A stretch of 64,000 nt of DNA, taken from positions 105,338,001 to 105,402,000 of the forward strand of contig OX597819.1 of assembly GCA_951406725.2 (NCBI GenBank), read 5' to 3'. The translations under genes and the position numbers were made by a program. Positions 1-64,000 of the stretch are shown one piece after another; the stretch's first letter is position 1, and each line of letters starts with the position of its first letter. Source of the DNA: Octopus vulgaris (lineage: Eukaryota). The notes beneath the pieces were generated by a model that saw only the letters and a program-made list of their open reading frames with translations, searched no databases and was not told the DNA's origin.

Positions 1-1653
1 ATATTTTTATATTTCAATTGTCATCATCATCATTGTCAGCACCTTAATTATTGTTGCTAGTGGTGATGGTGGTGGCAATAGAACTTTTAACCCTAAATAA
101 GATAATTTTCCTGCTATCTTCGTCTTGATCACCTTTAGTATTGTTGTTGTTGTTAGTGGTCATGGTCGTAGCAGTGGAAGTAATACCTCTAAGTATTATT
201 ATTATTGCTTATTTAGCTTGGGTTCGAATTTATCAATAAAATTCTTTTCTCTGATTTTCCTCTCGATTTCACTTGGGCTGTGTAATTTGTAGAATGGAAA
301 TATTATATATATTTTCCGACCACATGTTGCTAGGTGGTTACTCAAAGGTATCTGACGGACCTCTGGGTCTCTAATCTGTTGCCGGTGTACACGTGAGCGT
401 TCTAATAGTGCGTTTCCCGTCTGACCTACATATATTTCTTCACAATTTGGGCATTTGATGCAGTAAATTAAATTTCTGCTTTTGCAGTTCATATTCGCGT
501 TTGTGAATATTTTCCCGGTTTTTGTGTTTATATATTGACCGGTATGTATGAATTGGCATGTGCCACATCGGCTATCATTGCATTTAGATACCGTGAATGT
601 TTGGTCTTTGTTGCTGAGGTCAAATTTTGCCTTTGTTAGTAATGTTTTCAAGTTTTTAGGCTGTCTTTTACTAAGCACCATAGCTCGATCCTTGATTATG
701 TCTTTTAATTCATTACTTTGGGCAATGATTGGTAGGTTTGCTTTGGCAATGTTGAAGATATTCTGGTGACATGGGTTGTGTGTCACTATGAATGGTATGA
801 CTTGTTCTTGTTTTCCTCTTCCTTGGGTTGTCCTAAGTTGTTGTATAGGTATTTTTATAGCCCGCTGTATGCCATTTTCTATAAGTAGAGATGGGTATTT
901 TTGTTTGAGCAAAAATTCTCTTAGTTCTATTAGGCGTTTGTTCCTGATATTTGCATCTTCTACAATAGTACAAATTCTTCTGGCTAGGCAGTATGGGATG
1001 TTACGTTTTGTATGTGGTGGATGGCACGACTTAAAATTTAGGTATTGATGTGTGTGTGTGTGTTTATAGTATATATCTGTGGTGATGGTGGTGTCTTTTT
1101 TAATTACCATTATATCCAGGAATGGTAATTTGGTACTACTCATCTCCTTTGTAAATTTGAGAGATGGGTGTAGGTTGTTCAGGAGGATATTGAACTCTTC
1201 CAGAGTATTTAGAGATTCTGTCCAGATTATGAAACAGTCGTCTAGGTATCTCTTCCATGCCTTTTCAATATACTTTCTAAGTCCAGTGCCATAGTTTACC
1301 TCCACCTCTTGGTAGAGTTGTTCTTCTAAGTATCCCATTACAGAGTTGGCGTAAACGGGAGCAAACCTCGTTCCCATCGCCGTGCCTCTAATTTGGATGT
1401 AATTCTTTCCATTGAAGAAGAATGTGTTATTTTCTAGAATAAGTTTGACTGTGTCTAATATAAATGGCACTGTGAATCTGCTGGGAATCACTTCTCTATG
1501 TTTTTCTAACCAGTATTTAATCGCCTTTATTCCTAAATCGTGTGGAATATTGGTGTAGAGGCTTACCACATCAAAACTTAGTAAAACTGAATTTGTTTCT
1601 GTTGTTTTGGGAAGATGGGACAGGAAGTCGATGTCATCCCTGATGAAACTTGG
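1..1653 (-). mobile_element. Inverted partial copy of the Penelope-like element (RT core, GIY-YIG, part of 3' UTR); runs off the window's left edge
   Basis: Reverse complement of 3374-5026 (paired positions sum to 5027). ORF 202..1710(-) matches the C-terminal ~480 aa of ORF 2915..4825 except GTGLRK vs GTGFRK and HTHTH vs HTDTH. Confidence 0.95.
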
Positions 1654-2591
1654 CATATAAATGCGAAAAATATGCTGAAATACATTCGAAATGGATATCT
1701 TTAGCGGCACCCATACTTCCTCGGAAGTACCTAATTAAAGAAATTGCAGGAGAACCAGAGGAAGAAACTAAACTTCGATGGGACCTTAGTTTGATAAAAT
1801 TCAGGACCGACATCTCCATTACCCTGTCTAAACAATCCCGCTACAAAGCCAAATACGAAGCTATCGATGATCAAATCAGAGATGAAATATCCAAACTAAC
1901 GACCGGCAATATAGCAGAAAAAATGCGAGAACTATGGATCAGAGATATCTCAAAAGAAGAAAGCAGATCAAGAAAGTTTTGGCAGCGGAAACAATTATTT
2001 CTCGACAAATATGCTACAAATTACGGTAAAGACACCAGAACTCCGAGAAATAGCATTAAAAGTGGACAACCTCACCAACGCAACATACACCAGAACACGT
2101 GGCAACATGAACACCCGTTTCACCACGAATCGAAGACGAACTACGGTAAGAACTCTTCCCATTTTGTATGCAAACACCCTAATGCACACAACATGAACAA
2201 AAAGCACAAACAAAATAGATATTGTTTTGAACAGACCATTAGCAGTAGAAATAACAGGAGATCATTTTCAAGACCTCAACAGAGATTACCCACAAGAAAC
2301 TGGACAAAAAACCGATCTAGATCTAGAAGTAAACCCAGATCATTTCTCCAGGTGGTTAAAAACAATGCTAACAAGAAATTGAAAAGTAGCATACATAATA
2401 CCAAAAACAAGACAGAAAACATAACGAAACCAAGTAAAGTACCACAACCAAAACGCAAAATTCATCAAGCAAACATCAACAGGAATATAAATCATAACCA
2501 GAAAAAAATCCATTTTTTTACGTCAGGACAACAAACACCGGAGAAAGAAAAAATCCAAGAGGAAACATACCCCAAACAACTGAACGTATAG
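1650..2591 (+). CDS. PLE upstream reading frame (N-terminal region, 5'-truncated at the inversion junction); helical acidic/basic block then K/R/N-rich low-complexity region
   Basis: 313-codon open frame starting at the inversion junction, same A-rich composition as the RT frame, overlapping it at 2498-2591. Confidence 0.7.
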   Translation: MAYKCEKYAEIHSKWISLAAPILPRKYLIKEIAGEPEEETKLRWDLSLIKFRTDISITLSKQSRYKAKYEAIDDQIRDEISKLTTGNIAEKMRELWIRDISKEESRSRKFWQRKQLFLDKYATNYGKDTRTPRNSIKSGQPHQRNIHQNTWQHEHPFHHESKTNYGKNSSHFVCKHPNAHNMNKKHKQNRYCFEQTISSRNNRRSFSRPQQRLPTRNWTKNRSRSRSKPRSFLQVVKNNANKKLKSSIHNTKNKTENITKPSKVPQPKRKIHQANINRNINHNQKKIHFFTSGQQTPEKEKIQEETYPKQLNV

Positions 2592-4825
2592 ATCCTAAAA
2601 TAATTAATTTATCAAAAAGAGATCTTGACAATGATGAAATCCAACTTCTGTCAAAAGGACTGAAATTCACACCTACACCAACAGCCAACCACCAAGAATT
2701 AAAGGAGGATATCCAAAAATTCTGTCGAAAATTACGACTTGTAGAATTCTTCGCTAACAAAAGTAATGAGATTGATGAATCCCTAGTAAGGAATAAATCA
2801 AATTTCACCCCACCAAAAGGAAGAAATAACTACCTTGACCAATACATTGATATCCTGTCTAAATTTCCCCTTAGACGCAATACCAATGTTAGGCCAAACA
2901 TTAGCAAATCAGAGATGTCTGCATGTAAACGTATACAAAACGATCAAACAATAATAATTAAACAAGCAGATAAAGGTGGTGCAATTGTTATTATGGATAC
3001 CGAATACTATAAGGATTTGGTTGAAGACCAACTGAAGGATACAACCTTCTATTGTGAAATACCCGCAAATATAGACCACCACATCATGAAAAAGATCAAC
3101 AACCTGATTTCAACACACCACAACTCACTTACGGATAATGAAAAAGACTACATCACCAATTTTGAACCAAAACCCAGCAACTTCTACGGCTTACCAAAAA
3201 TACACAAATCAAAAAACATTCAACAGGCAGTAAAAGAACAAGAAAGTGAGTACATAAAATTATTACATCCAAAAGACCTAAAACTTAGACCTATTATAGC
3301 TGGTCCAGCATGCCCTACACACCGTCTAAGCAATTTTATTGACATTGTTTTGAAACCACTATGTACTTACATACCAAGTTTCATCAGGGATGACATCGAC
3401 TTCCTGTCCCATCTTCCCAAAACAACAGAAACAAATTCAGTTTTACTAAGTTTTGATGTGGTAAGCCTCTACACCAATATTCCACACGATTTAGGAATAA
3501 AGGCGATTAAATACTGGTTAGAAAAACATAGAGAAGTGATTCCCAGCAGATTCACAGTGCCATTTATATTAGACACAGTCAAACTTATTCTAGAAAATAA
3601 CACATTCTTCTTCAATGGAAAGAATTACATCCAAATTAGAGGCACGGCGATGGGAACGAGGTTTGCTCCCGTTTACGCCAACTCTGTAATGGGATACTTA
3701 GAAGAACAACTCTACCAAGAGGTGGAGGTAAACTATGGCACTGGATTTAGAAAGTATATTGAAAAGGCATGGAAGAGATACCTAGACGACTGTTTCATAA
3801 TCTGGACAGAATCTCTAAATACTCTGGAAGAGTTCAATATCCTCCTGAACAACCTACACCCATCTCTCAAATTTACAAAGGAGATGAGTAGTACCAAATT
3901 ACCATTCCTGGATATAATGGTAATTAAAAAAGACACCACCATCACCACAGATATATACTATAAACACACAGACACACATCAATACCTAAATTTTAAGTCG
4001 TGCCATCCACCACATACAAAACGTAACATCCCATACTGCCTAGCCAGAAGAATTTGTACTATTGTAGAAGATGCAAATATCAGGAACAAACGCCTAATAG
4101 AACTAAGAGAATTTTTGCTCAAACAAAAATACCCATCTCTACTTATAGAAAATGGCATACAGCGGGCTATAAAAATACCTATACAACAACTTAGGACAAC
4201 CCAAGGAAGAGGAAAACAAGAACAAGTCATACCATTCATAGTGACACACAACCCATGTCACCAGAATATCTTCAACATTGCCAAAGCAAACCTACCAATC
4301 ATTGCCCAAAGTAATGAATTAAAAGACATAATCAAGGATCGAGCTATGGTGCTTAGTAAAAGACAGCCTAAAAACTTGAAAACATTACTAACAAAGGCAA
4401 AATTTGACCTCAGCAACAAAGACCAAACATTCACGGTATCTAAATGCAATGATAGCCGATGTGGCACATGCCAATTCATACATACCGGTCAATATATAAA
4501 CACAAAAACCGGGAAAATATTCACAAACGCGAATATGAACTGCAAAAGCAGAAATTTAATTTACTGCATCAAATGCCCAAATTGTGAAGAAATATATGTA
4601 GGTCAGACGGGAAACGCACTATTAGAACGCTCACGTGTACACCGGCAACAGATTAGAGACCCAGAGGTCCGTCAGATACCTTTGAGTAACCACCTAGCAA
4701 CATGTGGTCGGAAAATATATATAATATTTCCATTCTACAAATTACACAGCCCAAGTGAAATCGAGAGGAAAATCAGAGAAAAGAATTTTATTGATAAATT
4801 CGAACCCAAGCTAAATAAGCAATAA
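2498..4825 (+). CDS. PLE reverse transcriptase + GIY-YIG endonuclease; frame open from 2498, first ATG at 2915
   Basis: Manual translation upstream of 2915 has no stop back to TAA 2495-2497 and encodes conserved IINLS and LSKGLKFTPTP; RT and EN motifs intact. Confidence 0.93.
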   Translation, partial: PEKNPFFYVRTTNTGERKNPRGNIPQTTERIDPKIINLSKRDLDNDEIQLLSKGLKFTPTPTANHQELKEDIQKFCRKLRLVEFFANKSNEIDESLVRNKSNFTPPKGRNNYLDQYIDILSKFPLRRNTNVRPNISKSEMSACKRIQNDQTIIIKQADKGGAIVIMDTEYYKDLVEDQLKDTTFYCEIPANIDHHIMKKINNLISTHHNSLTDNEKDYITNFEPKPSNFYGLPKIHKSKNIQQAVKEQESEYIKLLHPKDLKLRPIIAGPACPTHRLSNFIDIVLKPLCTYIPSFIRDDIDFLSHLPKTTETNSVLLSFDVVSLYTNIPHDLGIKAIKYWLEKHREVIPSRFTVPFILDTVKLILENNTFFFNGKNYIQIRGTAMGTRFAPVYANSVMGYLEEQLYQEVEVNYGTGFRKYIEKAWKRYLDDCFIIWTESLNTLEEFNILLNNLHPSLKFTKEMSSTKLPFLDIMVIKKDTTITTDIYYKHTDTHQYLNFKSCHPPHTKRNIPYCLARRICTIVEDANIRNKRLIELREFLLKQKYPSLLIENGIQRAIKIPIQQLRTTQGRGKQEQVIPFIVTHNPCHQNIFNIAKANLPIIAQSNELKDIIKDRAMVLSKRQPKNLKTLLTKAKFDLSNKDQTFTVSKCNDSRCGTCQFIHTGQYINTKTGKIFTNANMNCKSRNLIYCIKCPNCEEIYVGQTGNALLERSRVHRQQIRDPEVRQIPLSNHLATCGRKIYIIFPFYKLHSPSEIERKIREKNFIDKFEPKLNKQ

Positions 4826-5142
4826 TAATAATACTTAGAGGTATTACTTCCACTGCTACGACCATGACCACTAACAACAACAACAATACTAAAGGTGATC
4901 AAGACGAAGATAGCAGGAAAATTATCTTATTTAGGGTTAAAAGTTCTATTGCCACCACCATCACCACTAGCAACAATAATTAAGGTGCTGACAATGATGA
5001 TGATGACAATTGAAATATAAAAATATAAAAATCTCTGACAAAGGATATTTACAACATTTCTAAAAATAACCCAACAATTGCTGCTTCGGCCAGGGTCAAG
5101 ATACAGGACTCTTGACCTGTCCAACAAAGCGTGATGCCTAAA

Positions 5143-5284
5143 CCAATCAGCTCAACCAACCAATCAGCTTAAGTAATTGAGTGATACTACACACTGATTG
5201 GTCAGAATACAGTTTGCAAAACCTAGCACTCTGGAGCCTACCCAGCTGTATTTATAGCACAGAATCACTCATCTTGCTACAGTC
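5143..5284 (+). promoter_or_regulatory. Putative Pol II promoter in the PLE terminal repeat
   Basis: CCAATCAG at 5143 and 5160, reverse CTGATTGG ending 5201, TATTTATA 5249-5256, Inr-like ACAGTC about 30 nt downstream. Confidence 0.55.
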
Positions 5285-5319
5285 AAAAATTGTGAAGCAT
5301 GACTGTCAACACTACTACA

Positions 5320-5364
5320 TGAACCCGAAGATTGCAGAATTCAATGCATGAAAGTACTAGTTCA
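5320..5364 (+). ncRNA. Minimal type I hammerhead ribozyme motif (CCGAAGA core) in the PLE terminal repeat
   Basis: UGAAC-CCGAAGA-U UGCA gaauucaa UGCA U-GAAA-GUAC-UA-GUUCA: 5-bp stem I, 4-bp stem II closed by U.U, palindromic AGUACU stem III. Confidence 0.75.
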
Positions 5365-5493
5365 ATCAGAATGAATATTTAACATTCTACTATTTCATTT
5401 TATTTTATTCAATTATAATATATTATCTTATAATATATCATTATAAGATTGTAAATAAAACGTGAAAATCAGACAAGGTTGGAATTCTTTTTA

Positions 5494-5558
<65 letters not shown>

Positions 5559-5666
5559 ATCACATGACCGACCAGTCCATCAGATGTAGTTACACATCGC
5601 TGGTCACAATGCGTTCGCATTGTTTTAGCCTTCGAATGACGCCACCCCGCTGGCTAAGCGAGCAGG

Positions 5667-5721
<55 letters not shown>

Positions 5722-5866
5722 TATATGTGTATAGAACATCACAAACCGTAAACAACATGAAATACGAAAGCAAAAGAGTCGAATTCATAAACAGCGAGAG
5801 AAACAAGTGGGAAACAGGACAAGTAAAATAAAGAACGGCACTTCATCAGTTGTCGGTTGGCCGTGT

Positions 5867-5908
<42 letters not shown>

Positions 5909-5924
5909 GTGTGTGTGTGTGTGT

Positions 5925-6150
5925 GTCTGTATGTGTGTATGCTTGTTCTCCAACATCGCATAACAACCAGTGCAGGTGTGTTTACGCTCCACTAACTTAG
6001 AGAGGTTCGACAGCGAAACCGATAGAATAAATTCCAGGCTTTAAATAAATAAACGTGCTGGGAACGATCCATTCGACTAAAAGATCCTCCAAGCCGGTGC
6101 CTCAGCACGACTGCAGTCTAATGACTGACACAAATTAAAATAAAAGATAA
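5925..6150 (+). mobile_element. Diverged 3' half of SINE family A (type copy 53801-54220)
   Basis: Matches ...ggtgtgtttacg..cttag..gttcg..gatagaataa...tgactga.acaa.taaaa. Confidence 0.75.
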
Positions 6151-6384
6151 CAACAAAGGAAACGAAGTTTTGTTCGTTGTTGCTCTTATAATAGTAGTTG
6201 TGTTCAGTGGCGGCTGTAAGTGTTTCCGGTGTAGGTTCAGACTGAAAATCTTTAGTGTTCTTTGACTATTAATATTTTATAACTCTAATAGTTTTATTCA
6301 GATTTGATGAGTGATAGAGACATCGTTCAACAGAATGCAAAATATTTGGTTTCTGGAATTTAGGGTGACTACAAATGAAATATT

Positions 6385-6617
6385 ACTTATTTCTTTATTG
6401 CCCGCAAGGGGATAAATATAGAGGGGACAAACAAGGACAGACAAAGGGATTAAGTCGACTACATCAACCCCAGTGCGTAACTGGTACTTATTTAATCGAC
6501 CCCGAAAGGATGAAAGGCAAAATCGACCTTGGCGGAATCTGAACTCAGAACGTAACGGCAGACGAAATGCTGCTAAGCATTTCGCCCGGCGTGCTAACAT
6601 TTCTGCCAACTCGCCGC
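6385..6617 (-). mobile_element. tRNA-derived SINE family B (ggcggcgagytggcagaa...gagttcaaattccgcc...)
   Basis: A/B-box-like head on minus strand; close match to 63785-64000. Confidence 0.85.
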
Positions 6618-6730
6618 TGTGACAAATGAAATATTTCTGTTTATGTCTTCATCCTCATTGTAAGAGTGTCTTTGTAAGGGAGTGGGATTTATATTGCCTT
6701 GGTTATGGCATTATACATACATACATACAT

Positions 6731-6811
<81 letters not shown>

Positions 6812-6911
6812 TGTATGTATGTATGTGTGTATGTATGTATGTATGTATGTATGTAAGTATGTATGTATGTATGTATGTATGTATGTATGTATGTGTGTGC
6901 GTGTGTGTGTG

Positions 6912-7215
6912 TGAAGGTGCGTGGCTCAGTGGTTAGAGCGTCGGGCTCACAATCATGAGGCAGTAAATTCGATTCCATTACCGGGTTGTGTGTTGTGTTC
7001 TTAAGCAAGACACTTTATTTCACGTTGCTCCAGTTCACTCAGCTGTAGAAATGAGTTGCGACGTCACTGGTGCCAAGCTGTATCGATCTTTGCCTTTCCT
7101 TTCTATAACATCGGTAGCGTGGAGAGGGGAGGCTGGTATGCATGGGCGACTGCTGCTCTTCCATAAACAACCTTGCCCGGACTGTACCTCGGGGCGGGTG
7201 GGGGGAACTTTCTAT
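6912..7215 (+). mobile_element. tRNA-derived SINE family C
   Basis: Head gtggctcagtggttagagcgtcgggctcacaatcatgagg...ttcgattcc (A and B boxes), then CORE-like ttgtgttcttaagcaagacacttta. Confidence 0.8.
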
Positions 7216-7239
7216 GTGTTACCCTTTATATATACATAT

Positions 7240-8200
7240 ATTTTTTTCTGATATTTTTAGCTCTGGAGTAATACTTTTAGATCTTCAAAATCTCCCTCGT
7301 CTGGTTGACTTTGTAAATTATCGAACATTTTAAATGTAATATTTTTATTAAGATCAGTTCCTGGTACGTATCCTCTTCCTTGCAGCAGTAATCAGTCAAA
7401 ATTATCTCATTTTTTTAGTTATTTGAATTTCGAGAAATAGAAATTTTTTCATTCATTTCCATCTTGAGTTTAATCGATTCATGAATGTTGTTAATACATT
7501 TTTGAAATCATGTAAGATTTTTCATATTTCTATTCCAAATATATAAAACATAGATCAAAAAGTATTTTGAAGAGTATTTTAAATAAGCTTTGAAACTCTG
7601 GTAACAAATAACCTCTACTAAAGATTGCCTTCTAAAAGCCACATTCTAGCGTTGCATAAGTGGGCGCGATTTTTATGCTCATAACCAGCCTTTTTATTTG
7701 AAATATAACTTGGTTCTCTTCTATTGATATTGTTTGTAAATTGTTTACAGAAGAATTATCGTTAGTTGTAGTTGAGTTTGTTTTGGTATAATTTATCGAA
7801 TTTCTGTTCGATTTTGATTACGTCTACATTTTAGTGGATATGAGTTTGTCGCTTCTTGACTACTTTGTAGGCGTTATGGTTCTTTCTGTTGTTACCAAAT
7901 TGTGTATTTTCCTAGAGAGATTTTTGCATTATAGTTTTAATATTTGCTAATTCTTTTACGTACTTGGTTTCATAATTCTGCAGCTATTTTATATTATTTT
8001 ACTTCTTGTCTTTGTAGACCTAATAATATTTCTTCGAGTCTTTCTATTTGTACGTCTAGAAATTTCTTCCTGCATAACAGAATCACATTTTTCGGATTTG
8101 CTTTTGAATTTAGGTACTCGGAGTTGGAGTAGGGCGATTTCCTTTCCAAATTTCGAAAGTGGCGGTTTATTCAGTTTTTAATGTAATATACTTTAATGGA
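7240..8200 (-). pseudogene. Degenerate PLE reverse transcriptase remnant
   Basis: Frameshifted minus-strand peptides KIAPTYATL (cf. RFAPVYAN), NNIHESIKLKMEM (cf. NNLHPSLKFTKEM), FLEIQITKK, ILTDYCCKEEDTYQ (cf. TTDIYYKHTDTHQ). Outer boundaries approximate. Confidence 0.7.
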
Positions 8201-9637
8201 CATTGAATCAAAGAAGTATGAAAACGAGTCTTTACTATTTTGTCAGGGAGGGTAAATAGCGCTGACGAGCCTTTATTTTTTCAGGCCCCCAAGACTAGTG
8301 GGAAGAAGACAGCAAGATATCCTCATACTGGAGACCGAGTCGAATTCTTGCAACAAAATGAAATTCACTGAACGCACCCAAGGACCAGGCGGTGTTGTTA
8401 AACAGAGCGAATTTAAGATTAAGTCTGCTCCACCAAATTCTCGGAACAGAAAAGGCCAGAACAAATACTGCAAATACTGTCCAACTCTTTAACATTCTGC
8501 CAAACCGCCTTGGAGTGATGCTTTATTTTATTGGCCCTCGGATGAATGAAAGGCAAAGTTAATCTCAGCAAGATTTGAACTCAGAGCGCAGAGATCTAGA
8601 ACAAAGATCCGCAAAGCTCTTTGTTAATTCTAATTCCTGATAAAACATAATTATAGATTTATATATTTATCATATATATAATTAGAGGAAGCGGGTAGAG
8701 ATAAATGAGAAAATGAAAGGAGATAAACCTTATAGTATAAAGAAAACCTATATAATTGATTGTTTATATAACGGGTTGTTTACAAAATGGTGGTTAATAA
8801 GTGAAAGAAGAAAGAAGTGAGGGAACTAATAGAAAAAGAATTCAGAAAAGGGAAGGTGCAAACGAAAAAGAGAAAAGACAACATGCTTTAGAACATTATA
8901 TAGGGAAGCTGTGTGAATGATATTTGTAAAATATTGAATGTTGCGGTATAAGTTATTTATAAAAAGATCGAGTTTAACAACTGAAATGCAATAGATAGGG
9001 TTTTTAATCTTTATAGAATACATGTAATTAATTAACGGAAAGGTGATGACGTATTGTAATTCTTCAGCAAAAATGAAACTCTTTGTTTACATAATGAGAT
9101 AAGCTCGAGATTTCCATTGAGTATATTTTTACCGTGATAGAATAAGATTACACATATCTGTAAATTATACAAGTTCTCTCTAAAACAAAAGATATTATGC
9201 AATGAAACAGTTTTCCTTAGATTTCTTTTATCGCCATCAACTTTCCATTCATATTTATATCTTGTAAAATTTATATAGTTTTTCCTTCTTTCCTATCTCC
9301 TCTCTTTTCTTTCACTATTTTCCATTTTCTTCGCGTAATTATCTTTTTCTCCGTCATTTACTCGTCTACATTTCTGTATATAACCGATGTATAAAACGAC
9401 ATTTCTATACGTTTACAACAACCAATAAAATCAAATACTTTTACTTTCAAATACTTAGTGACCTTTAAATGGCACTTAACTCAATTACGCCTTGCTTAAT
9501 TACTAATACCTGATAAACTTATCGATGAAACTTAAATGTTGTGTTAGTAAAGTTTCACTTTCCGTTAAATATATTCTACGCTTCGTATTGAAATGTTTTT
9601 CTCGAGATTGCATGTAGTAAAGTTTATTCATGACTTT

Positions 9638-9901
<264 letters not shown>

Positions 9902-10117
9902 TGACGGATGTGATGTCGTTTCAGCTCCGAAGGTAATCATTTATTTTGACTATTTAAAAGTGTATATTGACAAACATTTTGTGCTTAAAAGTTGTGCAAC
10001 AACATCCACTGTAAACCTTTGATAAATATCGACACAAAATTTTGCCTTTGTGGGCAAAATTTAAAAGAAAAAATTCTCATAGCCTTCGTGGTTTCATTTA
10101 GCCATTTTATTTCCAAA

Positions 10118-12282
10118 ATGGCCACTGGCCACCACGAGGCTGAGGTGCAAGTCAAGCGTGACGCACAAACAGAAAAACAGGATGCTCTGTTAGCATACGC
10201 CGAACCTGATAACTCCACCACCATCAACAGCAACAAATACAAAACAAAGGTCGCAAGGCCAAGCACCGTCAACACCATCAGTGAGTCCACCACCACCACC
10301 AACACCATGGCAGAATCTGCTACTAAAACTGCTATCCCTACTAAAGATATCGCCACCAATAACAACACCAACATCACCATCACCGCCACCAAAGACCGTG
10401 CCGTCAATGCTACTAATACTACCAACACCACCGCCGTCACCAAGAACGACAATAACAACAACAACAACAACAACAACAACGACGACAACAACAATTCCCT
10501 TCAACCACTGCTCACTCCATCACCAACAAGTGAAAAAATAACGACGACAAGCAAACGAAATGTCGAAATTTGCCCTAGTGCAGGACTAAAGTACGCAGGC
10601 AATTTTCCACCCCTTCCTACTTGCACGATCGAACCAAACACACCAATTTTACAAACTGCAGCCAACAACAACATCACCACAAGCAACAACAATAACAAAA
10701 CAACAACAAATTTCGCTGAGGCGATTAAAGAAAAAACAACAACAATATACTTTACGGCTCAACAAATACAGGACACGAACATCAAAATAACAGAATCAGA
10801 AGGTATAGTAAAAATAAACATACCAGAAGACATTTTGGAAAATGAAAAAAGACGAACAATCATTTATAAAATAGTTAACAAAAAAACAAAAATCCCAGAG
10901 AAGGCCAACACAAGCAAAATAGAGAAGTGCTTGAAACCCATCTGGGATCACAAAGAATATGTAACCTGGTGGAACAAATTTGCCCACATACAAGTTGTTT
11001 TCTACACCGAAGAGTTAGCTAGACATTTCTCAACGCTAACTCTTCACTCAGATGAACTCCAACTTACACCAAGCTATCGGGGACAGAAAGTGACTAAGAT
11101 CACTCTAAACAATGTCCCCAAAATAGCCAATAGTCTATGGCTTGTAAAGGCCTTATGCGTAAAAATGGCGAATTATACTATTTTGGAAACCACAGTCACA
11201 GAGCATAAAAACTGGGTGGGAAAAAAAATAGAATTTCTTCTACACATACATCATGAAGATATAAAAAAAATACCCACCCAGATATGTGTATCAGACGACC
11301 ACAAGTTATATGTGGTCGTCGATGGCAGAAGACCACGTTGCTACATATGCGGCAGTGAGCAACACCTAAAAAAAGACTGCAAATCTGCCGCAAGAAAACA
11401 ACAGCAACAACAACAGCAGCCGGAAACAAAAACAAATAAACAAGGTTTACTACCCACACCACTTTTTGCAGGAACAAACCTCACCAAACAAACAACCACA
11501 CCAACTGCAGCACCAAGAACAGAAGCAGCATCACCAACAACAACAACCAAGAATATACCAACTCCCAAACCAAGGACATCTGCCAAAAAGACACCCAGCA
11601 AAAATGAAGAAACAATTACAACTCCAAATCCCCACAAAATTGAGACCCTAAACAACACAACAATACCCACAATCACTCAAACACATAATACCCAAACCCC
11701 ACATCCCAAACCGCATACACCACAACCAAACGCTCACCAACCAACACCAACAACAAAACCAACACAGTCGACAATAGACCCCAATACTTTCCCTCTTCCA
11801 GACTCCGATTCGTCTGATCTGTCATTAGACGAAGAAGACACGGAAGATTGGCAAATAGCCACAGGGGGGAGAAGAAAAAGGGAAAAAAAAGAAAAGAAAA
11901 AATAACAAACAAAGCGGGAAGATACACCACTCCCGAAACAAAAACATCCACAGAAAACACACACATCAACACAAACACACCATCATCAAACCCCCCAAAA
12001 ATGTTGACAGCCATTAACACAAACAACTACGACCTAATGGAACACATTAGGTCAAACACTAACATTACTGAAAACGACATAAAAACAAGTAACCACCCAC
12101 ACACAACACCACCACAACACATTAAAATAATACACGTGACACAGAACACATACAGCACCCTGAAATCTCTTTACCCTGATGCAGTAGGGAGATTTCAAAA
12201 GTACTCATCGAAAAAACTGTATAAAAGCCTCATAGAAGAAGACCGTGAGGTGAAAGACAAAGAACTTTCGAAAAACAAGTAA
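10118..12282 (+). CDS. Tx1 ORF1 (gag-like nucleic acid-binding protein with CCHC knuckle); probable frameshift in A/G runs near 11865-11900
   Basis: aaaATGG start at 10118; CYICGSEQHLKKDC knuckle; T/N/P-rich tracts; ORF 11848..12282 continues in the same style to just before ORF2. Confidence 0.8.
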
Positions 12283-12324
12283 CCTTTTCTCTCTCCTTTT
12301 CCCTTTTTGCACTTTTATCGGAAC

Positions 12325-15300
12325 ATGCTCAGAATAGGTAGTATAAATGTACGTGGCTTGGGGGTCGCCTTGGAAACAAGGCTACCTGTTAAATGACATC
12401 AAGTCACTAAATCTGAATATCATAGCCATCAGTGAGACCAGACTCCACAGCTTGCGGGCACTCCAGCACATTTTCGGTACACATTTCAACATTTATTTTT
12501 CTCCGTGTCTACCGAGAATGGGCGGAGGTGGCACCGCGGTGCTTATCCGGAAGAGTCTGGATCTCAAAGTAAGAGCAAATTTCCTAGACCCGGAGGATAG
12601 GCTGGTCGTTTTAGATGTCGATGGCAGCAATGAGTGTGCTTTTCGACTGATAGCAGTTTATGCTCCGTCCTTAACAGGCCGACCAGATTTCTTTCGACGT
12701 CTAGAGTCTTTCATGGGAACGTCTCGTCCTTTACTTTTAGTGGGGGATTGGAATGCCACCCTGGACACGCATCTAGACTACGTGGGCAGAGATAGCAATA
12801 GAAGGGGATGCAAATGCCTCAAAGACCTGCTCAGACGTTTCCAACTGTCTGACAGGTACCGACTGGACCACCCGAATGTGCCAATGTGGACATGGAGTAA
12901 CCGCATCGGGTCGTCCAGATCATACTTAGATAGAGTATTCTGTGGGACAATAGATAAAAATAGTGTAGGTTGTCCACAATTTCATATAGTCAGTTACACA
13001 GATCACAAGTTTGTGACTTGTACACTTGACTTAGATAAGACACATAGGCAGGGTCCTGGTTACTGGAAACTGAACGCGTCTTTTACAGCACGACAGGTTT
13101 ACAGGGACCGGATCAGCACATTAGTTAAGAGAGCTTTGACGGGTACCATCATCAACAACAGATGGTGGTATGCCCTAAAAAAAGCGATTAAAGCAGAATC
13201 AGTCAGATACAGTAGAGCCCTAGCATTAGACCGAAATAGAATAGAGGGAGATTTAGTTAAGGTTTTAGAAGAGGCACTTAGAACTGGCATCGCGTCCAAC
13301 GTACTGGCGGCGAGATTGGCCCTCGACCAACACCTCAACGCCAAACACGAGGGATGCGTTGTCAGAGCTAGGATGCGTGCTCTGAGGAACGAAGGAGTTG
13401 GAGCCGCCCAAGAGGCCCGAGTGGTGGAGACGCAACGAGGCAACAGAGCCACCATCAAGTCTCTTATAGATGAACAGGGGCGCGAATTGCTCGAGCCTAA
13501 AAGGATGTGTGGGGTTTTTCAACAACACTTCACCCAACTGTTTGGGACAAGTGGTGAGTCAGAAAGCAGAGTGGACTTTAGTGCCTACCTGCATGCCTTG
13601 CCACGACTCTCAGCAAGGGAGGTGGAGTCTTGTGAAAAGCCTATCACAGCTGCGGACGTACAGGATGCGATGGTAGGCTGCGCGAGAGACAAGTCACCAG
13701 GCTTGGATGGTCTGCCCTACGAATTTTATTTTCATATGCCAGACTTGTTTGGAGGCGTCTTGGCAGCTGTCTACTGCAACTGGCAGCAGAACGGGAGTAT
13801 TCCTGCTTTTGTAAAGCGAGGAGCAGTGGCACTGATCAAGAAAGACCCAAACAAGGGGGACGTCATAGATAATTTCAGGCCCATCACTCTGCTCAACGCA
13901 GATTTGAAAATTTTGGCCAAGGTGTTAGCCGAGAGGTTGGCGCTTGTCATCAAGAAACTAATCGACAAGGCGCAAACATGCGCCGTGCCGGGTAGAAGTA
14001 TTCATGACAACCTCCATCTGATGCGCTACATCATAGACAGGGTAGTTAAAAATCCTGGCATGGGTGGGGCGCTGATCAATTTGGATCAATCAAAAGCCTT
14101 CGATAGGGTAGACCATCACTACTTGGAGGCTGTCCTCAAAGCGGCTGGTTTCGGTCCAGTTTTCCGCGGTTGGATCGCTGCCTTATACAGCGGCATCCGC
14201 TCAGTAGTTCGCGTAAATGGTCATCTATCCAGACCTTTTAACATCATGCGTTCGGTTCGTCAGGGATGCCCCCTCTCATCGCTGCTGTATGTACTGACCC
14301 TTGAGCCACAACTGCGGAAACTGGCGACGCTGAGGGGCATCCCACGAGAGCTGGGATGCGGGAGGAGCGTGTCTGCATACGCGGATGACGTCACCGTCAT
14401 AGTGTCGAGCTACGAGCACATCGAGCTGGTAGGCGAGACACTGAAAGAATATGAAGCGGTAACGGGAGCAAAAATTAACCGGGAAAAGTCAGTGGGCTTG
14501 CGGCTCGGCACCTGGAGAAGCAAGCCCATGCCGTCCAACAGCGTCTCCATCGTGGGACGCTGGACGGACGGACCGGTTAAATTGCTCGGGGTCTGGTTCG
14601 GTCCGGACCTCCAAATGGAGAAGAACTGGGGCGAGATAACGACTAGGGTGGCTACTCTCACCCAGAAATGGACTGAGAGAAAGCTATCCCTAAAAGGTCG
14701 GGCGGAGGTGGCGAACGCGTACATCGCATCCGTCATCAAGTATCGTCTGACCGTCGTGCCTTGTCCCGACCCTACCATCACCAAACTGGAACGCATACTC
14801 TTCCGCTTCTTGTGGAAGGGAAACGTTCCGATGGTTAGGCGATCCATTTGCTGCCAACACCCGCTAAATGGAGGGCTGGGCATGCCGTGGTTGATGATGC
14901 GCAGACATGCGCTGAGACTGCGACATCTCCGGCGCTTCATAGACAACGGTGAACAGGGGTGGTCGCCTTTTGTGCGGCGCGCTTTCCCGCAGCTCGTCTC
15001 CTTGGACGAACTACAGTCATGGATCAAGCAGAGACCGAGGCTAGGCGAATGGCACCGCGAGTGTCGCGTTGCTCTCAAGCAACTCTGCCGTCCGGGATCG
15101 AACTTGTGCGACTCCATCACAACAAAGGCATTCTATAGAGGATTAGTGGAGGGGAGGTGCGACGACGAACTCGGGCAGAGTCTGGGCGTCGACGAGGAAC
15201 ACCTGACCCGCCTGTTCAGGACAACTTTCGGGCCGGGACCTATGAACAATCACTAAAGATCCCTGGCCTGGCAGTGCTATCGAGAAGCATTACCTGTTCG

Positions 15301-15763
15301 GGATAAGCTCTACAGACACGGTTCCAGACACACTGGACCGACTTGCCCGAGATGCGGTCAGAGCGACGAAACCGTTCTGCACGCACTCGTGCAATGTCCA
15401 ACCATTTCCGACCTGTGGGATTATGCCGAACGGCTGCTGTCACGTGTGGGACGAATCCGCCTATCGGCCGAGTCTATCGTGAGAATTGCTCCGCCCCCTT
15501 CCCTCAACCGGGAAGGCAAGGCAGTTTTCATCGTACTGGTGGCCATGGTGAAAGAATGTGTGTGGTGGACTCGAGCGAAAGGATTAGAGACAAACACTTA
15601 CCTCTCTGGCCAATCGCTCATCAACTTTTTCAAGTACCACTTGAAAAGGAAGGTGAGAATGGAGAGGGAAGTTTTGTCTCGCGAAAGATTCAAAAAAAGA
15701 TGGGTGAATGTTGCAAAGATGGTGCGTGCTAGTAACGAAACCATTTTGAGCATGATCCTGTAG
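12325..15763 (+). pseudogene. Tx1 ORF2: AP endonuclease, RT, C-terminal Zn finger; one +1 frameshift (G run 12360-12364) and one in-frame TAA (15254-15256)
   Basis: MLRIGSINVRGLG then SPWKQ; ISETR, VYAP, GDWNA, YLDRVF, TDH, WKLN, KSPGLDG, NFRPITL, DQSKAFDRV, VRQGCPLS, YADD, GGLG; same frame past the stop gives CPRCGQSDETVLHALVQC. Confidence 0.92.
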
Positions 15764-16066
15764 ATCGTAAAAAAGAAAGAAAGAGAGCATTTTTGACCTC
15801 ATGTGTTTACTTCCTCCCTGACTGGGGTTCCCGTGGTCTTTTCTGTAGGCTTTTCTTCCCACGGATGAACCCAATCTTGTTATATCAATGTTTACACCAT
15901 TATTTCTGTGATACACGATTTTCTTTTTTTTTCCTTTTTTTTCCTCCTCTCGATCCCTTTTGATCGCAATCTTACATTTTTTATTTTTTTCCACCCTCGA
16001 AAAGAAAAGCTCTGCATTTGTATTTGTCCCCTCTGTATTCAGCCCTGTGTGGCTAATAAAAGAAAG

Positions 16067-16360
<294 letters not shown>

Positions 16361-16800
16361 TTAAAAAAAGATGGGTGAATGTAGCAAGGATGGCACGTAT
16401 GAATGATGAAGCCACCTTGACTATGATTCTATGAACCATAAAAATTAATACAGAGAGTTGCTTATTTGCAAAAAAAAAAAGAAAAAAAAAAAAGAAATAT
16501 AACATGTGACTTCATTGACCGAGCTTACCGTGGTCTTTTCCGTAGGCTTTTCTTTCCACGGGTAAACCTCACCTGTCCTCCCCTTTACACTTCATATTGA
16601 CATTTCTGTGATAACGATCCCTATTATTCATTCCCCCCCCTTTGTAACCCCTCCCCTTTTTTTTTGTCCTTTTTCTTTCCTTTTACGATCCCTTTTGATC
16701 GAAAACCACCACTCTCCTTTTTTTACCCCCCAAAAGAAAAGCTCTACCTTGTAATTTGTTCTATCTGTGTGCAGCCCTGTGTGGCTAATAAAGAAACATA
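16361..16800 (+). mobile_element. 5'-truncated 3' end of a related Tx1 subfamily
   Basis: aaaaaaagatgggtgaatgt (KKRWVNVA) and 3' UTR blocks shared with 15692-16069, ending cagccctgtgtggctaataaagaaa. Confidence 0.9.
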
Positions 16801-17408
<608 letters not shown>

Positions 17409-19177
17409 TAGCACATATATATTATATACGAATACATACATATATGTATATATAAATGTGTGTGTGTGTGTGTGTGTGAATATATAAGCATGTGAGTGAC
17501 AAACGTCTCTTGCACGAAGTCATCGAGTTTGAGGAATGTATTCGGTTTACTAACATAGAATTACAACTGACTCTACACACTTCGAAAACAAGTGTGTATT
17601 AACTATTTCTCCAAAACACAAACAAATATAAATAGTGTATACATACACAATAAAACTATAAGGCGCAACGCAGAACTAAATTACTCCTACATTTTTGTTA
17701 AATTGCATATAATTTTAGCTTTTTAATTTCTACACTAACTACAAATGAAAACAATTATTCAATTTTAAAGGTAGGAAGTTTCACCATTAACACGAGAAAC
17801 TTTATTACTCATAAATACCCAATTCGACTGATTCCAACTGTACAAGCAGAAATATTGACTTCATTATCAAGTGGAAGGTTATTGAAAAAGTCGCAGCTAT
17901 ATGAAAATGGGAATAGAAGATGTGATCTATGTTCTGCTGAAAAATCGTCATTTTTATGACTTTCAGAATTCCACAAATTTCTTAATCAAAATTCGAAACT
18001 CGCGAAACGCCGGGACTTTGCTTAATATTTGTTGAAATATTGGAATTCTTTTATCATACACCAGACAAAACTTTCCCCACAAATAATGCATAAAGCCGAA
18101 CGGAGTTTACTTTTCTATTCTGAACCATCGATATATTTGAATATATTATTTGATGTATGTCCGTGTACTACACATGTATGTGTGAAACATATATGTGTTC
18201 CTATGTAAACATAGTCTATTAACAAATAATAATGAACTCACTCCAACATTTCGTGCTCTCTTTTTGCAATATGCTTTTCAGTTTATAATTTTATTTCCTC
18301 ATTTAATTTCATCTTACTTAATGTTTTATTGTTCATATTCAAGTTTTCTGTTTCCATATGTTTCAAAGGAAACAAAACTTATTTTCACCCCTTAAGACAT
18401 ATGTTCCCCACAACATTCATATCCCAGCATGCAAAATACAAGAAGTCACGATATATTTGAATATTCTAGCTCGAGTTAGTTCAGTATTATAGTCTAACGT
18501 ACGCTGAATTAATTGTTTAATTAGACAGGAATCTCAGAGTATGTATGTATGTATGTATGTATGTATGTATGTATGTATGTATGTATGTATGTATGTATGT
18601 ATGCATGTATGTATGTATGTATGTATGTATGTATGTATGTATGCATGCATGCACGCACGCATGCACGCACGCATGCACGCACGCATGCACGCACGCACGC
18701 ACGCATGCACGCACACTCGCATGCACGCAAACACACACGCACAAATATATACATGTGTATATATATGTATATGATTTATTATTCTGTTAAGGTAAGATGA
18801 ACAAAAAAAGTACTACATCCAGTGAAAGACAAATATCATTTAATGTGCACAGTATAAGATAAGAGTTACTTATTGTTTCTTGATTGGAGACGCAGGTCTA
18901 GGCAGTTTTTATAGCATGCTTTGTGACCCCAAGCAATCCCAGGGCTCTGAGCACACGGTCTATTCAATTTGCAAGTCAGGACGTTGGTATAAGAGAAATC
19001 ACGAGAAAGAAACGAGAAGGTAGATACAAAAAGTAGAGGGATGAATAAAAACGGAAAAAAAGAAAGGAAATTAGAGTTATGTCCCATATGACCATAAAGC
19101 CATAGTTAAGCTAGTCGTTGTAGAATAGTTGAACGGAGAAGAGTCCAAATCCGGAGAGGGTGGTGTCCTGAAAAGCA

Positions 19178-20050
19178 TTATTGCAAAATTTGTCCATATG
19201 TTCGCATTTTCTGAAAATTTCGGGCCTGGAATTGAATAATGCGGTGAAATTCGTTTATGTAAAAAGAATATGCGATCTTTCAGCTACGCACAAGCTGTAT
19301 TCCTGTGATCCATTCACATATGGCATGGATTTCTCTACGATTCTCCACTTGATTGCGTGTTGTGTGCTGTTGGTCTTGAAACTCCATACATGACTAACCA
19401 ACTTAGCGGCTTTACTTTTGTCGGTGGGTTTGCATAACGCCTTTTGAAATCGCCTTCTCCTAACCCGATGTAATTTTTCTTTTCAGCTAGATTATCTTGT
19501 TGTTACTTCTGCCTTGTATACAACGGAGTTTATCATACACGTCTGGTAAAAGTGGGCAAGCTTCAGGGTCACGACAGTTAAAACTGCGAGCGGACTCTTG
19601 GTGATGTTTATGAGTGAAAATGTTCATCATATTGGCTCAGCAGCTGTATGGTATTTTAACAGGGCATCTATTAAAAAATGTTCCTGTATTTGTGGATTAC
19701 TGGAAAATGCTTATCTAAAGAGACAGGAATTTCTTGCCCTTGTTATTTTTAACATTTAAGGAGAAAGTGGGGCGAATGATATTATTTTCTTGGTTCTATT
19801 TTTAGGTCTATTTCAATGATTCATATTTCAAATTGAAGACGCATATTAGATAGGACATTGTTATAGTAGGTAGATTCCTTACCAGCTATTTCTTTAAAAA
19901 AAGAGAAATTCGATATCCTATAACTAATGATAGCTAACAGGTTTTTAAGCACTGTAGTAGGGTGACGTCCGTATCTCTATATCAGCTCACCTGGATTTCT
20001 ATTATAGCCACTCTTAACCCTGTGGACTTAGTTCTTGATAAAGATTTCGG
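19178..20050 (-). pseudogene. Degenerate Naiad-like PLE remnant (RT thumb, linker, GIY-YIG)
   Basis: Minus-strand peptides HPTTVLKNL, ISYRISNFS, PTFSLNVKNNKGKKFL, DKHFP, KIPYSC, NCRDPEACPL, VVYKAEVTT, NYIGLGEGDFKRRY, SHVWSFK, IKWRIVEKSMPY, SLCVAER, FNSRPEIFRKCEH. Confidence 0.8.
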
Positions 20051-20487
20051 AATTTAAATTAAAATAATTTCAGCACTATACTACGTGATTTCTATATTGA
20101 GCATGTCTAGCTCTCACATTCTGTGTACACACACACATACATACACATGCTCACACACACATACACACACGCACACACTCACATGCGCATACATGGAAAT
20201 ACACTACATTCTCTCTCAGTCACGTACATATAAACATACAAAATTGCATGCATATAGATTCAGTAATAAATACAGACACTTCTATATACAATGAGTATAA
20301 GCTACATTTGGTCACATGCACAGTCACTCTAACAGTCACTTCCACTCAACATTGTATGTGTTGTGTATGAGCGTTTATATAATACACACACGCGCGCATA
20401 TATATATATATATATACACTGTCACAAACAACTACTACTACTACTACTGTCGCCGCTGTAACTACAATAACAACAACAACAACAACA

Positions 20488-20545
<58 letters not shown>

Positions 20546-20920
20546 TGACGATGACGATGACGATGACGACAACGGCCGTATTGACGACGACATAACAATC
20601 TTGTGAAAAACTAATTTAATCAATGAATGTTATATGACGACATGAGAAATGTAGAGATAAAGCTTTCGCTAGCATTTTCATGGCTTCTTATCTCTAAACT
20701 TTGAACAGATGTTGAATTATCACTTGTTTCTTCCAAGTATTTTACTGAAACAACCAAATGGTTATAAACAAATTCATTAAAGCGCCAATAACCTTAATAA
20801 CACACATATATATATATATTCTTCATATTTGCATAAGGGAACATATTTATTGGGGATACAGACAATGTTGAGTGAGATGATCTAGATCGTAAATGTTTTG
20901 TAATTATTATAATAACATTT

Positions 20921-21345
20921 GAGGCGGCGAGTTGGCAGAATTATTAGACCGTCGGAAGAAATGCGTTACGGTATTTCTTCCGACTTATTTTGCTCTGAGT
21001 TCAAATTCCGCTCGGGTCGACTTTACCTTTCGAAGTTAAAAAAATAAGTACCAGTCAAGTAGTGGGTCGATGTAATCGACTTGTTGTTTCCGCTCAGATT
21101 ATTGGCCTTGTGTCAAAATTAGAGTTATTATAATAAAGTTCGTTGTATTTGTTCCAGCTCCTTACGTTCTGAGTTCAAATCTTACCGAGGCTATGTTTGC
21201 TGTTCATCCTTCCGGAGTCGTTAAAATGAAATACCACTCAAGTACTGAGGACAATTTTATCAACTTAATCTTGCTTTCAAATTTCTAGTCTTATGTCTGT
21301 ACAAGAAATTATCTCTGATCTTCTACCTATGTTAGAGACAATTAT
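20921..21345 (+). mobile_element. Tandem family-B SINE copies
   Basis: Two successive ..ctgagttcaaat..gaggtc/gggtcgac..aagtacc.. units. Confidence 0.75.
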
Positions 21346-21658
21346 ATTGAAATCATATAGTATTTATTTCGGATCTATGTTTTACTTTTCACGAAGTCAA
21401 CATTGCCTTGAGTAAACTGTTATTTCCCAACAAAATTTTAGTTGATGAATTTTCATTTTTTTAAAAATACTTTTGCTTTTGGATGGAATATTGTGTTTTC
21501 TTTTCTTTTTATGGAAACATTCAAATTTAGTCCGAACAGTTTACAAACATACATACATACATACATACATACAAACACATATACATACACATATACATAC
21601 ATAAATACATGCATACACACATATATGTGTGTGTGTGAGTGTATATATATATATATAT

Positions 21659-22175
21659 ATTTTATTTAGTTTGAATATTTAATCGACTGACAGAATTCCT
21701 AGAACATCTGACAAAATATGTTTTGGTGTTTATTCCGGATTTTTACGTTCTGAGTTCAAATCCTGCTGAAATCAACTTAGCCTTTCACTCTTTAGGAGTC
21801 ATTAAAATAAAATACCACCAGAATACTGATGCATGTATGTATGTATGTATGTATATATGTATGTATGTATGTATATATATATATATACATACATACATAC
21901 ATATATACATACATACATACATGCATCAGTATTCTGGTGGTATATGTATATATATATATATACATACATACATACATATATACATACATACATACATACA
22001 TGCATCAGTATTCTGGTGGTATTTTATTTTAATGACTCCTAAAGAGTGAAAGGCTAAGTTGATTTCAGCAGGATTTGAACTCAGAACGTAAAAATCCGGA
22101 ATAAACACCAAAACATATTTTGTCAGATGTTCTAGGAATTCTGTCAGTCGATTAAATATTCAAACTAAATAAAAT
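21659..22175. repeat. Inverted duplication (fold-back) of a family-B SINE fragment around a microsatellite core
   Basis: Arms ~21659-21880 and ~21950-22175 are reverse complements (sum 43834); mirror ORFs 21723(+) and 22111(-) have identical N-termini. Confidence 0.93.
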
Positions 22176-22462
22176 TATAAAAGTCTTGAGGAACGCTGTT
22201 ACCTGTTGCATAAAAAAAGATAACTTCGTAAAAGTTTCACTTTATAAATCATTACATCTCACACAAAATCTCAACCAAGAAAACTGTAACAAATTTTCAA
22301 ATAGCTACCAGTGACCAGATCGTTGACAATTACTCTGCCAATCAATGGTGATGAAGAAACACAAACATACACACATAGATTTATGCACAAACATACATAC
22401 ATAGTCACACCCACTCATATACCCGCATCCACCTACCGCCCATATGTGTATATATAAATAAG

Positions 22463-22509
<47 letters not shown>

Positions 22510-22512
22510 TAT

Positions 22513-22712
22513 TCTTTTACATGTTTCAGTCATTTGATTGCAGCCAAGCAGGAGCATCGCCTTTAGACGAACAAATCGATCCCAGATTTATTCTTTGTAG
22601 GACTAGTACTTATTCGATCGCTTTTTTTGCCGAACCGTTGGTGAGTTTACGGGAATGTAAACATACCAATATCGGTTGTCAAGCGATGATGGGAGGACAA
22701 ACATAGACACTC
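22513..22712 (-). mobile_element. SINE family A 3' half
   Basis: tgtttcagtcatttgattgcagcc...tttgccgaaccg...cggttgtcaagc. Confidence 0.8.
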
Positions 22713-22767
22713 AAATACATACATACATACATACATACATACATACATACATACATACATACATACA

Positions 22768-22799
<32 letters not shown>

Positions 22800-22861
22800 C
22801 TAATACATCTGTTTGCTTTCTACACCACCTGTCTTCGTCTTTCGTTTTTTCGTGAATTCTC

Positions 22862-22930
<69 letters not shown>

Positions 22931-22932
22931 TA

Positions 22933-23225
22933 TAGTTCCGACTTAATTTGACGATTTTATGCCTTCTTTTTCAGGAATAGCTTGATGCATTGATGAACAG
23001 TCAACAGCATTGGAGAGCATAAATATTTATGCTCTCCAACGCCGTTGTTGTTGAGAGAAAGTTAACTGGAAGACTGGAAACTATCTGAATATTGGGAAAG
23101 ATGATTCGTGCCGAGTACCAAAATATCGACATCATGGCTACTGGTCAACGTTCTGTGGGTACTGTAAAAACTATAAGACATGACATTGCTGCAACAGAGA
23201 CTATGAAATAGTATCCAGCAGGAGG
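22933..23225 (+). mobile_element. 5' fragment of the maT/DD37D-like transposon family also at 62400-63511
   Basis: aatttgacgat..gcttgat..attg.tgaa.agtcaacagc.ttg.gagcataaa and atgattcgtgccgagtaccaaa match the reverse complement of 63300-63500. Confidence 0.7.
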
Positions 23226-23338
23226 GAACACAGTATAGTTAATCCAGACATGAAAACACAAAGAGAAAACACAACAACGCGAGGACGTGGAACAAATATA
23301 GCATTATTGGACGCTCAGGAAGGAAAGGAAGAAGGAGG

Positions 23339-23373
23339 GCTTAACGTTTCGAGCGGAGCTCTTCGTCGGAAAC
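23339..23373 (-). ncRNA. Ultra-minimal hammerhead motif (CCGACGA core) in a ~210-bp unit (about 23233-23445)
   Basis: Minus strand GUUU-CCGACGA-A GAGC ucc GCUC-GAAA-CG-UU-AAGC; palindrome AACGUU at stem III. Confidence 0.6.
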
Positions 23374-23484
23374 ATAGGAGAAGGAAAGATCCAGAGAAGG
23401 GAAGACAGAAGGAAAAAAATTGCCAACGGTACACACGCGGTCGGACTACAAATGCATTTTTTCTTGACTTATGGATTCTTAGAC

Positions 23485-23533
<49 letters not shown>

Positions 23534-24379
23534 GGTGAGTTTCTTTCAGTTTCTGTGTGCCATATTCACTCACAAGGCATTGGTCGGCCTGAAGCCGCTC
23601 AGTAGGGCTGAATCCGGAACCATCTGGTTGGAAATTTTAAAAACAAAATATGATGAGTCTTATAAAATAGAAACTATGAAATGATAACATCAATCCACCC
23701 ACAACAAATTATAGTCACAAATCTGATTGTTCTACTAGTAGATTGTCTTTGAACAAATGAACCCAACGAGTGAGACGCAACCCACAAGTACACGGATATT
23801 GAGGTTTTCTCGGAGGGTATGGGAACTTTATAAAAAAAAAACAACAAAAAAATCAAATTTAATGTATTTCTTTTTACACACTGAACAATTGATAATTTTT
23901 AGATAGTCCATTGTGTTACAAATTTGTTTAAATTTTCTTGCTTACATAAGTTTTGCTACTGACTGAAATGTTGAAATACTTGGGGATATTCCAATACATG
24001 AAATATATTATGCATGTGGACCTTGAGTAAATGTAAAAAAAATTCAAAAGCATATCGTTGCAAAAAGAAGTTGATGATTTCTATGCTAGAATGTATTAAC
24101 ACGTAATGCATTGGTCTAGAAATTAGATTGTTCCAGAGTAAATTGTTCTAAAACGTATTATCCTTAAGTGAATTGTTCCAAAGTCTATTGATGATGCAGA
24201 GTGGATTGTTCTAAAGACTGTTGATGATGCAGGATGGATTCTTCTGGAATGAATTGTTTACAGGATCTCTGTCTGTCTGCCACACTCTCTCTCTTTCTCT
24301 CTGTTTCTTTCTCTCTTGGTGTGTGTCGGGTCGCTTAAATGTGTGCAATTATTTGCTGCAGTATATTTCTATTCAAGTG

Positions 24380-24415
<36 letters not shown>

Positions 24416-24564
24416 CACGTCAGGAAAAACTAAACAAAAGAAAATTTGAAAAGATGATAATATGAAAAATAAAGAAGTTAAATATTTGATGATTTAAAAA
24501 AAAAATATATTACAATTACAATATAAAAAACTCATAAAAGATAGTACGATCGTTTAATTATGTA

Positions 24565-25730
24565 AATTTATGTTCTGTGTTCAAATCTCACCTTTGTCTT
24601 TCATCCTTTTGCGGTTTAATAAAAGAAATAAGTGATATTCAAGTCTTAAGGTTGATGCAATCAACTCCTTTAAACTCCTTTAAAATGTCTGACCGTTTGC
24701 CTAACATTAAACACTAACGATTATCATTATTATTTTGAGGAAAAAGCAGTGAGCTAGCAAAGTCGTTAGAACACCGGAGAACATACTTGGCGTCATTTCA
24801 ATCGGCTCTTTGTGTCCTGCGTTCAAATTCCAATGAGGTTGACTTTGCCTTTTGTCCTTTCGAAGTCGATAAAATAAACATCAGTTGAGTATTGGGATCG
24901 GGGTAGTCGACTATCCTCTTCTCCCCCAAATTTTCTGGACTTGTGCATATAGTAGGAAGATTTATTATTACTTTTAGGAGGGAAATGGCAACGTGCTGGC
25001 AGGTGCGTCAGCATGTTGGACAAAATGATTTGCGGCATTGGTTTTGGCTCTTTACAGTCTGAGTTCAAATTCCGCCAAGGTGGACTTTGTCTTTCTTCTT
25101 TTCGTGGTCCATAAAATAGATATCAGTCAGTACTGGGGTTGATGCAGTCAATTTATACTCTCCCCCTGAAATTGCTGGCCTTGTACCAAAATTAGAATGA
25201 ATTATTATTTTGAGGAAAAGGGCGGCGAACTGGCAGAATCATTATTGACTCGGTCAAAATGCTGAGCATCATTTGTTTCGGCTCTTTACGTTCTGCGTTC
25301 AAATTCTGCCAAGGTGGACTTTGCCTTTATTCTTTCGGAATCGATGAAATAAGTACAAGCTCAGCACCGGGTTCGATGTAATCAACTTATTCTTTCTCCT
25401 ATATATTGCTGGTGGAGGCACATGGCCTAGTGGTTATTGCAGCGGATGCGCGCTCGAGGGATCGCGGGTTCGAATCTCAGACTGGGCGATGTGTGTGTTT
25501 ATGAGCGAAACACCTAAGCTCCACGCGGCTCCGGCACAAGGTAATGGCAAACCTCTGTTGACTCTTTCGCCACAACTTTCTCTCACTCTTTCCTCTTGCA
25601 CTTACCGTCCAGGCGGGGACCCTATACGCCAAGGAAACCGGGAAACCGGCCCTATGCTCAACAAGGGGCAAAAAGGATTAAGAAGAAGAAGAATATATTG
25701 CTGGTCTTGTGCCAAAATTAGAAAGAATTA
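24565..25730 (+). mobile_element. Head-to-tail array of about four family-B SINE copies; last one interrupted by a family-D SINE
   Basis: Repeated gttcaaat..gactttgccttt..aaataa..ggggt.gat units separated by attattat linkers. Confidence 0.8.
25414..25692 (+). mobile_element. tRNA-derived SINE family D with (AAG)n tail and 13-bp TSD
   Basis: Head ggaggcacatggcctagtggtta...gggttcgaatctc; TSD atatattgctggt at 25401-25413 and 25693-25705. Confidence 0.88.
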
Positions 25731-25859
25731 TTTTTTCGAGTAATGCTGGCAGTTACCTATGTAGGTACAGCAAGGTGTCTTACCTGTTCATCATACAGTT
25801 CTGTTAATTTACCCACCTAGATTTGAACCCTTTTTTTTGTCTATTCCCAAAGGATGACA

Positions 25860-26315
25860 AGATTTGAAACCTGAGCATAGAGAGGCGGAACCAATACTGC
25901 GAGGTATTCTATCCAAATATCGCACGGCATGTCTATTCTCTGACGATTCTGCCAAGCCTTCATGCTAATTACAATAATGGCTTCTAATTTAGACACAAGG
26001 TCCACTGTTTTGAAAGGAAAGGTTTAGTCAGTACTATCGACCCAAGCATTTGACTAGTATTTTATTTTATTGACCTCGAAAAGATGAATAACAAAATTGG
26101 CCACATTGGGATTTGAACTCGGAACCAATACCACAAGGATTTCTAATTTTGGCATAAGACCAGCAATTTTTCAGCTGGTTACTTATTTTTGTTGAACCCG
26201 AAAGATAAAAAGCAAAGCCGACCTCGGTGGTATTTGAACTCAGGATGTAAAGAGCCAGAACAAGTACCGCTAATTATTTTTGTCGGACGCGCTAACGATT
26301 CAACCAGCTCGCCGG
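25860..26315 (-). mobile_element. Tandem family-B SINE fragments, minus strand
   Basis: Repeated atttgaactc..., gacctcgg, cagctcgcc. Confidence 0.7.
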
Positions 26316-26792
26316 ATTAACATCAGCAATATTACTAATAGCAACAACACAAAGAGAATAAACGTCAGGTTTACGTGGAACTAGAGACTTGTTGAAATGA
26401 TACGGATTCTCAGTGAAAGGAGAACACGGGATTAGAGAACACGTGATTATTGATAGTATTGCATATCTATATTATCTTTGACTACCTGCCACACACTCTC
26501 ATCCACTCACCCCTCTCTCTCTCTCTCGCTCTCCCTCACTCTCTTTCATAAGTTCGACCACTCTTCCAATTTTTCGCTGTTATTCTCCTTTATCTCTTTT
26601 CTTTGTCTCGATGTTTTTTACGCGTCTATTTTCTCTTTTATATTTTTATTTTTAATCCTTCTTTCCAATTGGAATTGCGCATCCATTTGCGAAAAAAGCA
26701 AAAAAAAAAAGGCCTCCCTTCCCCACCAATAACTTTTATCCATGCATGTGTGTTTGCCTGTATGTGACACACAAAGAAAGTGTTACATACAA

Positions 26793-26852
<60 letters not shown>

Positions 26853-27148
26853 CATACATAGTATGTACATATATATATATATGTACATACACACAAACAC
26901 ATACGTGTGTGTTTCTCATTTAAATACATGTGTTCCTTCACGAGTGTATACGTGTTTGTGCGCAAAATATTATACAAAAATGGAGAACATAGAAAATATT
27001 CAATAGATGACGTCATCTATTTTATGATTTGGAAACTGGAAAACTTTCATTTATCATCATTCCGAGTTTTATCTTTCCGACCTTTCGTTCGATGTAAGGA
27101 AACGGTAAATCGGAGTAATGCTTAGTGAAGCCCTCACACGCACGTGCG

Positions 27149-27230
<82 letters not shown>

Positions 27231-27231
<1 letters not shown>

Positions 27232-28400
27232 ACGAGGATTATGTTGCATAATTTTATTATTAAATATTACAGGTCGTTCAAATTGCATATGTTAGACTAA
27301 TTCTTCCGGTATAGAAAAATACTACCCAACAGATTCTCCATCACAAACGATGCATTTGCGCCATTGTCGAACCCATCTCTCGAGACTTCTTTGAAATTGT
27401 TGCACCCTCTTCACAATCATTCTCACCTTGTCTGTTTCATCAATTCGTTGTCTCCGAAGACTGTTCTTCATTGGACCAAAACAAGTGGAAGTCGGACAGC
27501 TCCAGATCCACGATGAACCGTGGATGGGTGGGTATTGGTGGGGACAATGATCATACCAGTTTGCTGATTGCCTGATTTGTAACCAAAGATATGTTTGACC
27601 ACGCAATGTGAAATCGTTTCCCGATTCATTTTCAATCTTTTCCTCTTAATGGCTTCTCTAAGATGTTTACAGTACATCCACGTTCTCGAAAATCAAAGAG
27701 AAACGGCACTCGTGTTATCCTGCAAAACGACTTTCTGTGCTGATCGCTGGCTTTTGAACTTCTTACGTTTGGAGAAGAGATGTGAAGCCATTCAGAAGAT
27801 TCGGCTTTGTCTCCGAATTATAAAGATATACTCACGTTTCATTCCTTGTCACCAGATCGGGAAATTAAGCATCTTTATTGGCTTCAAGCGCATCCAACAG
27901 ATTAGAGCAGACTTTTACTTTTTTCTCCTTCAAATCTGTTGTCAATTGCCGAAGTACCACTTTGCATACACTTTCCGATATCCGACATCTCCTACTATCT
28001 TCTGTAATAAATAAGGATCGTAGTCAGTTGTGCAGCAAGCTCATGGATTGTGATTCGTCTGTCCTCGCAAATCATTTTGTCCACCCGTTGATGAATCATA
28101 TCAGTGGTAACAGCTTATGATCTCCCAATGTGTGGTTTGTTTTCAACGGTGATTTCCTTCTCTTTAAACTTCTTCATTCATTTGTGCTCATTGCTTTTGT
28201 CAAAGGTGTTATCTCCATAAACATTATGTAACCAATACTGGATGTCGGAGAAAGTACTCTATACCTTCATCAAAAGTCAATGACAGCTCGTTACTTCTGC
28301 TTGGAACCCATTATTTTTCTGAAATTTAAAAGAAAAGGAGGAAGAGTTACTGTAGAGAAAGAGTTACTCTACCGACATATGTACTTTGAATGGCCTATGT
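27231..28400 (-). mobile_element. Degenerate mariner (DD34D-type) DNA transposon
   Basis: Peptides HLREAIKRKR and WVRQWRKCIVCDGE, decayed HPPYSPDLAPSDFHLF-like segment near 27480-27530; tacgagg at the left end and a degenerate tttgaatggcctatgt at the right end. Confidence 0.75.
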
Positions 28401-28687
28401 CACTTAATAAAAAAAAGTTATGTCTATTTTAGTATTACTTTTCGTGTAAAAACGGAAGATCACTCAATGAAGCAGAGTGTACATTTAAGAGGAAACTTAG
28501 TGGTTCTGTATAAATAGGAATAAGTAATGAGATGGGTTTCATCGACAAAAGTCTTGAAAACGTTAGTCGATCAAATCGACCCCAATAGTTATATTTTAAG
28601 CTTGGTGCTTGACCCATTGACCCATCAGTCTCTTTTTTGAAAAAAGCATTTTATATATATATATATATGTTATATATATATATATAT

Positions 28688-31600
28688 CTAGGACAACAAC
28701 AAGAACAAAATACAACCACGTTTCCCCTCCTACAATCAAACTACGTAGACAGAACCAGGAAAAAACACCAAATAACGCCAACTTGAAATATGTATCCTCT
28801 GACCAAGTGGCAAACCAAACAAGTAACTCTTTTTTACTGACATACCTGGAAAATATGAAGGCCGACCTAAGCCAGGAGATCCAGCGAGCCATCACCAACC
28901 ATCTATGCAAATCACAAGGACCACTCACCCATTACCAACTTCCCTTACCTCGACATTCCTGTTAAATGTACGTGGCATCAACCCATCAATTATTGCCCAA
29001 AAATGGAAGATCCCATATATAGAGAGTTGGCTTGCCGAAATGGCACATTGCTTCCCTTTCTTTATCCTTACCGAGACTCACCTGAACAACACCCATATGG
29101 ACGCAGAGGTGAAAATAAAAGATTTCACCATTGTTCGTGCAGATCGCACAGACCGAAATAAGGGAGGGACAGCCATCTTTATCCATGACTCCTTTTCACT
29201 TGATGCCAAGGACACATTTTCCAATGGCTACTGTGAATCGGTATCAGTATACAACAAAGCCAAGGACATAACCATTGTTGGTATTTACAGGCCTCCCCAG
29301 GCACCTCTAAAGTACTTTGAAGAGTGCCTTAGCAAAGTCAAGTCCTTCCTTCGGAAGTACCACTCCGGAAACATAATAGTGATGGGTGATTTTAACCTCC
29401 CTCATGTGAACTGGCCCACAAATACTCCGAAGTTAGGCAAGTGCTCTACATCAGATAGGGCAGCAGCAGAACTGCTCTTTAATCTGATGGATGAGTATTT
29501 CCTGACTCAGCTAGTGCTTGAACCAACGAGACAGAATAAAACGATCTTGGATCTGGTACTGACCAATCACTCTAGCTACGTTCACAGCATTTCAGTCGAA
29601 AAAACTCTCCTCTCAGACCACGACATGGTACTCTGCAATCTTAATTCCCGACGTATAAAAACCAAACCAGCCAATCCCACTCCATGGCACCCATTTGACA
29701 ACATAAATTTCCACAAAGCGGACTGGGGAACAATCAGAAAGGATCTGTCTTCCATCGACTGGTCTTTTACTCTCAATTCCCCTCATATTGAGACCGCGTG
29801 GCAGCACTTTGAAACCATTGTCACTGACACATGCTCTAAACACGCTCCCAAGAAATCTACTAACACAAACAGAAACCGGCTCCCTAAAAAGAAAAAAACA
29901 CTCATCAGGCGCATCAAAAGACTCAACAAAAAAATCAACCAATTAAAATATTCCCACACGCAACATCCACATTCAACAACAATGAAAAGACTAGAGCTGG
30001 AAAAACTTCATCTGCAGACTAACATGAAAACCTCCATTGAAAATCAAAGAGCTGTGGAGGAACAATGGGTAATCAAAAACATCAAACAGAACCCAAAAGT
30101 GTTCTATTCTTATGCAAATAAGCATAGAACCACTGTCTCACCTATTGGGCCATTGATTGATGAAAACGGCATTCCCCAACACGATGCTAAAGAAATGGCA
30201 GAAATACTGCAGAAACAATATTGCTCTGTCTTCAGTGTTCCCACTGATATTGATGTGAGGGAAACGAACGAAGCTGACTCCCAACACAAAATCGCAGACA
30301 TAACCTTCACTGCCACCGACATCGTGGCAGCAATAAATGAGGTCAAACATTACTCCGCTGTAGGCCCTGATAGATTTCCCGCCAGTCTCCTGAAGGAATG
30401 TAGATATCAACTTGCAGTCCCTCTGACCAACCTCTGGAGAAACTCATTAGACGCAGGTTATATACCGAATAAGTTTCTATCCCAGTCGGTCATCCCGGTT
30501 TTCAAACAGGGAAACAGATCCCTCGCAGTCAACTATCGCCCAATCTCACTCACCTCCCACATCATTAAAGTGTTTGAAAGAGTGTTAAGATCAAGGATAG
30601 CTGACTTCCTGGAGACCCACAAACTCCTAAATTCAAATCAACATGGCTTTCGCTGTGGCAGGGACTGTCTAACACAGCTCTTACACCACATTGAAGATGT
30701 ACTCAAAGCCTTGGGAACAGGTTCGAACTCTGACGTCATATACCTTGACTTCAGTAAAGCGTTCGACAGGGTAGACCATAACATCCTACTCTCAAAATTG
30801 GCAAATGTTGGAATCCGTGGAAAAGTTCTACACTGGATTCAGTATTTCCTAGCGAATAGAACACAACATGTTGTAGTTGATGGAGTCCACTCAAACCCAG
30901 CAAAAGTCACCAGCGGTGTTCCCCAGGGAACTGTTTTGGGTCCGCTACTCTTCATAATTTATGTAAACGACCTTTCCAGTGTCGTACATCACTGCAAAGT
31001 GAAAATATTCGCTGATGACACTAAGCTCCAGCAAATCGTCAATGAAGAAGCAGACCGAACTCAACTCCAGTCTGACCTATATGCTGTGAGTCAATGGGCA
31101 GACAGAAACAAAATGCAACTGAATGAGGGAAAATTTGAGCTGATGCATTTTGGAAGAAATTCCTCACTAAAACAACCATACTCTCTTCCTTCAGGGGAAC
31201 CGCTCACAGCCTCTAACAATATCAGAGACCTGGGTGTAATTGTTGATGACGATCTCAGTTGGAGTGCACACATCAACAAGAAGGTCGATACAGCTCGTAG
31301 GATGAGTTCCTGGATCTTAAGAACTTTCCGGTCCAGAGAACAAGGTGTCATCATACCACTTTTTCATCCTTTGTACGGCCACACCTTGAATACTGCTGCC
31401 CACTGTGGTCTCCTCACACAAGACAAAACATCTCCAGAATTGAGTCACCCCAGAGGGCTCTCACTAAACAAATTGAAGGCATGGCTGCTCTCGACTATTG
31501 GGATCGCCTTAAAGCCTTGAAACTTTACTCCCTCCAGCGTCGCCGTGAGTGGTACATCATTTGTACGATGTGGAAAATATACCGCCAACTTTGCCCAAAC

Positions 31601-31975
31601 GACCTAAACATTAGCTTCAAGGTTCATCCGAGACTTGGACCACGGGCTATACGTCCCCTGCCAAATTCAAGATCACAACATACATGTACACTGCAACATA
31701 ATTTCTTTTCCTCAACAGGCCCTGCCCTATTTAACATTGTCCCGAGGGAGATCAAAGAGGAAAAGGATCCCATCAACTTCAAACAGAGTCTGGATGGATT
31801 CCTTCAAAGAATACCAGACAAGCCACCCATAATTGGATACAACTCACCCAACAAGAACTCACTACTTGAACAAAACTTGACTTAAACAGGATTCGAATAA
31901 TCCTATCAGGTGGTGCTATTAAGTTAGACATGGCCTGGACCAATCTCTGGTCGAAACATATCTAAGTTTTATCTA

Positions 31976-31980
<5 letters not shown>
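28688..31980 (+). mobile_element. 5'-truncated CR1-clade LINE inserted in (TA)n
   Basis: Tail of ORF1, APE-RT ORF2, short 3' UTR ending in tandem atctaagtttt atctaagttt; (TA)n on both sides. Confidence 0.92.
28905..31885 (+). pseudogene. CR1 ORF2 (AP endonuclease + RT) with a single frameshift at T run 31360-31364
   Basis: LLNVRG, TETHL, GIYRPP, GDFN, LDLVLTN, SDH, GPD, NYRPISL, QHGFR, YLDFSKAFD, GVPQGTVLGP, FADDTK, RDLGV; adding one T restores SFVRPHLEYCCPLWSP and joins to LYSLQRRRE in ORF 31481..31885. Confidence 0.92.
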
Positions 31981-32046
<66 letters not shown>

Positions 32047-32208
32047 TATGTGTCCCACAGGCAGCTTTCGACTCTATCCAAAAAGGCTTGCTTTAACGCA
32101 ATATTTACATGCTATTATCTAAAATTTCGAATTCATTGTCCTCACCAAATAATTATATATATACATACATACATACATACATACATACATACATACATAC
32201 ATACAAAC

Positions 32209-32286
<78 letters not shown>

Positions 32287-32734
32287 ATACGCACATACAC
32301 ATGCATATATGCATGTATGTGTGCGTGTGTGCGATCTATTTCTTTATTTTGAGAATGAGGTTTGAGACGAAATTTTGAATGTAAGATAAACGAACATTTG
32401 TTTTATTTTTCTTTAAATGTACATTACAACGGCTTCTTCGGTTTAGTCAATTTTTACAATGCTTCATACAGATTTTCCGAAACAAAAACAAATTACACAT
32501 ATATCTTTGCTGGGAAAAGCACGAGAAAAAAATATTCACGAATGACGTCTGAACGTCTATGAGCGAAAAGAACTGGATTCACCCCTTCCCTCCCAAACGG
32601 CAGGAATTCAAGGTTGACTCTGCTAAGTCTAATCGCTTCTCTTGTTAACACAACATTCAGAAGCCTGTAAAAGGGAACCTTTTCACTAGGTGCTCAACGA
32701 GACTGAACCATTCCGGTGTAACAACTCCAAAGTA

Positions 32735-32883
32735 TAACCCGGCTCCTCAGACAATACCAAGGGTTAAAGTGAGCCCGTCTGTTTAATATCCAGAGATATA
32801 ACCTAGACTTGTCTAGAATATACCCCAAAGGTATAAAATAGGCCAGCTCACTTTAACACTGGGTATAGTTTGGCGTGGGGTTA
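32735..32883. repeat. Imperfect ~150-bp palindrome, MITE-like
   Basis: ataccaagggttaaagtgagc pairs with gctcactttaacactgggtat; ends taaccc/gggtta; centre tagac-tt-gtcta. Confidence 0.65.
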
Positions 32884-33312
32884 AGGTGGGTTGCTGTATC
32901 GAGCACTTCTTTTATGCGATAGGTGATTCACATCAATCTGGAAAACTTTTTCAACTCTTCTGTTTCTTTTTGAAAATGGCTTTAACCTGAAATACTAAAC
33001 GTTAGATAAAAGAATATTTTCAAATATGTTAGTGAATTTTTTCCATCATTAGTCATGTTTTTAGTGATAGCCTTATTTCGTGTTGTGTTTTAAATGAGCG
33101 AGTGAATCAGGCACATGCGGTCTTCTCGTCTTGTTTCTGTGTTTCTGGACAAGCAGCTGTCGCCATGCGTCAAAAGAACGAGAACTAATCACTGAAGTGA
33201 CTGACTCGTGTATATTTGTATAAATGTCTATATTTGTATATTTGCAGTTTAGCTATTGGTCCATCCATATTTTCGAGTCAAGGAGGAAGGCACTCACACA
33301 CACACACACACA

Positions 33313-33343
<31 letters not shown>

Positions 33344-33969
33344 TGGCAGCACATGTGAAAGCCACGCTGTTTTTCTGTTAGTAAGTCTTTTCGATATTCC
33401 TTCTATTTTCCCAACTTCGTTTGTTTTTCGAAGGAAACTGAACACCCGCGAAAATACTTGTTTTGGCTTCACGCTTTGAACACGGAATGGGTTATATGCT
33501 CTTTCCAAAATTCTATTTCATAATATCTAGTTTAATTTGGCGACACGGCTAAATCATTTTCAATCAAAGAAATAGTGAGTACAGGAAAAGATGTTCCAAA
33601 AATTACTCCTACCTCGTCGTCAGCAAATCAGCTGCCATTCCTGTTTAGAAAGGCATGTGTCTCGACTGTTGCTGAAACCAAGTCTAAAGAGATACGCCCC
33701 TGGGACTACAAAGTGTCAACATGGACACAACGTTAATGATAATAACAACAAAAACAACCACGGCACCAAACTAGCCCAGTCATGCACGATAAAAAAACAG
33801 AAAAAAATAGAAACAAAAAACAACAAAAAAACAAAAACAGAAAAAATAATACAATAACAGCAGCATCGACTGTAGTAGCCAGAACGGCAACATTATTAAA
33901 TCATCGGTTACCACAATCTCGAAATCAAGCCCGTCGTTTGTTAGTGTAATGCAGACATAGATTGATTTA

Positions 33970-35465
33970 GAATTGGTGCACAACATGGCGTTCACTATGA
34001 GTCACCAGTATTACTTAGCCAGAAGACGGAGGCGAACCATCACCTGTAAATGCATTAACAAGAAAACCAGGTGGGTTGATGACTCAACACCAGAACAAGA
34101 AGTGGAATGCTTGAAGGACAAGCGGGAATCAGTATGGTATGAGAGAATAGGAAGACAATATAAAAAATTAGATATACTTTGCATCAACGAAGACAAAACT
34201 ACAAGAATATCCACAAATGCTTGCTCTTTCGCAGATTATACACATCTGCTCTCGTATTTAGGGAAACGTGTAAATAAAGCGACACTAGATAAAATTCCAC
34301 CTAAAATAAATCTTAATTATCTTAGAATGACTGGAGAAGTGCGGTGAGATTGTTAATTTGAAAACGACCCCACGTTAAAAGCAGCCCGACATAAAGCTAG
34401 ATGTACAGATGCTGTTTGCTCAAGAAAAGTTACTGAAGATTCTTGAACTTATTCACCTGAAGAATAGGGATCTCGTAAAAGTTGTGGTAGAAAGCAGGAG
34501 AGGCAGGCGTTACTTTTGTGAAAGCAATGACGGCATTCTGTTCTCTGGAAAAAAAGACTAAGAGCCTTTTACTGACTACGTCACAGTCGTAACATAAACA
34601 ACTTCAACACCATCTTCAAGAACCGCTGAGAAATAAGACCCAGAATGCACACATACGCAAAAATAAACATCTTTAATCTTTCCCACTCTAAATAATCGCC
34701 TAATGACGAAGGAGAATCTATCGAGTAGCGATTAGAAAAGGCATCGTGACAACGAGCTAGAGGCAAGAATGGCTCTCGACCATTTCTTTTTCAACGCGAA
34801 ACAAGAAGGCTGCATCGTCAGAATTAGACCTCGTGAGCCACAACAAGAAGGAACAAAAGCCGTTCGACGGGTAAAGGCGACGGAGGTGCAACGGGGTAAT
34901 AAAGCGACAGTTCAGTGAAATCACCAGCATAGCCATCTTACGAGAACGTCCACCTCATGCGATACTTCATAGAGAGATCGAGAAACTAATCTAACGTTCG
35001 TGGGGCCCTGATCAATTTGGATCAGTCGAAAGCTTTCGATACGGTCGATCATCTCTACCTGGCAGCAGTTCTAAAAGCGGTCGGTTTCTGATCAGTTTTC
35101 AGAGGTTGGATCGCAGCAATGCACAGTGACTTTTGTTCAGCGATCAAAGTGAACGGTCACTTCTCAGAACTATCTCATATCACGCGCTCGATCCGTTAGG
35201 AGTGTTCTCTCTCGTCTCTTTTATACATATTGGCTCACGAGCCATTAGTGCAGCTGATAGAACTCTTGTGGGGGCATTCCCTTCGAACTGGTATGCAGGA
35301 GAGCTGTCTCTGTGTATACGGACAACATCGCTGTAATGGTGTCGGACGGCACAGAAGAGAAAGTATCAGCCCCATTCTAAAGGAATACAAGGCAATGGCA
35401 AGAGCAAAGATATATCTGGACAAGTTGAAGGGCTTGCGGTTCACCACCTTTAGAAGCAAGCCTAT
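33970..35465 (+). pseudogene. Degenerate, internally deleted Tx1-type LINE related to 9902-16069
   Basis: 34950-35460 aligns to 14010-14525 (ctgatcaatttggatcagtcgaaagctttcgat = LINLDQSKAFD; gggcttgcgg...agaagcaagcc). Left boundary approximate. Confidence 0.75.
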
Positions 35466-35728
35466 ATTAGAAACAATTATCATTATTATAGCCAAAATCG
35501 ACCTCAAATGCCGCCGGCACTAACTTTGTTTTTCGACCTTTCGGGGTCGAAAAACTAAGCACCAGTTGAGCACTGGAGTTTATGTAATCGATTAACCCCT
35601 TTCCCTCAAAATTTTCAGAAATCATCATCATCATCATTATCATCATCATTGTCCTCTCCTCCTCTTGAACCTCCTCCTCCTCCTCCTCCTCCTCCTCCTC
35701 CTCATCCTCCTCATCATGATCATGATCA

Positions 35729-35796
<68 letters not shown>

Positions 35797-37062
35797 CTCT
35801 GAATCCAGATCCCATTGGCGCATTAAGGCAGTATCGAAGGTGATTTTCATCTTGCGATATCATTAATTAACGCAAAAAAGTGGCGTGCAAAAACAAAAAC
35901 AAAAAAAAATGTTTGGACCTACATCATTGAATGGTCGCTACTGAAAGTAGTTCCAAAAAATAGTCACGCTTACGAATCAAAAGACTCTGCTGTGGATCAG
36001 AAAGGAATACTTCAATATGCTTTAGAACTGGGGAAAAAAAATCCAAAAAAATCAATGGAACATTTATTTCTATCACCACACGGACTTCAGCAAACAAAAT
36101 GATCCTCAATGATATTGCTGTACAATTTAGACTATCCGAAAGGTTAAGTTTATGGAACATGTCATTAGGACAGCAATTTTCTCTGGGGGCATGAAAGAAG
36201 AGGATGCAATTTTCACCAGGTGCATAAAAGAACAGGATGCAACTATATAAAGAATTTCAATCCTACTCATGTGGATTTTAGGAGACATCAGTTGCCATTT
36301 CAATTACAAATACCAAGAGTAAACATTGAAATTTGCTGAACCGCATCTTGAGGAGACCTGCTTTGCACGTGTTCTATTTTATGTAGGAAACTCATGTATT
36401 GGCTTTTCCCCTCATAGTTTGCTCGTAATCTCTTTTATGCACTTGAGGATACACAATGTCCAGAATTGCTTTGGCATCGATGGTTACAAAGGTAATATAT
36501 ACCCTAGGGCTCATTATAATTCTTAATATAATTTATAGCTGCATACACTGGAGTTCCAATATCTAAATACGATATTTTCTTCTCGTATTCTAGTTTCCAA
36601 AAGTTATAAAAATAATTTTATTTCCCTACACAGTTTTCCAAACAATATTTGAGGTTTTACTAATCTTTCAAAATATTTTAAAAATTAGAAAAAAATATTT
36701 AAGAATAAAAGATAATATGTCACGTTCAGAAATAGTTTTAAATATAATAAAACTGTTTTCACCTTTACTTATTCCCGAGTTTTTCATTAATATATTTGAA
36801 ATGGGTGTATGTCATTTACACTTAAAACACGAAACATAGTCATAATGGTGAGGTAGCACAGTGCATGAGACACCAGCCGGTTTTAAACGTATTGGAAAAC
36901 AACTTCATTTCTTATATCAAAGATAAATTTTCAACATAGGCGCAAAGGTGTTCTGTTAAAGTGAATTTCCTTCCATTAAGAAAAATTCTGGGATATTTAT
37001 GACCATTTTCTCGCTTGGAAAACGTTAGAAATCCCGCTTTTATACATATACATTCATAAGCA

Positions 37063-37183
<121 letters not shown>

Positions 37184-37472
37184 GTATATATGTATATGTA
37201 AATGTATATATATAAATATATATATGTGCGTGTGTGTGTGCGTGTGTGTGGGTGCGTGTGTGCGTGTGTGTGTATGTAGATATATAGCCTAATCTATGGT
37301 TGATTTGTTTTGTTGAGTACTTTTGGGATCATGCAGATCAGATTAGATCAGCTACATTGTATTGTATTTAACAGTGGTCTATCGAATGAATACCCTATCT
37401 CTCTCTCTTTCTCTCTCTACCTCTCTCTATCTCCTTCTCTCTCTTTCTCTCTATTTCTCTCTCTCTCCCCCC

Positions 37473-37503
<31 letters not shown>

Positions 37504-37548
37504 CATAAACACATATATACATACATAATACATACATACGTACGTAAT

Positions 37549-37623
<75 letters not shown>

Positions 37624-37750
37624 TACGAGTGAGCAGACAAACGAAAGAAGGGCGCTCAACACATTTATTGAGAGTTACATGTACGGATCAATCAGTTTGA
37701 TTCAGATCACTTGGTACTTTAGGTTTCAAGCGGGATGCTTCAGTCATTGG

Positions 37751-37808
<58 letters not shown>

Positions 37809-38161
37809 TGTATATAGTTTACAGACATACAAGTATATACACTTAAGATCAAGCAAATATTGTAATTCATATTTATTTAAAAGATATTTATATTTTTTAA
37901 GAAATACACCAGTGTCAGGTCATGTTACTACTAGTTTAAAAATGCTTCAACACTACGCAGTTTAACTGGGATCATGTTGATAAAACTTTGGTGACTCGTA
38001 CATTTGGATCAGTCAACTTGTGTTTATAACTATAAACCTATTGTTTAATTCGAAATAGAGGAAAATAGTTGTGATCAAGGTCAAAAGGGTTTCTGCCCAT
38101 TGATTGTCAGTTTTGGTGAAAGAGTTTGATAACAGATCTTGATCATATATATATATATATA

Positions 38162-38174
<13 letters not shown>

Positions 38175-38194
<20 letters not shown>

Positions 38195-38418
38195 CTGTGT
38201 TTGAGTGTCCGTGCTTGTCCCTCAACATCGTTTGACAACCGAAGCTGGTGTGTTTACGTCCCCGTTACTTAGCGGTTCGGCAAAAGAGACCGATAGAATA
38301 AGTACTAGGTTTACAAAGAATAAGTCCTGGGGTCGATTTGCTCGACTAAAGGCGGTGCTCCAGCATGGCCACAGTCAAATGACTGAAACAAGTAAAAGAA
38401 TAAAAGAATAAAAGAAAT
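38175..38418 (+). mobile_element. SINE family A 3' half
   Basis: Near identical to 54010-54220. Confidence 0.88.
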
Positions 38419-38599
38419 AGTGTCTCAGTTGGTAGCCAAGGCCTTTGTGGTTAATTATCAGCGTAAAAAAAAAGCTGAATTAGTGCACTAATCAAAGTGT
38501 ACCCCTAAACAGATCAAGGGTGGCAAATAAAAGGAAGCTGGTACAACTATCGTAATTGATGGTGGTAACCTAAACCACTTGAAATCGTTCAAATCATTG

Positions 38600-39100
38600 G
38601 AAATCACAGTTTCTTCATTGCCTGCATAGGCTACGAGAATGTCAACTGAATTTCGAAAGCGACAGAAACCTCTAGAAAGTTCCGCCATCGTCTTTGGAAT
38701 GAAAAGGGAAGATTCCTCAAAACCAAAATCAGAATGTATCTACCTCTGTATTCACATTTTTCCAGTTAGAATCATAAATACCTTATCGGAACTATGTTAA
38801 TGAACTTGAAATTTTTCGCAAACGCTGTCCGCGTTCGATATGCGGACACGCCATGTAGGACAAAATATCCACTTCTGATCTCACTAAACGTTGAATAAAG
38901 AGAACTCAATTAATTTTGGTTCAATCACAATTCAGATAAGCTGGTCATGCCACCAGAATGGCAGACAACAGGATACATAAAATTCTCAGGTATAGCTAGT
39001 TTCATAATGGTGTACTAAACGAGGGCAAGCCATGGTTGCGAACCAAAGACTAATTTAAGTACAATTTGATAGCTGTCACCCTTCTCCATAAAAAATTTCG
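38600..39100 (+). pseudogene. Degenerate RTE-clade LINE C-terminal remnant
   Basis: RISKATETSRKFRHRLWNEKGRFLKTKIRMY, LEIFRKRCPRSICG, QFR*AGHATRMADNRI resemble the RTE motifs RIxKAxxAF..TKIxVY, FHxRCLR, RWAGHVxRM. Confidence 0.7.
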
Positions 39101-39511
39101 AGATAAACCATTTAAGTCATCTGAGAGAATTTAGAACGAATACAAAATGTAGATCTAATATATCATTCACGTTCGCTGGCAAAATCGTCAAATTGCAACT
39201 GCGTGTGTGTCTTACAAGTGACATAAAAACTGAATCTTGATTAACCCATCAAACCGTTAGGACATCATGCATAAAAAAACGACGAGCATGTATGCATACA
39301 TGCATACATACATACATACATACATACATACATACATACATGCATACATACATACATAGATACATACATACATACATGCATACATACATACATAGTGCGT
39401 ACATACATATATATACGTATATATACATACATACACGCACACACCCAGACATACACACATACACACATACACATATATGCATAAACACAGACACACATTA
39501 AACATGCGTGC

Positions 39512-39565
<54 letters not shown>

Positions 39566-39733
39566 TTTAAAATAGTTATAAATATTAAATAAAACAATAG
39601 AAGGCAAAATATCCATTGTTTGAGAAGCTTTTAATAACGCTGAAGAATTCATCTTATCAGTATTTGTTAGATTATCACGTAGAATATAACATAATATAAT
39701 ATAACACACACACCATATATATACATACATCGT

Positions 39734-39799
<66 letters not shown>

Positions 39800-39802
<3 letters not shown>

Positions 39803-40179
39803 TTTACTTGTTTCAGTCATTTGACTGCGGCCATGCTGGAGCACCGCCTTTAGTCGAGCAAATCGACCCCGGGACTTATTCTTTGTAAGCCCAGTACTTA
39901 TTCTATCGGTCTCTTTTGCCGAACCGCTAAGTAACGGGGACGTAAACACACCCCCATCGGTTGTCAAGCAATGCTAAGGGGACAAACACAGACACACAAA
40001 CACACACATACATATACATATATACACATATATACGACAGGCTTCTTTCAGTTTCCGTCTACCAAATCCACTCACAAGGCTTTGGTCAGCCTGTGGCTAT
40101 TGTAGGTGCCACGCAGTGGGATTGAACCCGGAACCATGCGGTTGGTAAACAAGCTACTTACCACACAGCCACTTCTGCG

Positions 40180-40180
<1 letters not shown>
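39800..40180 (-). mobile_element. SINE family A, near full length
   Basis: Reverse complement of 53801-54220 including the tRNA-like head. Confidence 0.9.
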
Positions 40181-40230
<50 letters not shown>

Positions 40231-40321
40231 TAATATACACGCAAACATACACATGCATACAATATATAAATATTTCAATTTAGCTTTTTTATGCCAAAGC
40301 AAGAAACGCCTAGCGTTTTAA

Positions 40322-40431
<110 letters not shown>

Positions 40432-40917
40432 GCATATTTACAGAATGAGAAGCTTAATGCACGTGTAGAGTGTAATCTTATATAATTGGAACTGACTTCG
40501 AAGTTTAAATAGGTTCATGGTTTATTCAAAAATGCAATATCAAAGACCATGTATATATGTATGTATGCATGCATGCATGTATATATGTATGTTACGTATT
40601 TGCATATATGTCTGTATGTACATATATATATATACATATGTATACATTATATAAATATATATATGTACACGCACATATACATACATATATATATATGTAT
40701 ATAACACATACACACACACCTGAACATATAAAAATTGTATATTACTGTTTGACATAGATAAAAAATATTGAAAACGAGGCTTATAATATATACACACCTG
40801 CATGCATGCATACATACATACATACATACATACATACATAAAAACATACATATCTTTCTGTGTATATTATATATATATATATACATACATATATATATGT
40901 ATATTTATACATTTATG

Positions 40918-40967
<50 letters not shown>

Positions 40968-41035
40968 ATATATATATAAATACATATATAGATCCGTATA
41001 TTTATACGTTTATATATGTAAATATGTATGGATGT

Positions 41036-41081
<46 letters not shown>

Positions 41082-41134
41082 TTATCTATTTAAAGACAAA
41101 TGTACACATACATTAAAGTATACATGCAAACACA

Positions 41135-41179
<45 letters not shown>

Positions 41180-41658
41180 ACAAACACATATATGCACCCC
41201 CACAAAGACATGCGTCTGGATGTAAATGTAGTATATAAAAAAATATATCACCTACCTGGGCTAAAAGCTGCCATCCTTCTCATACTGCAATATATATATT
41301 GTTCCAATAGAGTCCTGCAAATATTCTATTATTATTTTCTGTAATTTTTTTTATGTTAATGCCGTAAATATTTCTTTATGGATAATTTTACCAAAATTTC
41401 AGTGGATGAAACCTTTAATATATATATATATATATTCTCTTGAGAAACTGAATTCGGTTATGTGAGATTTGTAAAAGGCAGAAAACGGGTGGTAATTTGT
41501 ATGAAACATAGAATGAGGAAGTTTCAAGCAAAGTTATGTTTTTCAAGTTTAATTTAATGAAATAATTAAATAATGCTAGGTAGGGATTTTAATCACATTA
41601 ATTGGGAGGACAGATTATTGGTGATAGAGAATCAGTCGCAAAGATAGATGGAGATTGG

Positions 41659-41689
<31 letters not shown>

Positions 41690-42250
41690 GTGGGGTGAGT
41701 ATGTAGTAATAAATGAATATAGATTAGTAGGGAAGATATATATATATATATACACACACACATATACACATATATGTATGTGTGTGTCTGTATATGTGAA
41801 TAGTTGAGTGAGATGAAGTGAAAATGTAGTATAGAAAACAATAGGTGAAGTGAATAGAGAGCAAGAGAGAGAGAGAGTGTGTGAGAAAGAGAGAGAAGAG
41901 AGAAAGAGAGTGAGAGTGTGAGAGAGAAAGGGAGGGAGAGAGAGGAAGGGTGGGAGAAAGAGGAAGAGAGAGCAAGTGATGGAGAGAGAAGGATAGATAG
42001 AGAAAGAAGCAGAGAGAGAGTGATACCACAGAAGTAGATAGATAACTATATATGGTGAAAGGATAAATCTAGCCAAGGGGCCTGGAGAGGCAGATTAATT
42101 GATTAATGTAGAAAGATAGTGTAACAAATATATAGATAAAAAGTGGGAGCGAACGTGAGAGAGAGAGAGAGAGAGAAAGAAAGAGAAAGAGAGAGAGAGA
42201 GAAGTGGTTAAAGGGACTGAAAGAATTTTCATAAGTTTCAAGGGTTGGTT

Positions 42251-42321
<71 letters not shown>

Positions 42322-42709
42322 GCTACTGCTGCTGCTGTTATGTTTGTTACTATTGTTATGTTGTTACTGTTGTTTCTGTCTGATATTATTATTATTATTA
42401 TTATTGTCATGGTAGTTGTTATTGTTGTTGGTATGCACCCCCCCCCAGCGAAGACAGCATCATTTGCAAAATGACCCTTGTAAGATTGCTCCCTATCTGT
42501 CAGCGTTGCTATAGTCTCCTAGCGGCTTGATGGCTGACCACATTGCTGACAACTCCTACAGACTGTTGATGATGATGATGATGATCATCATCATCATTAT
42601 TGCGGCGATTACCTTTGAATATCGTCATCACAGCTGATATCGCAGTTTCCGAAAACTAATACACATGCTACCAGAGAAGCATGACCACCACCACCACCAC
42701 CACCACCAC

Positions 42710-42754
<45 letters not shown>

Positions 42755-43429
42755 TATCATCACCCCTGCTACTGATATCACTGGCTCTCCTTCATCACTA
42801 TGCATTTGCATTGTGAAATTTCCATCCTCTGTGGGAGGAGTTTTCTATTCTAAGACTATCTTTAGCTCTATCGATGTAAGGTAATTACCAATATCAATAC
42901 CCCTCCCCCACCAGTATCTCCTCCTCCTCCTCCCCTCCTCCCCAACATCATCATCATCATCATCATCATTATCAACCTCGTCGTCGTCGTCAACATCATA
43001 ATCAGCATCAATAGCAGCATCAGCATCAGATTCATTATCGACATCGTTATCGTTCCTCGCATCATGTGGATGTGCAACATTAATTATAGTAGCGACTCCG
43101 AACACTGGTTACCAGTTTGATAAACGGAAGTAAATGGAGATGACGAAAGATGAGAACACCACCACCACCACAACCACCACCACAGTCACCACCGCCACCG
43201 TCACCACCACAACCACCACCACCATCGTCACCAACGTTACCGTCACCACCGTCACCACTACCACCACCACCACCGTCACTGTCACCACCACCGTCACCAA
43301 CATTACCGTCACCACCACCACCACCACCACCACCACCACCACCACCACCACCATCACCACCACTACCACCACCACTACCACCACCACCACAACCACCACC
43401 ACCAGTAACAACAACGACAGCAACAATAA

Positions 43430-44265
43430 CTTTTTAAATATAGGCACAAGGTCACAAATTTTCCGTAGTGAGAGTTGATCGATGCCATCGAACTCACAAC
43501 GCGTCAGTTGTTTTATTTTATCGAAACCGTAAGGATGAAAGGCGAAGTTGACCTCAGCATGATTTGAACTCAGAACGTAAGACGCCGGAACAATCAACAA
43601 CAATTTTTTCCGACGCTCTTATGATTTTGCCAATCCACCACCCAACAACAACAAAACAACAACTGTTTCTAATTTATGCACAATGCCATCACTTTTGAAG
43701 AGGACGGTAGTGATCGATACTATTGACCTCAGTATTTGACTGGTACTTTATTTTATTGAACTCCAAACTATGAAAGACAGAGTTGATCTTGGCGGGATTT
43801 GAACTCAAAAACTAAATAGACGGAACAAATATCAGAATGTATTTTCCTAACGCTCTAACAATTCTGCCAGCTCTCGCCCAAATAATCGTTTGTACATAGG
43901 CACAAGGCCTGAAATTTTAGGGGAGGAGGTAGTCGATTAAATAGACCCCAGTACTCAACTGGTACTTATTTTATACCCGCCAAACGGAAGAAAGTCAAAG
44001 ATGACCTTGATGCGTCTTGAACTTAGAAATGCCGCGAAGCATTTTCTTTGGCATGTTAACGGTTCTGTCAGCACATTAGCTTAACAATGGCTTCAAATTT
44101 TAGCACAAGGCCAGCAACTTCAGGGGAGCGGTAAGTCGATTACATTGACCGCAGTTTGTAACTGAAACTTATTTTATCCCACTCGAAAGGATGAAAGGCA
44201 AAGCTGACCTCGGTGGAATTTGAACTCAGAACCCAAAGACAGACGAAATGCCGCTAAGCATTTTG
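43430..44265 (-). mobile_element. Head-to-tail array of about four family-B SINE copies
   Basis: Repeated gcacaagg...gatgaaaggc...gacctc...tttgaactcagaa units of about 210-230 bp. Confidence 0.8.
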
Positions 44266-44279
44266 AAATTCATCTTCAA

Positions 44280-44960
44280 TCAGAAAGCCATACAGTCCAA
44301 ATGTGTATCAGTGATGTCGTTCTAATCTCCCACTAATGCTAAAGGACGGAACATCCTTATGAAAACCTCTAGACGTCTGAAGATATTTGTCTGTCTCACC
44401 CCTGCCAGGATTTTGGCAACTACTTGTCTGATGGTATCCACTTCGCTAGTGTTGGTATTCAGGGCCACCACTTATCATCCAGTTCCAGGAAGATCGATCG
44501 TACCTCGAGACCTAGCTCTTTCTGAAACAGCATCGTAACTCTGCCCTACCAGGTCGGCTAAGAAATGTTTTGATCTCAAACCCGCCAAAAATAGGCACCA
44601 AAGCGCGTGTCAAAAATCCTGGTCTTTACTGATGGTTATCACATCCTTAGCTAATGACTTTAGGTAATTGAACAGGCATCCCTGCTTCCAGGGTAATCCT
44701 AGGTCAGCTGCATTTATGAACGCCTCTCTCAAAGATGGCATGTTCGTAGGAAAGAAGGATTTTTGTTTTGTAGGTAATTGGATGTATCAAAATCTCTTTA
44801 CAGTATGGGGTCATTAGGGAAACCCTGAAGGTGTCTGTTCGAAGTCATGATGTTAGGATTTCCAACGTTATGTGGGAACCACCTTCTCATTTTTCTTTCG
44901 TGTTGCTTGTCAGTATTACCAGTTTCAGTCATGTAAAATCTCTAAGAAAATTAAAATTTA
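44280..44960 (-). pseudogene. Degenerate Tx1 ORF2 endonuclease remnant
   Basis: Minus-strand LGLPWKQGCLFNYLKSL (cf. SPWKQGYLLNDIKSL) and FRRLEVFIRMFRPLALVGD*N (cf. FRRLESFMGTSRPLLLVGDWN). Confidence 0.75.
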
Positions 44961-45388
44961 CCTTTTAAACTTTTCAAACTTCTTTTATATATATATATGT
45001 ATATACTTTATTTAAAAGCAGCAGAAATATAACAAAAGCTGTTACTCAGAGTATATATATATATATATAAAGTTTCTAGTTTGAGTCACACGTGTCTCGA
45101 GATGTGCCGAAGATTTTCTATTTTGGATATATTTGGGGTACTTAGGTCTGCTCAGGACTTAGTGCTTGCTTTTTCTATGGGTATGAGTAAGTATTTCATT
45201 TGTCTTGCGTATTTATCGCTGAGGAGGGAAAATTCTTATGAATTAACTCCGAAATTGGGACCAATACGGTAATAACGGATTTTTTTAGAAATTTCTGTCG
45301 GCTTGTTTCGAGACGCTTAAATTATAATGGTTATTGACAATTTTGTCTTTTTCGGCATATTTGGCATTAGGATTTTTCTTTTGCCCCT

Positions 45389-45478
<90 letters not shown>

Positions 45479-45594
45479 TTAGAGACAAAACCACTATTAG
45501 GCAAATCAAACAATGAAAGACTTAAGCCAATACATATGATTAATTTATATTATTTAAATATGTAACAAAATTATTAAAAAATATAATTAATATC

Positions 45595-45657
45595 CCACTA
45601 CGATCGTTTCCTGCCTGCTGTCTTCAAATTTTTGAGTCGCAGTCATTCATCAGGTGG
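45595..45657 (-). ncRNA. Canonical-core type I hammerhead ribozyme in a ~210-bp unit ending at (TA)n
   Basis: Minus strand CCAC-CUGAUGA-a UGaCUGC..loop..GCAGgCA g-GAAA-CGAUCG-UA-GUGG; palindromic CGAUCG. Confidence 0.85.
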
Positions 45658-45713
45658 TTTAAATATTTTTCTTGGCGAGGTTTAAACAATATATATATAT
45701 ATATTCTTTTCTT

Positions 45714-45991
45714 TTCTTTTACTTGTTTCAGTCATTTGACTGCGGCCATGCTGGAGCACCGCCTTTAATCGAGCAACTCGACCTCGGGACTTATTCTTTG
45801 TAAGCCCAGTACTTATTCTATCGGTCTCTTTTTGCCAAACCGCTAAGTGACGGGGACATAAACACACCAGCATCGGTTGTCAAGCAATGCTAGGGGGACA
45901 AACACAGACACACAAACACACACACGCATATACACATATATACACATATATACGACGGGCTTCTTTCAGTTTCCGCCTACCAAATCCACTC

Positions 45992-45993
<2 letters not shown>
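45714..45993 (-). mobile_element. SINE family A, head missing
   Basis: Near identical to the reverse complement of 53895-54220. Confidence 0.9.
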
Positions 45994-46056
<63 letters not shown>

Positions 46057-48229
46057 GTAATTATTAAGTTGAGGTTATCCTTTCATAACCACATAATTAC
46101 TTTTACGTTATTTAATATCTAATTAACATTATGTTTTGTCATAATTCTTCTTTAGTAGTTCACAATATCAAGAAGGCTACGTGTGAAGACAAGAATAACC
46201 ACAGTAATATTTATATGTGATTTCATATACTTTATTAACTTGCGTCATTTGTATTATGTGTTCATATAAATAATTTAATGGAATAATGATCACGAAACAA
46301 TGAATATACAATAGGAATTTTCGGTGATACAACATCCTAGATAAGATGAAAGTAGTCCATAGTTACTGAAGGCAAAATAAGAAGAAGGAATTAAATCTAC
46401 TGCATATAATCAGTGAGCGGGATTCCAAACAACAATTAAAGGTTGGTGTTTTTGTGAAATACGACAAAAGTATGTTAAAATAAGGAAAGGTAAAAAAGGG
46501 CGTGAGGTCAACTTTTTGAGTAAAGTGACAAAGTTTCATCTGGATGGCCGAGTGGCTGAATTGGCCAGGTTTTTATAACTGTTAGCCAAATTTTCTGGAA
46601 CATTTGGTCAATCTATCCGACGGGAAAGCTCGCATTCTTTCTTTGAAATTCATCACATCAGCCATAAAATATCAGCCGGTCTTGACTGGTCGAGATTCAC
46701 GTAGGTGTTAATACACTTATGGTGACATAAAAGTAAGTCGAAGTCCAGAGCTGGAAAAGTTTGAGAGCGATGGTTCAAAAGTCAACGGGACCTTAAGAAA
46801 GAGTAAAAGTATTGTATCTAAATGGAGGACCCTTATGGGATAAAATGCATGGTATTCTCCAAGAAAATAATCTTCCTTACACAGTATTTAAACACGAAGC
46901 AAACACAAACGCAATTATTAAAGTCGTTTTAAATGGTAAGAGTCTCTGTCTCAGATGGCGGGTGACTTTACCCCACAAATACTCGCACAGAGACACACAC
47001 AGATATAAACACACACAGACACACACCTACACAAACACATACAGACGCGCGTTGACACATTCACACAAGGACACAGACACACAGGGATACACACGGACAC
47101 AGGCATATAGACATACACACACAAACACACACGTACATGCACATACATACACACGGTGGATCTCCGTCATTTGAGGTTGAAGATTCAGTTGTTCCGTAAA
47201 TTGAATTACCTGCTCCTTAATTAATCTATAAATGATTGAGTATTACACTGTTACGTGTATGCTTAATGTGATTCGCTGGTAGATTCAGCGTGACACGGTG
47301 TGTGATAACGCTGTACTTTTTGAATTACAGTTCCAATCCACCCGAAGTACCTAATCAATAGCATAGAGTTGATATATAAAATCACAAATTAAGCTAACAC
47401 CGTAGGGGATAATTTAATTTGCTTGTTCGTGCTTTTCGCGGTTCGTTATCTCCGAGGAACGGGCAACAAACCGTGTAACGGCTCGTCAAGAAACTTCTGT
47501 TTTTTTCCTGTGCATCAAAATCATAGAACTGCATTCACATTCTTATTTTATCTACAGTGAAACTGTAATAGTTAAATGTATTTCACTTCAGATTCGCGCT
47601 GATCTTCGCTTAAAATACATATTGTTTAATACACGCATATATCTACCCTTTCTCCCTTTCTCGCCCTCTCACCAATCTCTCTCTACTTTTGTCCGCTAAT
47701 TGCATGGATAATCTTAGTCAAGCTTTTCCAACTGATTTTTATATTTATTATGCTGACTTCCTCTTTGAGATAATTCCCCTTTTGTTAAAAGAAACATATT
47801 CGGCTGATTGGTAAAGACTCACTCACTGAAACACGGTTTCTGTTATCTTATCTACCGCTACCTCAACAGTTTCTTTCGTCTGTTATAGCAAAACCTTTTC
47901 TAGGTCCTTGCGATCTACTAGCATCTTATCGAACATGAGATGGTACGCAGAGCTGTTTTAACGCCACTTATTTAGCGTCACTGATTTGATGCTGACTTAT
48001 TTGACATCAGACCTTTTTATGATTCTCTCATTCTATCCCTCCCTTCATTTTTTTTGTTTATGCGTGTGAGTATATTTATGTGCATGAGGAGAGGGAAAGT
48101 GTTTGTCACCCGTCTTTCATTGCTTATGTTAATCGTCTTTCTCCCTTTCCCCCTCTCCTCTCCCTCAATCTCCCCTCTCGCCCCTCCCTCAATCTCTCCT
48201 CTTACTCTCCCTCTCTCCTCTCTTTCTCT

Positions 48230-48385
48230 CTCTCTCCTCTCTTACTCTCCCCCTCTCCTCTCTTACTCTCCCTCTCTCCTCTCTTACTCTCCATCTCTCC
48301 TCTCTTACTCTCCCTCTCTCCTCTCTTACTCCCTCTCTCTCCCCTCTTACTTTCCCGTCTTACTCTCCCTTCTTACTCTCTCTCT
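48230..48385. repeat. 21-bp pyrimidine minisatellite (ctcttactctccctctctcct)
   Basis: About six visible tandem units. Confidence 0.8.
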
Positions 48386-50094
48386 TTTTATATGTATGTG
48401 TATATTTCTGCGCGTGCGTGTATTTTCCTCCAGTGCTAAAAAGTACTGTCACCAAAACTAGCCGTACCAAATCGTCTGTGTCCCAACATTGGCGCCAAAT
48501 CACCTCATTCCGCTTCTTATTTCATCATCCCTATTATTGCGTATGACAAAACGCTATACCCACTCCATCATCTCCAGAATTGTTGCCATCTGGAATGAAA
48601 TATATTCTCAGCAAACTTTGATGAACAAAACTTTAAACTGAACATCAGTCGCCTCGGTTTTTCCAGTGAGGGAGGATTTGCAAAAGCCACGAGCATTGTT
48701 GCTTCTTCCTCGTCCGACATTTTTGTCTTTTATTATAGGAAATTGCTCTCAGCTGTTAAAACAGACCCCAAGTAACAGCTTAATATTTGTGAGTTACAAA
48801 AGAAAAGGAAAGAAAAGAAAATTTAAGAAGAATCTGCCCTAATACATGTAGTCTCATTTATCACTGATTCCTTCACTGATTCGAGGTAACACAGTACGTT
48901 CTATTCTAACCATGTTACGCTTATTACGGATGGATCTGTGATAACACGGGTTGGCGATCAGATTCTGTTTGTACCGCAAAAACGCATCTCAGCAACCACC
49001 CACAATGCTCACATCCCTTGAATGCACTGACTGTCGCTGTGTTTGCATGACCAAGCTGTAAGACTGCAGATTTTTTTGTATGATTTACATATTCGTACTC
49101 CTAAGGATTCAGACAAATATATTTTCCACAGGAAAAGGTAGGTAATTAAAAAAAAATAAATGACGGTAGAATCTTCGCTATTGTGGGCCGCGCGTTTGGC
49201 GTCAATGAATCTACCACTCATTCATTTATTCCATTCACAAAGCTCTTGGAGATGATTCATTTATCACGAATTCATTATCACGAATTCATTTATCACTGTT
49301 TTTGTTTTAACGAAACAGTGATAAATGAATTCGTGACAAACAACGATAGATGTAATTATAAAATGATCAAGGCAAGATTTAAAGAATGACGATCGTATGT
49401 CTGCGAAACAAGAAGGAAAATAATTCCGTAAGATAGATACGAGGTAATAAAAAAAAAATATTTGAATTGAAATACCATTTACAAGAGGCGGACAACAAAT
49501 GTGACAGGATGAGAATTAGCAGAAAGATCAATAATATTAACTAAAATAAAAAACAAAACAAAACAAAAAAAACAAACAAAATAAACAAAAAAAAAACCAA
49601 TTATGAAATCCATTCCCTATAAGTATATGTAATCAAACAATTTTATTTAAAATCATAGAAGATCGAACTTACTGACCTGTTTGTCATAGGTAACACATTT
49701 TTAATAAGTTATGTAAGGTATGAATAATAGCAGGTTTTATAAGAAGCTAGACGTGAAAAAATATATTAATAAACAATTTTTAAAAAAATGGTAAACCGCG
49801 CCCTGACCATAAATAATGCTAAGAAAGAGAAGTGGCATAGCAATTAGATTATATTGAATAAAAGAGTTATGTGCAAGTCATGTTATTTCGATGCTTTGAA
49901 TAGTTCTGAAGAAATGGTTAGAATTTGGAACAACAATTGGTGTTTAGAGCTCACAGAATACAAAAATAATCAACCTTTTCAATGTTTGTTTATTTTTATT
50001 TGTTGTATTCATTTACATGGAATGTTGGAAATGAATTTGCAAAGACCGAGAAATGTCATGATTTGTTGAAGTAATAATAATAATAATAATAATG

Positions 50095-50152
<58 letters not shown>

Positions 50153-50363
50153 TAATAATAATAATAATAATAATAATAATAGTAATAATAATAATAATAA
50201 TAATAAAGTATTCATGCCCTGAAAAAACATACGTACACACATATATAGACGTATATAGATGTAGACATACAATCATTTATATGCACAATAAGGACAAATA
50301 TAAACATGCATACAGGCATATATATATATGTATAATATGTGTGTATGCGTGCGTGTGTGTGTG

Positions 50364-50422
<59 letters not shown>

Positions 50423-50484
50423 AATGTAGATATATATTTTCTTTTATTCTTTTATTCATATGTATATGTATATATGTGTGTGTA

Positions 50485-50517
<33 letters not shown>

Positions 50518-50652
50518 GTAATTATATATACATATATATGTATTTATGTATATATATATATAATTATATATAATTATATATACATATATATGTATTTATG
50601 TATATATATATATATATACATATATATGTAAGAACATATATATATATATATT

Positions 50653-50708
<56 letters not shown>

Positions 50709-51094
50709 TGTATGTGTATATGTATGCATGCATATATATGCATCTATATATATGTGTGTATATAGATATATGTATGTATATATGTGTGTGTATGCATACA
50801 TATGTATATAAATGTATAAATGTGTATGTGCGTATATCAACAAACTCAACACACACACATGCACATAAACACATGCTCATGCTTACACACACACACACAT
50901 TGCCCGTACAAATAAATACCGACACCCTCACACAGATACACCCCTACGCATATTCCCATATCTACATCCATAAAAAGTCATCTACATTTGCACACCACAC
51001 GCGCAGACACATACCCTCATATTGAAAGAAGGGAAAAACGTAGCTGATCAAAGTAAATAAAAAGTCAACAAACATTATAATATAGTTGCTAACA

Positions 51095-51136
<42 letters not shown>

Positions 51137-51177
51137 GATACACACACACATATCTACCTACGTACCTACCAACCTGC

Positions 51178-51366
<189 letters not shown>

Positions 51367-51661
51367 TATGTATACATATATCTATGTATATACATATATA
51401 TACATACATATATACATACACACACACGTACGCGCGCGCACCCACACACGCACATATATCGTACACAAATGAACAAATGATTATGAGAGTGGACTTTAAC
51501 AAGTGCCTCACCTACTCTATTTGTTTAAATAAATACTCTAAAAACGTTTACTTTAAGTAGTATGACATGTGTACACTGTTTTCTCTTTTTCCTTGAGATA
51601 GAAAACATACGTATGGATGTTTGTGTATGTGTGCATGTATGCGTCCGGACGTATACGTACA

Positions 51662-51745
<84 letters not shown>

Positions 51746-51773
51746 GACCTATCTATCTATCTATCTATCTATC

Positions 51774-51854
<81 letters not shown>

Positions 51855-51868
51855 TTAATAACAATAAC

Positions 51869-51928
<60 letters not shown>

Positions 51929-53416
51929 CACGAAGTATTGACAAAAAGATCGAGGTCGGTACAGGACGATACAGTGTGGGATTATATAAAAAGATGTGTA
52001 AACAAGAGATTACAAAACAAAAAGAAAAACTCGAAAAGAATAAAAATTCTCCACAAGGTGGGGTGATGGTGCTAGACTTTCTCAAAAGTACTTGCGGAAC
52101 CCCAGAAAAACCACGGTCACTCTGACCACTAAGGCAGGTGTCCTCACCCAGCTGTCTTTGTCTAATTAACAGGCGTGTGATTTGAGTCATGCTCTTTCAC
52201 TCGGACCATACTCGACGATCTCAACAAACTCATCCACTTTCCAATAAATTTACTAGGAAGAAGCACTTCCTTTCCCAACCTCATTTTCCTTCTTCAGTAA
52301 AACCGGACAATGTTGATGAGCGCTTGACCAAAGAGTAATGTATCTCCGTTCAGCTCTTTCAGTCTCGTCCACTACACAGCTACTTTCTAAGTTCACCAGA
52401 CAGATAAAAACTATCTATTTTCGCCCTAAACAAGATGGCAGGCGATCTTCACAATTGCCCCAGCTGATAGCTGGACCCGTCCTAAACGCGCTGGCACTAT
52501 ACGTCATATTTCCACCTGTCAAAATGCTCGGCCACTGAATGAATGCGCGTAGAACGGTTTCGTTACCTTGCGCGCATCTTGGACAGGCTCAGTTGACAGT
52601 ACTTCAATGTTTGCAGAGTTTCTCCTGAACCGGCAATCCCCACCCTCCGTTAGCACAAACGGACCAGGGATTTCTAGAAATTATCCAGCATTATGGATCC
52701 AGGTGATAGCCGAAACTGACAAGCCAATTGACTTCCATCGACACCCAGAATTTTCCCGAGAATGGCGTCGCTGTCCACGATTAATCATTTAGAGAGTGTC
52801 AACGTGGAAATTTCACCTATCGTATTACTCGACTATTAGAAAGCTGTGAATGCTCAACAACATTCCAGATGCCAAACGTCCTGCTTCCGTCTCTGATTCA
52901 GGACTTCAGCTCTATCAAAGAGGCACGCTAGAGGAAAACGTGCCTGACAAACAGGCAAGATTTTAAAGAATGATGATCGTATGTCTGCGAAACAAGAAGG
53001 AAAATAATTCCGTAAGACAGATGTACGAGGTAATAAAAATTTTTTAAAAATCTATTTGAGGGTGTTATGGTGCAAGTTTAGACCACGGGCGTACGAAGCC
53101 GAAAATGGCAGCCATTTAAGCGATATCATTTTTCACACGTGATGTAGAGGTGATGCAAACTTTGACGTGGGCATATTAATTTCCATTATGTCCTTTATAT
53201 CGTATCAAAATTAAGGAAGTTATTAAAAATTGAATCCCATCAGTGACTTTTGGGACATCCTGTATATGCATATAGGTGTATGTGCGTAGGTGTGTGCGTC
53301 TTTGTGCTTGTCTTCCACTGCCGCTCGACTGGTGGTGTCAGTTTCGATCGAATCCCCTGCGAGTTAACTCGGGATCTCCTAACGCCGATGTAAATTTCAC
53401 GTAATCAAGGTATCCT

Positions 53417-53502
53417 TGGCCTGAAGAGTAGTTTGCGGTCTACACATCTTTTGGATAATTTCAACTTACGAAGTTTCGCTAGCTATGAAACAAATGTAGG
53501 CT
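53417..53502 (+). ncRNA. Type I hammerhead motif with extended stem II, just before (TA)n
   Basis: CUGAAGA 53421-53427; GUAGUU/AGCUAU plus GCGG/UCGC stem II; GAAA-CAAAUG-UA; stem I decayed (uggc/ggcu). Confidence 0.65.
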
Positions 53503-53505
53503 TGA

Positions 53506-53576
<71 letters not shown>

Positions 53577-53800
53577 CCTGAGAACTTCGTTAGGGGTACA
53601 CGTGTCTATGGATTGCTCAGTCACTTGCACGTTAATTTCACGAGCAAGCTGTTCCGTTGATCGTATCAGCTGGGACCCTCGTCGTCGTAACACGACGGAG
53701 TGCTCCTAGAAGTACAGTAGCTATACTTATGTCAGAGATTTCATCGAAATTTAGTAAACAATTTAATAAAGAGAAAGTATATAAAAATAACTTACAAATA

Positions 53801-53935
53801 GGTGCAGGAGTGGCTGGGTGGTTCTGGGTTAAGTCCCACTGCGTGGCACCTTGGGCAAGTGTCTTCTACTATAGCCTCGGGCCGGCCAAAGCCTTGTGGG
53901 TGGATTTGGTAGATGGAAACTGAAAGAAGCCCGTC

Positions 53936-54010
<75 letters not shown>

Positions 54011-54220
54011 TGTGTGTGTTTGTGTGTCTGTGTTTGTCCCCCTAGCATTGCTTGACAACCGATGCTGGTGTGTTTATGTCTCCGTTACTTAGCGGTTCGG
54101 CAAAAGAGACCGATAGAATAAGTACTGGGCTTACAAAAGAATAAGTCCCGGGGTCGAGTTGCTCGATTAAAGGTGGTGCTCCAGCATGGCCGCAGTCAAA
54201 TGACTGAAACAAGTAAAAGA
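53801..54220 (+). mobile_element. tRNA-derived SINE family A with internal (TA)n, resembling octopus OK-type SINEs
   Basis: tRNA-like head, CORE-like gcaccttgggcaagtgtc, internal microsatellite, conserved end tgactgaaacaagtaaaaga; at least seven copies or fragments in the window. Confidence 0.88.
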
Positions 54221-54948
54221 GTAAATAGTTCTTAGAGAGAGAATTATTCAAGATGGCTCACAGTTACTCCTAATGCCTACTATCCTCTTATTCCGCGAGG
54301 CATACTTTGGCATTCAACCTTTTGGTGTCGATAAAATAAGTACAAGTCGAAGACTGGAGTCGATGTAAACAACTTAGGTCCTACCCCTAAACTGCTGGCC
54401 TTGTGAAAAAGTTTGAGGCCAATATCTTTACCTTTCAAAGGGTTTGGATTTTACAGAATCATTACATCTTTGTTTTTCATCATTTCGGGGTCGATAAAAT
54501 AAGTACTAGTTAAGTACAAAGTTCATTTTAATCGATTAATTCCCTTTCCCATTTCTTTCCTTTCTCCCTTTCTCTCCCTCCCCATTTCTGTTTCCGAATT
54601 CGTTACGCTGTGGGTGGGTGACTGGAGAACCCCATCGTGTTCTTTCTCATTAGTTTTTCCCTCACGAATAGGAAAGAGGTTTGAGTTACAGGTTAACAAC
54701 ATCTCGTTGGACATTCTATAAAGATCAGCCTGAAAAACATAGTTTTACTAGATACGAAGCTGTTGTTACTGTTTCATGCGACCAATACTGACATTGTAGG
54801 CATTGGAGACATGTAAAAAAATAATATTCACATCAGCGCGATGTGAACTAAAAAATGCTAATTATTTTTATTTACATACTGGTTTCAGCTATCTTCCCTC
54901 TTCAACGACAACGCCATGATGACAGTAATAGTGAGGATGCTGCTGCTG

Positions 54949-55528
54949 CTCTTCTTCTTCTTCTTCTTCTTCTTCTTCTTCTTCTTCTTCTTCTTCTTCT
55001 TCTTCTTCTTCTTCTTCTTCTTCTTCTTCTTCTTCTTCTTCTTCTTCTTCCAATCAGGACTCACGCCATTAGCCACAAAGAATAATCTCTTATTCGAGCC
55101 TACTCTAAGCTACTAAGAATGCGTGTGACAACTTGAAGATCCACCCACCAAACGCGATGGACTGGCGGTTGCACGGGCGCGGAAACTACGTTGTTATCCT
55201 TATTCCGTAAACGGTGGCTTTTCACGAGTGGAGAGCTGAACCATCCTGGGGTACGGAGGATTCGCAATCTAGACTAGGGTCTGAAAGTTTACCACACCAT
55301 AGTGGGTTACACCATGGTTCCTCTGCTTTGTGGAAGAGTAAGAAGAAAGAGTGAGAGAAAGTTGTGGTGAAAGAGTACAGTGGGGTTCACCACCCCTCTC
55401 CGCCGGAGACTCGTAGAGCTTAGGTGTTTTTGCTCAATAAACACTCACAATGCCCGGTCTGGGAATCGATACCGCGTTCTTACGACCGCGAGTCTGCTGC
55501 CCTAACCACTGGGCCATTGCGCCTCCAC
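54949..55528 (-). mobile_element. Long SINE family D copy with (AAG)n tail and 14-bp TSD
   Basis: Head ggaggcgcaatggcccagtggttagggcagc; TSD ggatgctgctgctg at 54935-54948 and 55529-55542. Confidence 0.85.
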
Positions 55529-56569
55529 GGATGCTGCTGCTGATAACCACGACAACTGTAAAGAGGATTACGATGACGACAACGGTAGCAGCAGTGACGA
55601 CGACGATAATGATGATGGGTTGACAGAGGTAAAAAAAAAAAACAAGAATGAAACAAAACAAATAGCTAATGTCATGAAGAACAGGTATTGCAAGTAAAGA
55701 ACAGGTGAAATGAAAATAAACTTACTCCACCTAAGTAAATGCTGCCTCGCCAAACATTTCGTTTCTGTTTATTGTCTGTTTTGTTATATTGTCATGTGAG
55801 AGTATGTAACTAAACATGTGATTTAAGGATCTGTAAATTTGAATATTAACCCGGTTGGACAAAACTACTTTCCTAATTTTATAAAAAAACCAAAAAAAAA
55901 AACCCCAAAACAAAACAAAACAAAATAAAAAAAAACAGATTCATCCTTGCAGATTCATTCGTTACTTAGCTACAAGTTGCAGTTTTGATTAAATAAATCT
56001 TATGTAAGTATAAATGATACTCTACCACTTCAAAAATGCTAGCAAAATTATTGTTGTTTATAAATTTAGAGGAAAAGGGTTAGTCGATTAAAATTAAACC
56101 GACTCCTGTCCCTGACCGGTATTTTATTTTATGATTCAGGAGCTATGAAAAGCAAGGTCGAGCATACAAGGATTTGAATTCAGAATGTAAAGAGCCGGAA
56201 AAAATACCGCAGGGCATTTTTTTCCCGCTATTTTTAACGTTTTAACGGTTCTACTTATAATCTACCACCTTAATAATAATGATTATAACAACAATTTCTA
56301 ATTTAGGCACGTGGCCAGCAGTTTCGTGGGGAGGTGGTTTTTTGACTGGTACTTTGTTTGATCGACTCCGAAAGGATGAAAGGCGAAGTCGACCTCGGTG
56401 GAGTTTGAACTCAGAATGATAAGAGCCGAAATACTCCATGGTATCTGTTCTGAGGCTTTAACGATTCTGCCAATACAACGCCCTCATTTATGATGATTAT
56501 TATGGTTTCTGGTTTAGACACAGTCAACAATTTTAAGGTGATGACGGTTAGCCTATAAAAAAGACCCTA

Positions 56570-57180
56570 ATGGTCAACGGCTCAATGGAACAGTCATTTC
56601 TCTGATGAATCATTATTCACCATTTTCCCAATTCAGGGCGAAGCTTTTAGCTCTAATTGTTCGGCCTCAACCGTGCAGCATGAAGGAGGTCCTGTGATAA
56701 TTTGAGCAGCCATATTAAAGAATTCTCTTGACCCTTTAGTTGCTCTACACGATAGAACCAATATCTAGGAGTATCTGAGTATTTTGGCTGATCATTTCCA
56801 CCCTCTGTCACAAATATTATTCTCTGATGGTTGCACAATCTTCACACGGCTTATATTATTCAAAATTGTTACGGAGAGCACAAAAGTGTAAATCACTTGA
56901 ATTGCTTCCCTGCTCGATCACTGGCTCTCAATATAATCGAACATCTATGGTTCATTTTGGAGCAGCAAGTGAGGAGCCTTTTCTGCCTATTGTCTTCGTT
57001 GAAAGAGCTAAAAGATGTTTTGCTTGAAGAATGGCTTAAAGTTACCCTTACAACCGCGCAGAAACTACGAGTTAATTTCTCGATGTATTAAAGTTGTGAT
57101 TGAAGCCAGAAGTGAACCAGCTCTGGATTAAAAATAAAACTTCTATTTAACAAGCTGTTTCCATTATTTTTGTCTAAATC
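56570..57180 (+). pseudogene. Degenerate Tc1-like (DD34E) transposase remnant
   Basis: FSDES, decayed HGGGSVMIWAAI, YLSILADHFHP, LNIIEHLWFILEQQVR, LKELKDVLLEEWLK. Confidence 0.7.
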
Positions 57181-57976
57181 ACTTTAAGGCGGCGAGCTAG
57201 CAGAATCGTTAGCACGCTGGACCCAATACTTACCGGCATTTCTTCTGGATTTATGTTCTGAGTTGAAATACCACCGACGCCGACTTTCCCTTACATCCTC
57301 ACGAGGTCGATAAAATAAGTATCAGTCAATTACTGGGGTCGATGAAATCGACTGTAACTGCTCCAAAATTTCAGGCCTTGTGCCTATAGTAGAAAAGCTT
57401 ACTTTGTCCAACCCCAGTACGACGGACTTTCACATACTTTCCGTCTACGAATTGGTCGGCTTGGGTCTTTTGTAGAAGACACTTACTCAAGATGCGGCGC
57501 AAAGAAACTGGACCGAACCACGTGACTGGAAATGAACTTTTTAAGCACATATCTGTGAAAGCTAACATGACCTTTCCCGGATATAATCATTATTATTTCA
57601 AATAAATAAACAGTCAAAATTATAGATCAGTCGATATTGTGATTGAAAAAGTTATCGAAATCAGACTAAAAAAAAAGAAAAAATCAAGGTATTATGTTGT
57701 TGCTGTTTACTTCAGGTCAGCTGTGGTAGAACAAACTTACGATCAAAAGTATTCCAGCCACGACCTTTATGTCTATTTGTATATTAGCAGCAATAGTGTA
57801 CAATCTGTACTTCCTTTTAAAGACTGCAGAGAGCGATTTGCTGACGTGATTACTCATTTCGAAGTTGGACTTAATAAATTCAATTGACAAATGACGTTAA
57901 ACCCTATCTTTGTCAGTCTGTCTGCTTGTCCTCCCGCCTGCCTGCCTATCTGCCTCTGTTTATCAGTTTGTCTGTT

Positions 57977-58023
<47 letters not shown>

Positions 58024-58027
<4 letters not shown>

Positions 58028-58359
58028 CATATAAAAGAAGTAAAAGAAAATGGAAATTAGGAAATTAATAATTGGTTATTATTAACAGCAAATTAATTAT
58101 CACCACTTACAGCTGTTTCAATTAATACTCAGTAAATATTAAATCCATATGACCTAAGCATAATATCTTCAGAGGGGAAAAAATATACTCTTGGATGTAT
58201 ATTTTTTCCCCACTGAAGATATGCTTAGGTCATATAAATTTAATATTTACTGAGTATTAATTGAAACACCTGTAAGTGGTGATAATTAATTTGCTGTTAA
58301 TAATAAACAATTATTAACTTCCCAATATCCATTTCCTTTTCTGCTTTTATATGAATATA
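58024..58359. repeat. Head-to-head palindrome of a hammerhead-bearing ~165-bp unit between two (TA)n tracts
   Basis: Arms 58024-58188 and 58197-58359, 8-nt loop tcttggat; HHR motifs at 58103-58177(-) and 58208-58279(+): CUGAAGA..GAAA-CAGCUG/CACCUG-UA-AGUGG. Confidence 0.88.
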
Positions 58360-58370
58360 AGCTATTTGTT

Positions 58371-58427
<57 letters not shown>

Positions 58428-58643
58428 CTATTATTTTAAAGAAATGAATTCCCCCCAAATACTTGGTATTGAATCAATATTTCCTTGGATGAGACCATCC
58501 ATTCATGAGTTAACACAACCTCTAATCGTATATATATATATATTAGATATTAGATAATAAAACGAATAGTTTATACCTGGTAGCTTACCGGTAAAGCACA
58601 GTCACTTTCATAGTGTTCGTTATGTATAGGGAGACGGAAGATG

Positions 58644-59021
58644 GAAGATACAAGAATTTCCATTAATCACTACAACTGTGTCGACACATCTGGCATCGAT
58701 CCCTCACGGGTGGGGTACATAACAACTGGTTCAGAAGCATTCGACGGTGCCGATGTATCTTTTCGGGTGATAAATATTTTATTTTATTATTCATCTATCA
58801 AATGAAGCGCTATGTCCTTTAATTTACAGCTTTTCTTTGCACGAAATGGGAAGATATATTACGGAACTGCTATTTTAACGAGTTGTATATATTTATTACC
58901 CGAAGAAACACATCTACACCGTCGGATGCTTCTGAATCAGTTGTTAAGTATCCCACTCGTGAGGGATCGCTGCTTGATATGTCGAAACAATTGTAATGAT
59001 TAATAAAAATTCTCGTATCGT
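58644..59021. repeat. Older inverted pair of a second hammerhead-bearing unit with ~110-bp spacer
   Basis: 58644-58777 pairs with 58889-59021; two-arm consensus AUCAC-CCGAAGA-GACACAUC..GAUGUGUC-GAAA-CAAUUG-UA-GUGAU (58666-58771 minus; 58895-59000 plus). Confidence 0.8.
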
Positions 59022-59624
59022 CCCCCCTCTCTCTCTATATATATATACGCACACATCATCTTAACGTTGCTAAGTGTTTCAAAGACATGCGACTTAACTC
59101 GAAAAGTGAGTTACACGAAAAATCATTAAAAGAATTTGTTAGCTGATACCTGCTTTAATAAATGATTTGTACATATTTTCACATGTATTTTATTTGAGTT
59201 TCCATTCCAGTGTTGGTTTTAGGTGCTTCTTTAAAATTTTTTATGCCGTTTTAGATATTTTCACTGAGACCGACATAAATCGGCTGAAGTTGAGGTTTAT
59301 TTTTCCATTAAATTCTTTAAAAACAACGTAGAGTCGGAAAAGACGTAAATGGAAGCGACGTCAGTTCAGGTATATGTGTGTATGTGTGTGTGTGTGTGTG
59401 TAAAAGCGTTTGTCACTTTCTTTTATGGGTAGCCATGACTGAACTTTCCTTGTTTACTTGATCTTTCTTTCTTTCTTTCGTTCTTTCTTTCTTTCTTTCT
59501 TTCTTTCTTTACCTGGAGCAGCATTTGGTTCCCTCTTTGACCATATGTTTCCAGAAGAGAAAATAGGAAAAAGCACACATATAAAACACATAGACTCGCA
59601 TACACAAACACAGACACACACACA

Positions 59625-59702
<78 letters not shown>

Positions 59703-60564
59703 GATACAGATGCAAACGCATGCGCAGATAAAATAGAAACAATAATAAACGAGTGAAGAACGAATATATAGTGTGTGTGTTTATTTGGCTAGAAAAAAAT
59801 GACCGTCTCGAAATATAACAATAAATTTTATGCTTTTGCCAACAAGATTAATGACGTAAAGAAATAAAATTAAATAACTTTTTGAACAGAAACCGTGCTG
59901 CGTTCTTTTCTTCGTCTACAGTGATAGCTTATATGTCCAATTATTTAAAAAAAAAAAGACCCAGAGAACACTGGAAGTTGTATGGCTTCCTCGCTTTTCA
60001 TCAAAGGAATTTATCGTGTAAATGAAATCAAATGCATCTAGACAAGAAGTGGAATTGTGTCTCTACCCCAATTTGTTAGGAACACTTTTTTTGTTCTGTT
60101 GCATTAACCTATTTTAATTTCTAACCGAGATACAAGACCTCTGTTTCAAGGTAGAGTGCAATCGATTAGATAAATCTTCTCTTGAACTTTGTTTTATCGC
60201 TATCATAAGGATGAATGATAAAGTCAACCATGCCAGGATTCGAACTCAGATGCAAATAAGTCAAAGTTAAATATTGCAAAATAGCTTTATATGACACTCA
60301 ACGTTAGGATGACAACTACTAAATACTGCAGAATATTTTTATCCGAAGCTCAACATTAGGACGATAGCTGTTATCACAAAGCATGATAACTGCTTCTCTT
60401 ACGAGGGATAAACTGTATCTTTGTGATCTATTTTAAAAGATCCTAATGTTATGTCATATTAACCGGTTTCAGTGGTTTTGTGTGTGAATAAATAACTCAT
60501 TAGTTCGGTTCTTTCTGTGAACTCGCAGTAAAATAGGAACTTTAATATTTTAAACTGTACCAAG

Positions 60565-60608
60565 GTGGTGGGAACAAAGACAGACACGAAAACGGATACA
60601 CACACACA

Positions 60609-60657
<49 letters not shown>

Positions 60658-60803
60658 GATGGTCGTCCTTCAGTTTCCGTCTGGCAAGGCTTTAGTCGGC
60701 CCGAGGCTACAGTAAAATACACTTGCCCAAAGTGCCACGCAGTGGGACTGAACCCGGAACTATGCGGTTGGGAAGCAAACTTATCACATAGCCACGCCTG
60801 CAC
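60565..60803 (-). mobile_element. SINE family A 5' half
   Basis: acacttgcccaaagtgccacgcagtgggactgaacccggaac...cacatagccacgcctgcac. Confidence 0.8.
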
Positions 60804-62025
60804 TCGTTAAAATATTCTTTAAGCTTTGATACATTACAAACACACTGCAGTGGTCATACCAATAAAAGAAGATTGTGGTGATTACTTGATCCATTTTAGC
60901 AATTCGATGGGTTAGTAAAATATGTAGATGCAAGATAACTGAGTTGATAAAGCAGTGGACTACCTATTAAATATCTTAAGTTCGGATCCACTGAAAAAGC
61001 TACACTCCTTTTCTCAATATAACAGTACAGTCTACATTATTTACGCTCAGCTAGATGGGGAAAATACTGAATAATCTCAAGGAAAACTTGATGGTTATTC
61101 CACATCACACCAAGTAGTTGAAGTTAAGGTCTGTCTCTGAAAAGTTTTTCTGGGTTCAGAAAAACATTTTCTGGGTATTTCTATTTATTAAAAAGAAACA
61201 TAAACGAAGGTAACGAGAAGACAAGATTAGCACTAAGCAAAATTCCGCTGAATTGCGTATACGAAACGGTTTCGATTAAAAGTTTCAGTCATTTTTGTCT
61301 TCGTTGCATCTCTGAATAAAAGTGCTGTTCATTCTTTCTTCCCCACTGAAAATAATGAAAATAAAAGTCCACGGAAAGATACGACAGATTACAATTAAAG
61401 AACATGGTCCTTTTATGTTTGATAATAACTAAATATTTTTACATGCACATGATTTATGTAACTTATCTCTTTCTGTTTATTATCTTGTCTTCTGTAATAA
61501 TTCAAACCATACATATGATGCATCTGATATATAACGATACAAATGCACATATATCTCACTATATAATCAAAACTGTAAATAACCTTTTGGTTAATATAAA
61601 ATAATAGTAAAATAGTGTTCAATTTGAACACCGTCTTTGCTCTAAAAACAGTTTTCATTCATTGGGGCCACCTTCTTTTCTACTTCCTGTCGCCATTTTA
61701 AAACTTTGATTCACTTCTTTGACATTTCTGCCAACATGACGATAATGTTATAGCAATTATAATTTTAGAAAAATGGAAGTAATATTGTTCATATATACCA
61801 AGTAAAGCAAACGAAAACACTCTCACATTTGACTATTTTATAACTTTCAATTTTTCTTTAAAATGTTTACTATTGAAGATTATTTCAATATTTCATATAA
61901 ATATTTATTGTTAGTTTACGAAATTTTCATTTCCTTTTCATATTTCACTATTTTACAAGTTTGAATGTTTCATGAAATGATTGGGAAGGTTACTTTGGGC
62001 TGTGACATCCTATTTAGACGAGATA

Positions 62026-62127
<102 letters not shown>

Positions 62128-62137
62128 ACACACACGC

Positions 62138-62175
<38 letters not shown>

Positions 62176-62399
62176 TGCATAAACCAAGGGAAAATTCGCT
62201 TAGTTTTTTGAATATTGCACAAATCAAGTGCTCGACTGATAAATTATTTTAAAGACCATGAAACGATAAAAAACAAAGCTGACCTTGGCAGTGCAAGGCA
62301 TTCGGGCGAAATTTACAATTTGCATAAAAAGAAAAGAAAATACAACATCCCATCCAAAAATAAAAATTACTGTAAAAGAAAATATCAACGAATCACAGC

Positions 62400-63511
62400 T
62401 AAATTATAGCTGGGAGGTGACAGTTTACTCAAAGTAGCCGTCTTCAGCCTTTGGCGCATGCGTTCCTCACTGTGTCCCTGAGAAGATCTTCGAACACTCC
62501 CTTGATCATGTCCACTAGTTCGGCCTTGGTGTTTGCAGGCAGAACGGTTGGTGACTTTCTCAACTGCATCTCACACATAGTAATCCATGGGTTTAGAATT
62601 GGGGGATGCCAGAAATTGGGGTTGTTGAAGTCGTAGAAATTCTCCGACAGCCACTTCTAACTCTTACCGGAGGTATGGCAAAGAGCCGAATCCTGCTGCA
62701 ACACATATGGCTTTCCAGCAATAACCCTCTCCAGGTGGGGATTTACCACAGTCTCCAGAAGCTTCACATAACCGTCTGAATTGAGCTTAAGGCCCTGTTC
62801 AAAGATGTGGGACGGCATGACATTACCCTCACTACCAGTGACCAAATACCATGATATGTAGGACATCCCATGGATTGTAGACAAGCCATCTGTTATTCTG
62901 GATGTTGTGCAACTGGCCCTAGCAGAAGTTCTTTTCTTTTGAGAAGAACCAGGTCATTGCAGACTCAACAGGATATCTCAGCTTATTCAGAAGCCTATTT
63001 ACCTTCGTCAAGCAGTTCTCTTTGGCCTTGGTTGTCAGAATTTGTCCCTTGCAACCACTTGTACGAGAGGCGGCGAAGATTCTCATCATGACGACTCCAA
63101 CATCTATCTCTCTCGCCAAAGTTCGGATTCCTTTGCTCAGATCTTCTATCACATTGTTGTGAAGTTGTTGAATGAATCCTGGCGTGCGGACGCAGCCAGA
63201 GCACCTGTTGGCCACAACTTCGTTGTCTCCGTTGCAATTGTCCATATAACGTCTTACAATCTTTACAGTGTTCATAGAGCATCGGGCAGAAATCAGGCTG
63301 TAGGCAATTTGATACTCGGTGCGAATCATCTTGATGCATGTCACTCTTTTATAATACTCAGATGGCTTCTAGTCTTCCATGTCAGCTAAACTTTTCTTAG
63401 CTACAACTTTAATCTTTATGCTCTCAAGCGCTGTTGACTATTCAGCAATATATCAAGCTGTTTCTAAGAAAGGAGATATAAAAGATCGTCAAATTTTGAC
63501 TGAGTACCCTG
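62400..63511 (-). mobile_element. Degenerate maT/DD37D-like Tc1-mariner transposon
   Basis: WFFSKEKNF, YVKLLETVV, YVLQQDSALCHTS, decayed WPPNSPDxNPxDYYV motif near 62570-62620; minus-strand terminus cagggtactcagtcaaaattt. Confidence 0.8.
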
Positions 63512-63624
63512 AATTTGAACTAAATACGTAAAGGGCCGTAGCCTAGCATTTTGTCCAGCGCCCTAACAATTCGGTCAATATGAAAAAGAAAAAAATGATT
63601 TGCAAATAAACCGGTAACAAACCC

Positions 63625-64000
63625 TTTTCTACTCAAGACACAAGGCCCGAAATTTTTGGGGAGGGGCCAATCGATTAGATCGACCCCAATACTCTACTGG
63701 TACTTAATTTATCGACCCCGAAATAATGAAAGGCAAAGTCGACCTCGGCGGAGTTTGATTTCAGAACATAAAGACAGACGAAATACCTATTTCTTTACTA
63801 CCCACAAGGAGCTAAACACAGAGAGGACAAACAAGGACAGACAAACGGATTAAGTCGATTATATCGACCCCAGTGCATAACTGGTACTTATTTAATCGAC
63901 CCCGAAAGGATGAAAGGCAAAGTCGACCTCGGCGGAATTTGAACTCAGAACGTAACGTCAGACGAAATACTGCTAAGTATTTCGCCCGGCGTACTAACGT
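63625..64000 (-). mobile_element. Family-B SINEs (young copy abutting an older one), cut by the window edge
   Basis: Two successive tggtactta.tt.atcgaccc..gaaaggcaaagtcgacctcggcgga units. Confidence 0.85.

Follow-up and report, generated by a model that had tools for sequence, protein, structure and literature searches.

The palindrome at about 58023-58528 of the window, the whole 64-kb stretch of Octopus vulgaris DNA analysed here, consists of two 5'-truncated 3'-end pieces of a dispersed, hammerhead-bearing non-coding repeat, joined head to head within a TA repeat, likely in a single insertion carried out in trans by the enzymes of Penelope-like elements (PLEs). We hold the PLE origin of the element with high confidence, and lean slightly towards a route through two nicks rather than through fold-back. 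The first-pass annotation had regarded the palindrome as the product of a two-ended Penelope-type integration of which only terminal sequence remains, and the truncated arms, the rule followed by their 3' ends and the TA flanks support this reading.

Anatomy of the palindrome

Global alignment of the inverted arms, which were indeed found where they had first been described (58024-58359), yielded 150 identities, 12 mismatches and 4 internal gap bases over 162 aligned bases, so that the arms are 93 % alike, and fold prediction assigned their RNA hairpin -191.5 kcal/mol (z -30.4), a stability equalled by 0 of 100 shuffles. As a ruler we used a family profile of 893 positions built from 102 copies, on which the hammerhead occupies 582-667, a short 3' end lies near 739 and a long 3' end near 873. 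On this scale the asymmetric insert of ~500 bp has the following parts:

57979-58022, no strand: target microsatellite (TA)22 at the short end (sequence)
58023-58198, minus strand: left arm, 5'-truncated, family positions 561-739, extending to the short 3' end (alignment, profile)
58103-58177, minus strand: near-intact type I hammerhead motif of the left arm, predicted from motif and helix pattern
58189-58198, no strand: inversion junction, 8 nt present in the left arm only plus the 2-nt overlap GT; unique in the genome
58197-58350, plus strand: body of the right arm, family positions 571-739 (alignment, profile)
58208-58279, plus strand: damaged hammerhead motif of the right arm (motif and helix pattern)
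58351-58528, plus strand: tail, family positions 740-873, on the right arm only, including (TA)26 at 58373-58424
58529-58542, no strand: target microsatellite (TA)7 at the long end (sequence)

The left arm starts at family position 561 and the right arm at 571, with a shared GT at 58197-58198; the eight nucleotides at 58189-58196, formerly taken for a loop separating the arms, therefore belong to the left arm, which simply extends that much deeper into the 5' part of the family. The junction string itself starts at 58179. The family tail of ~135 nt is carried by one arm only, and the (TA)26 within it is an expanded TA tract, after which family sequence resumes at 58425 and stops at 58528, to be followed by (TA)7. 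Hence the earlier description of one hammerhead per arm, each directed outward to its own (TA)n, holds for the cores, one on each strand and both pointing outward, but not for the right-hand repeat, which is internal to an element that runs to 58528. The outer 8 nt of the left arm (58023-58030) are ambiguous between element and TA target, and a target-site duplication is unreadable here because both ends of the insert are bordered by TA repeats. Relative to the profile, the arms of this locus have 5 substitutions and an 11-nt gap in common.

At 85 bp from the end of the insert, an older head-to-head pair of another family occupies 58613-59054; its arms are 72 % alike over 457 columns, and a degenerate hammerhead-like GAAA-CAATTG-TA box lies near 58990.

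A transcript reading through the palindrome is predicted to fold into a 160-bp hairpin, which would bury either ribozyme, as could be expected of a domesticated regulatory hairpin acting as a dsRNA/ADAR substrate or a ribozyme blocker. We find such a function scarcely credible, since the arms have diverged at mismatches left unrepaired and the ribozyme of the right arm has been damaged, which is the expectation under neutral decay, and since insertion alone explains the layout. The copy has decayed after its insertion, as reflected by the divergence of its arms and the damage to its right ribozyme, and is most likely inert.

Hammerhead motifs

Both arms carry the type I core (CUGANGA, GAAA and UH, with three helices), near intact on the left and damaged on the right. 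On the minus strand, the left arm has CTGAAGA at 58172-58166 and GAAA-CAGCTG-TA at 58119-58108, separated by a helix II region of 46 nt; it retains the palindromic CAGCTG of helix III, 4 of 5 helix I pairs would form, and the cut is predicted between 58108 and 58107. On the plus strand, the right arm has CTGAAGA at 58213-58219 and GAAA-CACCTG-TA at 58263-58274, where the palindrome of helix III is broken, the first pair of helix I is gone and 3 nt of helix II are deleted. Rfam at gathering threshold returned 0 matches in the 64-kb window, so the hammerhead call rests on the pattern of motif and helices.

Across the family, both core boxes are present in 59 of 89 arms, a count in which the 3' box is partly fixed by the search pattern. 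The named helices are 83.5 % paired, compared to 30-48 % when slid, and no measure of helix covariation rose above shuffles (49-308 of 500 shuffles). In most rows (34 of 46) helix II is unpaired at its base. Of 178 genomic 3' ends, 3 map to the predicted cut, where they form no peak. The subfamilies (L040, L042, L048, L066, L082 and others) keep the core and the CAGCTG loop and vary in the length and sequence of the helix II region. Further hammerhead-like motifs, belonging to other repeat families, occur in the window at 45590-45665 (minus strand) and 45214 (plus strand).

The layout resembles the minimal PLE hammerheads of Cervera and de la Pena 2014 (PMC4209133), which in the sections consulted have palindromic helices III and occur as opposite-strand pairs 100-700 bp apart. 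Shared with them are the type I core, a helix I of 5 bp, a helix III of 1-2 bp with a palindromic loop, an enlarged helix II and the pairing on opposite strands; the helix II region of the octopus family, however, spans 43-46 nt, compared to helices of 7-8 bp in those sections.

A dispersed family of truncated copies

Within the genome (2.8 Gb in 227 contigs), a DNA search gave 86 matches from 40 scored candidates, many of them palindromic, and a 21-mer of the left arm had 245 exact matches (control 0). From these 245 we examined 69 loci, comprising 29 returned by the search and 40 from the first 100 listed; three loci already covered by the DNA search and most on C6-C7 were omitted, and one locus, L100, was picked for its two close matches. 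The 3' ends of the copies concentrate at family positions 720-779 (90 of 178) and 860-879 (52 of 178), and the 5' ends are spread. Walking upstream revealed ~0.9 kb of profile, preceded, by eye, by several hundred further bases that resemble microsatellite; no ORF appeared along this walk. The copies are remnants, truncated at the 5' side, of a non-coding repeat that is rich in microsatellites and at least ~0.9 kb long. Runs of TA, TG or CA follow most family ends, as judged by eye. Past the long end, no continuing element was seen in 30 loci, where the only common sequence was an unrelated repeat after the TA.

At L184/L193, L190, L191 and L046 the family forms far larger palindromes, whose arms measure 400-850 bp. 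A look-up for RNA data sets containing the locus listed none. Among RNA contigs from 4 of 24 listed runs, 3 runs gave other family copies and none bridged the junction, an outcome that we weighed neither way. Literature on octopus, Penelope and hammerheads and on PLE twin priming returned neither the family nor its end rule; Repbase, Dfam or supplements may hold the family.

Since no reverse transcriptase or endonuclease ORF could be tied to the family, we base its connection to PLEs on the footprint and the motif. With the PLE protein of the window as tblastn query, matches fell at 6 family loci, at no consistent position. At L100 (C6:73935100-73945000), a family arm adjoins a GIY-YIG remnant in a chimeric-looking arrangement, and the 3' end of this remnant is untraceable. 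The same locus holds two family arms, 97 % alike and 2.3 kb apart, head to head around an inverted pair of fragments from another PLE family, one that bears GIY-YIG and has a long 3' region rich in AT, which may represent a nested insertion or a template switch. As a parent the remnant is improbable: the arm was not seen downstream in 29 other copies and in 20 ten-kb stretches, bar one weak 56-nt match. The loci L101-L150 belong to an old family resembling PLEs, which has a GIY-YIG remnant at the C terminus, a frame rich in asparagine upstream and an AT-rich 3' region of >2.5 kb; no upstream match to the reverse transcriptase of the window PLE was seen.

Inversions arose independently

A head-to-head partner was detected at 29 of the 69 loci, whereas the control flanks gave 1 in 66 (other cut-offs gave 30/69 or 28/69, and a few more partners are visible by eye), which leaves 40 loci with no detected partner. 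For the breakpoints we compared 44 pairs, 28 selected by pattern and 16 by the palindrome. Breakpoints near 561/571 occur at 58023-58528 and at 0 of the 43 others, and a search with its junction found one genome match at <=2 mismatches, this very locus. Six pairwise near-coincidences, involving 8 of the 44 loci, all involve a hot spot at 523-529: L008, L014 and L082 at 529/586-589, L003, L024 and L059 near 524/617, and L074 with L099. The junction letters of these pairs differ, L008 and L014 bear their tails on opposite arms, and L082 belongs to another subfamily. The two arms of a locus agree in subfamily in 30 of 31 pairs (24.6 on average after shuffling), and their mean likeness is 84.7 % within a locus compared to 81.7 % between loci. 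We read the inversions of this family as having formed independently.

This bears on the earlier suggestion that the palindrome propagates as its own MITE-like, two-armed retro-unit. MITEs are short non-coding derivatives of DNA transposons with inverted repeats and many related copies. The family resembles them in being short and non-coding, with an inverted repeat and many related copies; it differs by having no common termini or junction, and by its asymmetric ends, many solo copies and 5' truncation. Nor did the ends look like those of a TIR/TSD transposon devoid of the hammerhead core, the finding named beforehand as refuting the first-pass reading: the two ends differ from each other, and the hammerhead core is retained. 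The commonness of palindromic copies (the 86 matches from 40 scored candidates) and the near-equal breakpoints listed above would suit a mobile palindrome. Yet the junction is unique, the near-equal cases share a hot spot while differing in junction letters, in the arm that bears the tail (L008/L014) or in subfamily (L082), other palindromes differ in their breakpoints, and at 40/69 sampled loci, over half, no partner was detected. We therefore regard a mobile palindrome as very improbable, and for 58023-58528 the MITE-like reading is largely refuted. A palindromic ribozyme cassette propagating as a unit would have been a new element type; the data speak against it.

One short and one long end

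Among 40 classifiable pairs (4 unclassifiable ones were dropped), 35 combine one short with one long end: 21 of 25 in the pattern-selected set (p 0.0005 against 50 %) and 14 of 15 in the palindrome-selected set. The five rule-breakers are three long-long and two short-short pairs. When loci were picked by their long end instead (30 of 34 mapped, two of them overlapping the first set), an inverted partner adjoined at 13, by reading of the matches; 5 of these partners reach the short end, 8 stop earlier and 0 carry a tail. At L265, a 29-nt inverted piece of tail lies 440 nt away.

A hot spot for 5' ends

The 5' ends of 20 of the 69 loci lie at 515-535, and 28 starts in the end tally fall at 523-527. 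The hot spot contains TCATTC and TCAGTC, with a TATA-like run 32 nt upstream, and is also an imperfect palindrome. We take TCATTC and TCAGTC to resemble the invertebrate initiator consensus. PLE repeats have been reported to hold promoter motifs (PMC3846280, PMC2377424, in the sections consulted). Because the same spot is an imperfect palindrome, a stop of the reverse transcriptase or a fold-back there is an equal reading.

A tentative extension, which we consider possible though less than even in probability, is that a short SINE-like hammerhead RNA (~210 or 350 nt) starts from the initiator-like motif at 521-530, with the TATA-like box 32 nt upstream, and is pasted by PLE dimers through coupled priming, in which the short start site always serves one target strand and the long start site the opposite strand.

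Ends at the hot spot could alternatively be those of a non-LTR retrozyme, in which a small tandem or circular hammerhead RNA would be the mobile form, with a short unit beginning there. Retrozymes, defined by tandem units, have been argued to be PLE derivatives (10.64898/2026.07.22.740005), and, as far as that source was consulted, the octopus family shares with animal non-LTR retrozymes (see also PMC7229834) a non-coding, dispersed nature, a type I hammerhead and a probable derivation from PLEs. The palindromic helix III and the clustering of 20/69 5' ends would also agree. The mapped loci, however, contain no head-to-tail array of complete units (L190 has a partial internal repeat only), nothing common follows the long end in the 30 loci save the unrelated repeat after TA, copies reach far 5' of the hot spot, and the predicted cut accounts for only 3 of 178 3' ends. 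We judge a retrozyme unlikely.

Origin of the inverted pair

The head-to-head layout is already known for PLEs, and the family of 58023-58528 fits it. PMC8557442 describes inverted, 5'-truncated PLE copies, which often bear a tail of 30-40 bp at one of their ends, as well as TA targets and PLEs that are non-autonomous; the published footprint of an inverted 5'-truncated copy with a one-end tail is given also in PMC3846280, each in the sections consulted. Going by these sections, endonuclease-bearing (EN+) PLEs (Penelope/Poseidon, Neptune, Hydra and Naiad) likewise show an inverted truncated copy with the tail confined to one end, TA targets and junctions of microhomology scale; the octopus family differs in having no linked ORF, a tail of ~135 nt instead of 30-40 and a long microsatellite-rich upstream region.

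On the two-nick route, a PLE protein uniting GIY-YIG endonuclease and reverse transcriptase, probably as a dimer, would nick the TA target on both strands. Both nicks would then prime cDNA synthesis on family RNA, the short start site being used at one nick and the long start site at the other, and both cDNAs would stop early, at 561 and 571, before joining through the 2-nt overlap. Several of these steps have counterparts in the consulted parts of PMC11167929, where both strands are cleaved and extended, two start sites of reverse transcription bound the tail, a dimer is predicted and targets are AT-rich; ribozyme cleavage is unneeded in vitro. For the PAc protein, in vitro, the same source reports start sites that do not differ between the strands, a result that does not by itself predict the rule of one short and one long end.

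The second arm might instead have been made by fold-back within the same PLE family. In this model, put forward by Arkhipova and colleagues (PMC3846280, as consulted), a short palindrome or a microhomology would let the first cDNA (or an antisense template) prime its own synthesis and so be copied back. Three loci (L061, L098 and L099) turn inside the imperfect palindrome CAG-T-CTG at family positions 526-532, junction gaps amount to -2 to +2 nt in 14 of 44 pairs, and the subfamily concordance of 30/31 is as self-priming would have it. Most junctions, 58023-58528 included, are nonetheless asymmetric: one arm extends to a more 5' family position than its partner, and a hairpin loop is lacking; either arm may be the longer (19 versus 17), and in 7 of 44 junctions >30 nt separate the mapped arm starts. 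Fold-back is accordingly a serious candidate with a chance of roughly one in three, and the two-nick route remains our preferred one.

Relation to the large PLE of the window

The palindrome had been proposed to mirror, in miniature, the large PLE at 1-5496. This is right for topology, as both are head to head with a hammerhead near each outer end and TA flanks, but not for sequence, there being no blastn similarity between them. The hammerhead of the large PLE, at 5320-5365, has a CCGAAGA core and a GTAC loop. The two arms of the large PLE, unlike those of the small element, stop at one and the same base ahead of TA, and it is young (arms about 100 % alike) and coding, with reverse transcriptase and GIY-YIG and a frame of 775 aa. 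For want of any blastn match, descent of the small element from it was rejected. The inverted arm of the large PLE (L246) continues ~470 bp to the left of the window and shows, by eye, one difference from the right arm.

Elsewhere in the window, a perfect inverted repeat of 233 bp with a small internal duplication lies in microsatellite DNA at 21659-22175 and is either a very recent fold-back or an assembly artefact. Long ORFs at 9989-15763 and 28827-31885 appear to belong to two further non-LTR retrotransposons, one resembling an ORF1/ORF2 element and one an endonuclease-reverse transcriptase element.

Significance

Taken singly, the locus is ordinary retroelement debris; its value is statistical and derives from the many independent inversions of its family. 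The end rule, which is nearly strict, and the 5' hot spot bear on how PLEs form inverted, tailed insertions. Should the short hammerhead RNA and its coupled priming by PLE dimers prove true, hundreds of stubs would constitute a genomic record of how Penelope elements make inversions and tails, and would include an unusual hammerhead with a long helix II.
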